Assembly: GCA_028023455.1 (NCBI GenBank)
Contig: JAQFVV010000007.1
Coordinates: forward strand, 806,001-870,000
Source of the DNA: Epiperipatus broadwayi
Lineage: Eukaryota > Animalia > Onychophora
Direction of reading: 5' to 3'
DNA: 64,000 nt
Shown here: in pieces, positions 1 to 64,000 of the stretch
How positions within the stretch are numbered: the first letter of the stretch is position 1
How the letters are laid out: the number at the start of each line of letters is the position of its first letter
Notes under the pieces: generated by a model
What the model was told of the DNA's origin: nothing
Databases searched by the model: none
The model's input: only the letters and a program-made list of their open reading frames with translations
Made by a program: the position numbers and the translations under genes

Positions 1-40
1 AGTATCTAATTTGTGTCATTTTTTTGTTTATGTAGTAATA

Positions 41-247
41 GTTTCATTTAAATCTCAGCACATAAATCTTTAGATAAAAAAAATCAAAAGGTAACCATTT
101 CATTTAAAACTCAGTTCATAAATCTTTAGATAATAGTTGTGAGGGAATCAGTTTATTTAAAATTCAGTTTATAAATCTCTAAATAAAAGTTGTGATGGTA
201 TTGTTTCATTTAAAATTTGGTTCATAAATCTTTAAATAAAAGTTATG
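41..247. repeat. Degenerate minisatellite, ~58-60 bp unit, ~3.5 copies
   Basis: Recurring unit tttcatttaaaa(c/t)tcagttcataaatctttagataa(a/t)agttgtg at ~41, ~98, ~151, ~203. Confidence 0.75.
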
Positions 248-679
248 GCCATTAACTTACCGGTAAGTTAGAAATTTATGCAGGTGATTGATCATCTGAC
301 ATCCAATTACTTTGATGTGTAGTCTGCAGTAGTTTTTATTGTTTTATTGTTTCCAAATCTTTGATTGGTACTTAGGTAGAGCTAGACGATGACTTAGGTG
401 ACTTTTCCAAGAGAAAGTGTCGGCAAATGATCGAGTTCTACTCACTCATGAAGACGGGTTTCAGCTCATATCTAAGTGGCCACATTTGACTTTTTTTATA
501 AAAAAAATGAGGTATATAAAATTGCTCAACACACTCCACAAAAAAAAGACAAAGACCCTTTTCAAACCTGTCAGCTCCTTTTATACCTGCAGATCTTTTT
601 TTAGAAGTTCTGCACATATTTTCGTTACCTTTTGTTTTCTTATTTTATAATCTTGTATATTATTTCGTTTTTTTTACAG

Positions 680-745
680 GAAAGTTGCTTTTCCCCTTAT
701 GAATTTCTGCCATCTTTAATTATCCTCAGAAAGGTGTTTCTGATG
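680..745 (+). CDS. Possible small host exon (ESCFSPYEFLPSLIILRKVFLM)
   Basis: Strong acceptor (tttttttacag|), 66-nt open frame, donor |gtaatc. No recognisable homology. Confidence 0.2.
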
Positions 746-995
746 GTAATCTTTTACATTTGAAAGAACTTTTCACTATTTGAATCAATTATTCGGTATG
801 CACTATCCAATATCGAATTTATTTTAATTAAATTACCTAAAAAAATTTAAACTTTCATTGTACATTTTACTTTAAAAAAAATTATATTACAAAAAAAAAT
901 TAAGATCATGTTCTTCTTTTTTTACAACTGATGTACAATGCCAAATAGCAATTTGTACCATATATATGTAAATAAATTGTACAATATATGGATAT

Positions 996-1785
996 TGTAA
1001 CTACTAACATAGAAAGGTTAAACGTACATGTAGGAAAGCCCCAGCTGGTCAAATAGTTTCGTTATTGAACATATTCTCATGAAGAAGACATGCATTCGCA
1101 CATATGGCAAAACAGTACAAAGGTTGAGGTAGTTTTGGTGATATGGGAGCTGGCATACGATCTCTTCCATAGAGCATCCAAAACCTTAGCCTCATGTTCC
1201 ACAAGAAATATAATCCCTGATTATGGGGGGAAAAACTTCAGATTTTTGAAGATTCCCAAATGATCAAGCATTTGAAATACTGAAGAATTGTTAAGCTATG
1301 CCAGTAGTACAATATACATATGAGAATAAAAATAGTGGTTAATATAATAACTTTAACGATTTAATTCTCCATGCATAATGGTATGTATAATAATGAATCG
1401 GGTTATAAATATCAAATGAGACATTTAATTAATTATTTATTTGATTAGTCAGTTATGCTTGCCCATATATGCTTTAAACAAAATTAAAACTTCTAATTGT
1501 TTGGCCATTGGGTGATGACAGTAATTAACACTTCATTCTTTATTGCGATCTTTCATGAACAAAAATAAAAAAAATAAAAAAAATTAAACAAGAGAGTTTT
1601 AAAATGATCAACCCCACAAGTCTATTTTAAAATAATATATATTCAATCATACAGGAAGTGAATGATAAATAATTATCATTACAATTTACATTGCTTTTAT
1701 TTCTTTTTTTTAAAAAAAAACAAAAAAACAATTATATCTCAAAATCGTGAGGTTGACCTGAACTGGCATATTACTAAAGAAAACT

Positions 1786-1816
<31 letters not shown>

Positions 1817-2942
1817 AAGATTCAAAGTTTTCTCTATGCATTCTTATATATATATATATATATATATATATAAGAATGCACAGATGTATAAAGCCAGAAT
1901 AAAGTGAAATCAGAGTTAGTATTGTAAGAAAATATATTACGTATATAGAGAGGTCTTACAAATAAAGATTAAATATACATATAACAAAAACAGTTAGTAT
2001 TTAGAGGTAAGTACTGACAACTTTACATAGCTAGTGGATTGTTACTTTGGTATACTTGGAGTGAATGGTTAAATGGTTCATTCTCTCAACTTTAGTTGCA
2101 GGGATCAGCCTGGTGGTCAACAGTCTTGGTCACTATGGATCTTCCATTGGTGGCAGCATTCTTCGATGGAAAAAGTTTCATAGCATCATACTAGAGGCAG
2201 CCTTGAGAAGCACAGGGAATGACAATTCAGGCCCTACTCAACTGTCATTTTAAAACTAAGCACAAAAAAGTAAAAACAAAGTGTAAGACTCAGACTTAGA
2301 CTGTCTGACTCAGACTATAAACTGACTTATCTCTAATCTATTCTATTTTTATCACCCAAGCTATTACAGAAATGTTTTGGCTTATTTGCCCAGAGGCAAA
2401 TGAGACAATTATTAAATTCCTGAGCAAATTAGTTCATTTCAATTAAAAGTAAGATATAAGCAGATAAGGTTCAAATCTGTTATTAGCAAAACTTTTAATT
2501 AAATTCCTTAAATTATAAAAGTAAAACTATGATGAGACAATATTTTGATTAATTAAAAACCAAGCATTAAAATATTTAATTAGTGAAGAAAACTGCACAA
2601 TGGGTTGATTTGAACCTGCCATCTTGGTTATATCTCCTTTTATATTTTTACAAATGTGAAATTAAATGCAAATAATTTTTACCAATGACAAACTTTATGT
2701 GATAAAAAAAATCTCTTTTAAATAAAAAAACAAGCTTAAAATATTCAAAAGTATGAAAATATCAAAATAACAGAATCAAAAATTATAAAATATTCATTAT
2801 AATAATTTGTAATATATATAATTGCATATATATGATGGCACTGTTAGTATTTAAATATTGCTGGGTTTGAACCCTTGTACATATTAGTTTATTTTAAGTA
2901 GGAAAACATGAAGCTCACTCTAACTACAGAATAATTGCTTCA
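996..2942 (-). repeat. 3' LTR of gypsy element 1
   Basis: TGTAAC...TTGCTTCA on +; collinear with 9111-11000 with many substitutions and indels. Confidence 0.85.
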
Positions 2943-3133
2943 GACTTCCTCACTTGAAATGATGAAAAAAAAAGTTTATACTTCAGTTCTCTTGGTGGCT
3001 GGAAGAGCAACCAATAACAATGTAATGCTATTCTAAATAAAACTCTATACCTTATTTACTTTCACCTAATCTACCCTTTCATTTGTTGGACTTTATAATT
3101 ATATTCATTTATAATTTTTTTTAAAAAATTTAA

Positions 3134-6100
3134 TCAGGTGTCTGTAACAATTTGACCGACCGGTTTTAATTTTTCTGGGTCTGGAGATACATAAGGTTTA
3201 AGATGACTTGCATTGAAAGTTTCTTTTACCCCATCATCCATTTCTAACAGGAATGCATTGTCCCTATACTTTTGTTGAATCCAGTATGGTCCATGATACA
3301 ATGGGGAAAAGTTCTTGAATTCTGTTTTCGTCATGTTGCTAGGTTTTGGTGCTCTCAGCCAAACACTATACTCCACCTGAAATTGGTGTTGTTGGATATG
3401 TCCCCTTTTGATATGATACTGAGCTATCTGGGTCAATCATGTCTGTGCATCTCTCTGATCTTGGCTGGGGTCAATAGGTGGGTGGCCCTTTGGGTGAAGT
3501 GTCCTGAAAATTTTTGGAGTTGATTCTTCAAAATGGAGTCTTCTTGGAATAAAACCAGTGGACACATTAATGGCATGGTTAATGTAAGATATGATTTCAT
3601 CAGTTTTATGCACTTAACCATGATGATCCATAGGAGTATATGAAAGAGTCGATTGACCTCTCTCATAATTCTTTCATATGAGTTAGACTTGGGGGTTTCT
3701 GATGGACATTAAACGGTGTTTAAATTTTGTTTAGACATCCAAACTCTCCATTCCTTAGATGTAAATGCAGACCATCGTCAGTGAGACTTGGGTCAGGTTT
3801 TGCAACTTCCAAAAATTGCCTGCTTTGGAGGATATGGATGGTGTTTTTAGAATTGGCAGCCCTGACTGGGTATACCTGCACATACTTGGAGAACACATCA
3901 TATGTGACTAGAAAATAATGGAACCTCCAGAATGCAGGAAGGAGGCCATAATGGTCAATTGCAAGTAATTCATTTGGTTTGGATGCTGTGATGGGTTGAA
4001 GGGTACCTGTGTACGATATATTCGGAAATTTATTTTGTGCACATTTAGTGCATTTTCTTAATGTGAAGAGGATAAGACTATACATGCCTGGCCTATAAAA
4101 CTGCCTTTAGGGCCTCTTCAGTTTTCTTGCTCCAAAATGCCCCAATGCTTGGTGCACATGATTTATAAGCTGGATTCTTAGTTTATGGGAGTCATGATTT
4201 TCCATGGGTCATCTTTTTCCAGGATGTATGTTTGCAGAACACCATCCCTTAATCGATATTGCATGTGTTTCCTCTCAAAGGGTGTTTATAGTGTTAGAGC
4301 TACCATTATGTAATTTGTGAATAATTTGACAATACTGAGGTTCTGTCTGCTGCCAATATTGGGGGTTTTTCAGTTCAGATTCTATTGATGTGCCCTTGGA
4401 GATTATCGTGATTATGACTGTGTTCTCTAACAATTGGGGTTTTTGTGCTTGGATTGGTACAGGGTGATGGCTCAGGATATTGGCCACTACATTCTCTGGG
4501 CCAGGGCAAGACATTATACTGTACCTAAATTTTTGCAATGTTAAGCTCCACCTGATGACATGGTCATTTGTGAGGAACTCTTATTTAAGAACTCCAAGCA
4601 TTTGTGGTCAGTGATAATGACTACCTCAGAGCCCAGTAAGAATTTTCAGAATGTTTGGCAGGCCCAAACAATGGCAAGAATGTCTTGTTCAGTGGGAGTA
4701 TAATTCACCTCTGCTCCTTTCAAAATCTGACTGCTAAAATAGAGTACATAATGTTCTCCATGCACACTGGTCTGGAATAACACTGCACCCAGGCCTCTTC
4801 TGCTACTGTCTGTCTGTACATAGAATGGCCTTCTGAAGTTGGGGTGGTGTAGCATAATGGCATGCAACAAATTTTGCTTTATGGTACTGAGGTCTTGATC
4901 ATGAATCATTGTCCACTTCCATCTTTGATCCTTTTTTAGCAAGTTAACAAGGTTTGTAGTTTCACAGGCAAACTGTGGATAAAACTTGTGATAAAAATTA
5001 CATATTCCTAAAAAGGATCTGAGCTGTTATGGTTCTGAGGAGTTGAAAAATTCTCAATAGCATCCACCTTTTCAGGGTGGACTTTTACCCCATGCTTGTT
5101 TATTACATGACCTAAAAACATTATCTCTTGAATTGTGAATTTATTCTTTTCCAAGTTGATTGTGATATTTTCCCTCTGGAATTCTCTGAAGAACTGTTTC
5201 AAGTATTTCAAATGTTCCTCGATGTCCTTTGAGGCAATGACAATATCATCAATGTAGCATACCATGTGTTTCTGCATGTCATTGGATATTACTTGTTTCA
5301 GATATCACATCAACTCCACCCTGCTACTGATGAGTCCAAACAAGACCCTTTTGAATACATGGGTGTGACCATTGTATCTGGAAGCAGTATACTTCCAGTT
5401 CTGCGGGTCCAAAACCATATGCTAGTAGCTGGTGGTAAGGTCCAAGGTGGAAAACACAGTTTTTTTCCAGCTAGCTGAATTAATATTTTCTGTATGGGTG
5501 GGGGAGTGTCTCTCTCAGGAATTGATATACTATTAATATGGTGGGCATCAAGATGTAACTGAAGGTTCCAATTCTTTTTCTTGACCACAACAAGAGAGTT
5601 AATGTATGGGGATGACCTACACTCAATGATGTCCCAATCTATCATTTGTTTAATTTGCATTTTTACTTCTTCCTTATACTGGAAGGGAATTGGCTACATC
5701 TTGTTTTGAGCATAGGACTCCTCTTTGACCTATATCCAGTGAGTATATCCTCTGATCTTACTGGGAATGTTCAAAAATACATCAGAGTACTCCTCCAAGA
5801 TTTTCTTTATACGGAGTCTGTGACCAGATTCTTGAAGATCTGCCTCTTGTACCTTGATTGTGATTAAGGCTGGATCATCTGGCTGAATGAGGTAACTTTT
5901 TCTTCCCCCCACATGTTGATTATTGATTTCAAAATGGATACTTTCATTGTGTATCTAGCAGGTCCTTTTTGGAATAATCAATGATGCAGTAGTGTTGTTG
6001 CAGAAAGTCATATCCTAGTACTATATCATAGACTAGTCCTGACATTATCAGGAATGTGTGGCCTATGTTTTTCCAAAACCAATTTCTAACCACATCTGGT

Positions 6101-6330
6101 AATTCTCACTTACACTTTTTTCCACGTGCTAAGGTTAATGTAATAGGGCAAGTCAGGAGTTGCATGATGATGGTGTTGTCTTCCTTGAGAGTAATTACCC
6201 ATATCCTTGATATTATTGATACCTGACTTCTGAAATCTAATAAAGCCTTCACACTTTGGGATCCAACCCATACTCCTATTGTAGGTGATACATTCATCAT
6301 TTCTCGACTCTTCATGGTCATTCTTCTCAT
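3134..6330 (-). pseudogene. pol: Gypsy pol remnant (protease, RT, RNase H, integrase), many frameshifts and stops
   Basis: ORF track fragments: ALLDFRSQVSII (protease), SSPYINSLVVVKKK and YIDDIVIAS (RT), FYVQTDSSRRGLGAVL and YTPTEQDILAIVWA (RNase H), NELLAIDHYG...DVFSKYV (integrase core), YHGPYWI...FNASHLKPY (GPY/F C-terminus). Confidence 0.92.
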
Positions 6331-6555
6331 GAATAATCATATTCCTCAGGCTGATGCTGCCTGACATTAATTTTTCTCCTCTTTGTTTGTCATATTGATG
6401 ACCAAGCTCTGGATCTTTGTCTTCTCTTGCCTTTTGATTTCCTATAGTGTCAGTTTCTTTGACCTGTGCTGTGGTCCTTGGATTCAATATCCCATTGTCA
6501 AGGAATGTTAAAATTTTGATCATTTCTGTTATATTAGAAATTTGACTGCAGAGCA

Positions 6556-7025
6556 TCATTTTCTGCAACCAAGCAGGCATGTTTCATCTGATGATACAAA
6601 TGATTTGAGAATTGGAATAAGGAAATGCAGTGAGGATTTTAAACTTGGCCACCTGATGCAAAAAAACTGTGTGAGAATTTCTGGATGGTGAGCCTGGTAA
6701 TTCTCAGTCATCAATGTATGTAGGATACTCTCCTGACAGACTTCTCCCCAAAAATTATGCAATAGAATGGCCTTATATTCTTCACATGTGGTGGGCTGCT
6801 TTTGCAGTGAATGCCACCAATCCCTGGCCATGGCTTTTAAATAGTGGCTGGCAATAGCCACACACTCAGCTTCATTGGCTTGGCTAAAACAAAACAATAC
6901 TTGAAGATTCTCAAGATGTTCCTGTGGATCTGGATGAGGCTCACCACTGAAAATCTGCATATGTGCAAACCATGCCACTTGTGATGATCTCTAGTAATAA
7001 ATGTTGTTGAATTCTTAGTCACCAA
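6556..7025 (-). pseudogene. gag: Gypsy gag capsid remnant
   Basis: FSGEPHPDPQEHLENLQ...HYLKAMARDWW resembles the Ty3/Arc-type capsid motif. Confidence 0.8.
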
Positions 7026-7100
7026 GTTACTTTGGTCTTCTATGGCCTCTCAGGATTTAGATGATTTTCATTTTTCATGTTCTCATTCTGTTGATCCATT

Positions 7101-7496
<396 letters not shown>

Positions 7497-7995
7497 TCAA
7501 AATGTTGGTTAAAATAAAATGTGGATCACATTTTTTTTCTGATTTGGATTTAATAACCTTGCTTTTGATTATGAAACATTCTCTATAATAATGAAAATGA
7601 ACATCTCTCCCCCTCTCTTCAACTGCCTGCATCCCTACACAACCACAAACTCCATTTCTTTATTTAAACTATCCCCTTTATGCTGCACCTATCTATTACT
7701 CACTGCTGACCACAGCTTAATTTTATTCCACTACACTCAGTTTGCTCCTTAAATTCCCTGTTGGTTGCTCTGCCACACCTGAAACAGACTAGAACAAAAT
7801 ATGATTATTACTTGACAAACACATGTATGATACCCAGAAATACAGTCCATGAATATACTAAAATTGACTCTTTCTATATCCAAATTATCCAGGTTTGAAT
7901 ACAATTTCATTGAATGACATGACTTTTAACACTTCCTGTTGGCACATTCATAAGGGGCCAGCCAACAGTACAATAAACACATATATAATATTTAA

Positions 7996-8175
7996 TAATA
8001 TTTGCAAAATGATATTCTATAAATACCTCCAATATTCTTAACTTTAAATTTGTCATACATATACAGTACACTACATTTATGTATACATAATATTTGCAAA
8101 ATGGTATTCTATAAATACCTCCAATATTCTTAACTTTAAATTTGTCATACATGTACAGTACATTTATGTATACAT
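7996..8175. repeat. Tandem duplication of ~92 bp
   Basis: taatatttgcaaaatg(a/g)tattctataaatacctcc... at 7996 and 8088. Confidence 0.9.
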
Positions 8176-9110
8176 ATGTTAATATATATACGTGAACACA
8201 TAATATCAATAAATCTATATCTGAGAGAAAAAATATTTTCTTCCCTTTTTTTTTAGAAACACAAAATTGATTTATATATATATAACTCATACATATAATG
8301 ATTTATACATAATTTATACATATATATATATTAAATCTATACAAGTATAAATTTTCTCAGGGCCATTGTATTGATCAGAGCCCCACAAATGGCCATACAT
8401 AATCTGGAAAAGAAATCCACTGTATCGGACGTTACACAGTTTTACAGAGACATGAAACTCAAACTAGGGTTGTTGAGGAAGAATCCCTGAATAAGATATG
8501 TGAATTATAACAATACATAATTATATAAAATCTTTTTATATTTAAAAACTAACCAAAGTAAAGATTCGAACTCTGGATTGGATTTTTAATGTGTTTTAAT
8601 ATCAAACTAGCATGAATACAACATATATTTATATATAGTGATTTATCTATATATAGCAATTTCACTTTAGATAGGTTTACACTTATTACATTAACACTGA
8701 ATAATTCTTAATTGTTGTTAACAGGAGTTATACAATATGTTGTTTTAGGTCATGTGTGTGAATTCACCTTGCCAAAATAAACTCTCTTTTCACAAGAAAT
8801 GAAAGATCGATCAATGATTTAAATTAGTAGGAGCCAGACAGTCAACGTTATAAACCACATTTATTTATAGCAAATATAAAAAACATTTATTTTATTTTTA
8901 TATTTTACATATATTTTCTTTTGACTATTATTAGAGAACAAAAAATATATGCATATACAGGAATGGTTTATTAATTTTAAAAAGGTAGGCAGCTTTAAAG
9001 TAAGCACACTACAGGAATCTATACAATACTTCTTCTAACATGATTCACACATCCCATACTCTTATTTCTTAACAGGATAGAACAAGCAAAACAATTTAAT
9101 GAATGGATAT

Positions 9111-11000
9111 TGTAACTATTAGCATATAAAGGTTAAACATATATGTAGGAAAGCCCCAGCTGGTCAAATAGTTTCATCATTGAACGTATTCTCATGAGGA
9201 AGACATACGTTCACACATACGATGAAATGGTACAAAGGTTGAGGTAAGTTTAGTGATATGGGAGCTGGCATACAATCTCTTCCATAGAGCATCCAAAACC
9301 TTAGCCTCACATTCCACAAGGAGTATAATCCCTGATTATGAACGATTTCAAAAGAGAGGAAAAACTTCGGATTCTTGAAGATTCCCGAATGACCAAGCAT
9401 TTGAAATACTGAAGAAATGTTAAGCTATGCCAGTAGTACAATATACATATGAGAATAAAAATAGTGTTTAATAAAATAACTTTAATGATTTAATTCCCCA
9501 TGCATAATGGTATGTATAATAGTGAATCAGGTTATAAATATCAAATGAGACATTTAATTAATTATTTATTTGATTAGTCAGTTATGCTTTCCCATTTACC
9601 CTTCAAACAAAAGTGAAATTTCTAATTTTTTGACCATTTGGCAATGACAGTAATTAACACTTCATTCTGGGATTTTTCATGAACAAAAATAAAAAAATAA
9701 TAATAATAATTTAAGAAGAGAGTTTTAGAATGATCAATCCCATGAGTCTATTTTAAAATAATATATATTCAATCATACAGGGAGTGAATGATAAATAAAT
9801 CCTTATCATTACAATTTACTTTGCTTTTGTTTCTTTTTTTTTAAAAAAAAAAAACAATTATATCTCAAAATCATGAAGTTGAGCTGAACTGGCATATTAC
9901 TAAAGAAAACATTGAAAAAAGATATGAAACAGAATACACAGACTTATAAAGCCAGAATAAAGTGAAATCGGAGTTAATATTATAAGAAAATATATTACAT
10001 ATATACAGAGGTCTTACAAGTAATAATTAAATATAAATATAACAAAAACAGTTAGTATTTAGAGGCAAGCACCGACAACTTTACATAGCTGGTGGACTGT
10101 TACCTCAGTATATTTGGGGTAAATGGTTAAATGGTTCATTCTCTGAATTTCAGTTGTGGGGATCAGCCTGGTGGTCAACAGTCTTGGTTACTATGGATCT
10201 TCCATTGGTGGCAGCATTCTTCCATGGCAGGAGTTTTGTGACATTATACTAGAGGCAGCCTTAAGAGGCACAGGGAAAGACGTTTCAGGCCCTACTCAAC
10301 TGTCATTTTAAAACTACACAAAAAAGTAAAAGCAAAGTGTAAGACTCAGACTTAGACTGTCTGACTCAGACTAAAAACTGACTTATCTCTAATCTATTCT
10401 ATTTTTATCACCCAAGCTATTACAGGAATGTTTTGGCTCATTTGCCCAGAGGCAAATGAGACAATTATTAAATTCCTGAACAAATTAGTTCATTTTAATT
10501 AAAAGTAAGATATAACCAGATAAGGTTCAAATATCTCATTGCAAAACTTTTAATTAAAGTCCTTAAATTATAAAAGTAAAACTATGATGAGATGATATTT
10601 TGATTAATTATAAACAAGCATTAAAATATTTAATTAGTGGAAAAAACTTCACAATGGGCTAATTTTAACCTGCCATCTTGGTTATATCTCCTTTCTTTTA
10701 TATTTTTACAAATGTGAAATTAAATGCAAATAATTTTTACCAATGACAAACTTTGTGTGATAAAAAAAAACTTTTTTAAATAAAAAAACAAGCTTAAAAT
10801 ATTCAAAAGTATGAAAATATCCAAATAACAGCATCAAAAATTATAAAATATTCATTATAATAGTTTGTAATATATATAATTGCATATATATGATGGCATT
10901 GTTAGTATTTAAATATTGTTGGGTTTGAACCCTTGTACATATTAGTATATTTTAGGTAGGAAAACATGAAGCTCCCTCTGACTACAGAGTGATTGCTTCA
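9111..11000 (-). repeat. 5' LTR of gypsy element 1
   Basis: Paralog of 996-2942 with the same termini. Confidence 0.85.
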
Positions 11001-11008
11001 ATATATTA

Positions 11009-11591
11009 TGTCCAATTCCATTACAATTCAATCCCTCCTCAGTCTACAGTAATACAATAAAACACAGTACCTTCACTGGGTAGTGAGCTTATCGACCCTC
11101 AAAAAGCCACTTAGGGTGGTTAAAAATTATATTAAGAACCGTGTGATCTGCTTTTACTCTAGGCAGCTGGATTCACCTACAGGCACTGAGAACCTGGGAT
11201 CACAGTCCAAAAATGAAACAGCACTCAGGAAAACACCCAGAAAAAAGATGTCGAGAGTATTTTGCCTGCCCTTTTATATTTTGATATTCGAAATCCCACT
11301 CTCATTATTTCTTTTCTGGAGTATTAATATATTTCTTCCCATGTGTGCAAAACAGATTCATTTGGCTATTAATTCTTGATAGTCTGGTCTGTTAAAACAA
11401 TGCATCCTTAATTATTTAATAGTTTGGCATTATTGATTATTTATAGTGTATAAGGTTTGATTTAATTACTCTTTATTCCACTTTACTTATTTTGAACCCT
11501 ATATATAATTCCCCCATTTATATATCTGCTAAATATTTATTACTTAATATGTGTGCCTTTACTGGCTCTATTTACATATATATATATAACA
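11009..11591 (-). repeat. Putative 3' LTR (~580 bp) of the Mag-like element
   Basis: TG...CA termini and adjacent PPT; no second copy in the window to confirm the left boundary. Confidence 0.55.
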
Positions 11592-13645
11592 CACCCCCTT
11601 ACTCCAGAAAAGATTTTTGCGCAATTGCACTATATATAGACTTTTAGCTGTATGGCTTTCAGATTGCCATTTTGGTCTGGCTATATTATTTTGCATTTTA
11701 TCTATCTTTGAACTCAATGCTGTATCACTTTCACTATTCATCGGTATTACCTCTCTCCATTTGTCACTGTCATTTCATTTCTGTGATTTGCTGCTCTATC
11801 CAACAATAACTCACTTGGAATGTCAGGTAACATTTGTACCTTTTCAACAACTCACTGATGGGCATGTTTTGTGTGTCTTCTATAGGTAATGCCATCCTGA
11901 AGCTGAACGATTATTATTTGATGAGAGAACAATTTCGTGATTATATCCCCTCTATCCATTTCTTTTGTAACATGTCCCAGACCTGATCTTTAGCCCCTTT
12001 ATGAACATATTAACATTTTTGTCACTGCTGTCATTTTCGATAGGATCTGGGAGCAATAAGGCTAATTTAATGCACAGTTCCTTGCCCATCACCAATTCTG
12101 CAGGTGATTTTTCAGTGCCCATTGATGGCATTGAGTGTTGACATAACATTACATTATCAATTGTTTGTTATAAATCTTGATTGTTTGCTCTCTTTAACAC
12201 CTTTTAATTATTTGGACTACCTTTTCTGACAGACCATATGACTCTGTGTGGTATGGTGGTATATGTACATCTCTGTTGCCATTTATCATGAAAATAGTTT
12301 TCTATCTTTCTAGCAATGAATGCAGTTCTGTTATCAGACATGATGGTTTCCGGTAAACCATGAAATGCAAACACAGCATTGAAAGTCTTAATTGTTTTAG
12401 TAGCCATTAAATCTTTTACGTTTCGACACTCTGTCCATTTTGAGAATGTATCTATAACCATGAGTAAGAGTTTTCCATTTACCAGTCCAGCATGATCTAT
12501 GTAGACTCTTTGCCATGCTCTCATTGTTGCTGGCAACAAATTGTACACGTTAACTCTCATATTCATTTCTGTTTGACAAGACAAACATTTTTTGATATTT
12601 TGTTCGATGTCAATGGTTATTTTTGGTCACCAGACATAGCTGCAAGCTTGTGCTTTTGCTCATACAATTCCAGGGTGGCCATCGTGAAGTAAGTGCAATA
12701 CTTGCTGTCAACCTTCCATTGGTATCACGACTTGATCGCCCATCAGTATGCATTTTTTACATACAGATAATTTATTATGGTTTGTCCAGAACCCTGGTTC
12801 AGAGGCCTTGAATCTGGCCATCCATTTCTGATCCATCCCATGAGTATCTGATAGCTTTTATCAGAGCTTGTCCAATTGTCTACACATTTTCTATTCAATT
12901 CTTAGTTTAGGATATCAATATAATTAATTTCTGGTTCCATCATTGATTATTCATGTTTGTTTGGCATTTTTGATGAAGCATTAGTATGCACAATCTCTTT
13001 GCCTTTTTGTATTCTAATATGTAATTATATGCTGACATTGTATTCTTCCAGCATATCATGTGTGGGTTTAAATGTTTGGGAGCTAAATGATCATGGCCTA
13101 AAATTCCCAGTAGTGGTTTGTGGTCTGTAATTATGTGAAAATTCCTTTTGACCACTGATATAATTTTTTAAGGCTGAACATTATAGCCAGTGCCTTCTTG
13201 TCAATTTGGCTATATTTTTTCTCTGATTTTGAGAAAGTTCTTGATGCATAAGCAATAGGGCATCCCCCCTTGTGACTTGGATGAGATAGCACCACCATCA
13301 CTCCCCACTCTGATGCATCGGTCATTAGGCGTACTTCTAAACTGTTATTATAATTTACTAATAGTTTATCAGATAACAGAAAGATTTTTTGTTTAACAGA
13401 ACCGCTTCTTCATGAATTCTAAACCAATGCCACTTCTGATCCGTTTCTAACAATTCATATAATGGCTTAGCTACATGGGCTTTACCTTCCAAAAAAGGCT
13501 TGAAAGAGTTTATGAGTCCTAAGAAAGCCTGTAACTGTTTAATATTAGTAGATGTCACTGCATTTTTCACTGCCATTACTTTCTCCAGGGCTGGTCTCAT
13601 CCCTTTGTCAATAATTAAATCTTTTTTTTTGTTTACGTTAAGCAA
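11009..13645 (-). mobile_element. 5'-truncated Mag-like Ty3/gypsy retrotransposon (RT C-terminus, RNase H, integrase, PPT, one LTR)
   Basis: QLQAFLGLIN, TDASEWG, YASRTFSKSEKKYSQIDKKALAI, TDHKPLLGI, WQRVYIDHAG...VIDTFSKW, SPAELVMG are Mag-type motifs. PPT aagggggtg (11592-11600, minus strand) abuts a TG...CA segment. Confidence 0.85.
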
Positions 13646-14529
13646 TGCTAATCACTGCATATGTCTGAGTTAATATATTATAATTAAAGCCATATTACCT
13701 GGAAATATACAATGCTTACCCTAAACCTTAACTGGGCTAGATTACACAACATGAATTAGGTGTGAGCATGGTAGGTAATGGGTATATCTTTAACAGTTAT
13801 ATATAAAACTAATTCTACAGCCATTCATGTCTAATAAATAACACTAGATGCACTATAAAATAATGCCTCTGTTTGATTATTTATGTTGTGTTTCAATCAG
13901 ATTGCTTATTTGCTTCATTTTTATTGAAGTCATATTAGAAATATTAGGTATTTACAAAATTTAATCTCAGTTGCATTCTTAAGCAAAGTTTATTGCATAT
14001 TTACGTACATTACTTATGCTTAAAAAGCTTAGTTTTGCAATATAACATACTATGTATAAGCATTCAAGTAGGTTCAACTTTTATTTCAATAAATTCATTA
14101 GCTATATATCATTCTCTATTTTAAACATGTTTTGACGTATTTTATATAAAGAAATATACCCTCAATATATTCATGTTTGATTTTAAGTCATTTTACAATA
14201 AACAATCTACAAACAATATATTAACACAATAATTTAATACCAGTCATTTTATTTGGTTAATGATATTTTGTAATTACATGTGAAACATTATTTATATACC
14301 TATTACAGATGTTTGCATTTAGTGTTTATTGTCTTGTGAATTTTAAGCCCAAATATGATGATTTTTGTACTAAATGATTGGATTTATTAATATAAAGTAT
14401 TATATTTGTTTAAACTTCATTTAAATTGCAACATATTTAAACCATCTTTATATTCTATTTTGGAAATTAAAGATTTTAGATTTGTAAAAAGTTTGTTTCT
14501 AGTTGTCAGAATGGGATAACTAGTCCTAA

Positions 14530-14575
14530 TATCTAGCTGATGAAGCTGATCAAGTAGAAATTTGAATCCCATATA
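14530..14575 (+). ncRNA. Degenerate minimal hammerhead ribozyme motif
   Basis: CTGATGA a gctgatcaagta GAAA tttgaa TC; stems I and II are only partly paired. Confidence 0.3.
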
Positions 14576-17500
14576 ATGTTTAAAAGTTGCATTGTTTTAT
14601 AAATATATTTACACACACACTGCTAAAAAGTAAATTATTTTTCAAATAATTGACAACAGACTGCCAGCTTACATTTTTAAGTTTTAGTTTCTAGTCAGAT
14701 AAAAATTTGTATTCATATTTAATTTGTACGTATATATGTAAAGTATAAAGTTTGCATATACATGTGTAAACTAATAAGTTACCCATTATATATATATAGT
14801 GCCCTTTTCTATAGAACAGAATTTATTCATTATAGAAATTTACTAAAAAAATTTAAATTTAGGATATGTTCTCTTTGTACAATGATTTTATTATATTGAT
14901 AATCTTTTAAAAGTTCAATTTAAAGCAAAATAAAGATATTTAAGGCTTAACATTATGCTAAATAACATTAAAACAGTTAAATAAAGCTAAAAGTATTAAT
15001 TCCATATGGTTAGGAAAGCTGGACATAATAAATAATGTAGCAATAAATGTTTAAAATATATTTTAAAAGTTGAATTTTAATAGCTAAAACTTGTAATTAA
15101 ATAAATACTATATTTTAAAGTATAAATTATATCTAATAATTATATTTAATATTATACATTTTAAAAGTAATCTTTGTGGTAGGAGAAATTATATTTAATT
15201 CTATATTTTCAAAATTATTATTCCAAATTTTATTACTATATTATTTATTTAATGTAATAATTGTTGCAATTAACATTTTTCAGACAGAAGTTTGATACAG
15301 TCTGTCTTAGTTATAAGTCATGTGACCTGTATAATACAGACATGCACACATGCTTACTAGTATTTGTGTTAACAATGTTTCAAAATTACTTTTAAAAAAA
15401 AGTTATACTATAGAATTGAATATACTTATTTACCTATCACAAGAGAAACTATTAAAGTTAATTATCGTAAAATGTTTAAAATAGTATTATAAAACGAATG
15501 TAGTTAGTTAAAATTAAATATATAGTTTTAAATAAAATAGATACATTAAAAATAAAAGGTGGGATAACTTGATAAAATATTGTTTTTAAAAGTCATTTTA
15601 AAGTGTTTGGTTAATTTTTAATAAAGCATAAAGTTGATTTAAAATTAATATCTTAAATAATATTTTAAATAAAAATGAGTCATATTTTATTTTTTAAAAT
15701 TAATTGTGCAATACTAAAATCATATGCAAATTAAGTAACAGATGAAAAGCAAAATCCACCAATAAGGTGATGTAGTTTGTTGGGTATAAATACTGCTGCA
15801 TGATTAGTTCTTGGTTGTTGCTAGTAATTTCTAAAATTTTATACTTCTTTGAAAAAAAAATTTTTTAGTCAATTTAGTGCTCTCTTATAATTTATTTGCA
15901 ACTGATAAGGATATCAATTTTAAGTATTTAAAGAGAGCATATTATAAATAAATTATAATAAGTTTTATGTAAAGGATGCATTGTTAAAAGCTAAATTCCC
16001 TTGTCAGAATTTTTGTCAAAACTTAATTCAGCTTCACATTGAAATATGGAAATACTAATGAGTAATACGTATTTATTTAAAAGATTTTTGAAAGTAAAAT
16101 TTATAATTATTAATATGGTATTGATAGTTTTATCAAGGAAAACTATTTTATTAAATAAAGAGTTATATTGGACATTATATGGAAAACTTAACAGGAAAGA
16201 TACTCGGAAATTTAAATTTATAATGCATTTTCTAGTATTGAGATAGTCATATCAGAGACTGATGAATAATAAGACAAACTCATGATAAATTTTATGTGGG
16301 AAATAAAGCTATGGAAGTAAAATGTTTTATCTTTTTGAAGAAAAACACGAATAATTTAAAGAAAAAGCTGTCAGAAATAATAACTAAATGAATATATTCT
16401 AAAGCATATGTAATAAATCTAAAATATTATAAGATTATATGTTTTAAAATAATTTATTTAAAAAAAACGATAATTTGAATAATAATGGAAATAACCATAC
16501 TTGTATTTAAAAAAATGATAGATATCCTGACAAATAAAGCCAATAGATGAAGGAATTACAAATAAGTAATTATTGAATTCATGGAAATAATTTTTAAAAA
16601 TTGCACAAAAGTCATATCGGATGTCCGAAGTCAAGTCGCCATATATAATGCATTACAAAGCCGATACAGGATCCTAAGGAAAAAAGCTTTGAAATATTAT
16701 TTTTCAATATTATTGTTTTATTATTATTTTAATAATCATTGTTCTGAATAATAGAAACTATGAACTATTATTCTATAAACTTTTCCAGAACAGATCAATG
16801 ATTATTTTTGTTTATTTTCCTAGATTTTTAGATGTCACCTTTATTTTTATTTTTATCATTTATTTTAAAACTTCAGTCATTTTGGAAGGAATACTGGGCA
16901 TGTGCCAATTTCGGGAGAGTTTTGCTTTGTTTCTCATCGTCAAGCATCTGAATAAAGAATATAGCAACAAAGGTTGGCAGTTGTAATCGCTCCTCAAGAG
17001 AAATTTAAAAAAAAAAAACTCAACGAAAATAAAAACATTTTATTTTGTAAAGAACATTCGTCTCAATATAGAAGATATATGTAATTATTGTCTTGATTTT
17101 TTTTATTAACTTTAGTTTTAAGTGTAATATTATTTAATTAGTAAAATAGGTACATAAATATTAATTTAGTTACTAATGATATTATAGTTTTATAATAAAT
17201 ATTTTGATAATTTTAAAATAAATTAACATTTCTACATGTGATAGTATGAATGCCTATTATATTATGCAATGTTCATTTTAATTGATGGCCAAGAAGACAT
17301 CATAAGTGATTTGACAAGTTGATATCACTTAGGTAATAGTTGTAGATATTGATATTTTATGATGTATTTTTCTTTTGCAGATTATTAATGAATTATATAA
17401 TGTTGAAGGATGAATGTTTGGTTATATGTGAATACATTTATACAACACATTAAAAATATAAGATTAGAATTTATTTATTCTAAGGATATGCATGCTTTAA

Positions 17501-18573
17501 TTTCATATTACTAGAATAATGTAACATGATGATGAATAATTATATGATTCTTTTACAAAGGACTTTAATGTTTTAGATATTTAAAGTAAGAATAAATTAT
17601 TATTTTGTATTTTGTTCAAGAATATTGGATGGAAAAGTAAAGTAATCTTTTTCTTGTTGATTGGTTGAGATCATTATAATTACAACTGAACTTTGTTTGT
17701 TGTTTTGACTATGTTAGTTAGTCTTATTTGTCAATGTAGATTTGATAAATCTATAGGAAAATTTTATAAGATAGTGACTTGGTAGTAATTTTAAAAAACT
17801 TGAAACCAATGAGATGTTATTAATGAAGGATTTATTATGGGAACAGGAATAAAATTTTATAATCTTATTAAGTATAGAGGTACAGTTAACAAAGCCCTGT
17901 AGCTGGTATATTTTATCTGTGGGCAGTGTTTATTTTATATTGAATATTGATGTTTTAGAAAGCTGAAATAATAGCTTTGACATCGTTGTTGGTAGTGGAA
18001 GATATTAGACAAATAGGTCATCCTCTATTTTATTGATGCACTGTGCCATTATGTTTTATCTAATATGTACTATTGAGTAAGACTCTAGTTTTTTTCCTGT
18101 GCCTACATATCTATTTGCTATCTCGATTTTCCAAAGTAATTATATCGCACAGTATCGTATTTTAAAAGGAAATGATAAATAATTTAGAATTTAAGGACTG
18201 TTATTGGATGAATAAGATAGGTTTATTTACTTATAAGGAAGAATAGAGTTAATGCAAAATGGAATTAAGAATCAAACAAAACTAAATGATAAAGAATCAT
18301 AGAATATGTTCTATATTTATTTTGGAAATAAAATAAATTTCATGAATAAATAAATGAAGTGAAGTTGCTCTGAAATTTTAAATAACTTCAAATATTTTTA
18401 TTTTATTTTATAAGTATTGCATATTTTTCAAGATGGATAATGTAGTAAAACAAAACAGTACAAAATAAGCATAGTTACAATTTTGTAGTTATTTTAATAA
18501 TTAAGAAGTACATCAGTGATTGCAACTATTCCATATTAAAATAATATTAAGTAGGAGATATTGGGTATAATAA

Positions 18574-18870
<297 letters not shown>

Positions 18871-20210
18871 TGATTAGTAATGATGTCTACATATTGTATT
18901 AATAAACCAACATTGGATGTTTTGTGTATAATACTAATAACATTGCAAAATGAGAAATTATTTAGTGATAAGATCTATATTCGATATTGTTATTTTTTGT
19001 GTTTTCCACTTTATGCTTCAATGTATGTTTGAAAGAAACATATTATAATAATATTTAAAGAGATAATATTTTTAGAATTAATGTAAAGTGATTATATTTT
19101 TATTATAAATATTAACAAAGAAGGGAATAGAAAATTGTATTATATTTTTTTAAGTCGGAGTGAAGACTTAAATTGATGGTTTATTGTATTAGTAGTTACG
19201 ATGAATAATAGATGTATAATGGTGCAAGACTTATTATACAAATTGTAAATATTGTAAATAGATCATTGTTTATTTTATTTGTTGTAATAAAATTTTGTTA
19301 AACTTGTTGTCAAAATTTGTGTATTAAGATTGTTTTCTCTTCCACATCACACAACATGTTGAAACACAGAGGTTTTGAACCAAGATGTAACATTTGCGTA
19401 GAAATAAATAAAGTATTATTTAAGAATTATAATATTTTCTTACGATTATTTTTTTTTATGGTCATAAGTTAATTATTATAATAGTACACCGAATTATAAT
19501 GCTATCCTTTGCCACACATATATTTTTCAGATTATAAGATGCTACCACATTTTTATCACAAGATAATATGAAAGATAAAGATTATATTATAGTATTTCTT
19601 TATTATTATTATAGCGAATAAGAATTATAGTGGAGAAAAAGATATATAAGATTAAATCATACAATGAAGAATATTATTATTATTTATTATATTTGTTAGT
19701 AGTTAGGTGTGGATGAGTATGATATTAAATCTCTTATCATACTTTACTACAGTAATTTTGATTAAGTATTTTTATGAACCTGAGATTTTATTTAGCTAAA
19801 TTATTGTAGATAAAGAGACTAAGATTTATTTATTAATGTAATCTTAATGATTAGTTATTATTGAAGTTGTAAGAATGCTATAGATTTATTATTTGAGATA
19901 GTAATGGGGGGATAGTGTTCTTATGCCGTTGAGGTAGTATCCTGTGGGATATAGGCTCAAGGTATTCTTTCTTGCCACTTGTATCTCACTTCCAAGTCTC
20001 ATAATTTAATAAGTATTTATTTATTTATTTTTATAAACTGAACCTTATTATTATTTTTATTAATTTGAGCTAGTAGAATATTTAATATTAATGCAGAATA
20101 TTTTATTTATCAATTATTTGGAATTAACCGAACATAATCATTAACTGAGCTAGACCCATTTTACTTAATATTATATTTACCAGAAGTGAGGGTACACATG
20201 CAAGGTTAGA

Positions 20211-20215
<5 letters not shown>

Positions 20216-20283
<68 letters not shown>
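20216..20283. repeat. (TA)n microsatellite
   Basis: Directly visible. Confidence 0.99.
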
Positions 20284-20287
<4 letters not shown>

Positions 20288-23200
20288 CCTTTGGTTTCTT
20301 TCATACAGAAACCAATGATTGGAAAATAAATGGTAGGGTTAATTTCTCAACTATTTATAAGTAAAAAAAATTTTTTTAAGTTTAAGAAAAATTGAAAAGC
20401 TTTATTTGGAGAGATTAGAGAACTGTGTGACTTAATTTTATTATATATAGAAGAATATGTTTGTATTTATTTAAAATTATAGTAGAATTATCTAGAGGGA
20501 AGAGCAATTGCCTGTTGCACATGCTATAATATCTAAAAAATAAATATTTGTATGTCTAAAATAAGAAGCCTTTGTGAATCATAATATTTATCAATAAAAA
20601 TGTTGATACAATTTGAAATTGAACTAGTTATAGATAGCCTTAGTTTGACAGTCCTTTTCATGATATAGGTTTTAAAATTATAGGAAATTAAAAAAGACAT
20701 TTGGTATTAATGTGAATAAAAGATATTTTGTACTAATATGAATCTGAACAAGCAGTTCTGTATTTAGTGTTGTGCATGCATATGTGCATGTGTAATGCAT
20801 ATCTAGATTTTTTGTAGAAATTTGTGCATTGTGCTCTGTATTATTTGATAATATAGTGTAAAATAAATTTATTTGTATAGGAATTATTTATTGTTTTCAG
20901 CTCTAAACTAGATTTAAGTTTTAAATAACAGAATTCTTTAAATCATATCTGTTTTACAAAATTACCAGTAATTCTATATTTCTTTTTAATGGTTTTCATA
21001 AATCAAAGGCAATGTGTTCACGAAATTGAACTGAAGATAATAAGCTAAACTAACATGTAACAGATGGGTTCAAAAGGTTGATTGGGGGAAGAAAGTCATA
21101 AATTAAAGAAAACCAGGCATGGGAAAGGGAAACTGGCAGATGATTTTTTTCTCTGGTTTATAAAAGGAGCTAGGGAAGGTGAAGGGGGGATACTCTGAAC
21201 TATACTTGCTCATTTATATCTGACCATTCTCATTTTCTCTTTAGGAGGGCAACAAATGATTCAATTTGTTAAGAAGTGTATAAGTATTACTTAAAGATGA
21301 AGTGCTAATTGAATAATAAATGATGTATAATTTTCTCTTTCCTAGATCAGTTATGACCAAATTAGTTTGTAGTAAAAGATTTTGTATTCAGTACACATCT
21401 CAAGAATGGTATTGTATCCATGGCTGTTAATAAAACTCCAAGGGGAACAATCAAACTTTTATATAAAGTAAATGACTAATCCATATTTTTAACAGTAAAA
21501 TTTGTCTATTTTGATTGGGATTTGATCCTAAAATGACAAAAAGAAAAGCATCTAGAACATTATTTTATTTGAAATTTTTTTTTTTCCTAAAAAAACCAAA
21601 GAAAAAAGGAAAACAAAAAACCAAGAAAATAAGAAAAATGTTGATATTTGAAAAAGCTAAAAAGTGAAACCAAGCATCTAAATTTAAACCCAGGAAGAAA
21701 AATATACAAAATGTGTAAGTAATCTGCAGGAATCAATTTCAAACACTTTTAATTATCATGATCAATGTAACTACATCATGATTAAAGGAACATTATGTGC
21801 ATCTATAAAATATACATTTTCCAAGAAAGTGAACTAAATGGTAATTGGTGTTGGTGGAAATGCAAAACAAAGAGACTGTGTCATTTATAATGTTTATTAT
21901 TTATTATTATTGTTGCTTTATTTATATGTGTAGTGTGGTTGATAGAGATTCAACAATTATATTAATATTATTTTTTTTAAATTAAAAAAAAAGAAAAATG
22001 ATTTTGACCGATAATGACCCATTGAAATTTTAAAAAGGAGGGGGGGGATTAAAAAATTGTTAATGTGTAATAATGAAGTATAAATGTTTACTATGTAAAA
22101 AAATAGAAAAGATTTTTTTTTATTATCAAAATTATATGCTTAGTATAGAATGTATAAAAGTGATTGGATGATCATGTGAATAGTCATTGCTATGCTATAA
22201 TATGTTGATTCGATCTGTTATTATTATAAAGATTGGTGGGTGTTGCTGTGTTCTTGACTTTGTAAATTAAGATAGTTCATGGGTTTGATTTGTGATCCGG
22301 TCAGACTTTGTCATTTGCATCAAGACTGTAATTGCCCTATGTGGGTGTAGATGTAAAACTATAAATGCTTGTTATTACTGAGGTAGAGTTATCTTACTAT
22401 CTCAAAGGGATAGATAGGAAATAACTATCTCATAATTTATTTACTATTGCAGTAGATCGAGGACCAGTTCCCAGCTCCATTTGTTTTCATTTAAGTAGGG
22501 AATTATTGATAGAGTTGTAGAAAATGTTATGCATGCTTATATAGAGTAAGTGTGTAGAGACTATAGTTCTTCACATAATTCTAGCCTCAGAAAAGGCTTC
22601 TCTCTGTAGAATGCTGATATTTGAAGTTGTGAGTTGTTTAATTTCCCTTATTGAAACACTTATGTATGCATTATGAAGTGCTGTATAGTGCTATGAAATA
22701 TATAGAGGTTTTTTAATTTATTTTTTGCAAGACAAGATAAATGTCAGATGTGTGTGTTGATGTGGGGGGTGACAAAGAGTTTAGTTTATAAGCTGACTGA
22801 TCTGTGGTCAGAGTTTGTGAAGAATAATAAAATTGAACATTGTCAAGCTGGGGCAACACACTGGCCTATCAAAATGTATACAATCACTAAAGTGGAAAGT
22901 GGTGAATATTTAACATACATGAATGTCAAATTATGGTTTATATTTAAACCTATTTGTTGGACCGATTAGAGATTTTACATGTCACATCAACTTTTCATAG
23001 GAAATATAAGAGAGATTATTGCTTGTTGGGAATAATTAAATATATAATTATTGTAAAGATGTTATTGCTTGTTAGAATAGTTCAATTTATAATGGTTGTA
23101 ATAAAAGGGGAGCAGAAATCTATAGGTTCTATGCAAAGTTATAAGAAAATTTCATGTATACTTAAATACGGAATTCTGATTCCGTGTGTAAGCATATTAG

Positions 23201-23495
23201 TATTCAATTAAAAGATGGGTCAAGACAATGATTAAGTTATAAAGAAATTTAGCTAATGTAAATATGTATTATGTATCATTATTATCATTATTTAGTAGAT
23301 TTCATATAATATTTGAGTGTAGTGATATTATAGATGTGTTTGTTTTTTTATTATTATTATTGTAATAAAGATTTGTTATTGTTACGAATTTACATGCGAG
23401 TCTTGTGTTTGATATTTCGAATATTTCCAGAATCTATATCCAGCACTTATATCTAGAATTAATATCAGATCACATTTAAATTTGCATAATTGTCT

Positions 23496-23670
23496 TATAT
23501 TGATTGATTCCATAGTTGATTTACATTATTCGTTTTATATTGATTGATTCCATAGTTGATTTACATAATTCAGTTTTATATTGATTGATTTCCATAGTTT
23601 ATTTGTATAATTTATTTCTATGATTGATTTCCATGTTTCACTTACATAATTGATTTACTTGATCGATTTC
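23496..23670. repeat. Minisatellite, ~40 bp unit, 4-5 decaying copies
   Basis: tatattgattgattccatagttgatttaca... repeated. Confidence 0.85.
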
Positions 23671-24092
23671 CCATTATTAATGTCCATGGTTTACTTCCAT
23701 AGTTTACTTTGGCAAAAAAATGTAATAGATTTAAAAGTACTAATTAAATTTGGGCAAACATGATATGAAATAGAATAAGATGAAAGAAAATAGTCAATTT
23801 AGGTATATTAAATTTAGTCATATGGTTTGTTGCAATGTTATGAACATTGGGAGCAGACATAAAATCCCTTTTCTGTTTTCGGTATTTAATATTATTCCCA
23901 CTGGTAAACTCACATTAAAGTTTAATTTAGCAAATTTTGAGATAATATCCATTGCATTGTAATTGTTCATAATTGCTCTTTGTTAGCAGATCAAGATCTT
24001 GAGAAAAAGTATTTCGATTATTAGATCTGAGAGCTAGCTTGGAAGTCAAGTAGTGCAGGTATTAAAATTTGGGAAATATTATTATAATAATG

Positions 24093-24454
24093 ATAATAAC
24101 GTGAAAGCTAAACACCTTCAAACAGATACGCTTTAAAAATGCTTAAGTGACAGCCAATCAGATGGAATAATGGCATCACATGGGACCCCAAGTTCTAAAA
24201 CACAAGCCAGAACTATTAGAAAAAGATGGATCCAGAATAAGTGGATCCATCCTAATCTATGCCTCAATTATATTTAAATAAGCCAGACTCAAGCATTTTG
24301 AACTAAGAGTGTGAAGCTAAATACCTTCTAATAGTTCTGGCTTGTGTTTTAGAACTTGGGGTCCCATGTGATGCCATTATTCCATCTGATTGGCTGTCAC
24401 TTAAGCATTTTTAAAGCGTATCTGTTTGAAGGTGTTTAGCTTTCACGTTATTAT
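24093..24454. repeat. 129-bp perfect inverted repeat with 104-bp spacer (fold-back or paired MITE)
   Basis: 24093-24221 is the reverse complement of 24326-24454. Confidence 0.95.
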
Positions 24455-25256
24455 ATTATCTGTTTACGCTTAAATTTAATATATTTATAATAATGATAAT
24501 GAGTCTATAGTCGGTTGGAAGGTATATATGTATGTTTAAGGAAATAGGAATAAGAGTTATCAGTTAAGAACATATCAAGGAGAACACAACACAGACAGTC
24601 AGTGTTATATAATTGTAACTATTGAAAGTGATAGATGCTGAGAACGAAAAATAAAGTAGTGGGATTAAATGGGAAGGATTTATTTATAACATTTCTTTAT
24701 TCTACTTTAAATTAAATAATAATTTTATATTATAAGTATAAGTTATGAGTTCTCCACATCGATTACTAATTTATTTCTAGTCATGTATGTATTAGAAATG
24801 TATACAACTTTCTCATAGTTACTACTTAGAGATCATGTATTTATATAAGGTTGTGGAAGAAAGTTGTCTCATTATTATTCAGTTAGTAATGAGAATTTAT
24901 CATCAAAACATTTGCATAATTATTCCTAGGTTTGAAACCAAGACCACAATAAATTGAATTGATTTATCAACATTATATTTTTTTTGAGAAACAATTTAAT
25001 TATTTTCTCCATTGTCTTCTATAGTAATAAGCATGGATGAAGATGATCTCTGGTGGGCATTATGATTTCATAGTTGCAATTTGGTGCCTGGGTATACTTA
25101 GTCTTATTATTAATATCATTAGATAAACACACTAGTTGACCTTGTTTGATCCCAAGGTTCGATTCAATCGAATAGCTACTTGAACTAAAGTTGAGGTTAC
25201 TATATATATATATATATATATAGTAACCTCAATGTCTGTATTCCAATTATAATAAA

Positions 25257-26400
25257 ATATATATAATTATTCAAAACAATACAATAATTAATACAGTAAC
25301 AATATTTTAAACAAATATATACCAATTTAATAGAAGTACTTTCAACTATCTATGTAGTCGTTGTCAACTAGACTCAAATTGTATTAGAAAAAACCGTTAC
25401 AAATGTAAACAAAAGCAATACGTCATACATCAATTTTCCCACAATTCATTAATTTTTATATTGGCTGTCTGTCTATTTATCAACTGTTGCTTTTCACTTT
25501 TTATTAACATAGCTTCTTTAATTTTGCGTTTATTATTATTTCTTTCAATACACAGAATTTTAACTTTATTAAAATCAAAATCAAAACCATAATTACATGT
25601 TACATTATGATCAAAAAATACTGATGGTGATACATCATCATTTCTAACATTCTCTTGTCTTGATTTTTGCACTCTTTTATATAATAACAAATGCTCCCTT
25701 GATCTTTTCTCCAATGTACATCGAGATTCCCCAATATATGCCTTTCCACAAAAACATAGCCATTTATATATTGCACAACTTTGATTTAAAATACCACACC
25801 TATTTTTTGAATTATTTATTAATCTATTTAAATTAGGAGTAGTATAAAATGCAACTCGACATATATTTTTATATATCTGTTTTATAAATTTAACCTGTTC
25901 ATTACAAATAAATGGTATTGATATCCAAGTATATTTTATTTTATCAATATCTATAGCATCTAAAATATTTCTATTATTATTAAACTTAGTAATAATATTA
26001 TAAATTAATTTATGATCATATCCAACATTTAACTAATCCATAATAAATACATTTACTTATTTTATCAGAACTATATTTACATAATTTATTATTCCTAAAT
26101 AAAAATGATTTTAAACTGGATAATTTATGTGCAATTGGCACATTTGAATACCAAGGAATATATCCTCTTTTTTCAATATCTTTTATTACCATACAATAAT
26201 CTAATTTATTTTTATTACGTGTAACTTTAATATCTAAATACTGAATTGACTTTTTTTCTTCAAAAGATTTACTCCATTTTAAACCTTCTAAACTATTTAA
26301 TTCATTGAATAATACATTTATAATATCTAAACTTCCACAAACGAAAACATCATCAACATACCTGTAATAAATTTTAATACCTTGGCAATATATATTAGTA
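25257..26400 (-). repeat. Inverted copy of the Penelope 3' end (RT C-terminus, GIY-YIG, 3' UTR)
   Basis: ORF 25430-25714(-) matches the C-terminus of ORF 28019-28747(+). Confidence 0.95.
25323..25381 (-). ncRNA. Hammerhead ribozyme variant (copy in the inverted pLTR)
   Basis: Exact reverse complement of 28835-28893. Confidence 0.6.
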
Positions 26401-26430
26401 CGTTTAATTTGGAGTATTAAAATTTTTAAT

Positions 26431-28786
26431 ATGGATAATCAAATTTGGATTTTACAAGAATGGAAGCGAGTGTCAATGAGAATAATACGTCTAAAAGGTA
26501 GATTGCAATTTTTATATAATTGTAAAATGAGTCATATTTTCCAAACTGTTGCAACGTTAAAATAAATAAGGAATGTAATTTGCAAGATACTAAAATACAA
26601 GATATTAAAATGATTATTTTACGGAATATAATAAGTCAATGCAAATGTTTTTTGTTTAACCAGCGTAAATATTTAAAGTGTTTAAATTATTTTATTAATC
26701 TTCATGATGTTGATGAATGGTTTAATTATAAAAGTCGATGTCAATATTATTTGAATAACTACTATATAAAAATTTATAAAAAATTTAATCGTAAAATTAC
26801 ATTTCTATATAATAAAAATGTAAATAGAAGAAAAAATAGTAACTATGTCAATTTATCTAACATGGATATTGATTTTCAACAAGAATATATTTTGAATTAT
26901 GGTTCTAAATACGTTGGTGGTATGTGGGTGGATTGTAATTTAGAGTTAAAAGCTGCTGTTGAACATTCTTTTAGTGTAATTAAATGTTCTCCTGAAATAT
27001 CAAAGGAATTAATACAAAAAGTGAATGTTAAGAAATTTAAAAATAGAACTAATTGCAATTGGAATTCGCATATATTTAGATTTAAAAACTTTCTTCATGA
27101 TAACGATCTTGTTTGTTTAAAAGAAGATAAGGGGTTAAGGTTATGTCTTATGTCAAAACTTGATTACTACGATAAAGTTTTAATTCAAATGGAAAAGCTT
27201 AAATTTAAACAAGTTGGAAAAATAAACATTGAAAATTTACGTGTAAAGTTTATTGATGATATTTTAAAAAAAGCTAAAAAGAATAAATATATAGATGCTC
27301 ATACCTATTATCGTCTTTATCCATCTGCTGCAATTTGTCCTAGAATTTTTTCGAATATTAAACTACATAAACAAGATAAACCTTTAAGATTAATGATTGA
27401 CTTTGGCGGATCATTTTACTATGAAACCTGTAGATTTATAGAAACATTATTAAAAGATGTTCTTGGATTTGGAAAATATACTATTAATTCATCGTTTGAT
27501 TTTGTAAAGAAAATTCAAAATATTAATATTAATAATAATGATAGTATTTGTACATTTGATATATGTGAGATGTACGGTTCAATAGATAGATTAAAATCTA
27601 TAAAAATTATATTAGATGCTTTAAGGTTAAAAAAAGTTGATGTTAAAAAAGTAAAATTTGTAAATGATGTATTATATTTTATTGATAAAAATATATATGC
27701 TATATTTAATGAAAATTATTATAAAATGGATTACGGATGGCCTATGGGACTTCCTGTAGTTTCACAAATATGTAGTTTTGTGGTATCAAGATATGAAGAT
27801 ATAATTCTTAATACTAATATATATTGCCAAGGTATTAAAATTTATTACAGGTATGTTGATGATGTTTTCGTTTGTGGAAGTTTAGATATTATAAATGTAT
27901 TATTCAATGAATTAAATAGTTTAGAAGGTTTAAAATGGAGTAAATCTTTTGAAGAAAAAAGTCAATTCAGTATTTAGATATTAAAGTTACACGTAATAAA
28001 AATAAATTAGATTATTGTATGGTAATAAAAGATATTGAAAAAAGAGGATATATTCCTTGGTATTCAAATGTGCCAATTGCACATAAATTATCCAGTTTAA
28101 AATCATTTTTATTTAGGAATAATAAATTATGTAAATATAGTTCTGATAAAATAAGTAACATAAATGTATTTATTATGGATTTGTTAAATGTTGGATATGA
28201 TCATAAATTAATTTATAATATTGTTACTAAGTTTAATAATAATAGAAATATTTTAGATGCTATAGATATTGATAAAATAAAATATACTTGGATATCAATA
28301 CCATTTATTTGTAATGAACAGGTTAAATTTATAAAACAGATATATAAAAATATATGTCGAGTTGCATTTTATACTACTCCTAATTTAAATAAATTAATAA
28401 ATAATTCAAAAAATAGGTGTGGTATTTTAAATCAAAGTTGTGCAATATATAAATGGCTATGTTTTTGTGGAAAGGCATATATTGGGGAATCTCGATGTAC
28501 ATTGGAGAAAAGATCAAGGGAGCATTTGTTATTATATAAAAGAGTGCAAAAATCAAGACAAGAGAATGTTAGAAATGATGATGTATCACCATCAGTATTT
28601 TTTGATCATAATGTAACATGTAATTATGGTTTTGATTTTGATTTTAATAAAGTTAAAATTCTGTGTATTGAAAGAAATAATAATAAACGCAAAATTAAAG
28701 AAGCTATGTTAATAAAAAGTGAAAAGCAACAGTTGATAAATAGATAGACAGCCAATATAAAAATTAATGAATTGTGGGAAAATTGA
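26431..28786 (+). pseudogene. Penelope RT-GIY-YIG polyprotein with two 1-nt homopolymer frameshifts and one nonsense codon
   Basis: ATG at 26431 (MDNQIWILQEWKRVSMRIIRLKGRLQFLYNCK); frameshift in the T run near 26537; frameshift in the A run at 27955-27960; TAG at 28745 where the inverted copy has CAG; natural stop at 28784-28786. Confidence 0.88.
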
Positions 28787-28834
28787 TGTATGACGTATTG
28801 CTTTTGTTTACATTTGTAACGGTTTTTTCTAATA

Positions 28835-28893
28835 CAATTTGAGTCTAGTTGACAACGACTACATAGATAGTTGAAAGTACTTCTATTAAATTG
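28835..28893 (+). ncRNA. Minimal type-I hammerhead ribozyme variant in the Penelope 3' UTR
   Basis: tag-TTGACAA-c-gacta(cataga)tagtt-GAAA-gtac-TT-cta; stem I extends with caattt/aaattg. Confidence 0.6.
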
Positions 28894-29005
28894 GTATATA
28901 TTTGTTTAAAATATTGTTACTGTATTAATTATTGTATTGTTTTGAATAATTATATATATATATATATATATATTTATGTATATATAAACTATTATTATAC
29001 TATAA

Positions 29006-29045
<40 letters not shown>

Positions 29046-29780
29046 TAGTTTTAAAGTATAATAATAGTACAAAATAAATAGTAATAATATACAACTTAAA
29101 CAGAAGTACATTCAATTACATTGTAATTATTATCAACTGAATTTATTGAGAAAAAAGCAGATGTTATATGACTTTGCAGGAACTATGTTTTTTTTTTTCT
29201 GATGTCTTTCTTAATGTAATATTTTTGTGTGATCTGAATTGAACATAAATTTAAAGTTATAAGCTTTTTCATGGAAAACAAAATCTGAATAGGTATAAAA
29301 ACATTAAAAAATGCTACAAATAATTAGTCTAATATTGCTTCACCTTTTTTGACCATGAAAAACCTTATAACTTTAACTTTTTCTTCAATTGAGATCATAT
29401 AAGAATTTTACCATGAAGAAAGACACCAGAGAAACATAAATATTAAAGAAGCAATAGTAATTAATCAATTTAAAGATTTTATAATAAATAGGCAATCTTT
29501 TAATATTGGTCTATGCAATATCTGGAAAATCATGTGATATCTGTTTTTTAAAGGTTTTTTTTATTGTTTATTTTTCGAACATTATTGTTATTATTATTGA
29601 AAGTGTCTCATATGCAGATATGAAACTAATTGCTGTAGATAAAATGGGTGAGTGCAATAGCATGACATTGTCTTTTAATGATGATGATGTATATTTTGTA
29701 TATATTAAATTAATTTTTAAGTAACTATGAATAAGAGAGCATTCTCTATTAGATCATTGCAAAATAAAATATTATATAAA

Positions 29781-29888
29781 TATAACGGTCAATTTCTAAA
29801 TTGTAAACTATTATAAAGTTTATTCTCAAAACTAATACTATGAATCATGTATTGGCATAGTTTACAATTTAGAAATTGACTGTTGTAT
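29781..29888. repeat. Small MITE-like hairpin with ~30-bp arms
   Basis: tataacggtcaatttctaaattgtaaacta versus tagtttacaatttagaaattgactgttgtata; a partial third copy follows near 29910. Confidence 0.7.
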
Positions 29889-30142
29889 ATATAATACATA
29901 ATCTCAGTAGTTTGTAATTTAGAAATTATCTTTATATATATATAAAATCTTATTTTTTTATTTTATTTTTCTATATTTTAACTCACAGCTGTTGTAATAT
30001 TCATTTGTTTTTCATTCATTGAATTGTAACTAAAGTAAACATGATTTTATATAGTCATGATAGAGAGTGTTCACTGTTTTGATTTATATATAGTTTTAGT
30101 TTTTTATTATAATGAAATATATAATTTATTATGTTATATTAG

Positions 30143-30294
30143 GAAATTGCTCTACTGCATCATGTTAGACGTACTGCAACAGTAATGTGTACTGAAGAAA
30201 CAGAAGTCCTTGTCGTAGATAAAAAAAATTTCTACAAATACAATATACATTTGCATCTAAAGGCAGAAATAACTTACAAGAGTAACTTTCTGAA
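30143..30294 (+). CDS. Internal exon of a cyclic-nucleotide-binding domain protein (CNBD2-like)
   Basis: ttag|GAA...CTG AA|gtaaat, 152 nt, encoding EIALLHHVRRTATVMCTEETEVLVVDKKNFYKYNIHLHLKAEITYKSNFL. This is the cNMP phosphate-binding cassette (G)ExALL...RTATV; EETEVLVVD resembles vertebrate CNBD2 as recalled, not searched. Confidence 0.88.
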
Positions 30295-30849
30295 GTAAAT
30301 CTAATTTTACTTTACTAGAAATAAATGTAGTTTTAGCAAATAAATTTGTTTTTCACATTACAGACATTTATAGTACTTTAAAAAAAAAGAATATGCAAAA
30401 GCCAACAATAATTAAGATGTCTAAACTTTTTTTTAAAATTATTTATAAACCTTTATAATATTTTAAAATTTTGTTTTAGTGACAAATTAAAATCAGCATC
30501 ATTTTATAGCAATGTATCTATAGCAAAGAGAAATACTAGATAAAAGTATAATATTTTGAAGATGTGTTAGTATAAAGTATCAAATTTTTATAATGTACAG
30601 TTATAAAATTGAGAAAACAATAGCTTTATTTATAAATCTTAATAATGTAAAAAGTTTCTTTATTTTATGATACAACTCTAAATTTGAATTATTAAAATAA
30701 ATTATGTTAAGAAAGATAGCAAAGAACCTCTAATGATTATTAAATATCACTTGATCATAGTGCTAATGTATAAATTAAGATAATTAGACAATTGTTTATA
30801 TAATTTCGTGATTTTAATATATATATATATATACCTCATTGAAATTTAT

Positions 30850-31280
30850 ATGTACCATTTTCAATCATCGCCAATCCACTGCAAGATGAAAGATTCTTTA
30901 TGTTGAACCCAGTTTTTTTTTTATCCGTAGTTTCTTTTCTTCTCAGCATTATAGAAAAATCTTTTTATTCTGGAATTTATTCTAGCTCTTTTCCAAAGTC
31001 TTGAAATTTAGCTTAAATTTTTATCTATTTATTTAATATTATTCTTCTAATAACAGATTCCATTTCTGCTTCATAATTCTTTCAATAAGGTTAGTATTAC
31101 CTATTTGTTTCTTCACTCATGTATTTCACTTTTGATTTCTTCTTGTTATTACAGCACATCATTTCATGAAATATTGTATTGTCTAAAGTCTTTATATTGA
31201 TCTTCTATTAAGTATCCAAATTTCAGATCCTTCTGTAAATACTGATGATTACATCTATTAAAATTGTTTTTTATCATATA
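30850..31280 (-). pseudogene. RTE-clade LINE 3' end remnant
   Basis: Minus-strand translation SVFTEGSEIW...RIMKQKW...FILQWIG resembles RTE PVLTYGSETW...KW.W...QQW. Confidence 0.6.
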
Positions 31281-31283
31281 TAT

Positions 31284-32833
31284 TGTAACAGGGATCGAAT
31301 ACGAACCCCGTCACAAGGGAAAGTATATTCTCATGTAGGCCTGCAGATACAGTAGCGTATATATTTGTTTTAAAAAAGAGAGAGAAAAAATCATATAATA
31401 AGTAACTATTTTTACCCATCGTATGTTTCAGAGGGGTTTATTGCTCATTGCCTTGTATGCAATGTGCATACATGTAATATTAAAAGGACCAAATGTAAAA
31501 TAGGCCTATATATATAATTTGTTTTTTATATGTATAGTTAGGTTTTTCTTTAATTCAAAAAGAAAAAAATATTTGTTTTTCTGTAAAAGAAACAGATGGT
31601 TATCAATGTATTTTAATTTGTGTTATTTATTTTGAAAAAAAAAAAATATTCGAATGAACTACTTTTAGATAAAACCTGCTAAAAGATTTTCTTTTGTAAA
31701 AGTATTTAGAAACAAGGAAAGCCAGATCTGGATATCACATTAAAAAAGATCGAACATTTCACTTTTAATTAGTAAATGACGGGAGATATCACGTAAGATA
31801 AAAATGATAGGGCATTCTAGATTATTTTAAAGTGATATAAATACAAAGAAATCTGTGGTTAGAGATAGTTTGCAGAGTACTAGAAGCTACCTGAGAGCAG
31901 AGGAGAAAAAAATGTGTCAGATATATGGAAAATTGAAGCACTAAAGGCTCATAATTAGGATGACAAATAAAACCATTGTCTGTGGAAAAATCAATATTTC
32001 CTCAAAATGTTAAAAATTGTTATCAAGAAATATAATTGAAAGATGCCACTAAAAAAAGAATATATGCATGCCAACATGATGATGTGGAAGTAAAGTCATA
32101 AACGTGTTCAGCTATCCCCTGCTGCCTATGCAAGAAATGTGCTTTTGATCCTGCCATCTACAAAAACTGAAATCAGCATCAGATTCAGTCTTCCCATGAA
32201 TTCGGAGAAATTAATTTGTCAACTGAGTCTTCAAAAACTGAAAACAGAGACATTATGTGGACAATTCTTATGGCCCTACCTTTATGTAGTAAGCTTACAT
32301 TTTATAAATATCTAAATATCATGACTTCCTTGGGGCTAAGGTAATATTTGTGATTTTCTTTGATTTAAATATATTGTTGATTATAATACATATATGTATG
32401 TATATATTTTTCTTCCGTGTTTGTTAATCCTTGTCAAACTGTATTTTAAGTCGAATTATTCTCCAAATGATAGCTTTTGACCATTAAAACAATAATATAT
32501 GTAATTTCATAAAAATAATGAATGCTTATTTTTCTTTAAATCTCATTAAGTACATTTCATTAATTTAGAAATATATCTCACTGAGTCAACTCGAATAGAT
32601 ATTCTGTCATTAATATATCTCTGTCAGTATAGGTAATCCACCCTGTGATTGAGTTAGTTAGAGTTAGGCTCTTTTTGATATTACACTATTGTAAAATTTC
32701 CCATCTAAACTGTTCAGGATAATTCTTACTAAGATAGTAGGATTGGCGCTTTGAATCGGTGACATCCGATGACCATAAATATGCTGCTAGGGTAAATATT
32801 AATCAAGAATATTGAAATATTATTGTCAGGCAT
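31284..32833 (+). repeat. Solo LTR (~1.55 kb), diverged relative of 42770-44301
   Basis: TGTAAC...GGGCA with TA tracts on both sides. Shared blocks with the minus strand of 42770-44301: gggwtcgaatac, gaacccsgtyacaag, gaggggtt, gattggcgc, cataaata. Confidence 0.6.
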
Positions 32834-32944
32834 ATATATATATATATATATATGGTAGATAAGTTCTAAAACAACTCATCTTCAGGTCAATGGTGACTAG
32901 ACAGCCATCCCAATAAAGTATGTAAAATAGGATATGCGTTAAGT

Positions 32945-33065
32945 TAGCATAAAAAAAATTTCTCATGTGTCATAGCATCAGCCAGGAAGTGAACCCACTA
33001 ATCCGGAACAACTGCTTGTAAAGCATCTATCTCTGACCTCTCGACCAACAATGCTTGACAAGTTA
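32945..33065 (-). mobile_element. Possible tRNA-derived SINE head
   Basis: Minus strand has A-box-like tggtcgagagg and B-box-like gggttcacttcc with tRNA-like spacing; degenerate. Confidence 0.3.
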
Positions 33066-34182
33066 GCATAAAATTAATTAAATATAAAGTGAAATATAAC
33101 CAGTTTTGTTCAAATATATTGTAACAGGATGGGGAGATCACTCCCAAGTAAATTAAATTTAAAATTTATAAAAAAGATAATATTTAAGTAATATAATAGT
33201 AAGATGTTATTAAAAAAAATTTAAAGTAATGTTTAACATCAAAAAAATATATAAGCAATTTTATATATTAGAGAGAATTGAGAGATCAGCCAGCTACTCC
33301 TCAGAACAACTATAAGTATAATTATCCATCAACCAACATTATAATAAGTCAAAGTAATTATTAGTACTGAATAATACTCAAAATAGCATTTATCATCATG
33401 AATGATCAATAATGAAAATATAATAAATCAACAGTCAATCTGGTGACTGGATTGGAAATAGGTCTTCTGCAGACCAGGCTAACTATTGAGCCTTTGCCAG
33501 CTTGGGACAATTATTTAACCATTAATTTGAAAGCACAAACTAAGTGCTTATCCATCAGAGTATATAATAATAAAAAAATCAGAAAAATAATGCTGGGACA
33601 TTAAAACATGCTGATCATCATCAATGCTCTATCCACTTAGTACCATGAATGTAATGGCCAGCTATAAACTTTATAAATATAAATTTAAACACTTTTTTTT
33701 CTTCTTTAATAAATGATTTTAAACTAATATATATATATTTGAAACCAGGCACTCTTCACAAACCTGGGTGCTTATTCTCGGGTGACAATTAACACCTTCA
33801 TTAAAAACAGAGTTCCACCTTTTAAAAACAAGCTTGAAATTTATATCTAAGTGTGATATACATGTTTTCACTTAGGAGATTTCTAATAGAAAGAAATTTT
33901 GTTCAATTAACTAAAAATTTTCAAAAATACCGTGCTTGTTTTTAAATTTCAAAATCAGAATAACAAATAATATTTATTAGATCTTTTTAAAATATCTATT
34001 TCATAATAAAATTCTGTTTTAATTCAGAGTTATTGAATCCTTTGTTCATTATTTTTATTCCAAGTGAAATGTAAAAAATATCAACTAAAATTAATGTCTG
34101 TGTTTATTTCTACTTTTCCTTTCAGATTTATATACATTTGTGCATACACACTCTATTATTATGTGCCATATAACAGATTTGT

Positions 34183-34228
<46 letters not shown>

Positions 34229-34247
34229 CAAATATATATATGTATAT

Positions 34248-35997
34248 TGTACTGGGTTCGAACCATAGATAATATCACTTACTCTGCAGGCTGGGTTTAA
34301 CTGGTTTTAAACCCTATTTATAATAAATTTATAATCTTATGTTATAAATATTACATGAATGAACCGGTCCATTCAAGAAGAGTGGAGAATACTATTGATG
34401 GCAGAGCCATCCACAATACCCAAAGTCAGACCAAGCTATGCCATGCATAACACGATCACATTTCCAGACTGTGGCCCATTTTGACTGCTAGACTCAAACC
34501 CCTACCATCCAAACCCTTTATTTATTTCAGAGTGACCCTCAGTGCCAGCTAGTGTCATAACTAACAGGTTTGGAAGTAGGCCCATAATCCAGGCCTCACA
34601 AAATCCCTTAACTAGCTCAGCTACTTGTAATCAATAACAAATTATTTCAATTAGTGGCAAAAGAATTGACCGACAAATTAAGCTTTAAGTTTAAAGACAA
34701 TTTATTTTAATTAACATTTATTATACTAATTTTAAATACTTTTATAAATCCTAACTAACATAACACTGGTATTTTATATAATGATCATGCACATTCTTAA
34801 TTAAGACACTAGATTATCATATAACAAAGCATTAACTAATATTTGACATTTAAAACACACACATCAATAGTTCATCTATGAATGCTATAGAGTTCATATT
34901 ACTTGACCCTTGGAGGCTTTATGAATGTGATAGCTACTTTAGAAATGAGAATAAGAAAAATGTTATTACCTAGGATTTTAGAACATGGATACTTCTTGCT
35001 ATTTGCTGCTTCTAATGAAATATTTCTGACCGGTAAGATTTGAAGTTTTCCTGTGGAGATTTATTATTATTCATTGGTGCTATTCTTGGAGACAGTTAAA
35101 TAATGATGGTGATTCTTCAAGTTGTTATGCAGGTATTTTTCTATTCTGGGTAGATTTCTGTTTCACTGACCTCAGGCTGGAGCAAGTTGTATGTTTCCGA
35201 GAGTTTAACATGGCATTATTGACTGATTTAATCTCAAATGCTCATTCTCAACTGCACAATCTAAACTATTTTCTAAACTGAACTGAACTGATTGTCCGAT
35301 GAAAAATGACTCTTTATACTTAAAGCCTGTTGTTGTTTTGATGTCCACCAGCAATATGTTATTGAAATTTCTTCCTTGTTTTAATTGCATTCCTTGAGAT
35401 AAGCTTTTAATTCTGTTGTTGGAGATATTAATTAGCAGCCATCACAATGTAGTGTTGTTGTTTTTTGTTTAACTTAATAGCCATCACTGAGTGTTTTTAA
35501 TTTTTTAACTTTCATTTATTTCATTTTTTTAATATTTACTATGCATACCTTTATTATATTTACAATCCCATGTATATATTTTACTAACAAACTCATATTA
35601 ATTCATCATTTATGCACATATATAATTTAAGATCAATTCACTATTTAGTTTTTAAGATGACTTTTTTCTTTAACTTAAATAAAAAGAGATTTATATTTTT
35701 AAACTTTAATTTATATTTCAACTAATAATAATAAAAAAACTCTTTAACTTCTTTTATAAAACTTTTAACTTGACACTTCTAAAGCAACCCCCCCTTCTTA
35801 TAATTAATTAATTGTAACTTTTATTTCAACTATAATAATAGAAAAACTCTGGCTTTTAATTTTATGTTTTTCGAAAACAAACTGCAATAAAAAAAACTCT
35901 TAAACTTTTACATACTATTCTCTTTTAACGAAAAATGTTTATTTTAATAATTTTTAGACAAAATTATTATGTGCCAACACAATATTGCTACATTACA
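34248..35997 (-). repeat. 3' LTR of element 3
   Basis: TGTAC...ATTACA on +, adjacent to the PPT. Confidence 0.88.
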
Positions 35998-38264
35998 CCA
36001 CCCTCCATTTGAGAGTAAAATGCGTCATTTTTTGACCATTTTATCTCTGAGAACTTTAATTCTTTATTAAATCTTAATTTATTTATTATTTTTCTAAGTT
36101 TACTTTCTAATACCTGACACTTTACATGCTAAGGGCAATCTTCAATTATACTTTACTTCTTTCAATGTTGGCAACATTGCTTACAATGATCTTAGTCCTG
36201 GATAACGACAACCAGGAAAGCATCTTTTTATGATACAGGGATCTTTTCTAAATGAAGTGGATGCAGATTTGCTATCTTATACCAACTTACACATATGAAA
36301 AACGAAGCTTCGGGTGCCGATTCTTTTGACCAAACTTTGACAAAGAAAAGGTCATGTGAATGGCAGGATTCATCAACTGTCCATTTCATTTTATGCTTTT
36401 GAAATGAGATACAAGATATGGGGATTTTTTCTGAAGAAGTGACTTGTGACTTATTCTGATGGTTCCCAGTGCACATTTTAAAAGAGGAATAATCCCTGAT
36501 AACTCAGTTATGGGTGCTATGTTTTATCCAGCCAACAGCTTTAACTTATCCTTATCTGAAACTTATTTCAATACTACCCTCATTCCATTTAATTTCAAAC
36601 CCTTATTCATTCCTAATATAACTTAGATTACCTTTATATTTTATATTATTTTAACCTTACAATATTATTTTTAAATTCACATGAACATTACTTTAACATA
36701 TTTATTTATATTACAATATTACTTTTAAACCATTTATTTACCTTCTTATATTAACATGCATGTACTCAGAAAACTATTTATTTTATTGCTCTTCATTATT
36801 ATACAGATATTTTTATTTATTTTATTTGATGTGATTACTTTATATCATTTATTTACTTCCTCTTATTAACCTGCATATATTCAAAAACTATTTTATTTTA
36901 TTACAATTCATTTTTTATTATTTTATTATGAATATTTTATTTATTTATTTAACTTGATTACTTTATTTAAACCATTTATTTAACCTGATTTTGTTGATTT
37001 ATTTAATCCTACAAACTTTACTTTTAAATCATTAATTTGACTCATTTATTTCTGAACATTTTTTTAATTACTATGTGTGTGGAGAAAATATCTTTTATTC
37101 AATGAAGCCTCTTTGTTATTATTACTTCCAAACATTTCATTTATTATTATTCATTTATTTTTAAATTTATTATTTTAATTTTAAATAGAAGTTTTAGATT
37201 TAAATTTCTCATTGTCCATTTCCGGTCCTTTGTTTCTTTTCCTTTACTATTCCGCCCAATTACTAACTTTTAAACTTTGTCAGGCACTTATTTCTTTCTA
37301 CCTACTAACTCTATAATTTAAACTAACTTTTCTCTCTTGTCTATCCCTTGCTTTTAATTTATTAATTTATTTCTCTTCCATGCCATTGTATTTTCAACTT
37401 TGTAAATCAGAAAACATTTATATTTAACAACACTCCATATTACTTCAAACTGAGAATATTTTTCCTATTGTTTCTTTTTGTTTTAAATCTATGTTTGAAT
37501 GAACAATAACCCTTACATTCACCTTTTCATTTTTACTTCCTTTTGAAAACTCTGTTACCTTATTTTCTATCTTTATTATTTTTATTTCCATATCCCTATA
37601 CTTAACACCATCTTGTTCTGCTACATTTTCTAAATCACCCTTTCTTTCACTTACATCTCTTACTACCTTGACTTCCTTTTCAACTTCCTGATGTTCTTTA
37701 ATAAAATCTAACTACAATTTCTTGGCTCTTCTCTACCTTTCTTGTTATCTCACATTTTATTTCTTTTATTTCTCTACTCATTTCTACTTTGACCTGATTA
37801 ATTTCTTCCTTCAGTTCAGTTTTGAACTCTTGCTGACTTTGTTTGATTTCTCATATTTCTGCTTTGAATTCTTGCATCATATTCGTCATGTTCATCATCA
37901 TTTTCATCATCATCTGTGTCTCAGATATTTCTTTCTCTTTTTTCATTTTTAAAACAATATTTACTTATGAGCTGTTTATTTAATTTCTTACACGGAACAT
38001 ACGACTGACTCCACCCTTTTGTCTTTTTTTCTACCCATTTTTAATGCTTTAGCTCTGCCCAAAATATCTAACTGTCTTTAGTTTAAAAGAATAATATATT
38101 TTAAATAACATAAATGTCAAAATTTCTTTTCATTTAAAGTAAAAAAAAATCGGTCATTTTTTTTTTAATTAAAACACTTTAAAATACGTAATTTAGCTTT
38201 TCTTTAAACTTTTTATTTTCAAACAAGAAGCAAAGTATTTAATCACTGTTATTTCCTAGGTTCA

Positions 38265-38284
38265 GCCCTATGTTGGGAATGCTA
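38265..38284 (-). promoter_or_regulatory. Primer-binding site, tRNA-Lys(CTT)-like, decayed
   Basis: Minus strand TAGCATTCCCAACATAGGGC versus TGGCGCCCAACGTGGGGC: G>A changes plus a 2-nt insertion; 3 nt from the LTR. Confidence 0.6.
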
Positions 38285-38287
38285 ATT

Positions 38288-40020
38288 TGTACCAGGTTTG
38301 AACCATAGATAATCTCACTTACTCTGCAAGCTGGGTTTAACTGGGTTTAAACCTATTTATAATAAATTTATAATCTTACATTATAAATATTACATGAATG
38401 AACTGGTCCATTCGAGAAGAGTGGAGAATACTATTGATGGTAGAGCCATCCACAATACCCACAGTCAGACCAAGCTATGCCATGCATAACACGATCACAT
38501 TTCCAGACTGTGGCCCATCTTAACTTCTAGATTCAAACCCCTACCATCCATACCCTGTATTTATTTCAGAGTGACCCTCAGTGCCATCAAGTGTCATAAC
38601 TAACAGGTTTGGACAGTAAGGCCATAAACCAGGCCTCACAAAATCCCTTAACTAGCTCAGCTACTTGTAATCAATAACAAATTATTTCAATTAGTGGCAA
38701 AAGAATTGACCGACAAATTAAGTTTTAGATTTAAAGACAATTTATTTTAATTAACATTTATTATACTAATTTTAAATACTTTTGTAAATCCTAACTAACA
38801 TAACACTGGTATTTTATATAATGATCATGCACATTCTTAATTAAGACACTAGATTATCATATAACAAAGCATTAACTAATATTTGACATTTAAAACACAC
38901 ACATCAATAATTAATCTATGTATGCTATAGAGTTCATATTACTTGACCCTCGGAGGCTTTATGAATGTGATAGCTACTTTAGAAATGAGAATAAGAAAAA
39001 TGTTATTACCTAGGATTTTAGAACATGGATACTTCTTGCTATTTGCTGCTTCTAATGAAATATTTCTGACCGGTAAGATTTGAAGTTTTCCTGTGGAGAT
39101 TTATTATTATTCATTGGTGCTATTCTTGGAGACAGTTAAATAATGATGGTGATTCTTCAAGTTGTTATGCAGGCATTTTTCTATTCTGGGTAGATTGCTG
39201 TTTCACAGACTTCAGGCTGGAGCAAGTCGTATGTTTCTGAGAAGTTAACATGGCATTATTGACTGATTTAATCTCAATTGCTCAATCTCAACTGCACAAT
39301 CTAAACTGTTTTCTAAACTAAACTAATTGTCTGATGAAAAACTGGACTATTTATACTTAAGGTCTATTGTCATTTAGATGTCCACCAGCAATATGTTATT
39401 GAAATTCCTTCCTTGTTTTAATTGCATTCCTTGAGATAAGCTTTTAATCATGTTGTTGGTGATGTTAATTAGAAGCCATCACAATGTAGTGTTGTTGTTT
39501 TTTGTTTAATTTAATAGCCATTGCTGAGTGTTTTTAATTTTTTAACTTTCATTTATTTCATTTTTTTTAATATTTACTACGCATACCTTTATTATATTTA
39601 CAATTGCATGTATATATTTTACTAACAAACTCATATTAATTCATCATTTACGCACATATATAATTTAAAATCAATCCACTATTTAGTTTCTAAGATGACT
39701 TTTTTTACTTAAATAAAAGGAGATTTATATTTTTAAACTTTAAGTTATATTTCAACTAGTATTAATAAAGAAAACTCTTTAACTTCTTTTATAAAACTTT
39801 TAACTTGACACTTCTAAAGCAAACCCCCCTTCCCCTCTCTAATTAATTAATTGTAACTTTTATTTCAACTACTAATAATAAAAAACTGTTTGACTTTTAA
39901 TTTTACATTTTTTGAAAACAAACTGCAATAAAAATTTCTTAAACTTTTACATACTATTCTCTTTTAACGAAAAATGTTTATTTTAATAATTTTTAGACAA
40001 AATTATTATGTGCCAACACA
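38288..40020 (-). repeat. 5' LTR of element 3 (outer terminus lost)
   Basis: Paralog of 34248-35997; the last ~17 nt are replaced by a fold-back. Confidence 0.88.
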
Positions 40021-40038
40021 TTGTTGGCACAATATATG

Positions 40039-40070
<32 letters not shown>

Positions 40071-40109
40071 TTGGTAGAAAGAATTATATATATATATATA
40101 TATATATAT

Positions 40110-40430
40110 AATTCTTTCTACCAAAATATCTTCATTCAAATTTAATCATGTGATTAATATCAATTATTATGTTTTGATTTGTATTAATAATGCAAAAAGT
40201 ATTTGAAGGTCTTCTAATTCATTATTGTCAATCCTTATTTTATTCTTATGTGAAAAACCATTAAATATTAATTTATTTTTTAACATTTATCTTTAGCCCT
40301 ACATTTTTTCTTTCATCTGATAATTCTGAAAACATTTTGTGAAGCTTTGAAATGTTATTTATAAAGACAACCAACTCATTTGTAAACTCTAGATGATTTA
40401 ACTAACCTCTATTAATTTTTTTACTTTCTG
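40110..40430 (-). pseudogene. RTE-clade LINE RT remnant
   Basis: LNHLEFTNELVVF...KMFSELSDERKNVGLKINVKK resembles LNHLRFADDIVL...VGLKIN.KKTK; downstream IKIDNNELE and INHMIKFE*RYFG also fit. Confidence 0.6.
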
Positions 40431-42742
40431 TAAAGCAGAATAGTAGGAATAGCTGTTTTACCTTTATTGATATGGTGTAGGACCATCAATTGTATTAAAA
40501 ACTACTTGTGTAGTAATTGTATTGAAATTGTATGAATAGTATGTGTTCATATATATATATATATATATTGTAATGGTATGAAAAATAGAGGTCTTTAACC
40601 CAATCTAGAGATGCAGGTTGAGGGGGTTCGAACCTCACCTATTTCTTCAGACTGCCACTAAGTGACTTACTTCCCAAGACCTCACTAAAATTTCTTCTCA
40701 ATATATGCCCAGTGGTCAGAGAGAGACAACATTCAGAGGGGGAATTTACAGATAAAAAAGTGGTATGTGAATGTATTAAAAATATAATAGAAATTTATTG
40801 TTTACAAAATAATTACAATTTATTATATCAAATAAAAAATAAACAAAGATCACTCTCTAAAGAGGCAGTTAGTAATCTCTCGGCCTACCCAAGAGCATTA
40901 ATGGATTGCACAATAACTATAGATATGCAGTAAACTTCGGTTTCATTTTACAAATTATCACATTTATTGGGCATAGAGTGAATGATTCAAGGAAATAAGA
41001 GAGAGAGTATAACAGGTCATTCAGAGGTGGTAGAAAAGAGAATCTTAACAAATAGATGTTCTTTTAGCTACAATTTAAAAACATAGCCAGCAACTTAAAT
41101 TTGAACCCCCTTTGTTCTTTTCTTTTCCCCTTTACCTCACCAATATCATCAATTTTTTCCATGTAATGCTTTGAGTATAGAAGATAGTCAAGCTTAATAG
41201 AACAAATGTATTACTAAATATGTATTACTCAGAGATTCCTTATTTTTCTCCTTTTCTTGGTAGGCAGGGTTTTCCGAGATATTTTTCCATATGAGGAATG
41301 TAAAATGAAATGAAGCTGGATAGCGCTCCGGCCCTAAAACATAGTAGGATGAGAAAGGAACCTGTTTGCAGAGTGTGATCCGGGTTTAAAACAGAGCATA
41401 TTGCTTATGTCCAGTCATTTATAGATTTTACATATGATTTCTGGAATTTTATCCGGAGATTTCCGAAGATAGGTCCACCAATATGGAGATTGAACTAAGA
41501 CACATTTATAAGGGTATTCCCAACTCCCCAAGTAATACACGAAAGATTTAGACAGAATAATAATCTGTTTTAAAAAAAAATCAAGCATGAATTAAATACG
41601 AGTATCTAAATTCTCATGACACCAAATCTCTACAAAACTGAGGTAAAAGTTTAGATTAAAAACAGAAATCCCCTTATATTTATCAATCTTTATATGATCG
41701 ATTTAGATATAAACTAGTGGCTTAATAAAATATGTTAGAACTCCATTTAACCAACCCTACCCACCTCTGTTAATAAAACTTCCTCAACATTTCTAGATTA
41801 TATAAAAAAACACTCTGTCCCACATTTAAAATGTACAAGTTATTTCAAATCACTCCACTCTAAATAAAATGACTACATATATATAAAAAAGAATAATGAC
41901 AGAATATTTTATTATTCTGCCCTTTTAAGAAAAATGCTTTAAAAATTAATTAATCACACAAATACATTATATATAATAAAACAAAAAGTTATGTATACGT
42001 TTTTGTTAATGAAAACATTTAAATATATAACAAACACCAATACAATGATTTATATTACCGGTAAATGGGAATTGTGTACATCTTTTAATGAGATAGTCTT
42101 ATGGAGATTTTAGTGCACTTCATGATCTGTGTCCAGCAGCAGGCATTTGGTCAGGCAGGAGAATGTTCTAACACTGACTTTTCATTTTTGATATTAAATC
42201 ATTCCAGTTCCAATAACACAGAAAAACGATGAGAGAGAGAAAGGTCTACTCGGCCATTCCCATTACAGCGCATGAAGATACTTTTTGTTTAAATTTCTTT
42301 AAATGTTTGTGGTTAAGATACCCTTCTTTGCGGGAGCTTTTACTCACAAGTTGACTATATTCTTTTTCACTAAAATATCTTGTGATATTTTCTTAGTCCT
42401 CCCAGTTGAACTGACTCAGGCAAAGGCTGCGCAGAAAACTAACTAACTCTCTCTATCTACATAACTTTCTGGCCATCTTGCATTCCAATTCCCATTGTTC
42501 TCTATCTTATTTTTTTAATTACGGTGAGTTTCTTTTAATTAATTATTTTTTTATTATCTCTAATTAATCTCCTTGTTGAGCTCTAGGAATTTTTATTTCA
42601 TTATCTAAAAATAAAATCTTTCAATTTCATTTTCTGAAATTAAAAGAACATTTCATAAATATTTCTACTTTACATTTACTTTACATTCATTGTGGTTGAA
42701 CTCTGGGTCTTTAGTTAAACCACAGTGAATGGTGAAGCAGAC

Positions 42743-42769
<27 letters not shown>

Positions 42770-42773
<4 letters not shown>

Positions 42774-44301
42774 ACACCCACCGACATATCTATATCCCTC
42801 CATTATGGACTCTCACCCGAAGCTTCGACGAGAGGTATTTATGAGCATGGTTTGAACCCATCTCACGCGCCAATCTTACCAGTAGGTAGGAATTACCTCC
42901 TCGAAAACATATATATAGGTTCTAATATCTATCTGATGTGGTGACGCACCGAACTAGCTCAATCTCAAGGGACATCTGTCTATCTAGAGAACAAGGCTAT
43001 AAATTACCCAACACTGTCCTACGCATATATTTATTTTTACGATAGCTTAAAGCTCGAAATCCTTAATCTAACCCGGGTCTGATGGGATTTATTCTACTTG
43101 ATCATATACCTTCCCAATAAATCTCTTCGAACCTACATATATGATTGCTATGCAAACACTCAGGCCATCCATTATCATACACACACATATATCACGCTCA
43201 TTCATCCACACACCAAATAATGCAAATACATATATATGTGAGCGGTATGATTAATATAGTCATATATCTAACTTTAAATATAAAATTTTAATATAGCAAT
43301 TAACTGAGGTAACACGAATTCTTTATTGAGATACATATACTGAAAATAGTTGGTGACGTGTCACTTTACCTGGACTCACGCGATTAAACAAGTCTGTATT
43401 GACGTCTGGCCACGAACTTGATCTGGTGGATCTCACGGATGGCAAACAGTTCCAATGGTCGTTAGGTCCGGCGACAGGTTTCAGAGGTGGAGTAGTTGGT
43501 GTACTCTTTCGCAAAGGTCTAAATCTCGAACGATTTTGGTCTTCATTTCCTCTATGGAACAAAATCTCTTGATTTATTATGACAGTTCGCAAGTCCGGTC
43601 AGGTGAATTCATGACGAGTATCCTCGGAGTCGAGTAACGACTAGTGCACAATCCAATTACCCCGCCATTTTCTGACAAAAAAATATTAAAACTTCTTAAG
43701 AAAAATCTTTGCGTCCTCCTTGTTAGTATTCAAGCCGCTTCTCTTTTTTTTTTTTTTTCTTTTTCTCCACTCGAGCGCAAGACAAAAAAAAAAGTTCCTT
43801 TGTATTCACCTTTAACTCTTCAAAATCTTTCTGCATATTCCTACGCCGCTGACCAGTCCTTCCATTGTTCTTCAACACAAAAAAAAAACTATATCCACAG
43901 ACCAGTTTTCCGCCTTCCCGGCGCCAGTTATTACCAAACTGCCTACAGCAATTCACTCATCCTATTTCAGTCCTCACATGTTCACAAGGTGACTCAACAA
44001 AAGAAAACACGTGTTACCAAAATTATTAATAAACTCAAAAAAAAAACTATGTGAATAAAATCTATCTAAGAATAATTAATTGCGCTTTATACAGCTCTAC
44101 ATATATAAGTGATCACAACCCCTCCGATACTAACTACGTATTTTTATACTCACACATACGCTATATCTACATTACTTGTAACCGGGTTCGAATGACCGTT
44201 TACATATATTTTTTTATTTATTTGTTTATACATGGTCCCTACATTAACACTATCAATCATGTCATATTTACATATGCGTGTATTCGAACCCGTTCGTTAC
44301 A
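42770..44301 (-). repeat. Younger CpG-rich solo LTR nested in the (TA)n of an LTR
   Basis: Absent from the sister LTR at ~48329. Termini T(A)TAAC...GTTACA; TA tracts on both sides. Orientation is inferred. Confidence 0.75.
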
Positions 44302-46108
44302 ATATATATATATATATATTCCATGTGTATATATGTATTGCTTCATATTCCTAGAACCCATCAAAAAAAATGACAAAAAATGACCCTAGTTACCTTCTGT
44401 GTGGAGTGGAGCAGAGTGATACCAGGGAGTTATAAATCTAATTTAAAAATAGAAACCCAGATTAAACAAGCAATATATTTATAAATCATCAAAGTTAAAA
44501 TATCAGTCCATTTGTTTCTTTATCCCTTTGCTTATATAATCATTTTATGGGTGGATCTTCCTCCCTGGGATCCAGTATTTCCATTGCATTCTTGTGTATT
44601 TATCTGGTCGTGATATGGCATTAATGCTCTTGCATTAGATGACAACTGTTTTCATTTTTTGTTTTCTAATAGGAAAGCATTTTTTCAGTTTCTTCTTATG
44701 GGTGGCCTTGAACATTTGCACTTGTATTATGTACTGGTTTCTTTACTACATGATGTCCCCTTGCTTGTGTTGTCACTGGGCCTTGAGTAGTGAAGAGGTT
44801 TGTAAAATGCTTAAAAGCATAATGTAACATATCCTGCTTTTTATTGCTCCATATATTTTTGTTTGTAATTCGTTGTTCTGCTGATATCTTCTCTAGAACT
44901 CCATTTACATTTCTTGTACTCTGTTGTCTGCTGCTGCCAAAATCCATTTTTTTGTTATAAAACGGATTTGTGAAGTTTTTAAAAGCCTGATGTGGAGTAC
45001 GTTGCTTTTTTACACTCCATGTATTTTGGTTTATGATTTGTCACTCTGCTGATGGTATATTTATTTGAACACAACTTACATTTGTTGTATTCTGTGAATT
45101 ATTGTTGCTAACATCCCCTTTTTCATTATAAAAGTCAAAGGTCTGATCCCGATAGTTCATTTGGGAGTCATGCTTCTCAAGAAGGTCTGATCCCAAGAAT
45201 GCATCTTGGAGTAAAACCGGCATGGTCTGAAATGTGTGGCATACATCTTTGGTGCCACTGTTTATATTTAACTCCATCTGGTGTGATCCCACAATGGCAT
45301 CTTGGAGTTTCTCTTTTCTTGTTTTCAGTATCAGTTTTTTTCTTGTGTATCTCTCTTTTCTGCTACTTGTTGTTCCAATTGTTTCTCCATTTTCTCCATT
45401 CTTACTACTAGGTCTTTTATCAATTGGAATAGCTGTCTCATCTGTTTAGGTTCTGGTGTGTTGATATCTTGGTTTTGCAACATAATCTGCTACAGCTGAT
45501 TTATGTCATCTATTGTGACATTACGGATTTCTTCTTGTGTATTATTCATATTTTGAAAATAAATAAAAAAATTGGTTTTCTTGGGTTTTTGGTTTAATAT
45601 CGCTCTCTCCCAATTGTCTCCTTACTGTTGCTGAACCTAGTATGTTGGTTTTCTTGAAGTGTGTTTTCCTGACCAGTTTGTTTCTTCCTGCTGCTAGCAT
45701 ATACAATCACTAAATGTACTTAGTGCTCCGTTATCCATATGTCTATAGTATTGAATATTAAAATCTGCAGAAAAAAAATTTTTTGACTTGACCCCCTTTG
45801 TTCTGCTCCACAATGATCACTCTGTCCCCTCACACCACAAAAAATAGAAAAAAAAACAAGTATTAGTATATATTTCCACAATGATTATTCCAACCAGTGT
45901 TTGGTTGGTTTCAACACATGTACATTTATATATAAACCACAACCAAAAAAAAATTTTCAGAGAGAGCAAAAACTGCAGTGAAAAATATATCCACACTTTT
46001 GTCATTCATCGAAATTTCAATTTCACATATCACCAAAAAAAATGAGAAAAAAAATTCATTATTATCAATTTTCCTTATTCCCCTCTCAGGGTCTATCTCT
46101 GAGGTAAG

Positions 46109-46126
46109 GCCACACTTGGGACGCCA
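46109..46126 (-). promoter_or_regulatory. Primer-binding site, tRNA-Lys(CTT)-like
   Basis: Minus strand TGGCGTCCCAAGTGTGGC versus TGGCGCCCAACGTGGGGC; 17 nt from the LTR end. The first 9 nt also fit tRNA-Asn. Confidence 0.55.
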
Positions 46127-46143
46127 GATTATACAAAAAAAAC

Positions 46144-48375
46144 TGTAATGGTATGAAAAATAAAGCTGCTTTAACCCAATCTACAGATGCAGGTTGAGGG
46201 GGTTCAAACCTCACCTACTCCTTCAGACTGCCACTAAGCGACTTACTTCCCAAGACCTCACTAGAATTTCTTCTCAATACATGCCCGGTGGTCAGGGAGA
46301 GACAAGTCTCGGAGGGGGAATTTACAGATAAGAAAGTGGTATGTGAATGTATTAAAAATAAAATAGAAATTTATTGTTTACAAAAGAATTACAATTTATT
46401 ATATCAAACAAAGAAATAAACAAAGATCACTCTCTAAAGAGGCGGTTAGTAATCTCTTGGCCTACCCAAGAGCATTAATGGATTGCACAATAACTATAGA
46501 TATGCAGCAAACTTCGGTTTCATTTTACAAATTATCACATTTAGTGAGCATAGAGTGAATGATTCAAGAAAATGAGAGAGAGAGAGAGTAAAAGGGGTCA
46601 TTCAGAGGTGGTAGAAAAGAGAATCTTAACAAGACAGATCATTAGTTAAATAGATGTTCTTTTAGCTATGATTTAAAAACATAGCCAGCAATTTAAATTT
46701 GAACTCCCTTTGTTTTTTTCTTTTCCCCTTTACCGCACCAATATCATCATTTTTTTCCATGTAGTGCTTTGAGTATAGAAGATAGTCAAGCTTAATAGAA
46801 CAAATGTATTACTAAATATGTTTTACTCAGAGATTCGTTATTTTTCTCCTTTTCTTGGGAGGCAGGGTTTTCCGAGATATTTTTCCATATGAGGAATGTA
46901 AAATGAAATGAGGCTGGATAGCGCTCTGACCCTAAAACATAGTAGGATGAGAAAGAAACCCGTTCACAGAGCGTGATCCGAGTTCAAACCAGAGCATATT
47001 GCTTATGTCCAGTCATTTATAGATTTTACATATGATTTCTGGAATTTTATCCAGAGATTTCCGAAGATAGGTCCACCAATATGGAGATTGAACTAAGACA
47101 CATTTATAAGGGTATTCCCGACTCCCCAAGTAATACATGAAAGATTTAGATGGAATAATAATCCATTTAAAAAAAAAATCAAGCCTGAATTAAATACGAG
47201 TATCTAAATTCTCATGACACCAAAGCTCTACAAAACTGAGGTAAAAGTTTAGATTAAGAAAAGAAATCCCCTTATATTTATCGATCTTTATATGATCGAT
47301 TTAGATATATACTAGTGGCTTAATAAAATATGTTAGAACTCCATTTAACCAACTCTACCTACCTCTGTTAATAACAATTCTTTAACATTTCTAGATTATA
47401 TAAAAAACACTCTGTCCCACATTTAAAATGTACAAGTTATTTCAAATCACTCCACTCTAAATAAAATGACTACATATAAAAAAAGAATAATGACAGAATA
47501 TTTTATTATTCTGCCCTTTTAAGAAAAACACTTTAAAAATTAATTAATCACACAAATACATTATATATAATAAAACAAAAAGTTACGTATACGTTTTTTG
47601 TTAATGAAAACATTTAAATATATAACAAACATCAATACAATGATTTGTATTACCGGTAAATGGTAAATGCATATGTCTTTTAATGAGATAGTCTTATGGA
47701 GATTTTAGTGCATTTCATGATCCATGTCCAGCAGCAGGCATTTGGTCAGGCAGAAAAATGTTCTAACACCGACTCTTCATTTTTGATATTAAATCATTCC
47801 AGTTCCAGCAACACAGAAAAACGATGAGAGAGAGAGAGAGAAAGGTCTACTCGGCCATTCCCGTTACAGCGCATGAAGATTCTTTTTGTTTAAATTTCTT
47901 TAAATGTTTGTGGTTAATATACCCTTCTTTGCGGGAGCTTTTACTCGCAAGTCGACTATATTCTTCTTCACTAAATTATCTTGTGATATTTTCTTAGTCC
48001 TCATGGTTGAACTGACTCAGGCAAAGGCTGCGCAGAAAACTAACTAACTCTCTCTATCTACACAACTTTCTGGCCATCTTGCATTCCAATCCCCATTGTT
48101 CTCTATCTAATTTTTTTAATTATGGTGGGTTTCTTTTAATTATTTATTTTTTATTATCTCTAATTAATCCTCTTGGTGAGCTCTGGATTTTTTATTTCAT
48201 TATCTAAAAATAAAATCTTTCAATTTCATTTTCTGAAATTAAAAGAACATTCCGTAAATATTTCTACTTTACATTTAGTTTACATTCATTGTGGTTGAAC
48301 TCTGGGTCAGTAAATGGTGAAGCAGACATATATATATATATATATATATTCCATTTGTATATATGTATAACTTCA
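46144..48375 (-). repeat. 5' LTR of element 4
   Basis: Paralog of 40569-42769 plus 44302-44345. Confidence 0.88.
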
Positions 48376-48692
48376 ATATATATATAATATTTGTTTGAAA
48401 AAAAAAGCCATTTTCCAAGAAGAACAAAATCTCTAGTTTTTTGAGACATATCAGTAAATAATAATACTTCCGGTTTAATGGCGGCCTCTGAATGCAGATC
48501 TTTTGCATCATCTCTTATCTAATGTGAATATATTTGCATTAAAAAGGGAAAAATTCAAGAGAAAATTACAAAACTATATCTGTGAGTACAATCTTTATTA
48601 TTCTATGCAATTATTTAGCGCGATTTACTACTTTAAAGTAGTTTTGACACATTAAATTAAATAACGTTTATTAATTACAGTTAACCGCTAAA

Positions 48693-51140
48693 ATGGACTA
48701 TGTAATAAAGCCTATACTAAGGCCTAAATGCTCTAATGGGAGGAAAAATATATATACTAACCTTAAAACCTCTGATGAGTCCCAAAGTTTGGATTACAAC
48801 AATAAACCCTCCAAAAAACCTAAGAATAAATCTACAACAGTAGAAAGCATTTCAAATAATCAATTTCTTTCTTCTTTGACTACTAACAATCTGATAATAA
48901 AATCTATGCTACAATCGAAACACTGTCATGTGAAAGGGGAAAATAATTCGAAATTATCTAGTGATTTCCAAATTGTAAATGCAAAGATTGCAACCCCTAA
49001 TGACCCTAAAAATAGAGGTGAAAATGTTCGAAATGATCATACCGTTAAAAAAAGTATAATTCCTTTCATAAACTCGCGAAACAAAGGGAAAACTTTGCAA
49101 CAGGGGAAAAATGATGATTCCCCAATTACAGCCTCAAACAAAAAAATGAATCACTTAGAGAATACCAAAACTTTACAAACACCATCAAAAACTAATCTAT
49201 CTCCACTAAATAATCCAGAATGGGGAAAACAGATAAACAACAATAATTTATATAATAACACAAATCTAAATCTCATAAAATCTCCAAAACATTTAAAGGA
49301 AAATAAAAATTCCAAAACTACAATAATTAAACCAAATCAGAAATTGACCATAAACCATAATGATATGCACTCTCCCATTCCAAAACAATCTTCACTAAGT
49401 CACCCAGAGTTTGACAAATTCAATATCACAAGCCCTGAATACAGGGATTCAAACCAACTACCTCACAACTCTGAGCATAATAAAACCACAAGCCCAATGA
49501 TGAATGAAATGACATTTGCAAACAAGGTCAGAGCTAACATAATGATAAATACACATCATCAAACATCACAACCTGATAAATACATGGAAGCAATTCGACT
49601 TTTATAAGAAATAGAAACAGAACAGTCTACATCAAACTACTCTAATCTTCAAACAACATCTACAGATAATCCTACTTGTGATATTCAGAACCATAAAATA
49701 ATAAATGAACAGTTTAACCAAACCATCCCATTGCCACTCTACAAATCTCTACTCACTAATATAATGAGTGTTCTCTCATACTTTCCAGTACAGATAACTG
49801 TTTAAATCTATACACATTCCCTACATCATCACTATATGAACTATGTAAAGCACATGGCTGGTGGAAATCGATCCATAAGATCCTCTTTTATCCAAATGAA
49901 AGATATCTTATCATCCAGTTCACAAACATACAAGTTAAAGCTGCCTTTAGAAATAGTCATAAACTCCTAAACAACAAATTTCTTGTCTACATTGACCTCA
50001 ACCGCCCAGTTGTTGTAACAGGGCGAATTCAAAAATGTACCATGGACTTTGAAAAGGCAGACTATCAGTGCCACTTCAAAGACTATGGCACCATTACCAA
50101 ATTTCAATACCTAGTAGCAGACAATGATGATTCCACAGTATACATCAACACTGCACAATTTCAGCTAGTTCTTAAAAAAGGAATTCCATCTCAATCAGTC
50201 CCATCTCTAATTCAACATGGTGAATCTCCACTCAACATCATCTTTCGTGGCCTTCCACCCCAATGCTTCCATTGCAGGCAGAGAGGCCATCTAAAAAAAG
50301 ATTGTCAAGAGAGAAAAGGCATAATTTGTGGAGAGATTCGGTACAAATTCCACAAATGTGATAGCGATCAAGAAAATCAACATCTAACAAATACAAACCC
50401 AAGTCTCAAGCAACAATATATCACTAGCAATACCATAGATCACACTACATCATCATCAAAAATTCCTAATGATAAAACTTCCTTGGAAACAACAATTTCA
50501 ACTCACTCCTGAACAGCTGCATACCAATGACAATTGCGTATCATCATCAGATACAGCAACAATCAGCCAAACAGACATGGACACCGATGCTGAACAAAGT
50601 GACACTACAATGGCCAGCAACAGAATTCCACATAAAAGAAAACATAAAAAAAAACAATAGCTCTGAACAATCACAAGAAAGTAGCAATAGCAATGAATGT
50701 GACAATCTTCGAGATGCAACAAAGACTAATATTCCCCCACCAAATAGACCTTGTAAAAAAAATGAAGAGACCGTTCTTCAAAAGTCACAAGTTCATATAA
50801 CCTCACAAATGAAACAAAAACAATAGACCAAGATAACAACATACAACTGATTGACCCTTTGTCTCAAAATAAAGTGGCCTCATGTCAACATGAAAATGAT
50901 AATGAACGCTTACTGATAGACTTATCTCCATCATTGTGGCCTATTCCTGAACCTATTCCACCAGACCTCAACTTATCTAAGAACCTAATACAATCTGAAC
51001 CTTATCATCACCCCACGAATTTGATGCTGGAACAGAATATTATGGTCTTAGAAACTGGATCACATTCCAATCAGGCAAACTCTCCCACACGAGAAAGCGG
51101 TTTCACTATCAATGATGACTTTCAACATAACATCGATTAA
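48693..51140 (+). pseudogene. L1/Tx1-type LINE ORF1 (Asn/Lys-rich N-terminus, RRM-like region, CCHC knuckle), disrupted
   Basis: IIFRGLPPQCFHCRQRGHLKKDC knuckle typical of Tx1/L1 ORF1; spread over several frames (48693-49607, 50042-50512, 50527-50826, 50859-51140). Confidence 0.75.
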
Positions 51141-54100
51141 CGTCAGAGGCATGAACTCCCTTGGCAGAATCCAAGCATTATCATTCTGGCTTAAGCATAA
51201 TACACCTGATGTTCTTTGCCTCAATGAAACAAAACTTCACACACTATCTGACCAAAACATCATACAGAGAATACAAAAATTTGGATACTTCCATTATTCC
51301 TTCTCCTCCTCTGCATCTGGTGGAGTAGCAATTCTTTTTAATAAAAAATCTGAAATAACCTTTTTCAAAATAATTCATATAGACTCTGTCTGCCTCATAG
51401 CCATTATACAGGTAAATGGATGGACACTTAACATAATAAATGTTTACATGACCAAAGCATCAGATATAATCTATAGAATCATCCACACTATCAACGCAGT
51501 TTTAAGAACTAACCCTTTTCCTGCATTGATGTTGGGTGACTTTAATCATACATATGATTCTTTTGAAAGGAGTCACTTAAGATCACTGAGCAACACCTTT
51601 ACAAGTGGAAGACAGCTTTTTGATGTGTCTGCCTTCTCATTCTATTCATCACAGTTTAAGTCCCTCATTGATCTTTTATACTTCTCTCCTTCACTTGCTC
51701 CCTTCATTGAAGCTAACCTGTGGCCTGTTGTCTTTACGGACCACATGGCACTAGAGGTCCTTATCAGAATTGTGGATAACACACATTCATATGGCAACAT
51801 TCCACGAACAATGAGGATCCTCACAAAGGAATCTGCCACTATACAACTCATCTCTGAGATTTACATATCATTCAACTCTGCTAATATAAACACACTTTCA
51901 CCATGTGATAAATGGAATAACTTCATAAATATTCTACAATCACATATTCATAAATGCACTCAACATAATAAACGTCCCCTCAAATTACTAAGTCAATTGG
52001 ACAAGATAGCCGACACACTTAAACATTTGCCCATACAAAGGCAAAATATCCAAGAAATTACTCGCCTTAAACTACAATACAAAGCTACCCAACAATCCCT
52101 GGCTGAATACCTATCAATTAAACGAGTGCGCAGTTACTTAGCATATCAACACTGCTGGACTCGAGGTTACATCAGATGGGCCCTAGGATCCAACCAACAA
52201 AACAAGGCACCCTCATCGATCAAGATACACAGTAAACAATATATCGGCCTCTCCATGCTTTCCAAAATAAGAGACTTTTACAAAAGAAAATTACAACCTA
52301 TTGGTGTCACTAACATCCGTAGAGTTTTTGTTACTAACAACCCTATGAAACATAACATCACAGATGGTGATGTTCTTGACAAACTGCAATCACTCCCAGA
52401 AAGTGTCCATCCTGGCATGCATGAAATTCCCAGATTTCTACTTTTACACCTAAGAGCTTTTACTATCCCAGTAATCCACGGAATGATAGACCTCATCGCC
52501 ACTGGACATCATCACCTAATAAACCTATGTCCCATCTCCATGGTACCCTTTTTAAAGAAGTGAGATGCACAACCAGATCTCAATAAACTGCATCCTATCT
52601 CGATGATTCTTCTATTGACAAAGATCATCGAGAGCATCATTAAAGACAAGATTCAATATAACATAATTAAACAACTTTCACGCTATCAATTTGCAAAAAA
52701 AGGCTCTTCAACATCTGACGCTGTCAGCTGCTTCAGATTTCTGGTCAATCATGTGCGGAGACAAAGGAAGCTTCGGCCCATTGCAGTCCAACTTGATATA
52801 GCTGGGGCATTCGACTCTGTGAGAATTGATGTTCTTCTCAGTGTTCTGGAACAGCTAAATGTACCACCCATATACATTCAAATGATTGAGAACCTTCTTT
52901 ACAATCGGGAAGTTTTCTTGTCCCTAGATGGTCGCATTGCCCCAGGTTTTATGCCCTACATCTCCATCCCCCAAGATTCTCCCCTGAGTGCACTTCTCTT
53001 TGCTGCCTATATCAATCCAATGCTGTTGAACATCGAGGCCACGTTTTCTGGTATCGCTGTTCCGCTACTTAATGAGAACATCAATCACATCTCCTATATG
53101 GATGATGTAGTTGTGTTTCTTTCATCCCATGATGAACTGGGTAAGCTAAAACAACTTCTTGATCACCATGCCAAATTATCTGGTTTCCTTGTCAACCCAA
53201 AAAAATTAGCTATTTGGTCAATTCTTACTGGCCACAAGATCTCTGGTGGATTTGAAGCAGCACCACAGAAATTTCTAGGATTTCACCTATCAAAAACACC
53301 CACGGTGATGCATAAAGAGATACAGGACTCATTATTAGAGAAAATTGAAACCACAATCGCATCTTTGTCAAAAATATACCTTTCCCTATTTGGGAAAGTA
53401 GCCCTTTTAAATGCTCTCATTCTTCCAAAAATAATATACTATTTGGCAGGGTTCATCCCCACCAAGGTATTCATCAACAAAGTAGAAACCACCTGTAGAA
53501 AACTGTGTTGGGTGGGCCAATCACCCGTAATTAGCTTGAGAATCCTCCAAAAGCCCAAAACTTTAAATGGTCTCTCACTACACTCGCTAACTATATTCAA
53601 CTTACAATGCATCCATAATGTACTCTACAACATCTTCAAGGGAAATGAACGTGCTCAATGCCCACTTCCGGAAAAGGACATTCAACCTACTGATCGGCCA
53701 CCCCCCAGAGGATGTGTCTTGCTCCTTCAACAGCAGATCAACTTTATCTTTGATAACATCAAACCAACATCAACCCTGTTTCAAAGAAAACTTGCGTATT
53801 GGGAAGTGTTTGATCTTCTTGACCATCAAAAACAGAGGATCCCCAGCTGCCTTTCAATCAACATCCTTCGAATGATAAGGATGACCAAGCTCTGGAAGTT
53901 GCCGCCAAAAATCATGGACTTCCTATTGAAATCGAACCTGCATGCCCTCCCAACAAATGCCTTCCTCCACTATAAAAGGGGGCAAGATATTGACCCTAAT
54001 TGCACATTGTGTCAAAGACAGGAAGAGACTACCGATCACTTCCTCTTCGAATGCATAACTTTGAACAACTTAAGAACTCATTTTCAACAAAACATGACAA

Positions 54101-54345
54101 GAAATCAAATTGAAATGAACCTCAAGACAGCAATTGAAAAGGGCATATTCTCTGAGATCCAGCTTTCGGCCATAATTAACTTTTCCATCTGGGCATTGTG
54201 CTGTAAGCTGGTGTTCCAGGCTGAGACCTTGAATAATATATTCACAGCATTTTGACAAATACTAAACAAGGAAAGGGATAGAGATATGTGCACTGCTGAC
54301 CCCTTCACAGCTGCACAAACCTGGGACTCCATTGCAATTGGATAG
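51112..54345 (+). pseudogene. L1/Tx1-type LINE ORF2 (APE endonuclease, RT, zf-RVT) with two in-frame TGA stops
   Basis: APE: SINVRG, CLNETK, GGVAIL, MLGDFN, TDHMA. RT: QLDIAGAFDSV, PQDSPLS, YMDD, FLG. Zinc finger CTLCQRQEETTDHFLFEC. The same frame continues across TGA at 52561 and TGA at 54253. Confidence 0.93.
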
Positions 54346-55673
54346 AGCTCCGCGCAACTTTGCTGTTTATTGGGTGGCTGTTGCTTTTCATCATTTCATA
54401 AAACTCAAACATGGATATTAATACTACCTACTAACAGCATCTCATTTTAATCTTCCCTGCTATTAACTTTAGACAAATTGGGTTTCTATGGTCTATTTTG
54501 GAACAACAAACAAGTCACAAAAGTTTCCTGTGCAAACATTAACTCAAATATATCCTTTTTTTTATTTGCATGCTATTTCATAATCATTTACTTGTTTTTT
54601 TTACTTTTTGGTCTGTATTTTTATGGTCTAAATGTACAATAAATTTGGTTTTTGAAAGATATCTAAATAATATCAACACCAAATTTTCTCAATAATGACC
54701 TTAGAGGCACAGAAATTTTCAAACCAGATAGTCAAGGAGCTCAATGGTTTTTAAACAAATATTGTCTGAAAGGATTAGATAACTTAAATCATTATCAGTT
54801 ACTGCTTCATGTGTATATTATAATAACTGAATTAAGAAAATGTTAAGTTATGACTTTTCAAATAATATCAGCCCCATATCCACCACTTTCACATTTAAAA
54901 ATAAACAGTCTGTTAAATAGGTTGCTTTTTGTTATCATGTTTTGAATAATTGGAAAATTGTGAATGATTATTTTACTTTTGCTATTTTTATCATTCTTTG
55001 TGTAGTTTTTGCATGTGTAATATCATTGCTTCCACATCATAAATAATGACTTTGAAATATCATGGACATAAAAAAGAGAATAGTTTTGATAGACACCAGA
55101 ATTCGCAGATGTTTTAAATAAAACAATATGCATGCATTTCCATAATTATTTAGAAAGTAAGCTGTAAATATACAAATCATCATTTGAATTAAATCTATTT
55201 ATTAAAGAAATTTAATAATTATTAATATAAGAATTAACATTAATAAGTTAAAATACAAAAATTTGCAATTATGTATTTACTTGCATTTCCATTACAAGTA
55301 TTTGCAAATGAAGAAATTTTGTCAATATTTTAGCATAGCATTTCGCAAATGATAAATGGCATCATGAAAGTGTTTGCACTATTTATTTTTAATGTAAAAT
55401 GTACTAATGTCTTTAATATGTTATTTATATCATCAAATATACATTTACTTCTTACAAACACATAGTATTGATGATATGAATCAATAACATAACATGACTG
55501 TCTCAACTTGCTTATATGTTTTCAAGAGCAGTTCTCTTCATCCTATTCTAAAACTAATTATTATAATCCTGAATAATCAATGGAAATCAGATAGCATAGT
55601 GCTATAATATTCACAGTGCTTGACTAGTTTCAGCTAAATGCATAAATGCATTAGTTTCAGCTTTATATTCTAG

Positions 55674-55715
55674 TTTTATGCTGATGAAGGCAAAATCCAG
55701 AAACTAGTCTAAAAG
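55674..55715 (+). ncRNA. Minimal hammerhead ribozyme motif (orphan PLE-type)
   Basis: ttttatg-CTGATGA-a-gg(caaaat)cc-a-GAAA-ctag-TC-taaaag; GUC cleavage triplet and palindromic stem III. Confidence 0.55.
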
Positions 55716-55986
55716 TGATTTTATAGAATCTATATTATCTGATTATTTAGATTTACAATAAATAGCAGCAAATTAGGGTGAAGAATAATATGAATCAATT
55801 ATATATTTTGAATACAATGATTATTTTACATGCTTTATTATTTAAAGAATTCAGACTAGATTATTACAAGTAATTGTTATTTCTACTATAAATAATCTTA
55901 TACAGTATGTAGTATTTAAATCTGGGATCAAAATTTCAAATTAATTTTGCATTAGTGCTGCATAATATTTCTGTAGTGTAATTTCC

Positions 55987-56121
55987 ATTACATCACTCTC
56001 TCATGAGGTAGGGACTGATTTCTATTCACATTTAAAATTTTATGGGTGAATATAATCATAAATATATAAAAACAAAGAGTAGATAGAAATTAATCCCTAC
56101 CTTGTGTGAGAGTGATGTAAT
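55987..56121. repeat. MITE-like element with ~40-bp imperfect terminal inverted repeats
   Basis: attacatcactctctcatgaggtagggactgatttctat versus the reverse complement of 56082-56121; the right arm recurs, diverged, near 56440-56565. Confidence 0.6.
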
Positions 56122-58099
56122 TAAAATCACATTACTAAATTATTATTTTATTGGATAATCTGTAGCTTAATGAATGACTAATAAAAAGTACTAATATACT
56201 TTCTTTAAGTGATTTGTGCCAAAGTTACAAGGATATCATTTTTGATACTTATCAATTAAACTGTTGTAATTCTCTGTCTATATATATACTTTACAATGAT
56301 AATGATATGTGTAAGAGATTGTGGCTGGGACAACTAATGAATGCTTGTTCCACATGAAATGTCCATCTTGGGGATCATAGATCTTTTTTACATCTTTGGT
56401 TATATGTTATGATTACAACCCTTCACAAGATGTTAAAAATAGATAGAGAGCAGTCCCTATTTTGTGTGAGAGTGGTAGAATGAAAATTACACTACAAAAA
56501 TATTATTCATTATTGGATAATTTCTAGTCTAATGACTGGCGAATAAAAATTATTAATATATTTTATCTATCTCTTAAGAAATTATCAGTAATTGCATGAA
56601 ATAACTTGGTGTTATATGTGTCCAAATTTTAAAACTCTGCTATAAAATGTTGTCAGGTAAGCTATAAAAGTGTTCAGAGGAAATAATAATTTACATTTTT
56701 TATATAAGTTGTATTAAAGATTTTGATTTTAATAATCTTATATAAGTGATGTGATTGAATAATTTTCATGATTTTTTAAAAATGTTATCTACTATTAATT
56801 TAGGTATAAAAATTGGAAAAGAATAAATATATTTATGCTGTTCTTATTATTTTATATATTTATGCAATTTTGTTATACAATTAAATATTAATCTTAGGGA
56901 ATATAGATTAAGCTGCTTAAAAATTCAATGATATTATTTATTCAGTATCTAATAGTGGTTTTATTATTTGAATTGGTCACTGATGTTACTTAGAATAGTC
57001 ATCTTTATATTAAAAATATAGATCACAATACAATTTGTATTTTACAGAGAATGGTTATAGCAATTTTAGATGGTAAATTGATTTGCTAAACAGATTGTCT
57101 AATAATAGTTTCTTCAAAACTAGATTATATTTTTCTATATTTAGAATAATGTAAATAACATATTATGTTTGGAAATAATGTAAGTTGTGCTAAATTTAAA
57201 ATAAATGTTAAATGTGAAATAAATAAATGAACTAAATTATTATAAAAACAAAAATAAAGCTAAAAGAAAATTATATATGTTTTAATTAAAGTGAAAATAT
57301 TTCAGATAAGATAAAAATTTCCCTTATAGTTAAATATTTGTAACTAAAAGAATAAATAACATTAGAGATTAATTAATCTGCTGATTAAACATTGCTTTCT
57401 ATTCCCGAAATAGAAGAGCATTAATAGTAATTACTGATCTAGAACATTTTATGACTAAAGTTTTGTTACTTGGGACTGGATTGAAAAAAAAATAAAAGTT
57501 CTACTATAAGAAGAATTGGAGTTACACATATGCTCATATTGTCAAAACTGATCAAAACCAAGGAAACTGGAAGGATCAAATACACCCAGTGATTTTCACT
57601 ACTGAAAAATAAGAGATGGACATAGGAACATTTACATGTCACACTGGTGACTGATTTTGATTTAGTAAACCTCCATGATCATATATTTTTGATTTAACCT
57701 TTACACTTTTCAACTGCTATATTGGAGTTTTGGAAACTTTGGTTTAGTACATATATTTTTGTGATAACTTCACTTTGCTTTATGCAAAGTCAAGTGATGT
57801 TTGTTATCAGAAAATTAATATACTAAGAAATAAAATAAAACTGCAAAAATATAGACATTACATATTCAAACAGTAAAAAAAAGATTTTTATGCATTTAAA
57901 AATTATTTTTATGCATTTTTATAAATACAAAATTGTAATAGATATTTTTTTAAATTATATTTTTATTAACAGGTTCATTACATTTCTTACAAAATTTCCA
58001 ATAAAATGGTATATATCAATTATCTAAGACAATCCATTGTTCCAAAACATTGAAAAATAGAGGCATTGACATCTTTTATTTTTTCTAGAAATCCCACAT

Positions 58100-58580
58100 T
58101 ATTCCTTCTTTCTAAGTATTTGAATAATCAATGAAAAGAAAGTGGTAGAGGAAAATAAAGCTAAAGTAATTTTTAGATTGAATACAACCTATATTTGCAG
58201 ATGGAGTATTATATGCAAAATATTTTAATTAGTTATGGCTTATGCAAGTAATTATAAAATTGAATATTGGCAAAACACAAAAATTATCATATAAAAATTG
58301 TGAGTCTCAAGCAGTGCATAATGGTCTTTGTACTGAAAACAGAAAAATAAATAAATAAATAAATTTCAAATAAATCACAGTCATTTTATATAAAACAAAT
58401 GGTATATTCTTTATTTTAATTGTGGTTTAATATTCTTTTCAAAAGGCAATGGTTATATACAAACAACATACAATATTTATCTGTTTTCTAAGTTTTCATT
58501 TTAATTCAATATTATTCAAATTCGCAATGTTTGAATTGACAATTGTATTTAAATAAGAACCAGCTACTGTTTAACATAAA
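58100..58580 (+). pseudogene. Possible highly decayed Penelope-like GIY-YIG remnant
   Basis: KVVEENKAKVIFRLNTT, then GVLYAK...NIGKT, with a hammerhead motif downstream at 59326. Weak. Confidence 0.3.
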
Positions 58581-59325
58581 GAAAGATGTAATACAGGAAA
58601 ATAATGAAGATTGTGATAGTTTTTTTAAAATAACAGTTCAGAATCATAGATACATTCCTTAAGGTTAGATCACTTAACTTTACACAAAATTATCCGTATT
58701 CTCTTGATACTGTGTTGGATATCTATGTACCTCATTTTCTCTTAAAACTATGCTCTTCTTTCAAACTGCAAATACAAATTCCTTAGATTTATTGTCTACA
58801 ATAGGACATTTATTATAGCCCCAAAACTTAATATCTTCTATTATGTCATCATTAATTATGAGAATTCAATAAACATTTATCACTATATTACATAATCCTT
58901 TATATATGAAACTTCTATGAATAAAAGAAATTATAAGAAGAACTCCTAATCTCACATTGAAGAAATATGCACATATAACACACATATAAAATGGCTACAG
59001 CCTATTCTACCTTTTAAACATGTCTTATGAGGAAGTTACCAATTAATTTCTGAAAGAAAATATTAAACAATTATATTAAATATTAAACACTATTATAAAA
59101 TATTATTTGTATATTTATAAATGATTCTTACAAGAACAAACAACAATAAATTTAATTTCTAGCAATCATTGCATACTACCTGTATAGCATATGTGTACAA
59201 TGCATTTAAATTAAAACAACAGAGTGTTTTAATGACAAATTATATCCAGTATATTATTATTTATGTTAATGAATTGAAAATTAAAACCTATTTATTTATA
59301 ATTTCTGGAAAATATCTATTTTTCT

Positions 59326-59371
59326 GTGCTTTCTGATGAAAACCAGTCTGCTGGTTGAAATATTAAAGCAC
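59326..59371 (+). ncRNA. Minimal type-I hammerhead ribozyme
   Basis: gtgcttt-CTGATGA-a-aaccag(tctg)ctggtt-GAAA-ta-TT-aaagcac: perfect 7-bp stem I and 6-bp stem II around the canonical core. Confidence 0.75.
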
Positions 59372-59517
59372 TTTTATAGAAAAGTAATTGTGTGTGTTTA
59401 TATAACATACATATATAAGATATATGAATTAAAAAACCACAGAAAATTTTTAATAGTAAATGACATCTAGCATTTTACTATTAATATTAATGAGATAAAA
59501 GTTTAAATCAATTTACT

Positions 59518-59556
<39 letters not shown>

Positions 59557-59594
59557 TAAATTGATTTAAACTTTTATCTATTTATATATTCATA

Positions 59595-59630
<36 letters not shown>

Positions 59631-59637
<7 letters not shown>

Positions 59638-62600
59638 CATATGAATTAAAATAAAGCAAAATTTTAATACTAAATGAAATCTAACATGTTGTTATTTAGA
59701 TTGATTGATTGATTATAATTTAGTTAGTTTATGTATATAAATTGTTAAATTTAAAATCAATCATATACAAACAAAGAAAAATGATCAAATTAATTATTAT
59801 TTAATCTTTTAGATTTTTTTTCATTTTAAATTTCAACAACTATTTGATGCATCTTTAGAATCAAAACTAGAAGAAAGTGTAAGGGGATCAACAACTAGAA
59901 TCGTAGATATGGAATTAAAGTTCAGTGAACCAAGAGACACTGGTGGATATACTGACATAAGCAATGGGAGTAACATAGTTAATCCCACTGGATTCAATCA
60001 ATTTTTAAAATTGCAAATCTTCTATGGACACCCAGGAGAGAGTCCTATGGAGCACCAGGAAATTTAGAAAGGTACTTCATATTTAATAGAATAAATGATG
60101 AAGTCAAGATAGCAGTTGTTTGCAGGCACTTACAAGGAGAATCACAAGTATTGTGGGACTCCCTGTTACACAAGTCAATGATGTTTTCAGATTATCAGAA
60201 ATCTTTGTTGGCTAGTTATTGGAGCAAGGAACTTCAAGAAAATATACTGCATTAGACATCACAGAGGAGATGGAGACCAGGGGAGTCATTCACTGCCTTC
60301 TTTCATCATCAAATAACAAGGACACCACATGCTAATGTGCAATCCATTATCTGAAAGGCAAATCATTTGGATCATTAGACATAGTTTTTTGAATAATGTT
60401 GAACAAATGGTCATAGGTACAGAGAGGAAAACAGTCAAGCAAATTGCCGAATTGCACAATGCCTTGGATAGAACCAGGAATAACCAAAGGTTTGAGGGGC
60501 ATGAATTTAAACCTCCTTCAAAGGAACAACATATAACCAAGAGTGGATGGAATGCTTATCAATGTCATTGGGAGGAAAATAGGGAAATATTTCTGGAGAA
60601 AAATCAAGGAGTGCAAGGAGTCAGACGAGAATTGATACTGAATGGAAGTGTTCAAATAAATAGACAGAAGATAGGGGGTATTAGGGTCAGAATCAGTATC
60701 CAAGCACAAGTGGATACAGACCAATTAAGGGAAAGCAACCTCCAGCTAAAGTATAGCATCAAAAAAATGATCGGACAGATTCAATGATACGATGATTAAA
60801 ATGTCATGGAATTAAGATTAATGACCATGGACTTGTACTTAAAGAAAAGGAAAGGGAAACAGAACAAAAAAGAAGAGAGACAATAAATGAACATACAGTT
60901 TAAGGGACATACAAGAAAAGGGTATATCACAAATAGAGACCAATAATAAGTGAAAGAATGTAGTGAGTGAGATAATAGATGGAAGCAGGGGTATATTGGG
61001 TCAGTCATTTCGATATGGATCATATCAGTATATAATAAACCATCTTGGGGTGTGTATGAACATGTAGGTCAGTGTCTGCCATATACAAAATGTTAGGATG
61101 CAGAGAAGATATGGATAAAGAATCCCTTCCCGTAAGAAGACTCATTGGATAAGAAATTACAGTTAAATATATGTTAGATATATGTGGAGTCACAGAAATA
61201 TAAAGAATAGATGGGTAAAGAATCCCTTTTAGTTCTGAACTCAGTGAACTTGCTGGATTAGAAAATTCCAGTTATGAATACACCTCAGTGTGATCATTAA
61301 GAATTATCATCCAGAGGTCAATAAGAGTTAATGTGTTGTGTATGAACAGGTTTAATTGGGTAACAAAGATAACCTGTGGGCTCAAACCTGTAGTTATAGT
61401 CAAGTGGTAGAAGAGGGCTCACTCATCATTTTCAGTATAAGCTGAGATTAAATTGGTTTGGTAGATCTGAGGTGATCAAGTGAGTGGGAAAGTAATTGCC
61501 TGTTTGTCACTCTATGAAACTTCTCATCATCACTTAACCTATAATTAGGGATATGTTATTATGATATCCAAACAATAATAATAATGAAGTGAAAAATGGA
61601 ATGGCTTTCAAGATTCTTCAAAGGATGGGTTTTGTGTGATGTGATGATCGCACACACTGTGATCACACATATATAAATATTTAATGTATCAAATAATATT
61701 AAATATGAGTTTTTTTTGGAAATAAAATAATACTTAAAATATTTAAAATAAAAGTAGGAGTGAAAAAGAAATCTGTTTCAAACTTCATAATATGTTCAAA
61801 TCAAAATCATTTTAATTGATTTCAGGAATGTAACTAATTAGGAATTAATTGTACTGATTAAATGAAACATAGGGGAGGGAAGGCTAATGAGATTCATATC
61901 TTTGACTTTTAAAGGTCAACATTTTGAAAAATAAATAATAAAGGTGAAGAGAATATTAAAATCATATAAGTTAATTTTATAGAAAAAAAACTTAATGGAA
62001 GATAAAATAAAAAAGAGAGTCATATAATTTAAAAGCTGACATTTAGAAAGTTTTGTTGAAGTTTGTAAGAAATTTAGCTTTATAAAAAAATAAGAATTTT
62101 CTCTCAAAACTACACATTTGAGTGAGTGAAATGTGTATAATTATACAAAGGGGGAGAAAGATACGAGATGCAAATAAGAAAATTATTTTGTGAAAAAATA
62201 TTAAAAAAGAGAAAAACTATGAAGGCTTTGTAAAAAGTAGGAAATAAAGGTGTGAAAATGAACCTATTGACCTTCCAATGAACAATAGAAAGAAATTTCA
62301 AGCAAGGAGATCAAGATAAAAAGGTATTCTGGGAAGGAGGGAGATCTATGAAGAGAGAGTAAGGAAGCAGACATTTTTTGTATGCTTGATAGCTAAAATT
62401 ATATACTATTTTGGAGCTTGCTTAGTTTGGCAAATATGACTTAATTATATTCCAATGGTGAAACTTGGAGAATGAGTGGCAAGGAGGGACATAAATGGAT
62501 GCTAGCTTGATCCATACCTGCCTTGCTCATATGGTCAAATCTCTCCCCATGAAGTAACAACCGCTATAGCCCTTGCCCAACAGTTCACATTCCCTGTTGT

Positions 62601-63632
62601 TAATATACCCTCATTGTGAAGCCACCAAGAATATGAAGGAAGAAAACTGAATGCTAAGAGTGAAAGCCATATCCCAAGAACAACCATCTCTTCTAAAGAA
62701 GTGGAATAATCCACATGATGGCCAGCTAAATATCACCCAACATCAAGAAATCCTAGGTAAACTAAACTTTGAATATATATGTCATGTGTGTACATATTTT
62801 CATTAACTTGGCCAAAAGAACTTAAAAGCAATTGCACTTGTAGATATTATAGTTAAATATTTAGTAGACTTTATCAAGTAATCTACAAAAGAAAAAGACA
62901 CTAATTCTAGATTTATTAAAATACATGGGGAAAGATTTTTATTTATTAGTGTTAATGCTTTGAATTACATATAACTTACCTTATTTATATCATTGATTTT
63001 ATTGCGTGTTTAAATCTTATATCCTATTTGTATTTATTTTATTTTATTAAATAATGTTTAATAATGAATGGCTCTTTTCATCTTATCTCACTGTCTTCAT
63101 GCCAATTAGAGTAATTTGCCAGTAGGGCTTATCTTATAATAAATTAGACATTGGTTCTAGTAATATAGCACATGTGTTAATTGTTGTATTGCAGTAATAA
63201 TTCCAGTATAATTTATAAATTTATCCAAGTGCTGTAAATTTATATTAATTACAGTGGTTGAGAGACATCTGATCGAGAAACAATCTTTGTAGCAGTACTC
63301 ATATTGTTGCGGGTTCGATCGGTTATAGATGTAAATTTGCTTATATCTATATTTTCTCTTTGTTTATGGTAAGGGAAGATAATTAATTTAGTAATTCCGT
63401 TACAGTATATATTGCATATGAATTAAAATAAAACAAAATGTTAATACTAAATAAAATTTAACATGTTGTTATTTAGACTGATTGATTACAATTGAGTTAG
63501 TTTACATATATGAATTGTTAAATTTAAAATCAATCGTATTCAAACAAAGACAAATGATCAAATTAATTACTATTTAATCTTTTAGGGTTTTGTTTTCATT
63601 TTAAAGTTCAACAACTATTTGATGCATCTTTA
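59631..63632 (+). mobile_element. Gypsy gag-only remnant in tandem arrangement (leader-gag-PPT-LTR-leader)
   Basis: Direct repeat 59631-59857 / 63408-63632; gag at 59831-60787; putative LTR 61635-63404 (TGTGATG...GTTACA) preceded by purine-rich aaaggatggg. Confidence 0.65.
59831..60787 (+). pseudogene. gag: Gypsy gag remnant
   Basis: LQIFYGHPGESPMEHQE, LERYFIFN...CRHLQGESQVLW...LASYWS; similar in motif to the gag at 6556-7025. Confidence 0.75.
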
Positions 63633-64000
63633 TTCATTCTGGTGTAGATTAAATTAATATGTAAGATAATTTTAAATGATGAATGTAATTCATAAGCCAT
63701 TTGTAGATGATTTGTCTCAGAGTATTTTTTTATCCAAATTAGGTCATAATGAATCAATTGAAAGTGACAGAGCAACTTTGAATACTTAGATAATACTTAC
63801 ATTGACTTGCTGTATATGAATAGCTATTCATTTTTCTGATTGGTTTCCACTCATGCATGCTTATTAATAATTTGCTTCTGTTCCAATGGATGTTACTTTA
63901 TTGGCTAGGATAAGATGGAGGAAACTAAATCCTAAGATCACAGCTTCCTTTTTTTATTCTGTCATATTTTAATGAAAATCCAAATAGAATATTGTGATTA

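Follow-up and report, generated by a model that had tools for sequence, protein, structure and literature searches.

An LTR copy near the start of the DNA stretch analysed here bears a scar in which a short piece of ancestral sequence has been exchanged for two TA microsatellites, each the centre of a palindrome made from its own flank, and this arrangement may well be the product of a two-ended break both ends of which snapped back on themselves before being joined. The stretch (henceforth the window) comprises 64,000 nucleotides of contig JAQFVV010000007.1 (positions 806,001 to 870,000, forward strand) from assembly GCA_028023455.1 of Epiperipatus broadwayi. Its plus strand reads L-(TA)13-AAG-L'-CTA-R'-(TA)14-R at positions 1778-1880, where L and R are the left and right flank arms and L' and R' their inverted copies. 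The individual segments are as follows.

1778-1791, plus strand: L, left flank arm, agaaaactttgaat, 14 nt, common to all copies of the LTR family
1791-1816, no strand: tract 1, (TA)13, read from the sequence
1817-1819, plus strand: extra AAG, which disturbs the symmetry of the left palindrome (sequence and fold)
1820-1833, plus strand: L', attcaaagttttct, exact reverse complement of L (14/14 match)
1834-1836, plus strand: CTA, junction between the two fold-back copies, read from the sequence, with a possible TCT microhomology
1837-1846, plus strand: R', tgcattctta, exact reverse complement of R (10/10 match)
1845-1872, no strand: tract 2, (TA)14, read from the sequence
1871-1880, plus strand: R, right flank arm, taagaatgca, 10 nt, common to all copies of the LTR family

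The double fold-back described for this place in the earlier note is borne out letter by letter, L' and R' being exact reverse complements of their own flanks over 14 and 10 nt, respectively. Each sits directly across its own TA tract from the flank that it copies, and the self-complementary (TA)n, in effect an inverted primer repeat, lies exactly at each fold-back axis. Folded as single-stranded DNA, positions 1768-1890 form two adjacent hairpins (-32.4 kcal/mol, z = -10.8), and 0/200 shuffled sequences fold as well. Outside the TA letters the two arms comprise 12 and 8 exact matches; when unrelated flanks were sampled from the window, exact inverted arms of at least 8 nt occurred at a frequency of 0.28%, those of at least 10 nt at 0.04% and those of at least 12 nt at 0.0075%, so that the joint chance of the two arms is about 2e-7. 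The exact arms, the fold score and these null frequencies together mean that the scar is really present in the assembly and lies far beyond chance, which can be excluded. For the AAG at 1817-1819, TAAAGA in the left flank and AAAGA at the sister site (see below) offer possible counterparts, either of which could be a chance match. The possible TCT microhomology around the CTA at 1834-1836 is weak; the junction at another locus, L027, is a TA microhomology.

The scarred LTR belongs to a retroelement whose parts in the window are listed here.

988-2942, minus strand: LTR copy A, which carries the scar; the 3' LTR in element orientation, ending ...ttca (CA) at 2942
2943-8420, minus strand: decayed internal region of Ty3/gypsy type, with broken ORFs that have domain matches
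8421-11000, minus strand: sister LTR copy B, full length, about 2.58 kb, TG..CA, with the ancestral-type site at 9904-9940

The sequence features of the stretch 988-11000 mark it as a decayed element of Ty3/gypsy type on the minus strand, and the term sister LTR used in the earlier note is a fair description. Two direct repeats with TG..CA ends enclose remnants of reverse transcriptase, RNase H and integrase (the broken ORFs match, in minus-strand order, RVT_1, RT_RNaseH_2, rve (weakly) and SH3_Tf2-1, the Tf2-type integrase SH3), and a PPT-like purine-rich tract, AAGTGAGGAAG, adjoins copy A on the minus strand. The one amendment concerns copy A, which is truncated, about 680 bp being missing at its outer (window-left) end. 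Most of the 30 other copies of the family begin at 8421 and finish at 11000-11006, in window coordinates, and elsewhere, too, the family occurs in pairs, 7.6-10 kb apart. Copies A and B are 88-92% identical and either is about equally distant from the other copies; the LTR family is, from such comparisons, an old one. The decayed element also houses a long pure (ATAG)~99 microsatellite at 7101-7496, and another long pure microsatellite, (ATA)~102, lies at 18567-18870.

Polarity is clear at this locus, where dozens of related copies give the ancestral state. The sister site, 9904-9940, consists of L, a 14-nt middle (aaaagatatgaaac) and R only, and copies such as L008, L009 and L022 read ...agaaaactttgaaaaaa atattaaac agaatgca... 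The polarity that the earlier note had drawn from the sister LTR persists when other members of the family are brought in: the TA palindromes are missing from the sister and from 30/30 other copies in the site alignment, and the paired structure is therefore, on the testimony of that alignment, the derived state. In a genome search, the alignment of other copies with copy A breaks off at 1790-1799 and resumes at 1864-1875, with about 14 bp between the two pieces, and relative to the ancestral site about 14 nt have been replaced by about 82 nt, that is, a deletion is combined with an insertion. A full-length alignment of 31 copies reveals the scar as the sole private insertion of its kind. What did not survive is the statement that the sister copy contains no TA seed, as a 4-nt ATAT is present there (gATATg) and in the other family copies.

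Related structures recur in the window and beyond it. Six of the 24 perfect TA tracts of at least six units in the window have exact inverted flank arms of at least 8 nt, with a maximum of 7 in the mirror control, and in the 187 kb examined such arms are found at 10-11 of 67 tracts of at least six units, as against the null of 0.28%. The further cases in the window are given below; all arms in the window are perfect.

59493-59645, no strand: second double fold-back, 27-nt L/L' and 10-nt R/R' around (TA)16 and (TA)19
40069-40126, no strand: single-arm fold-back, 18-nt R'-(TA)13-R beside an imperfect (TA)n that adjoins a TE; R consists of unique flank DNA
25191-25232, no strand: 10-nt arms enclosing (TA)11; L forms the terminus of an abundant TE, other copies of which stop at the TA tract
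28951-29075, no strand: two TA tracts, the spacer holding a 14-16-nt inverted copy of the right flank, offset (seen by eye)
34176-34236, no strand: short arms of 8-10 nt on either side of (TA)21, after which come an imperfect TA stretch and the start of a TE

Of the paired tracts on contig C1, the first five, taken without selection, comprise one double fold-back, two single-arm fold-backs and two direct tandem duplications of flank plus (TA)n; such duplications, seen at L035:1480-1580 and L043:1480-1560 on this contig, are the direct-repeat counterpart of the fold-back scars. A genome-wide scan for (TA)n with inverted arms, suggested in the earlier note as a check, was run for 5-mer pairs and turned out in its favour, with 64 sites against none in the control. 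Specifically, CTTGA-(TA)n-TCAAG with at least nine units, one arbitrary palindromic 5-mer pair, occurs at 64-67 sites and the reversed pattern GAACT-(AT)n-AGTTC, also palindromic, at 36-37, as against 0 sites for the mirror non-palindromic control CTTGA...AGTTC. Scaled by the expected 5-mer frequency, the 64 sites suggest 10^4 to 10^5 palindromes in the genome, a rough upper bound. For independent events, too, the genome-wide counts are an upper bound, because some TA palindromes are carried by TEs or have TE termini as arms. The R'-(TA)n-R hairpin at L036:1501-1645 (contig C1), with a 16/17 arm, recurs at 92-94% identity in several loci and adjoins an abundant repeat that is very young (96-98%); a TE carries and spreads this TA-centred palindrome. 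An abundant TE family with more than 3800 candidate copies (window 40011-40031 and L034 ~1585-1605) ends in a terminal hairpin with a 9-bp stem, gtgccaaca cat tgttggcac, which directly abuts (TA)n. Fold-backs with TE-terminus arms may instead represent a tiny inverted TE insertion.

Several loci are informative as to how the tracts and arms arise. The flanks of the double fold-back at 59493-59645 belong to a TE, of which copy L032 bears a single long (TA)n flanked by this L and R; by their coordinates, other copies have the same single-tract arrangement. Locus L044 reads (TA)25-R'(11 nt)-(TA)12-R, and in five other copies the corresponding flanks enclose a single (TA)~10. As the relatives of both loci already possess one (TA)n, the tract must have pre-existed and been duplicated by the event. 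In L027 (G000:C12562), positions 440-700 contain (TA)9-X(49 nt)-(TA)7-X'(51 nt)-(TA)19, after which a 22-nt flank plus (TA)n is directly duplicated; the inverted copy, 49-58 nt long, reaches exactly to the next upstream TA tract, as is expected if synthesis runs until TA microhomology for the other end arises. In L018 (G000:C12413), a 21-bp tandem duplication at columns 700-730 of the LTR alignment is joined by a 9-nt filler, TATATATAT, at a site where 28 other aligned copies have no TA, and TA filler can thus arise at a repair junction. Finally, L015 (G000:C6587) has a plain (TA)~66 at columns 3085-3201, where other LTR copies read gtgata-aaaaaaa and lack any tract.

A repair process with fitting properties is known. 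In snap-back SD-MMEJ, a source of Pol theta templated insertions (Yu & McVey 2010, PMC2943611; Khodaverdian et al. 2017, PMC5728401), a 3' tail folds onto an inverted primer repeat within its own strand and is extended a little way, after which it unwinds and anneals to the opposite end of the break. In the reporter study no snap-back primer was used more often than TA/AT, and loop-out or trans SD-MMEJ events give rise to direct repeats (PMC5728401). A further report describes TA repeats as hotspots of breakage and the MMEJ dependent on Pol theta as the pathway into which their repair is directed (PMC13645644). At the scar, the order of the inner arms is decisive: had the ancestral stretch been reverse-complemented as one piece, the result would read R' x' L' and not L' followed by R', so a single inversion or template switch is excluded, and the simplest route is one event at a two-ended break, each end of which folded back. 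Considering this order together with the reporter data and the routing of TA breaks to Pol theta MMEJ, we favour, by a modest lean rather than with assurance, a two-ended break healed by Pol theta-like snap-back SD-MMEJ with self-complementary TA as the primer; the break and the identity of the polymerase are what we infer here.

The course of events would have been the following. A double-strand break would have occurred inside LTR copy A, each 3' end terminating in TA repeats. TA being its own reverse complement, each tail could fold back on itself and prime a brief extension templated by its own flank, over 14 nt on the left and 10 nt on the right. Joining of the extended tails would then have exchanged about 14 nt for about 82 nt, the product being two TA microsatellites, each at the centre of a flank palindrome. 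Other known outcomes of SD-MMEJ are represented by the direct duplications in L035 and L043 and by the tandem duplication with TA filler in L018. The model of the earlier note, in which both broken ends snapped back, copied their own flanks and were joined, stands as far as the two fold-backs are concerned and matches published snap-back SD-MMEJ (PMC5728401), the part to be given up being the missing TA seed. Two details speak against an entirely clean snap-back, namely the AAG at 1817-1819 and a 1-nt phase slip at 59.5 kb, neither of which is predicted.

The sequence alone fits off-tip opening of hairpin-capped ends as well as it fits snap-back synthesis, and a cruciform must accordingly be weighed as a different origin. 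A cruciform extruded from a pre-existing (TA)n could have been cut at its base by a structure-selective nuclease, leaving two hairpin-capped ends; a nick in the 5' strand of the cap, off the tip and 10-30 nt into the flank, would let it unfold to flank-(TA)n-inverted flank, and the ends would be joined without snap-back synthesis. The available text of PMC12972899 describes AT/TA cruciforms cut by Mus81/Slx4-type nucleases into hairpin-capped ends that are processed by Sae2-Mre11, and a parental (TA)n is indeed found in two polarised cases (59.5 kb and L044). At the site of 1778-1880, though, no other copy offers more than ATAT, too short a stretch to extrude. The cruciform also predicts paired tracts equal to each other and to their parent, with which the lengths at 1778-1880 (13/14) and at 59.5 kb (~16-18/19) agree and those in L036 (10/15) and L044 (25/12) do not; as a discriminator between hairpin caps and snap-back, tract-length equality is mixed and based on few pairs. 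The 49-58-nt arm in L027 that ends at a TA tract and the filler in L018 fit polymerase extension better, and we regard the cruciform origin as unlikely. A still smaller chance is given to replication template switching, whereby synthesis stalled at a TA hairpin would have switched to the nascent or opposite strand and returned, in two events, each leaving one inverted flank. Short-range switches are known from many genomes to generate inverted copies and hairpins (PMC5453318, PMC8794818), and the single-arm cases (40069-40126, L044 and L040) would require one switch only. However, one four-point switch gives the contiguous R' x' L' rather than the L' then R' observed, so that two independent events at one 14-bp site would be needed, yet the paired form recurs (1778-1880, 59493-59645 and L036); moreover, the loss of about 14 nt suits end resection.

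The source of the break might be sought in Penelope-like elements (PLEs) that target (TA)n: a break made by their GIY-YIG nuclease, followed by abortive integration, could leave two 3' ends that self-prime, with the element reverse transcriptase or a host polymerase doing the synthesis. This would explain where the break came from and is compatible with snap-back. The PLEs Naiad and Neptune prefer (TA)n and give inverted head-to-head insertions (PMC8557442), and several of the fold-backs abut TE ends. Such adjacency is, however, expected anyway in a repeat-rich genome, no PLE sequence is found at the scar, and no other copy has a (TA)n target at the LTR site, which leaves the scar as a PLE by-product about as improbable as template switching. 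Least credible of all is an assembly or consensus artefact at a TA-rich stretch. The unitigs are short and come from one sample, probably that from which the assembly was made, depth is zero at 1707-1854, the interval 1694-1881 was left out as repeat, a genome search found no second haplotig of the locus, and the arms in the window are without exception perfect. Chimeric fold-back reads, on the other hand, yield long palindromes and not 10-27-nt arms between flanks that are unique on both sides, and the arms always match the local flank. In addition, several loci share a related structure at 92-94% identity, and one arm is mismatched (16/17), from which it follows that such structures are inherited DNA. 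Insertion of a MITE or foldback transposon was rejected, since the inner arms copy flanks present in every LTR copy, and a genome search found no other copies of the scar insert apart from TA-only matches. A simple inversion or single template switch was set aside on the arm order, as explained above.

Within the favoured snap-back reading, the TA at 1778-1880 may have been a prior tract grown from ATAT or may have been added during the repair, and we consider the two about equally likely. Addition is favoured by the loss of about 5 nt on each side of ATAT, by the TA directly abutting both arms and by the TA filler in L018 as a precedent. For a prior tract speak the other two polarised cases (59493-59645 and L044), both of which had one, and the (TA)~66 expansion in L015, which shows that tracts grow in this LTR family. 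The de novo birth of a microsatellite announced in the earlier note is thus only partly upheld: the filler and the abutting TA agree with it, but the ATAT at the site and the pre-existing tracts in two polarised cases count against it. Birth of a microsatellite by break repair at 1778-1880 is, as far as the letters go, possible; its duplication, apparently by break repair, is demonstrated twice by comparison with related copies, at 59493-59645 and in L044.

There is nothing new in snap-back templated insertions, TA fragility or template-switch hairpins as such, and the present scars share traits with each of them. As in SD-MMEJ, there is a deletion with insertion of reverse complements of break-adjacent sequence at a short inverted-repeat primer (mostly TA/AT), and direct-repeat products (loop-out or trans) occur alongside. 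Unlike in the SD-MMEJ reports, both ends snapped back in one product, the long (TA)13-19 primer ends up duplicated, the arms reach 27-58 nt and the scars are germline-fixed and very numerous compared with reporter junctions. The PATRRs of human chromosomes are near-perfect, cruciform-prone palindromes with an AT-rich centre and non-AT arms, hundreds of bp long and few in number. The scars described here likewise have an AT-rich centre with non-AT arms, but they are 40-150 bp long, apparently number tens of thousands and have an origin from local flanks that is directly visible. Inverted flank copies on both sides of a break, made via hairpin ends, are also produced in V(D)J recombination (P-nucleotides) and hAT excision; P additions are a few nt long and lack a repeat tract at their axis. 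Unlike in hAT excision, no transposon excision is evident at the scar. With template-switch mutations (four-point model, PMC5453318) the scars share inverted copies of nearby sequence and new hairpins; those mutations involve no TA tract, however, and a single switch cannot yield L' then R'. The likeness to the fragility of TA/AT repeats lies in breaks at (TA)n, hairpin-forming ends that are hard to repair and routing to MMEJ, as presented in the available text of two reports (PMC12972899; PMC13645644). The same text lists deletions, small duplications and rearrangements and describes no flank-(TA)n-inverted-flank scar (PMC12972899; PMC13645644).

Among microsatellites none is more fragile than TA repeats, whose breaks have lately been linked, in cancer cells, to end joining by Pol theta. 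In the literature library searched, neither germline leftovers of TA-break repair nor single or paired flank-(TA)n-inverted-flank scars as a germline class are described; in this genome the scar is common enough to furnish a natural catalogue of repair outcomes. A broader reading, which we offer tentatively and hold to be rather doubtful, is that (TA)n tracts here often break in the germline and are healed by one- or two-sided snap-back, which would duplicate the tract together with inverted local flanks. Break repair rather than slippage would then multiply, and sometimes found, TA microsatellites and would seed small cruciform-prone palindromes (proto-PATRRs, precursors of hairpin RNAs or MITE-like elements), perhaps fuelled by the (TA)n-targeting endonucleases of Penelope-like elements. 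If true, this would explain paired TA tracts with palindromic flanks, provide a repair-based route to the multiplication of microsatellites and the birth of cruciform-prone palindromes, and yield a countable sequence signature for comparing end-joining activity across genomes.

As to the remainder of the window, a search of positions 1-64000 against Rfam returned no family at the gathering threshold. At 51112-54255 there is a LINE with two adjacent ORFs (483 and 550 aa), apparently little decayed, whose domains are endonuclease/exonuclease/phosphatase and RVT_1 plus zf-RVT.
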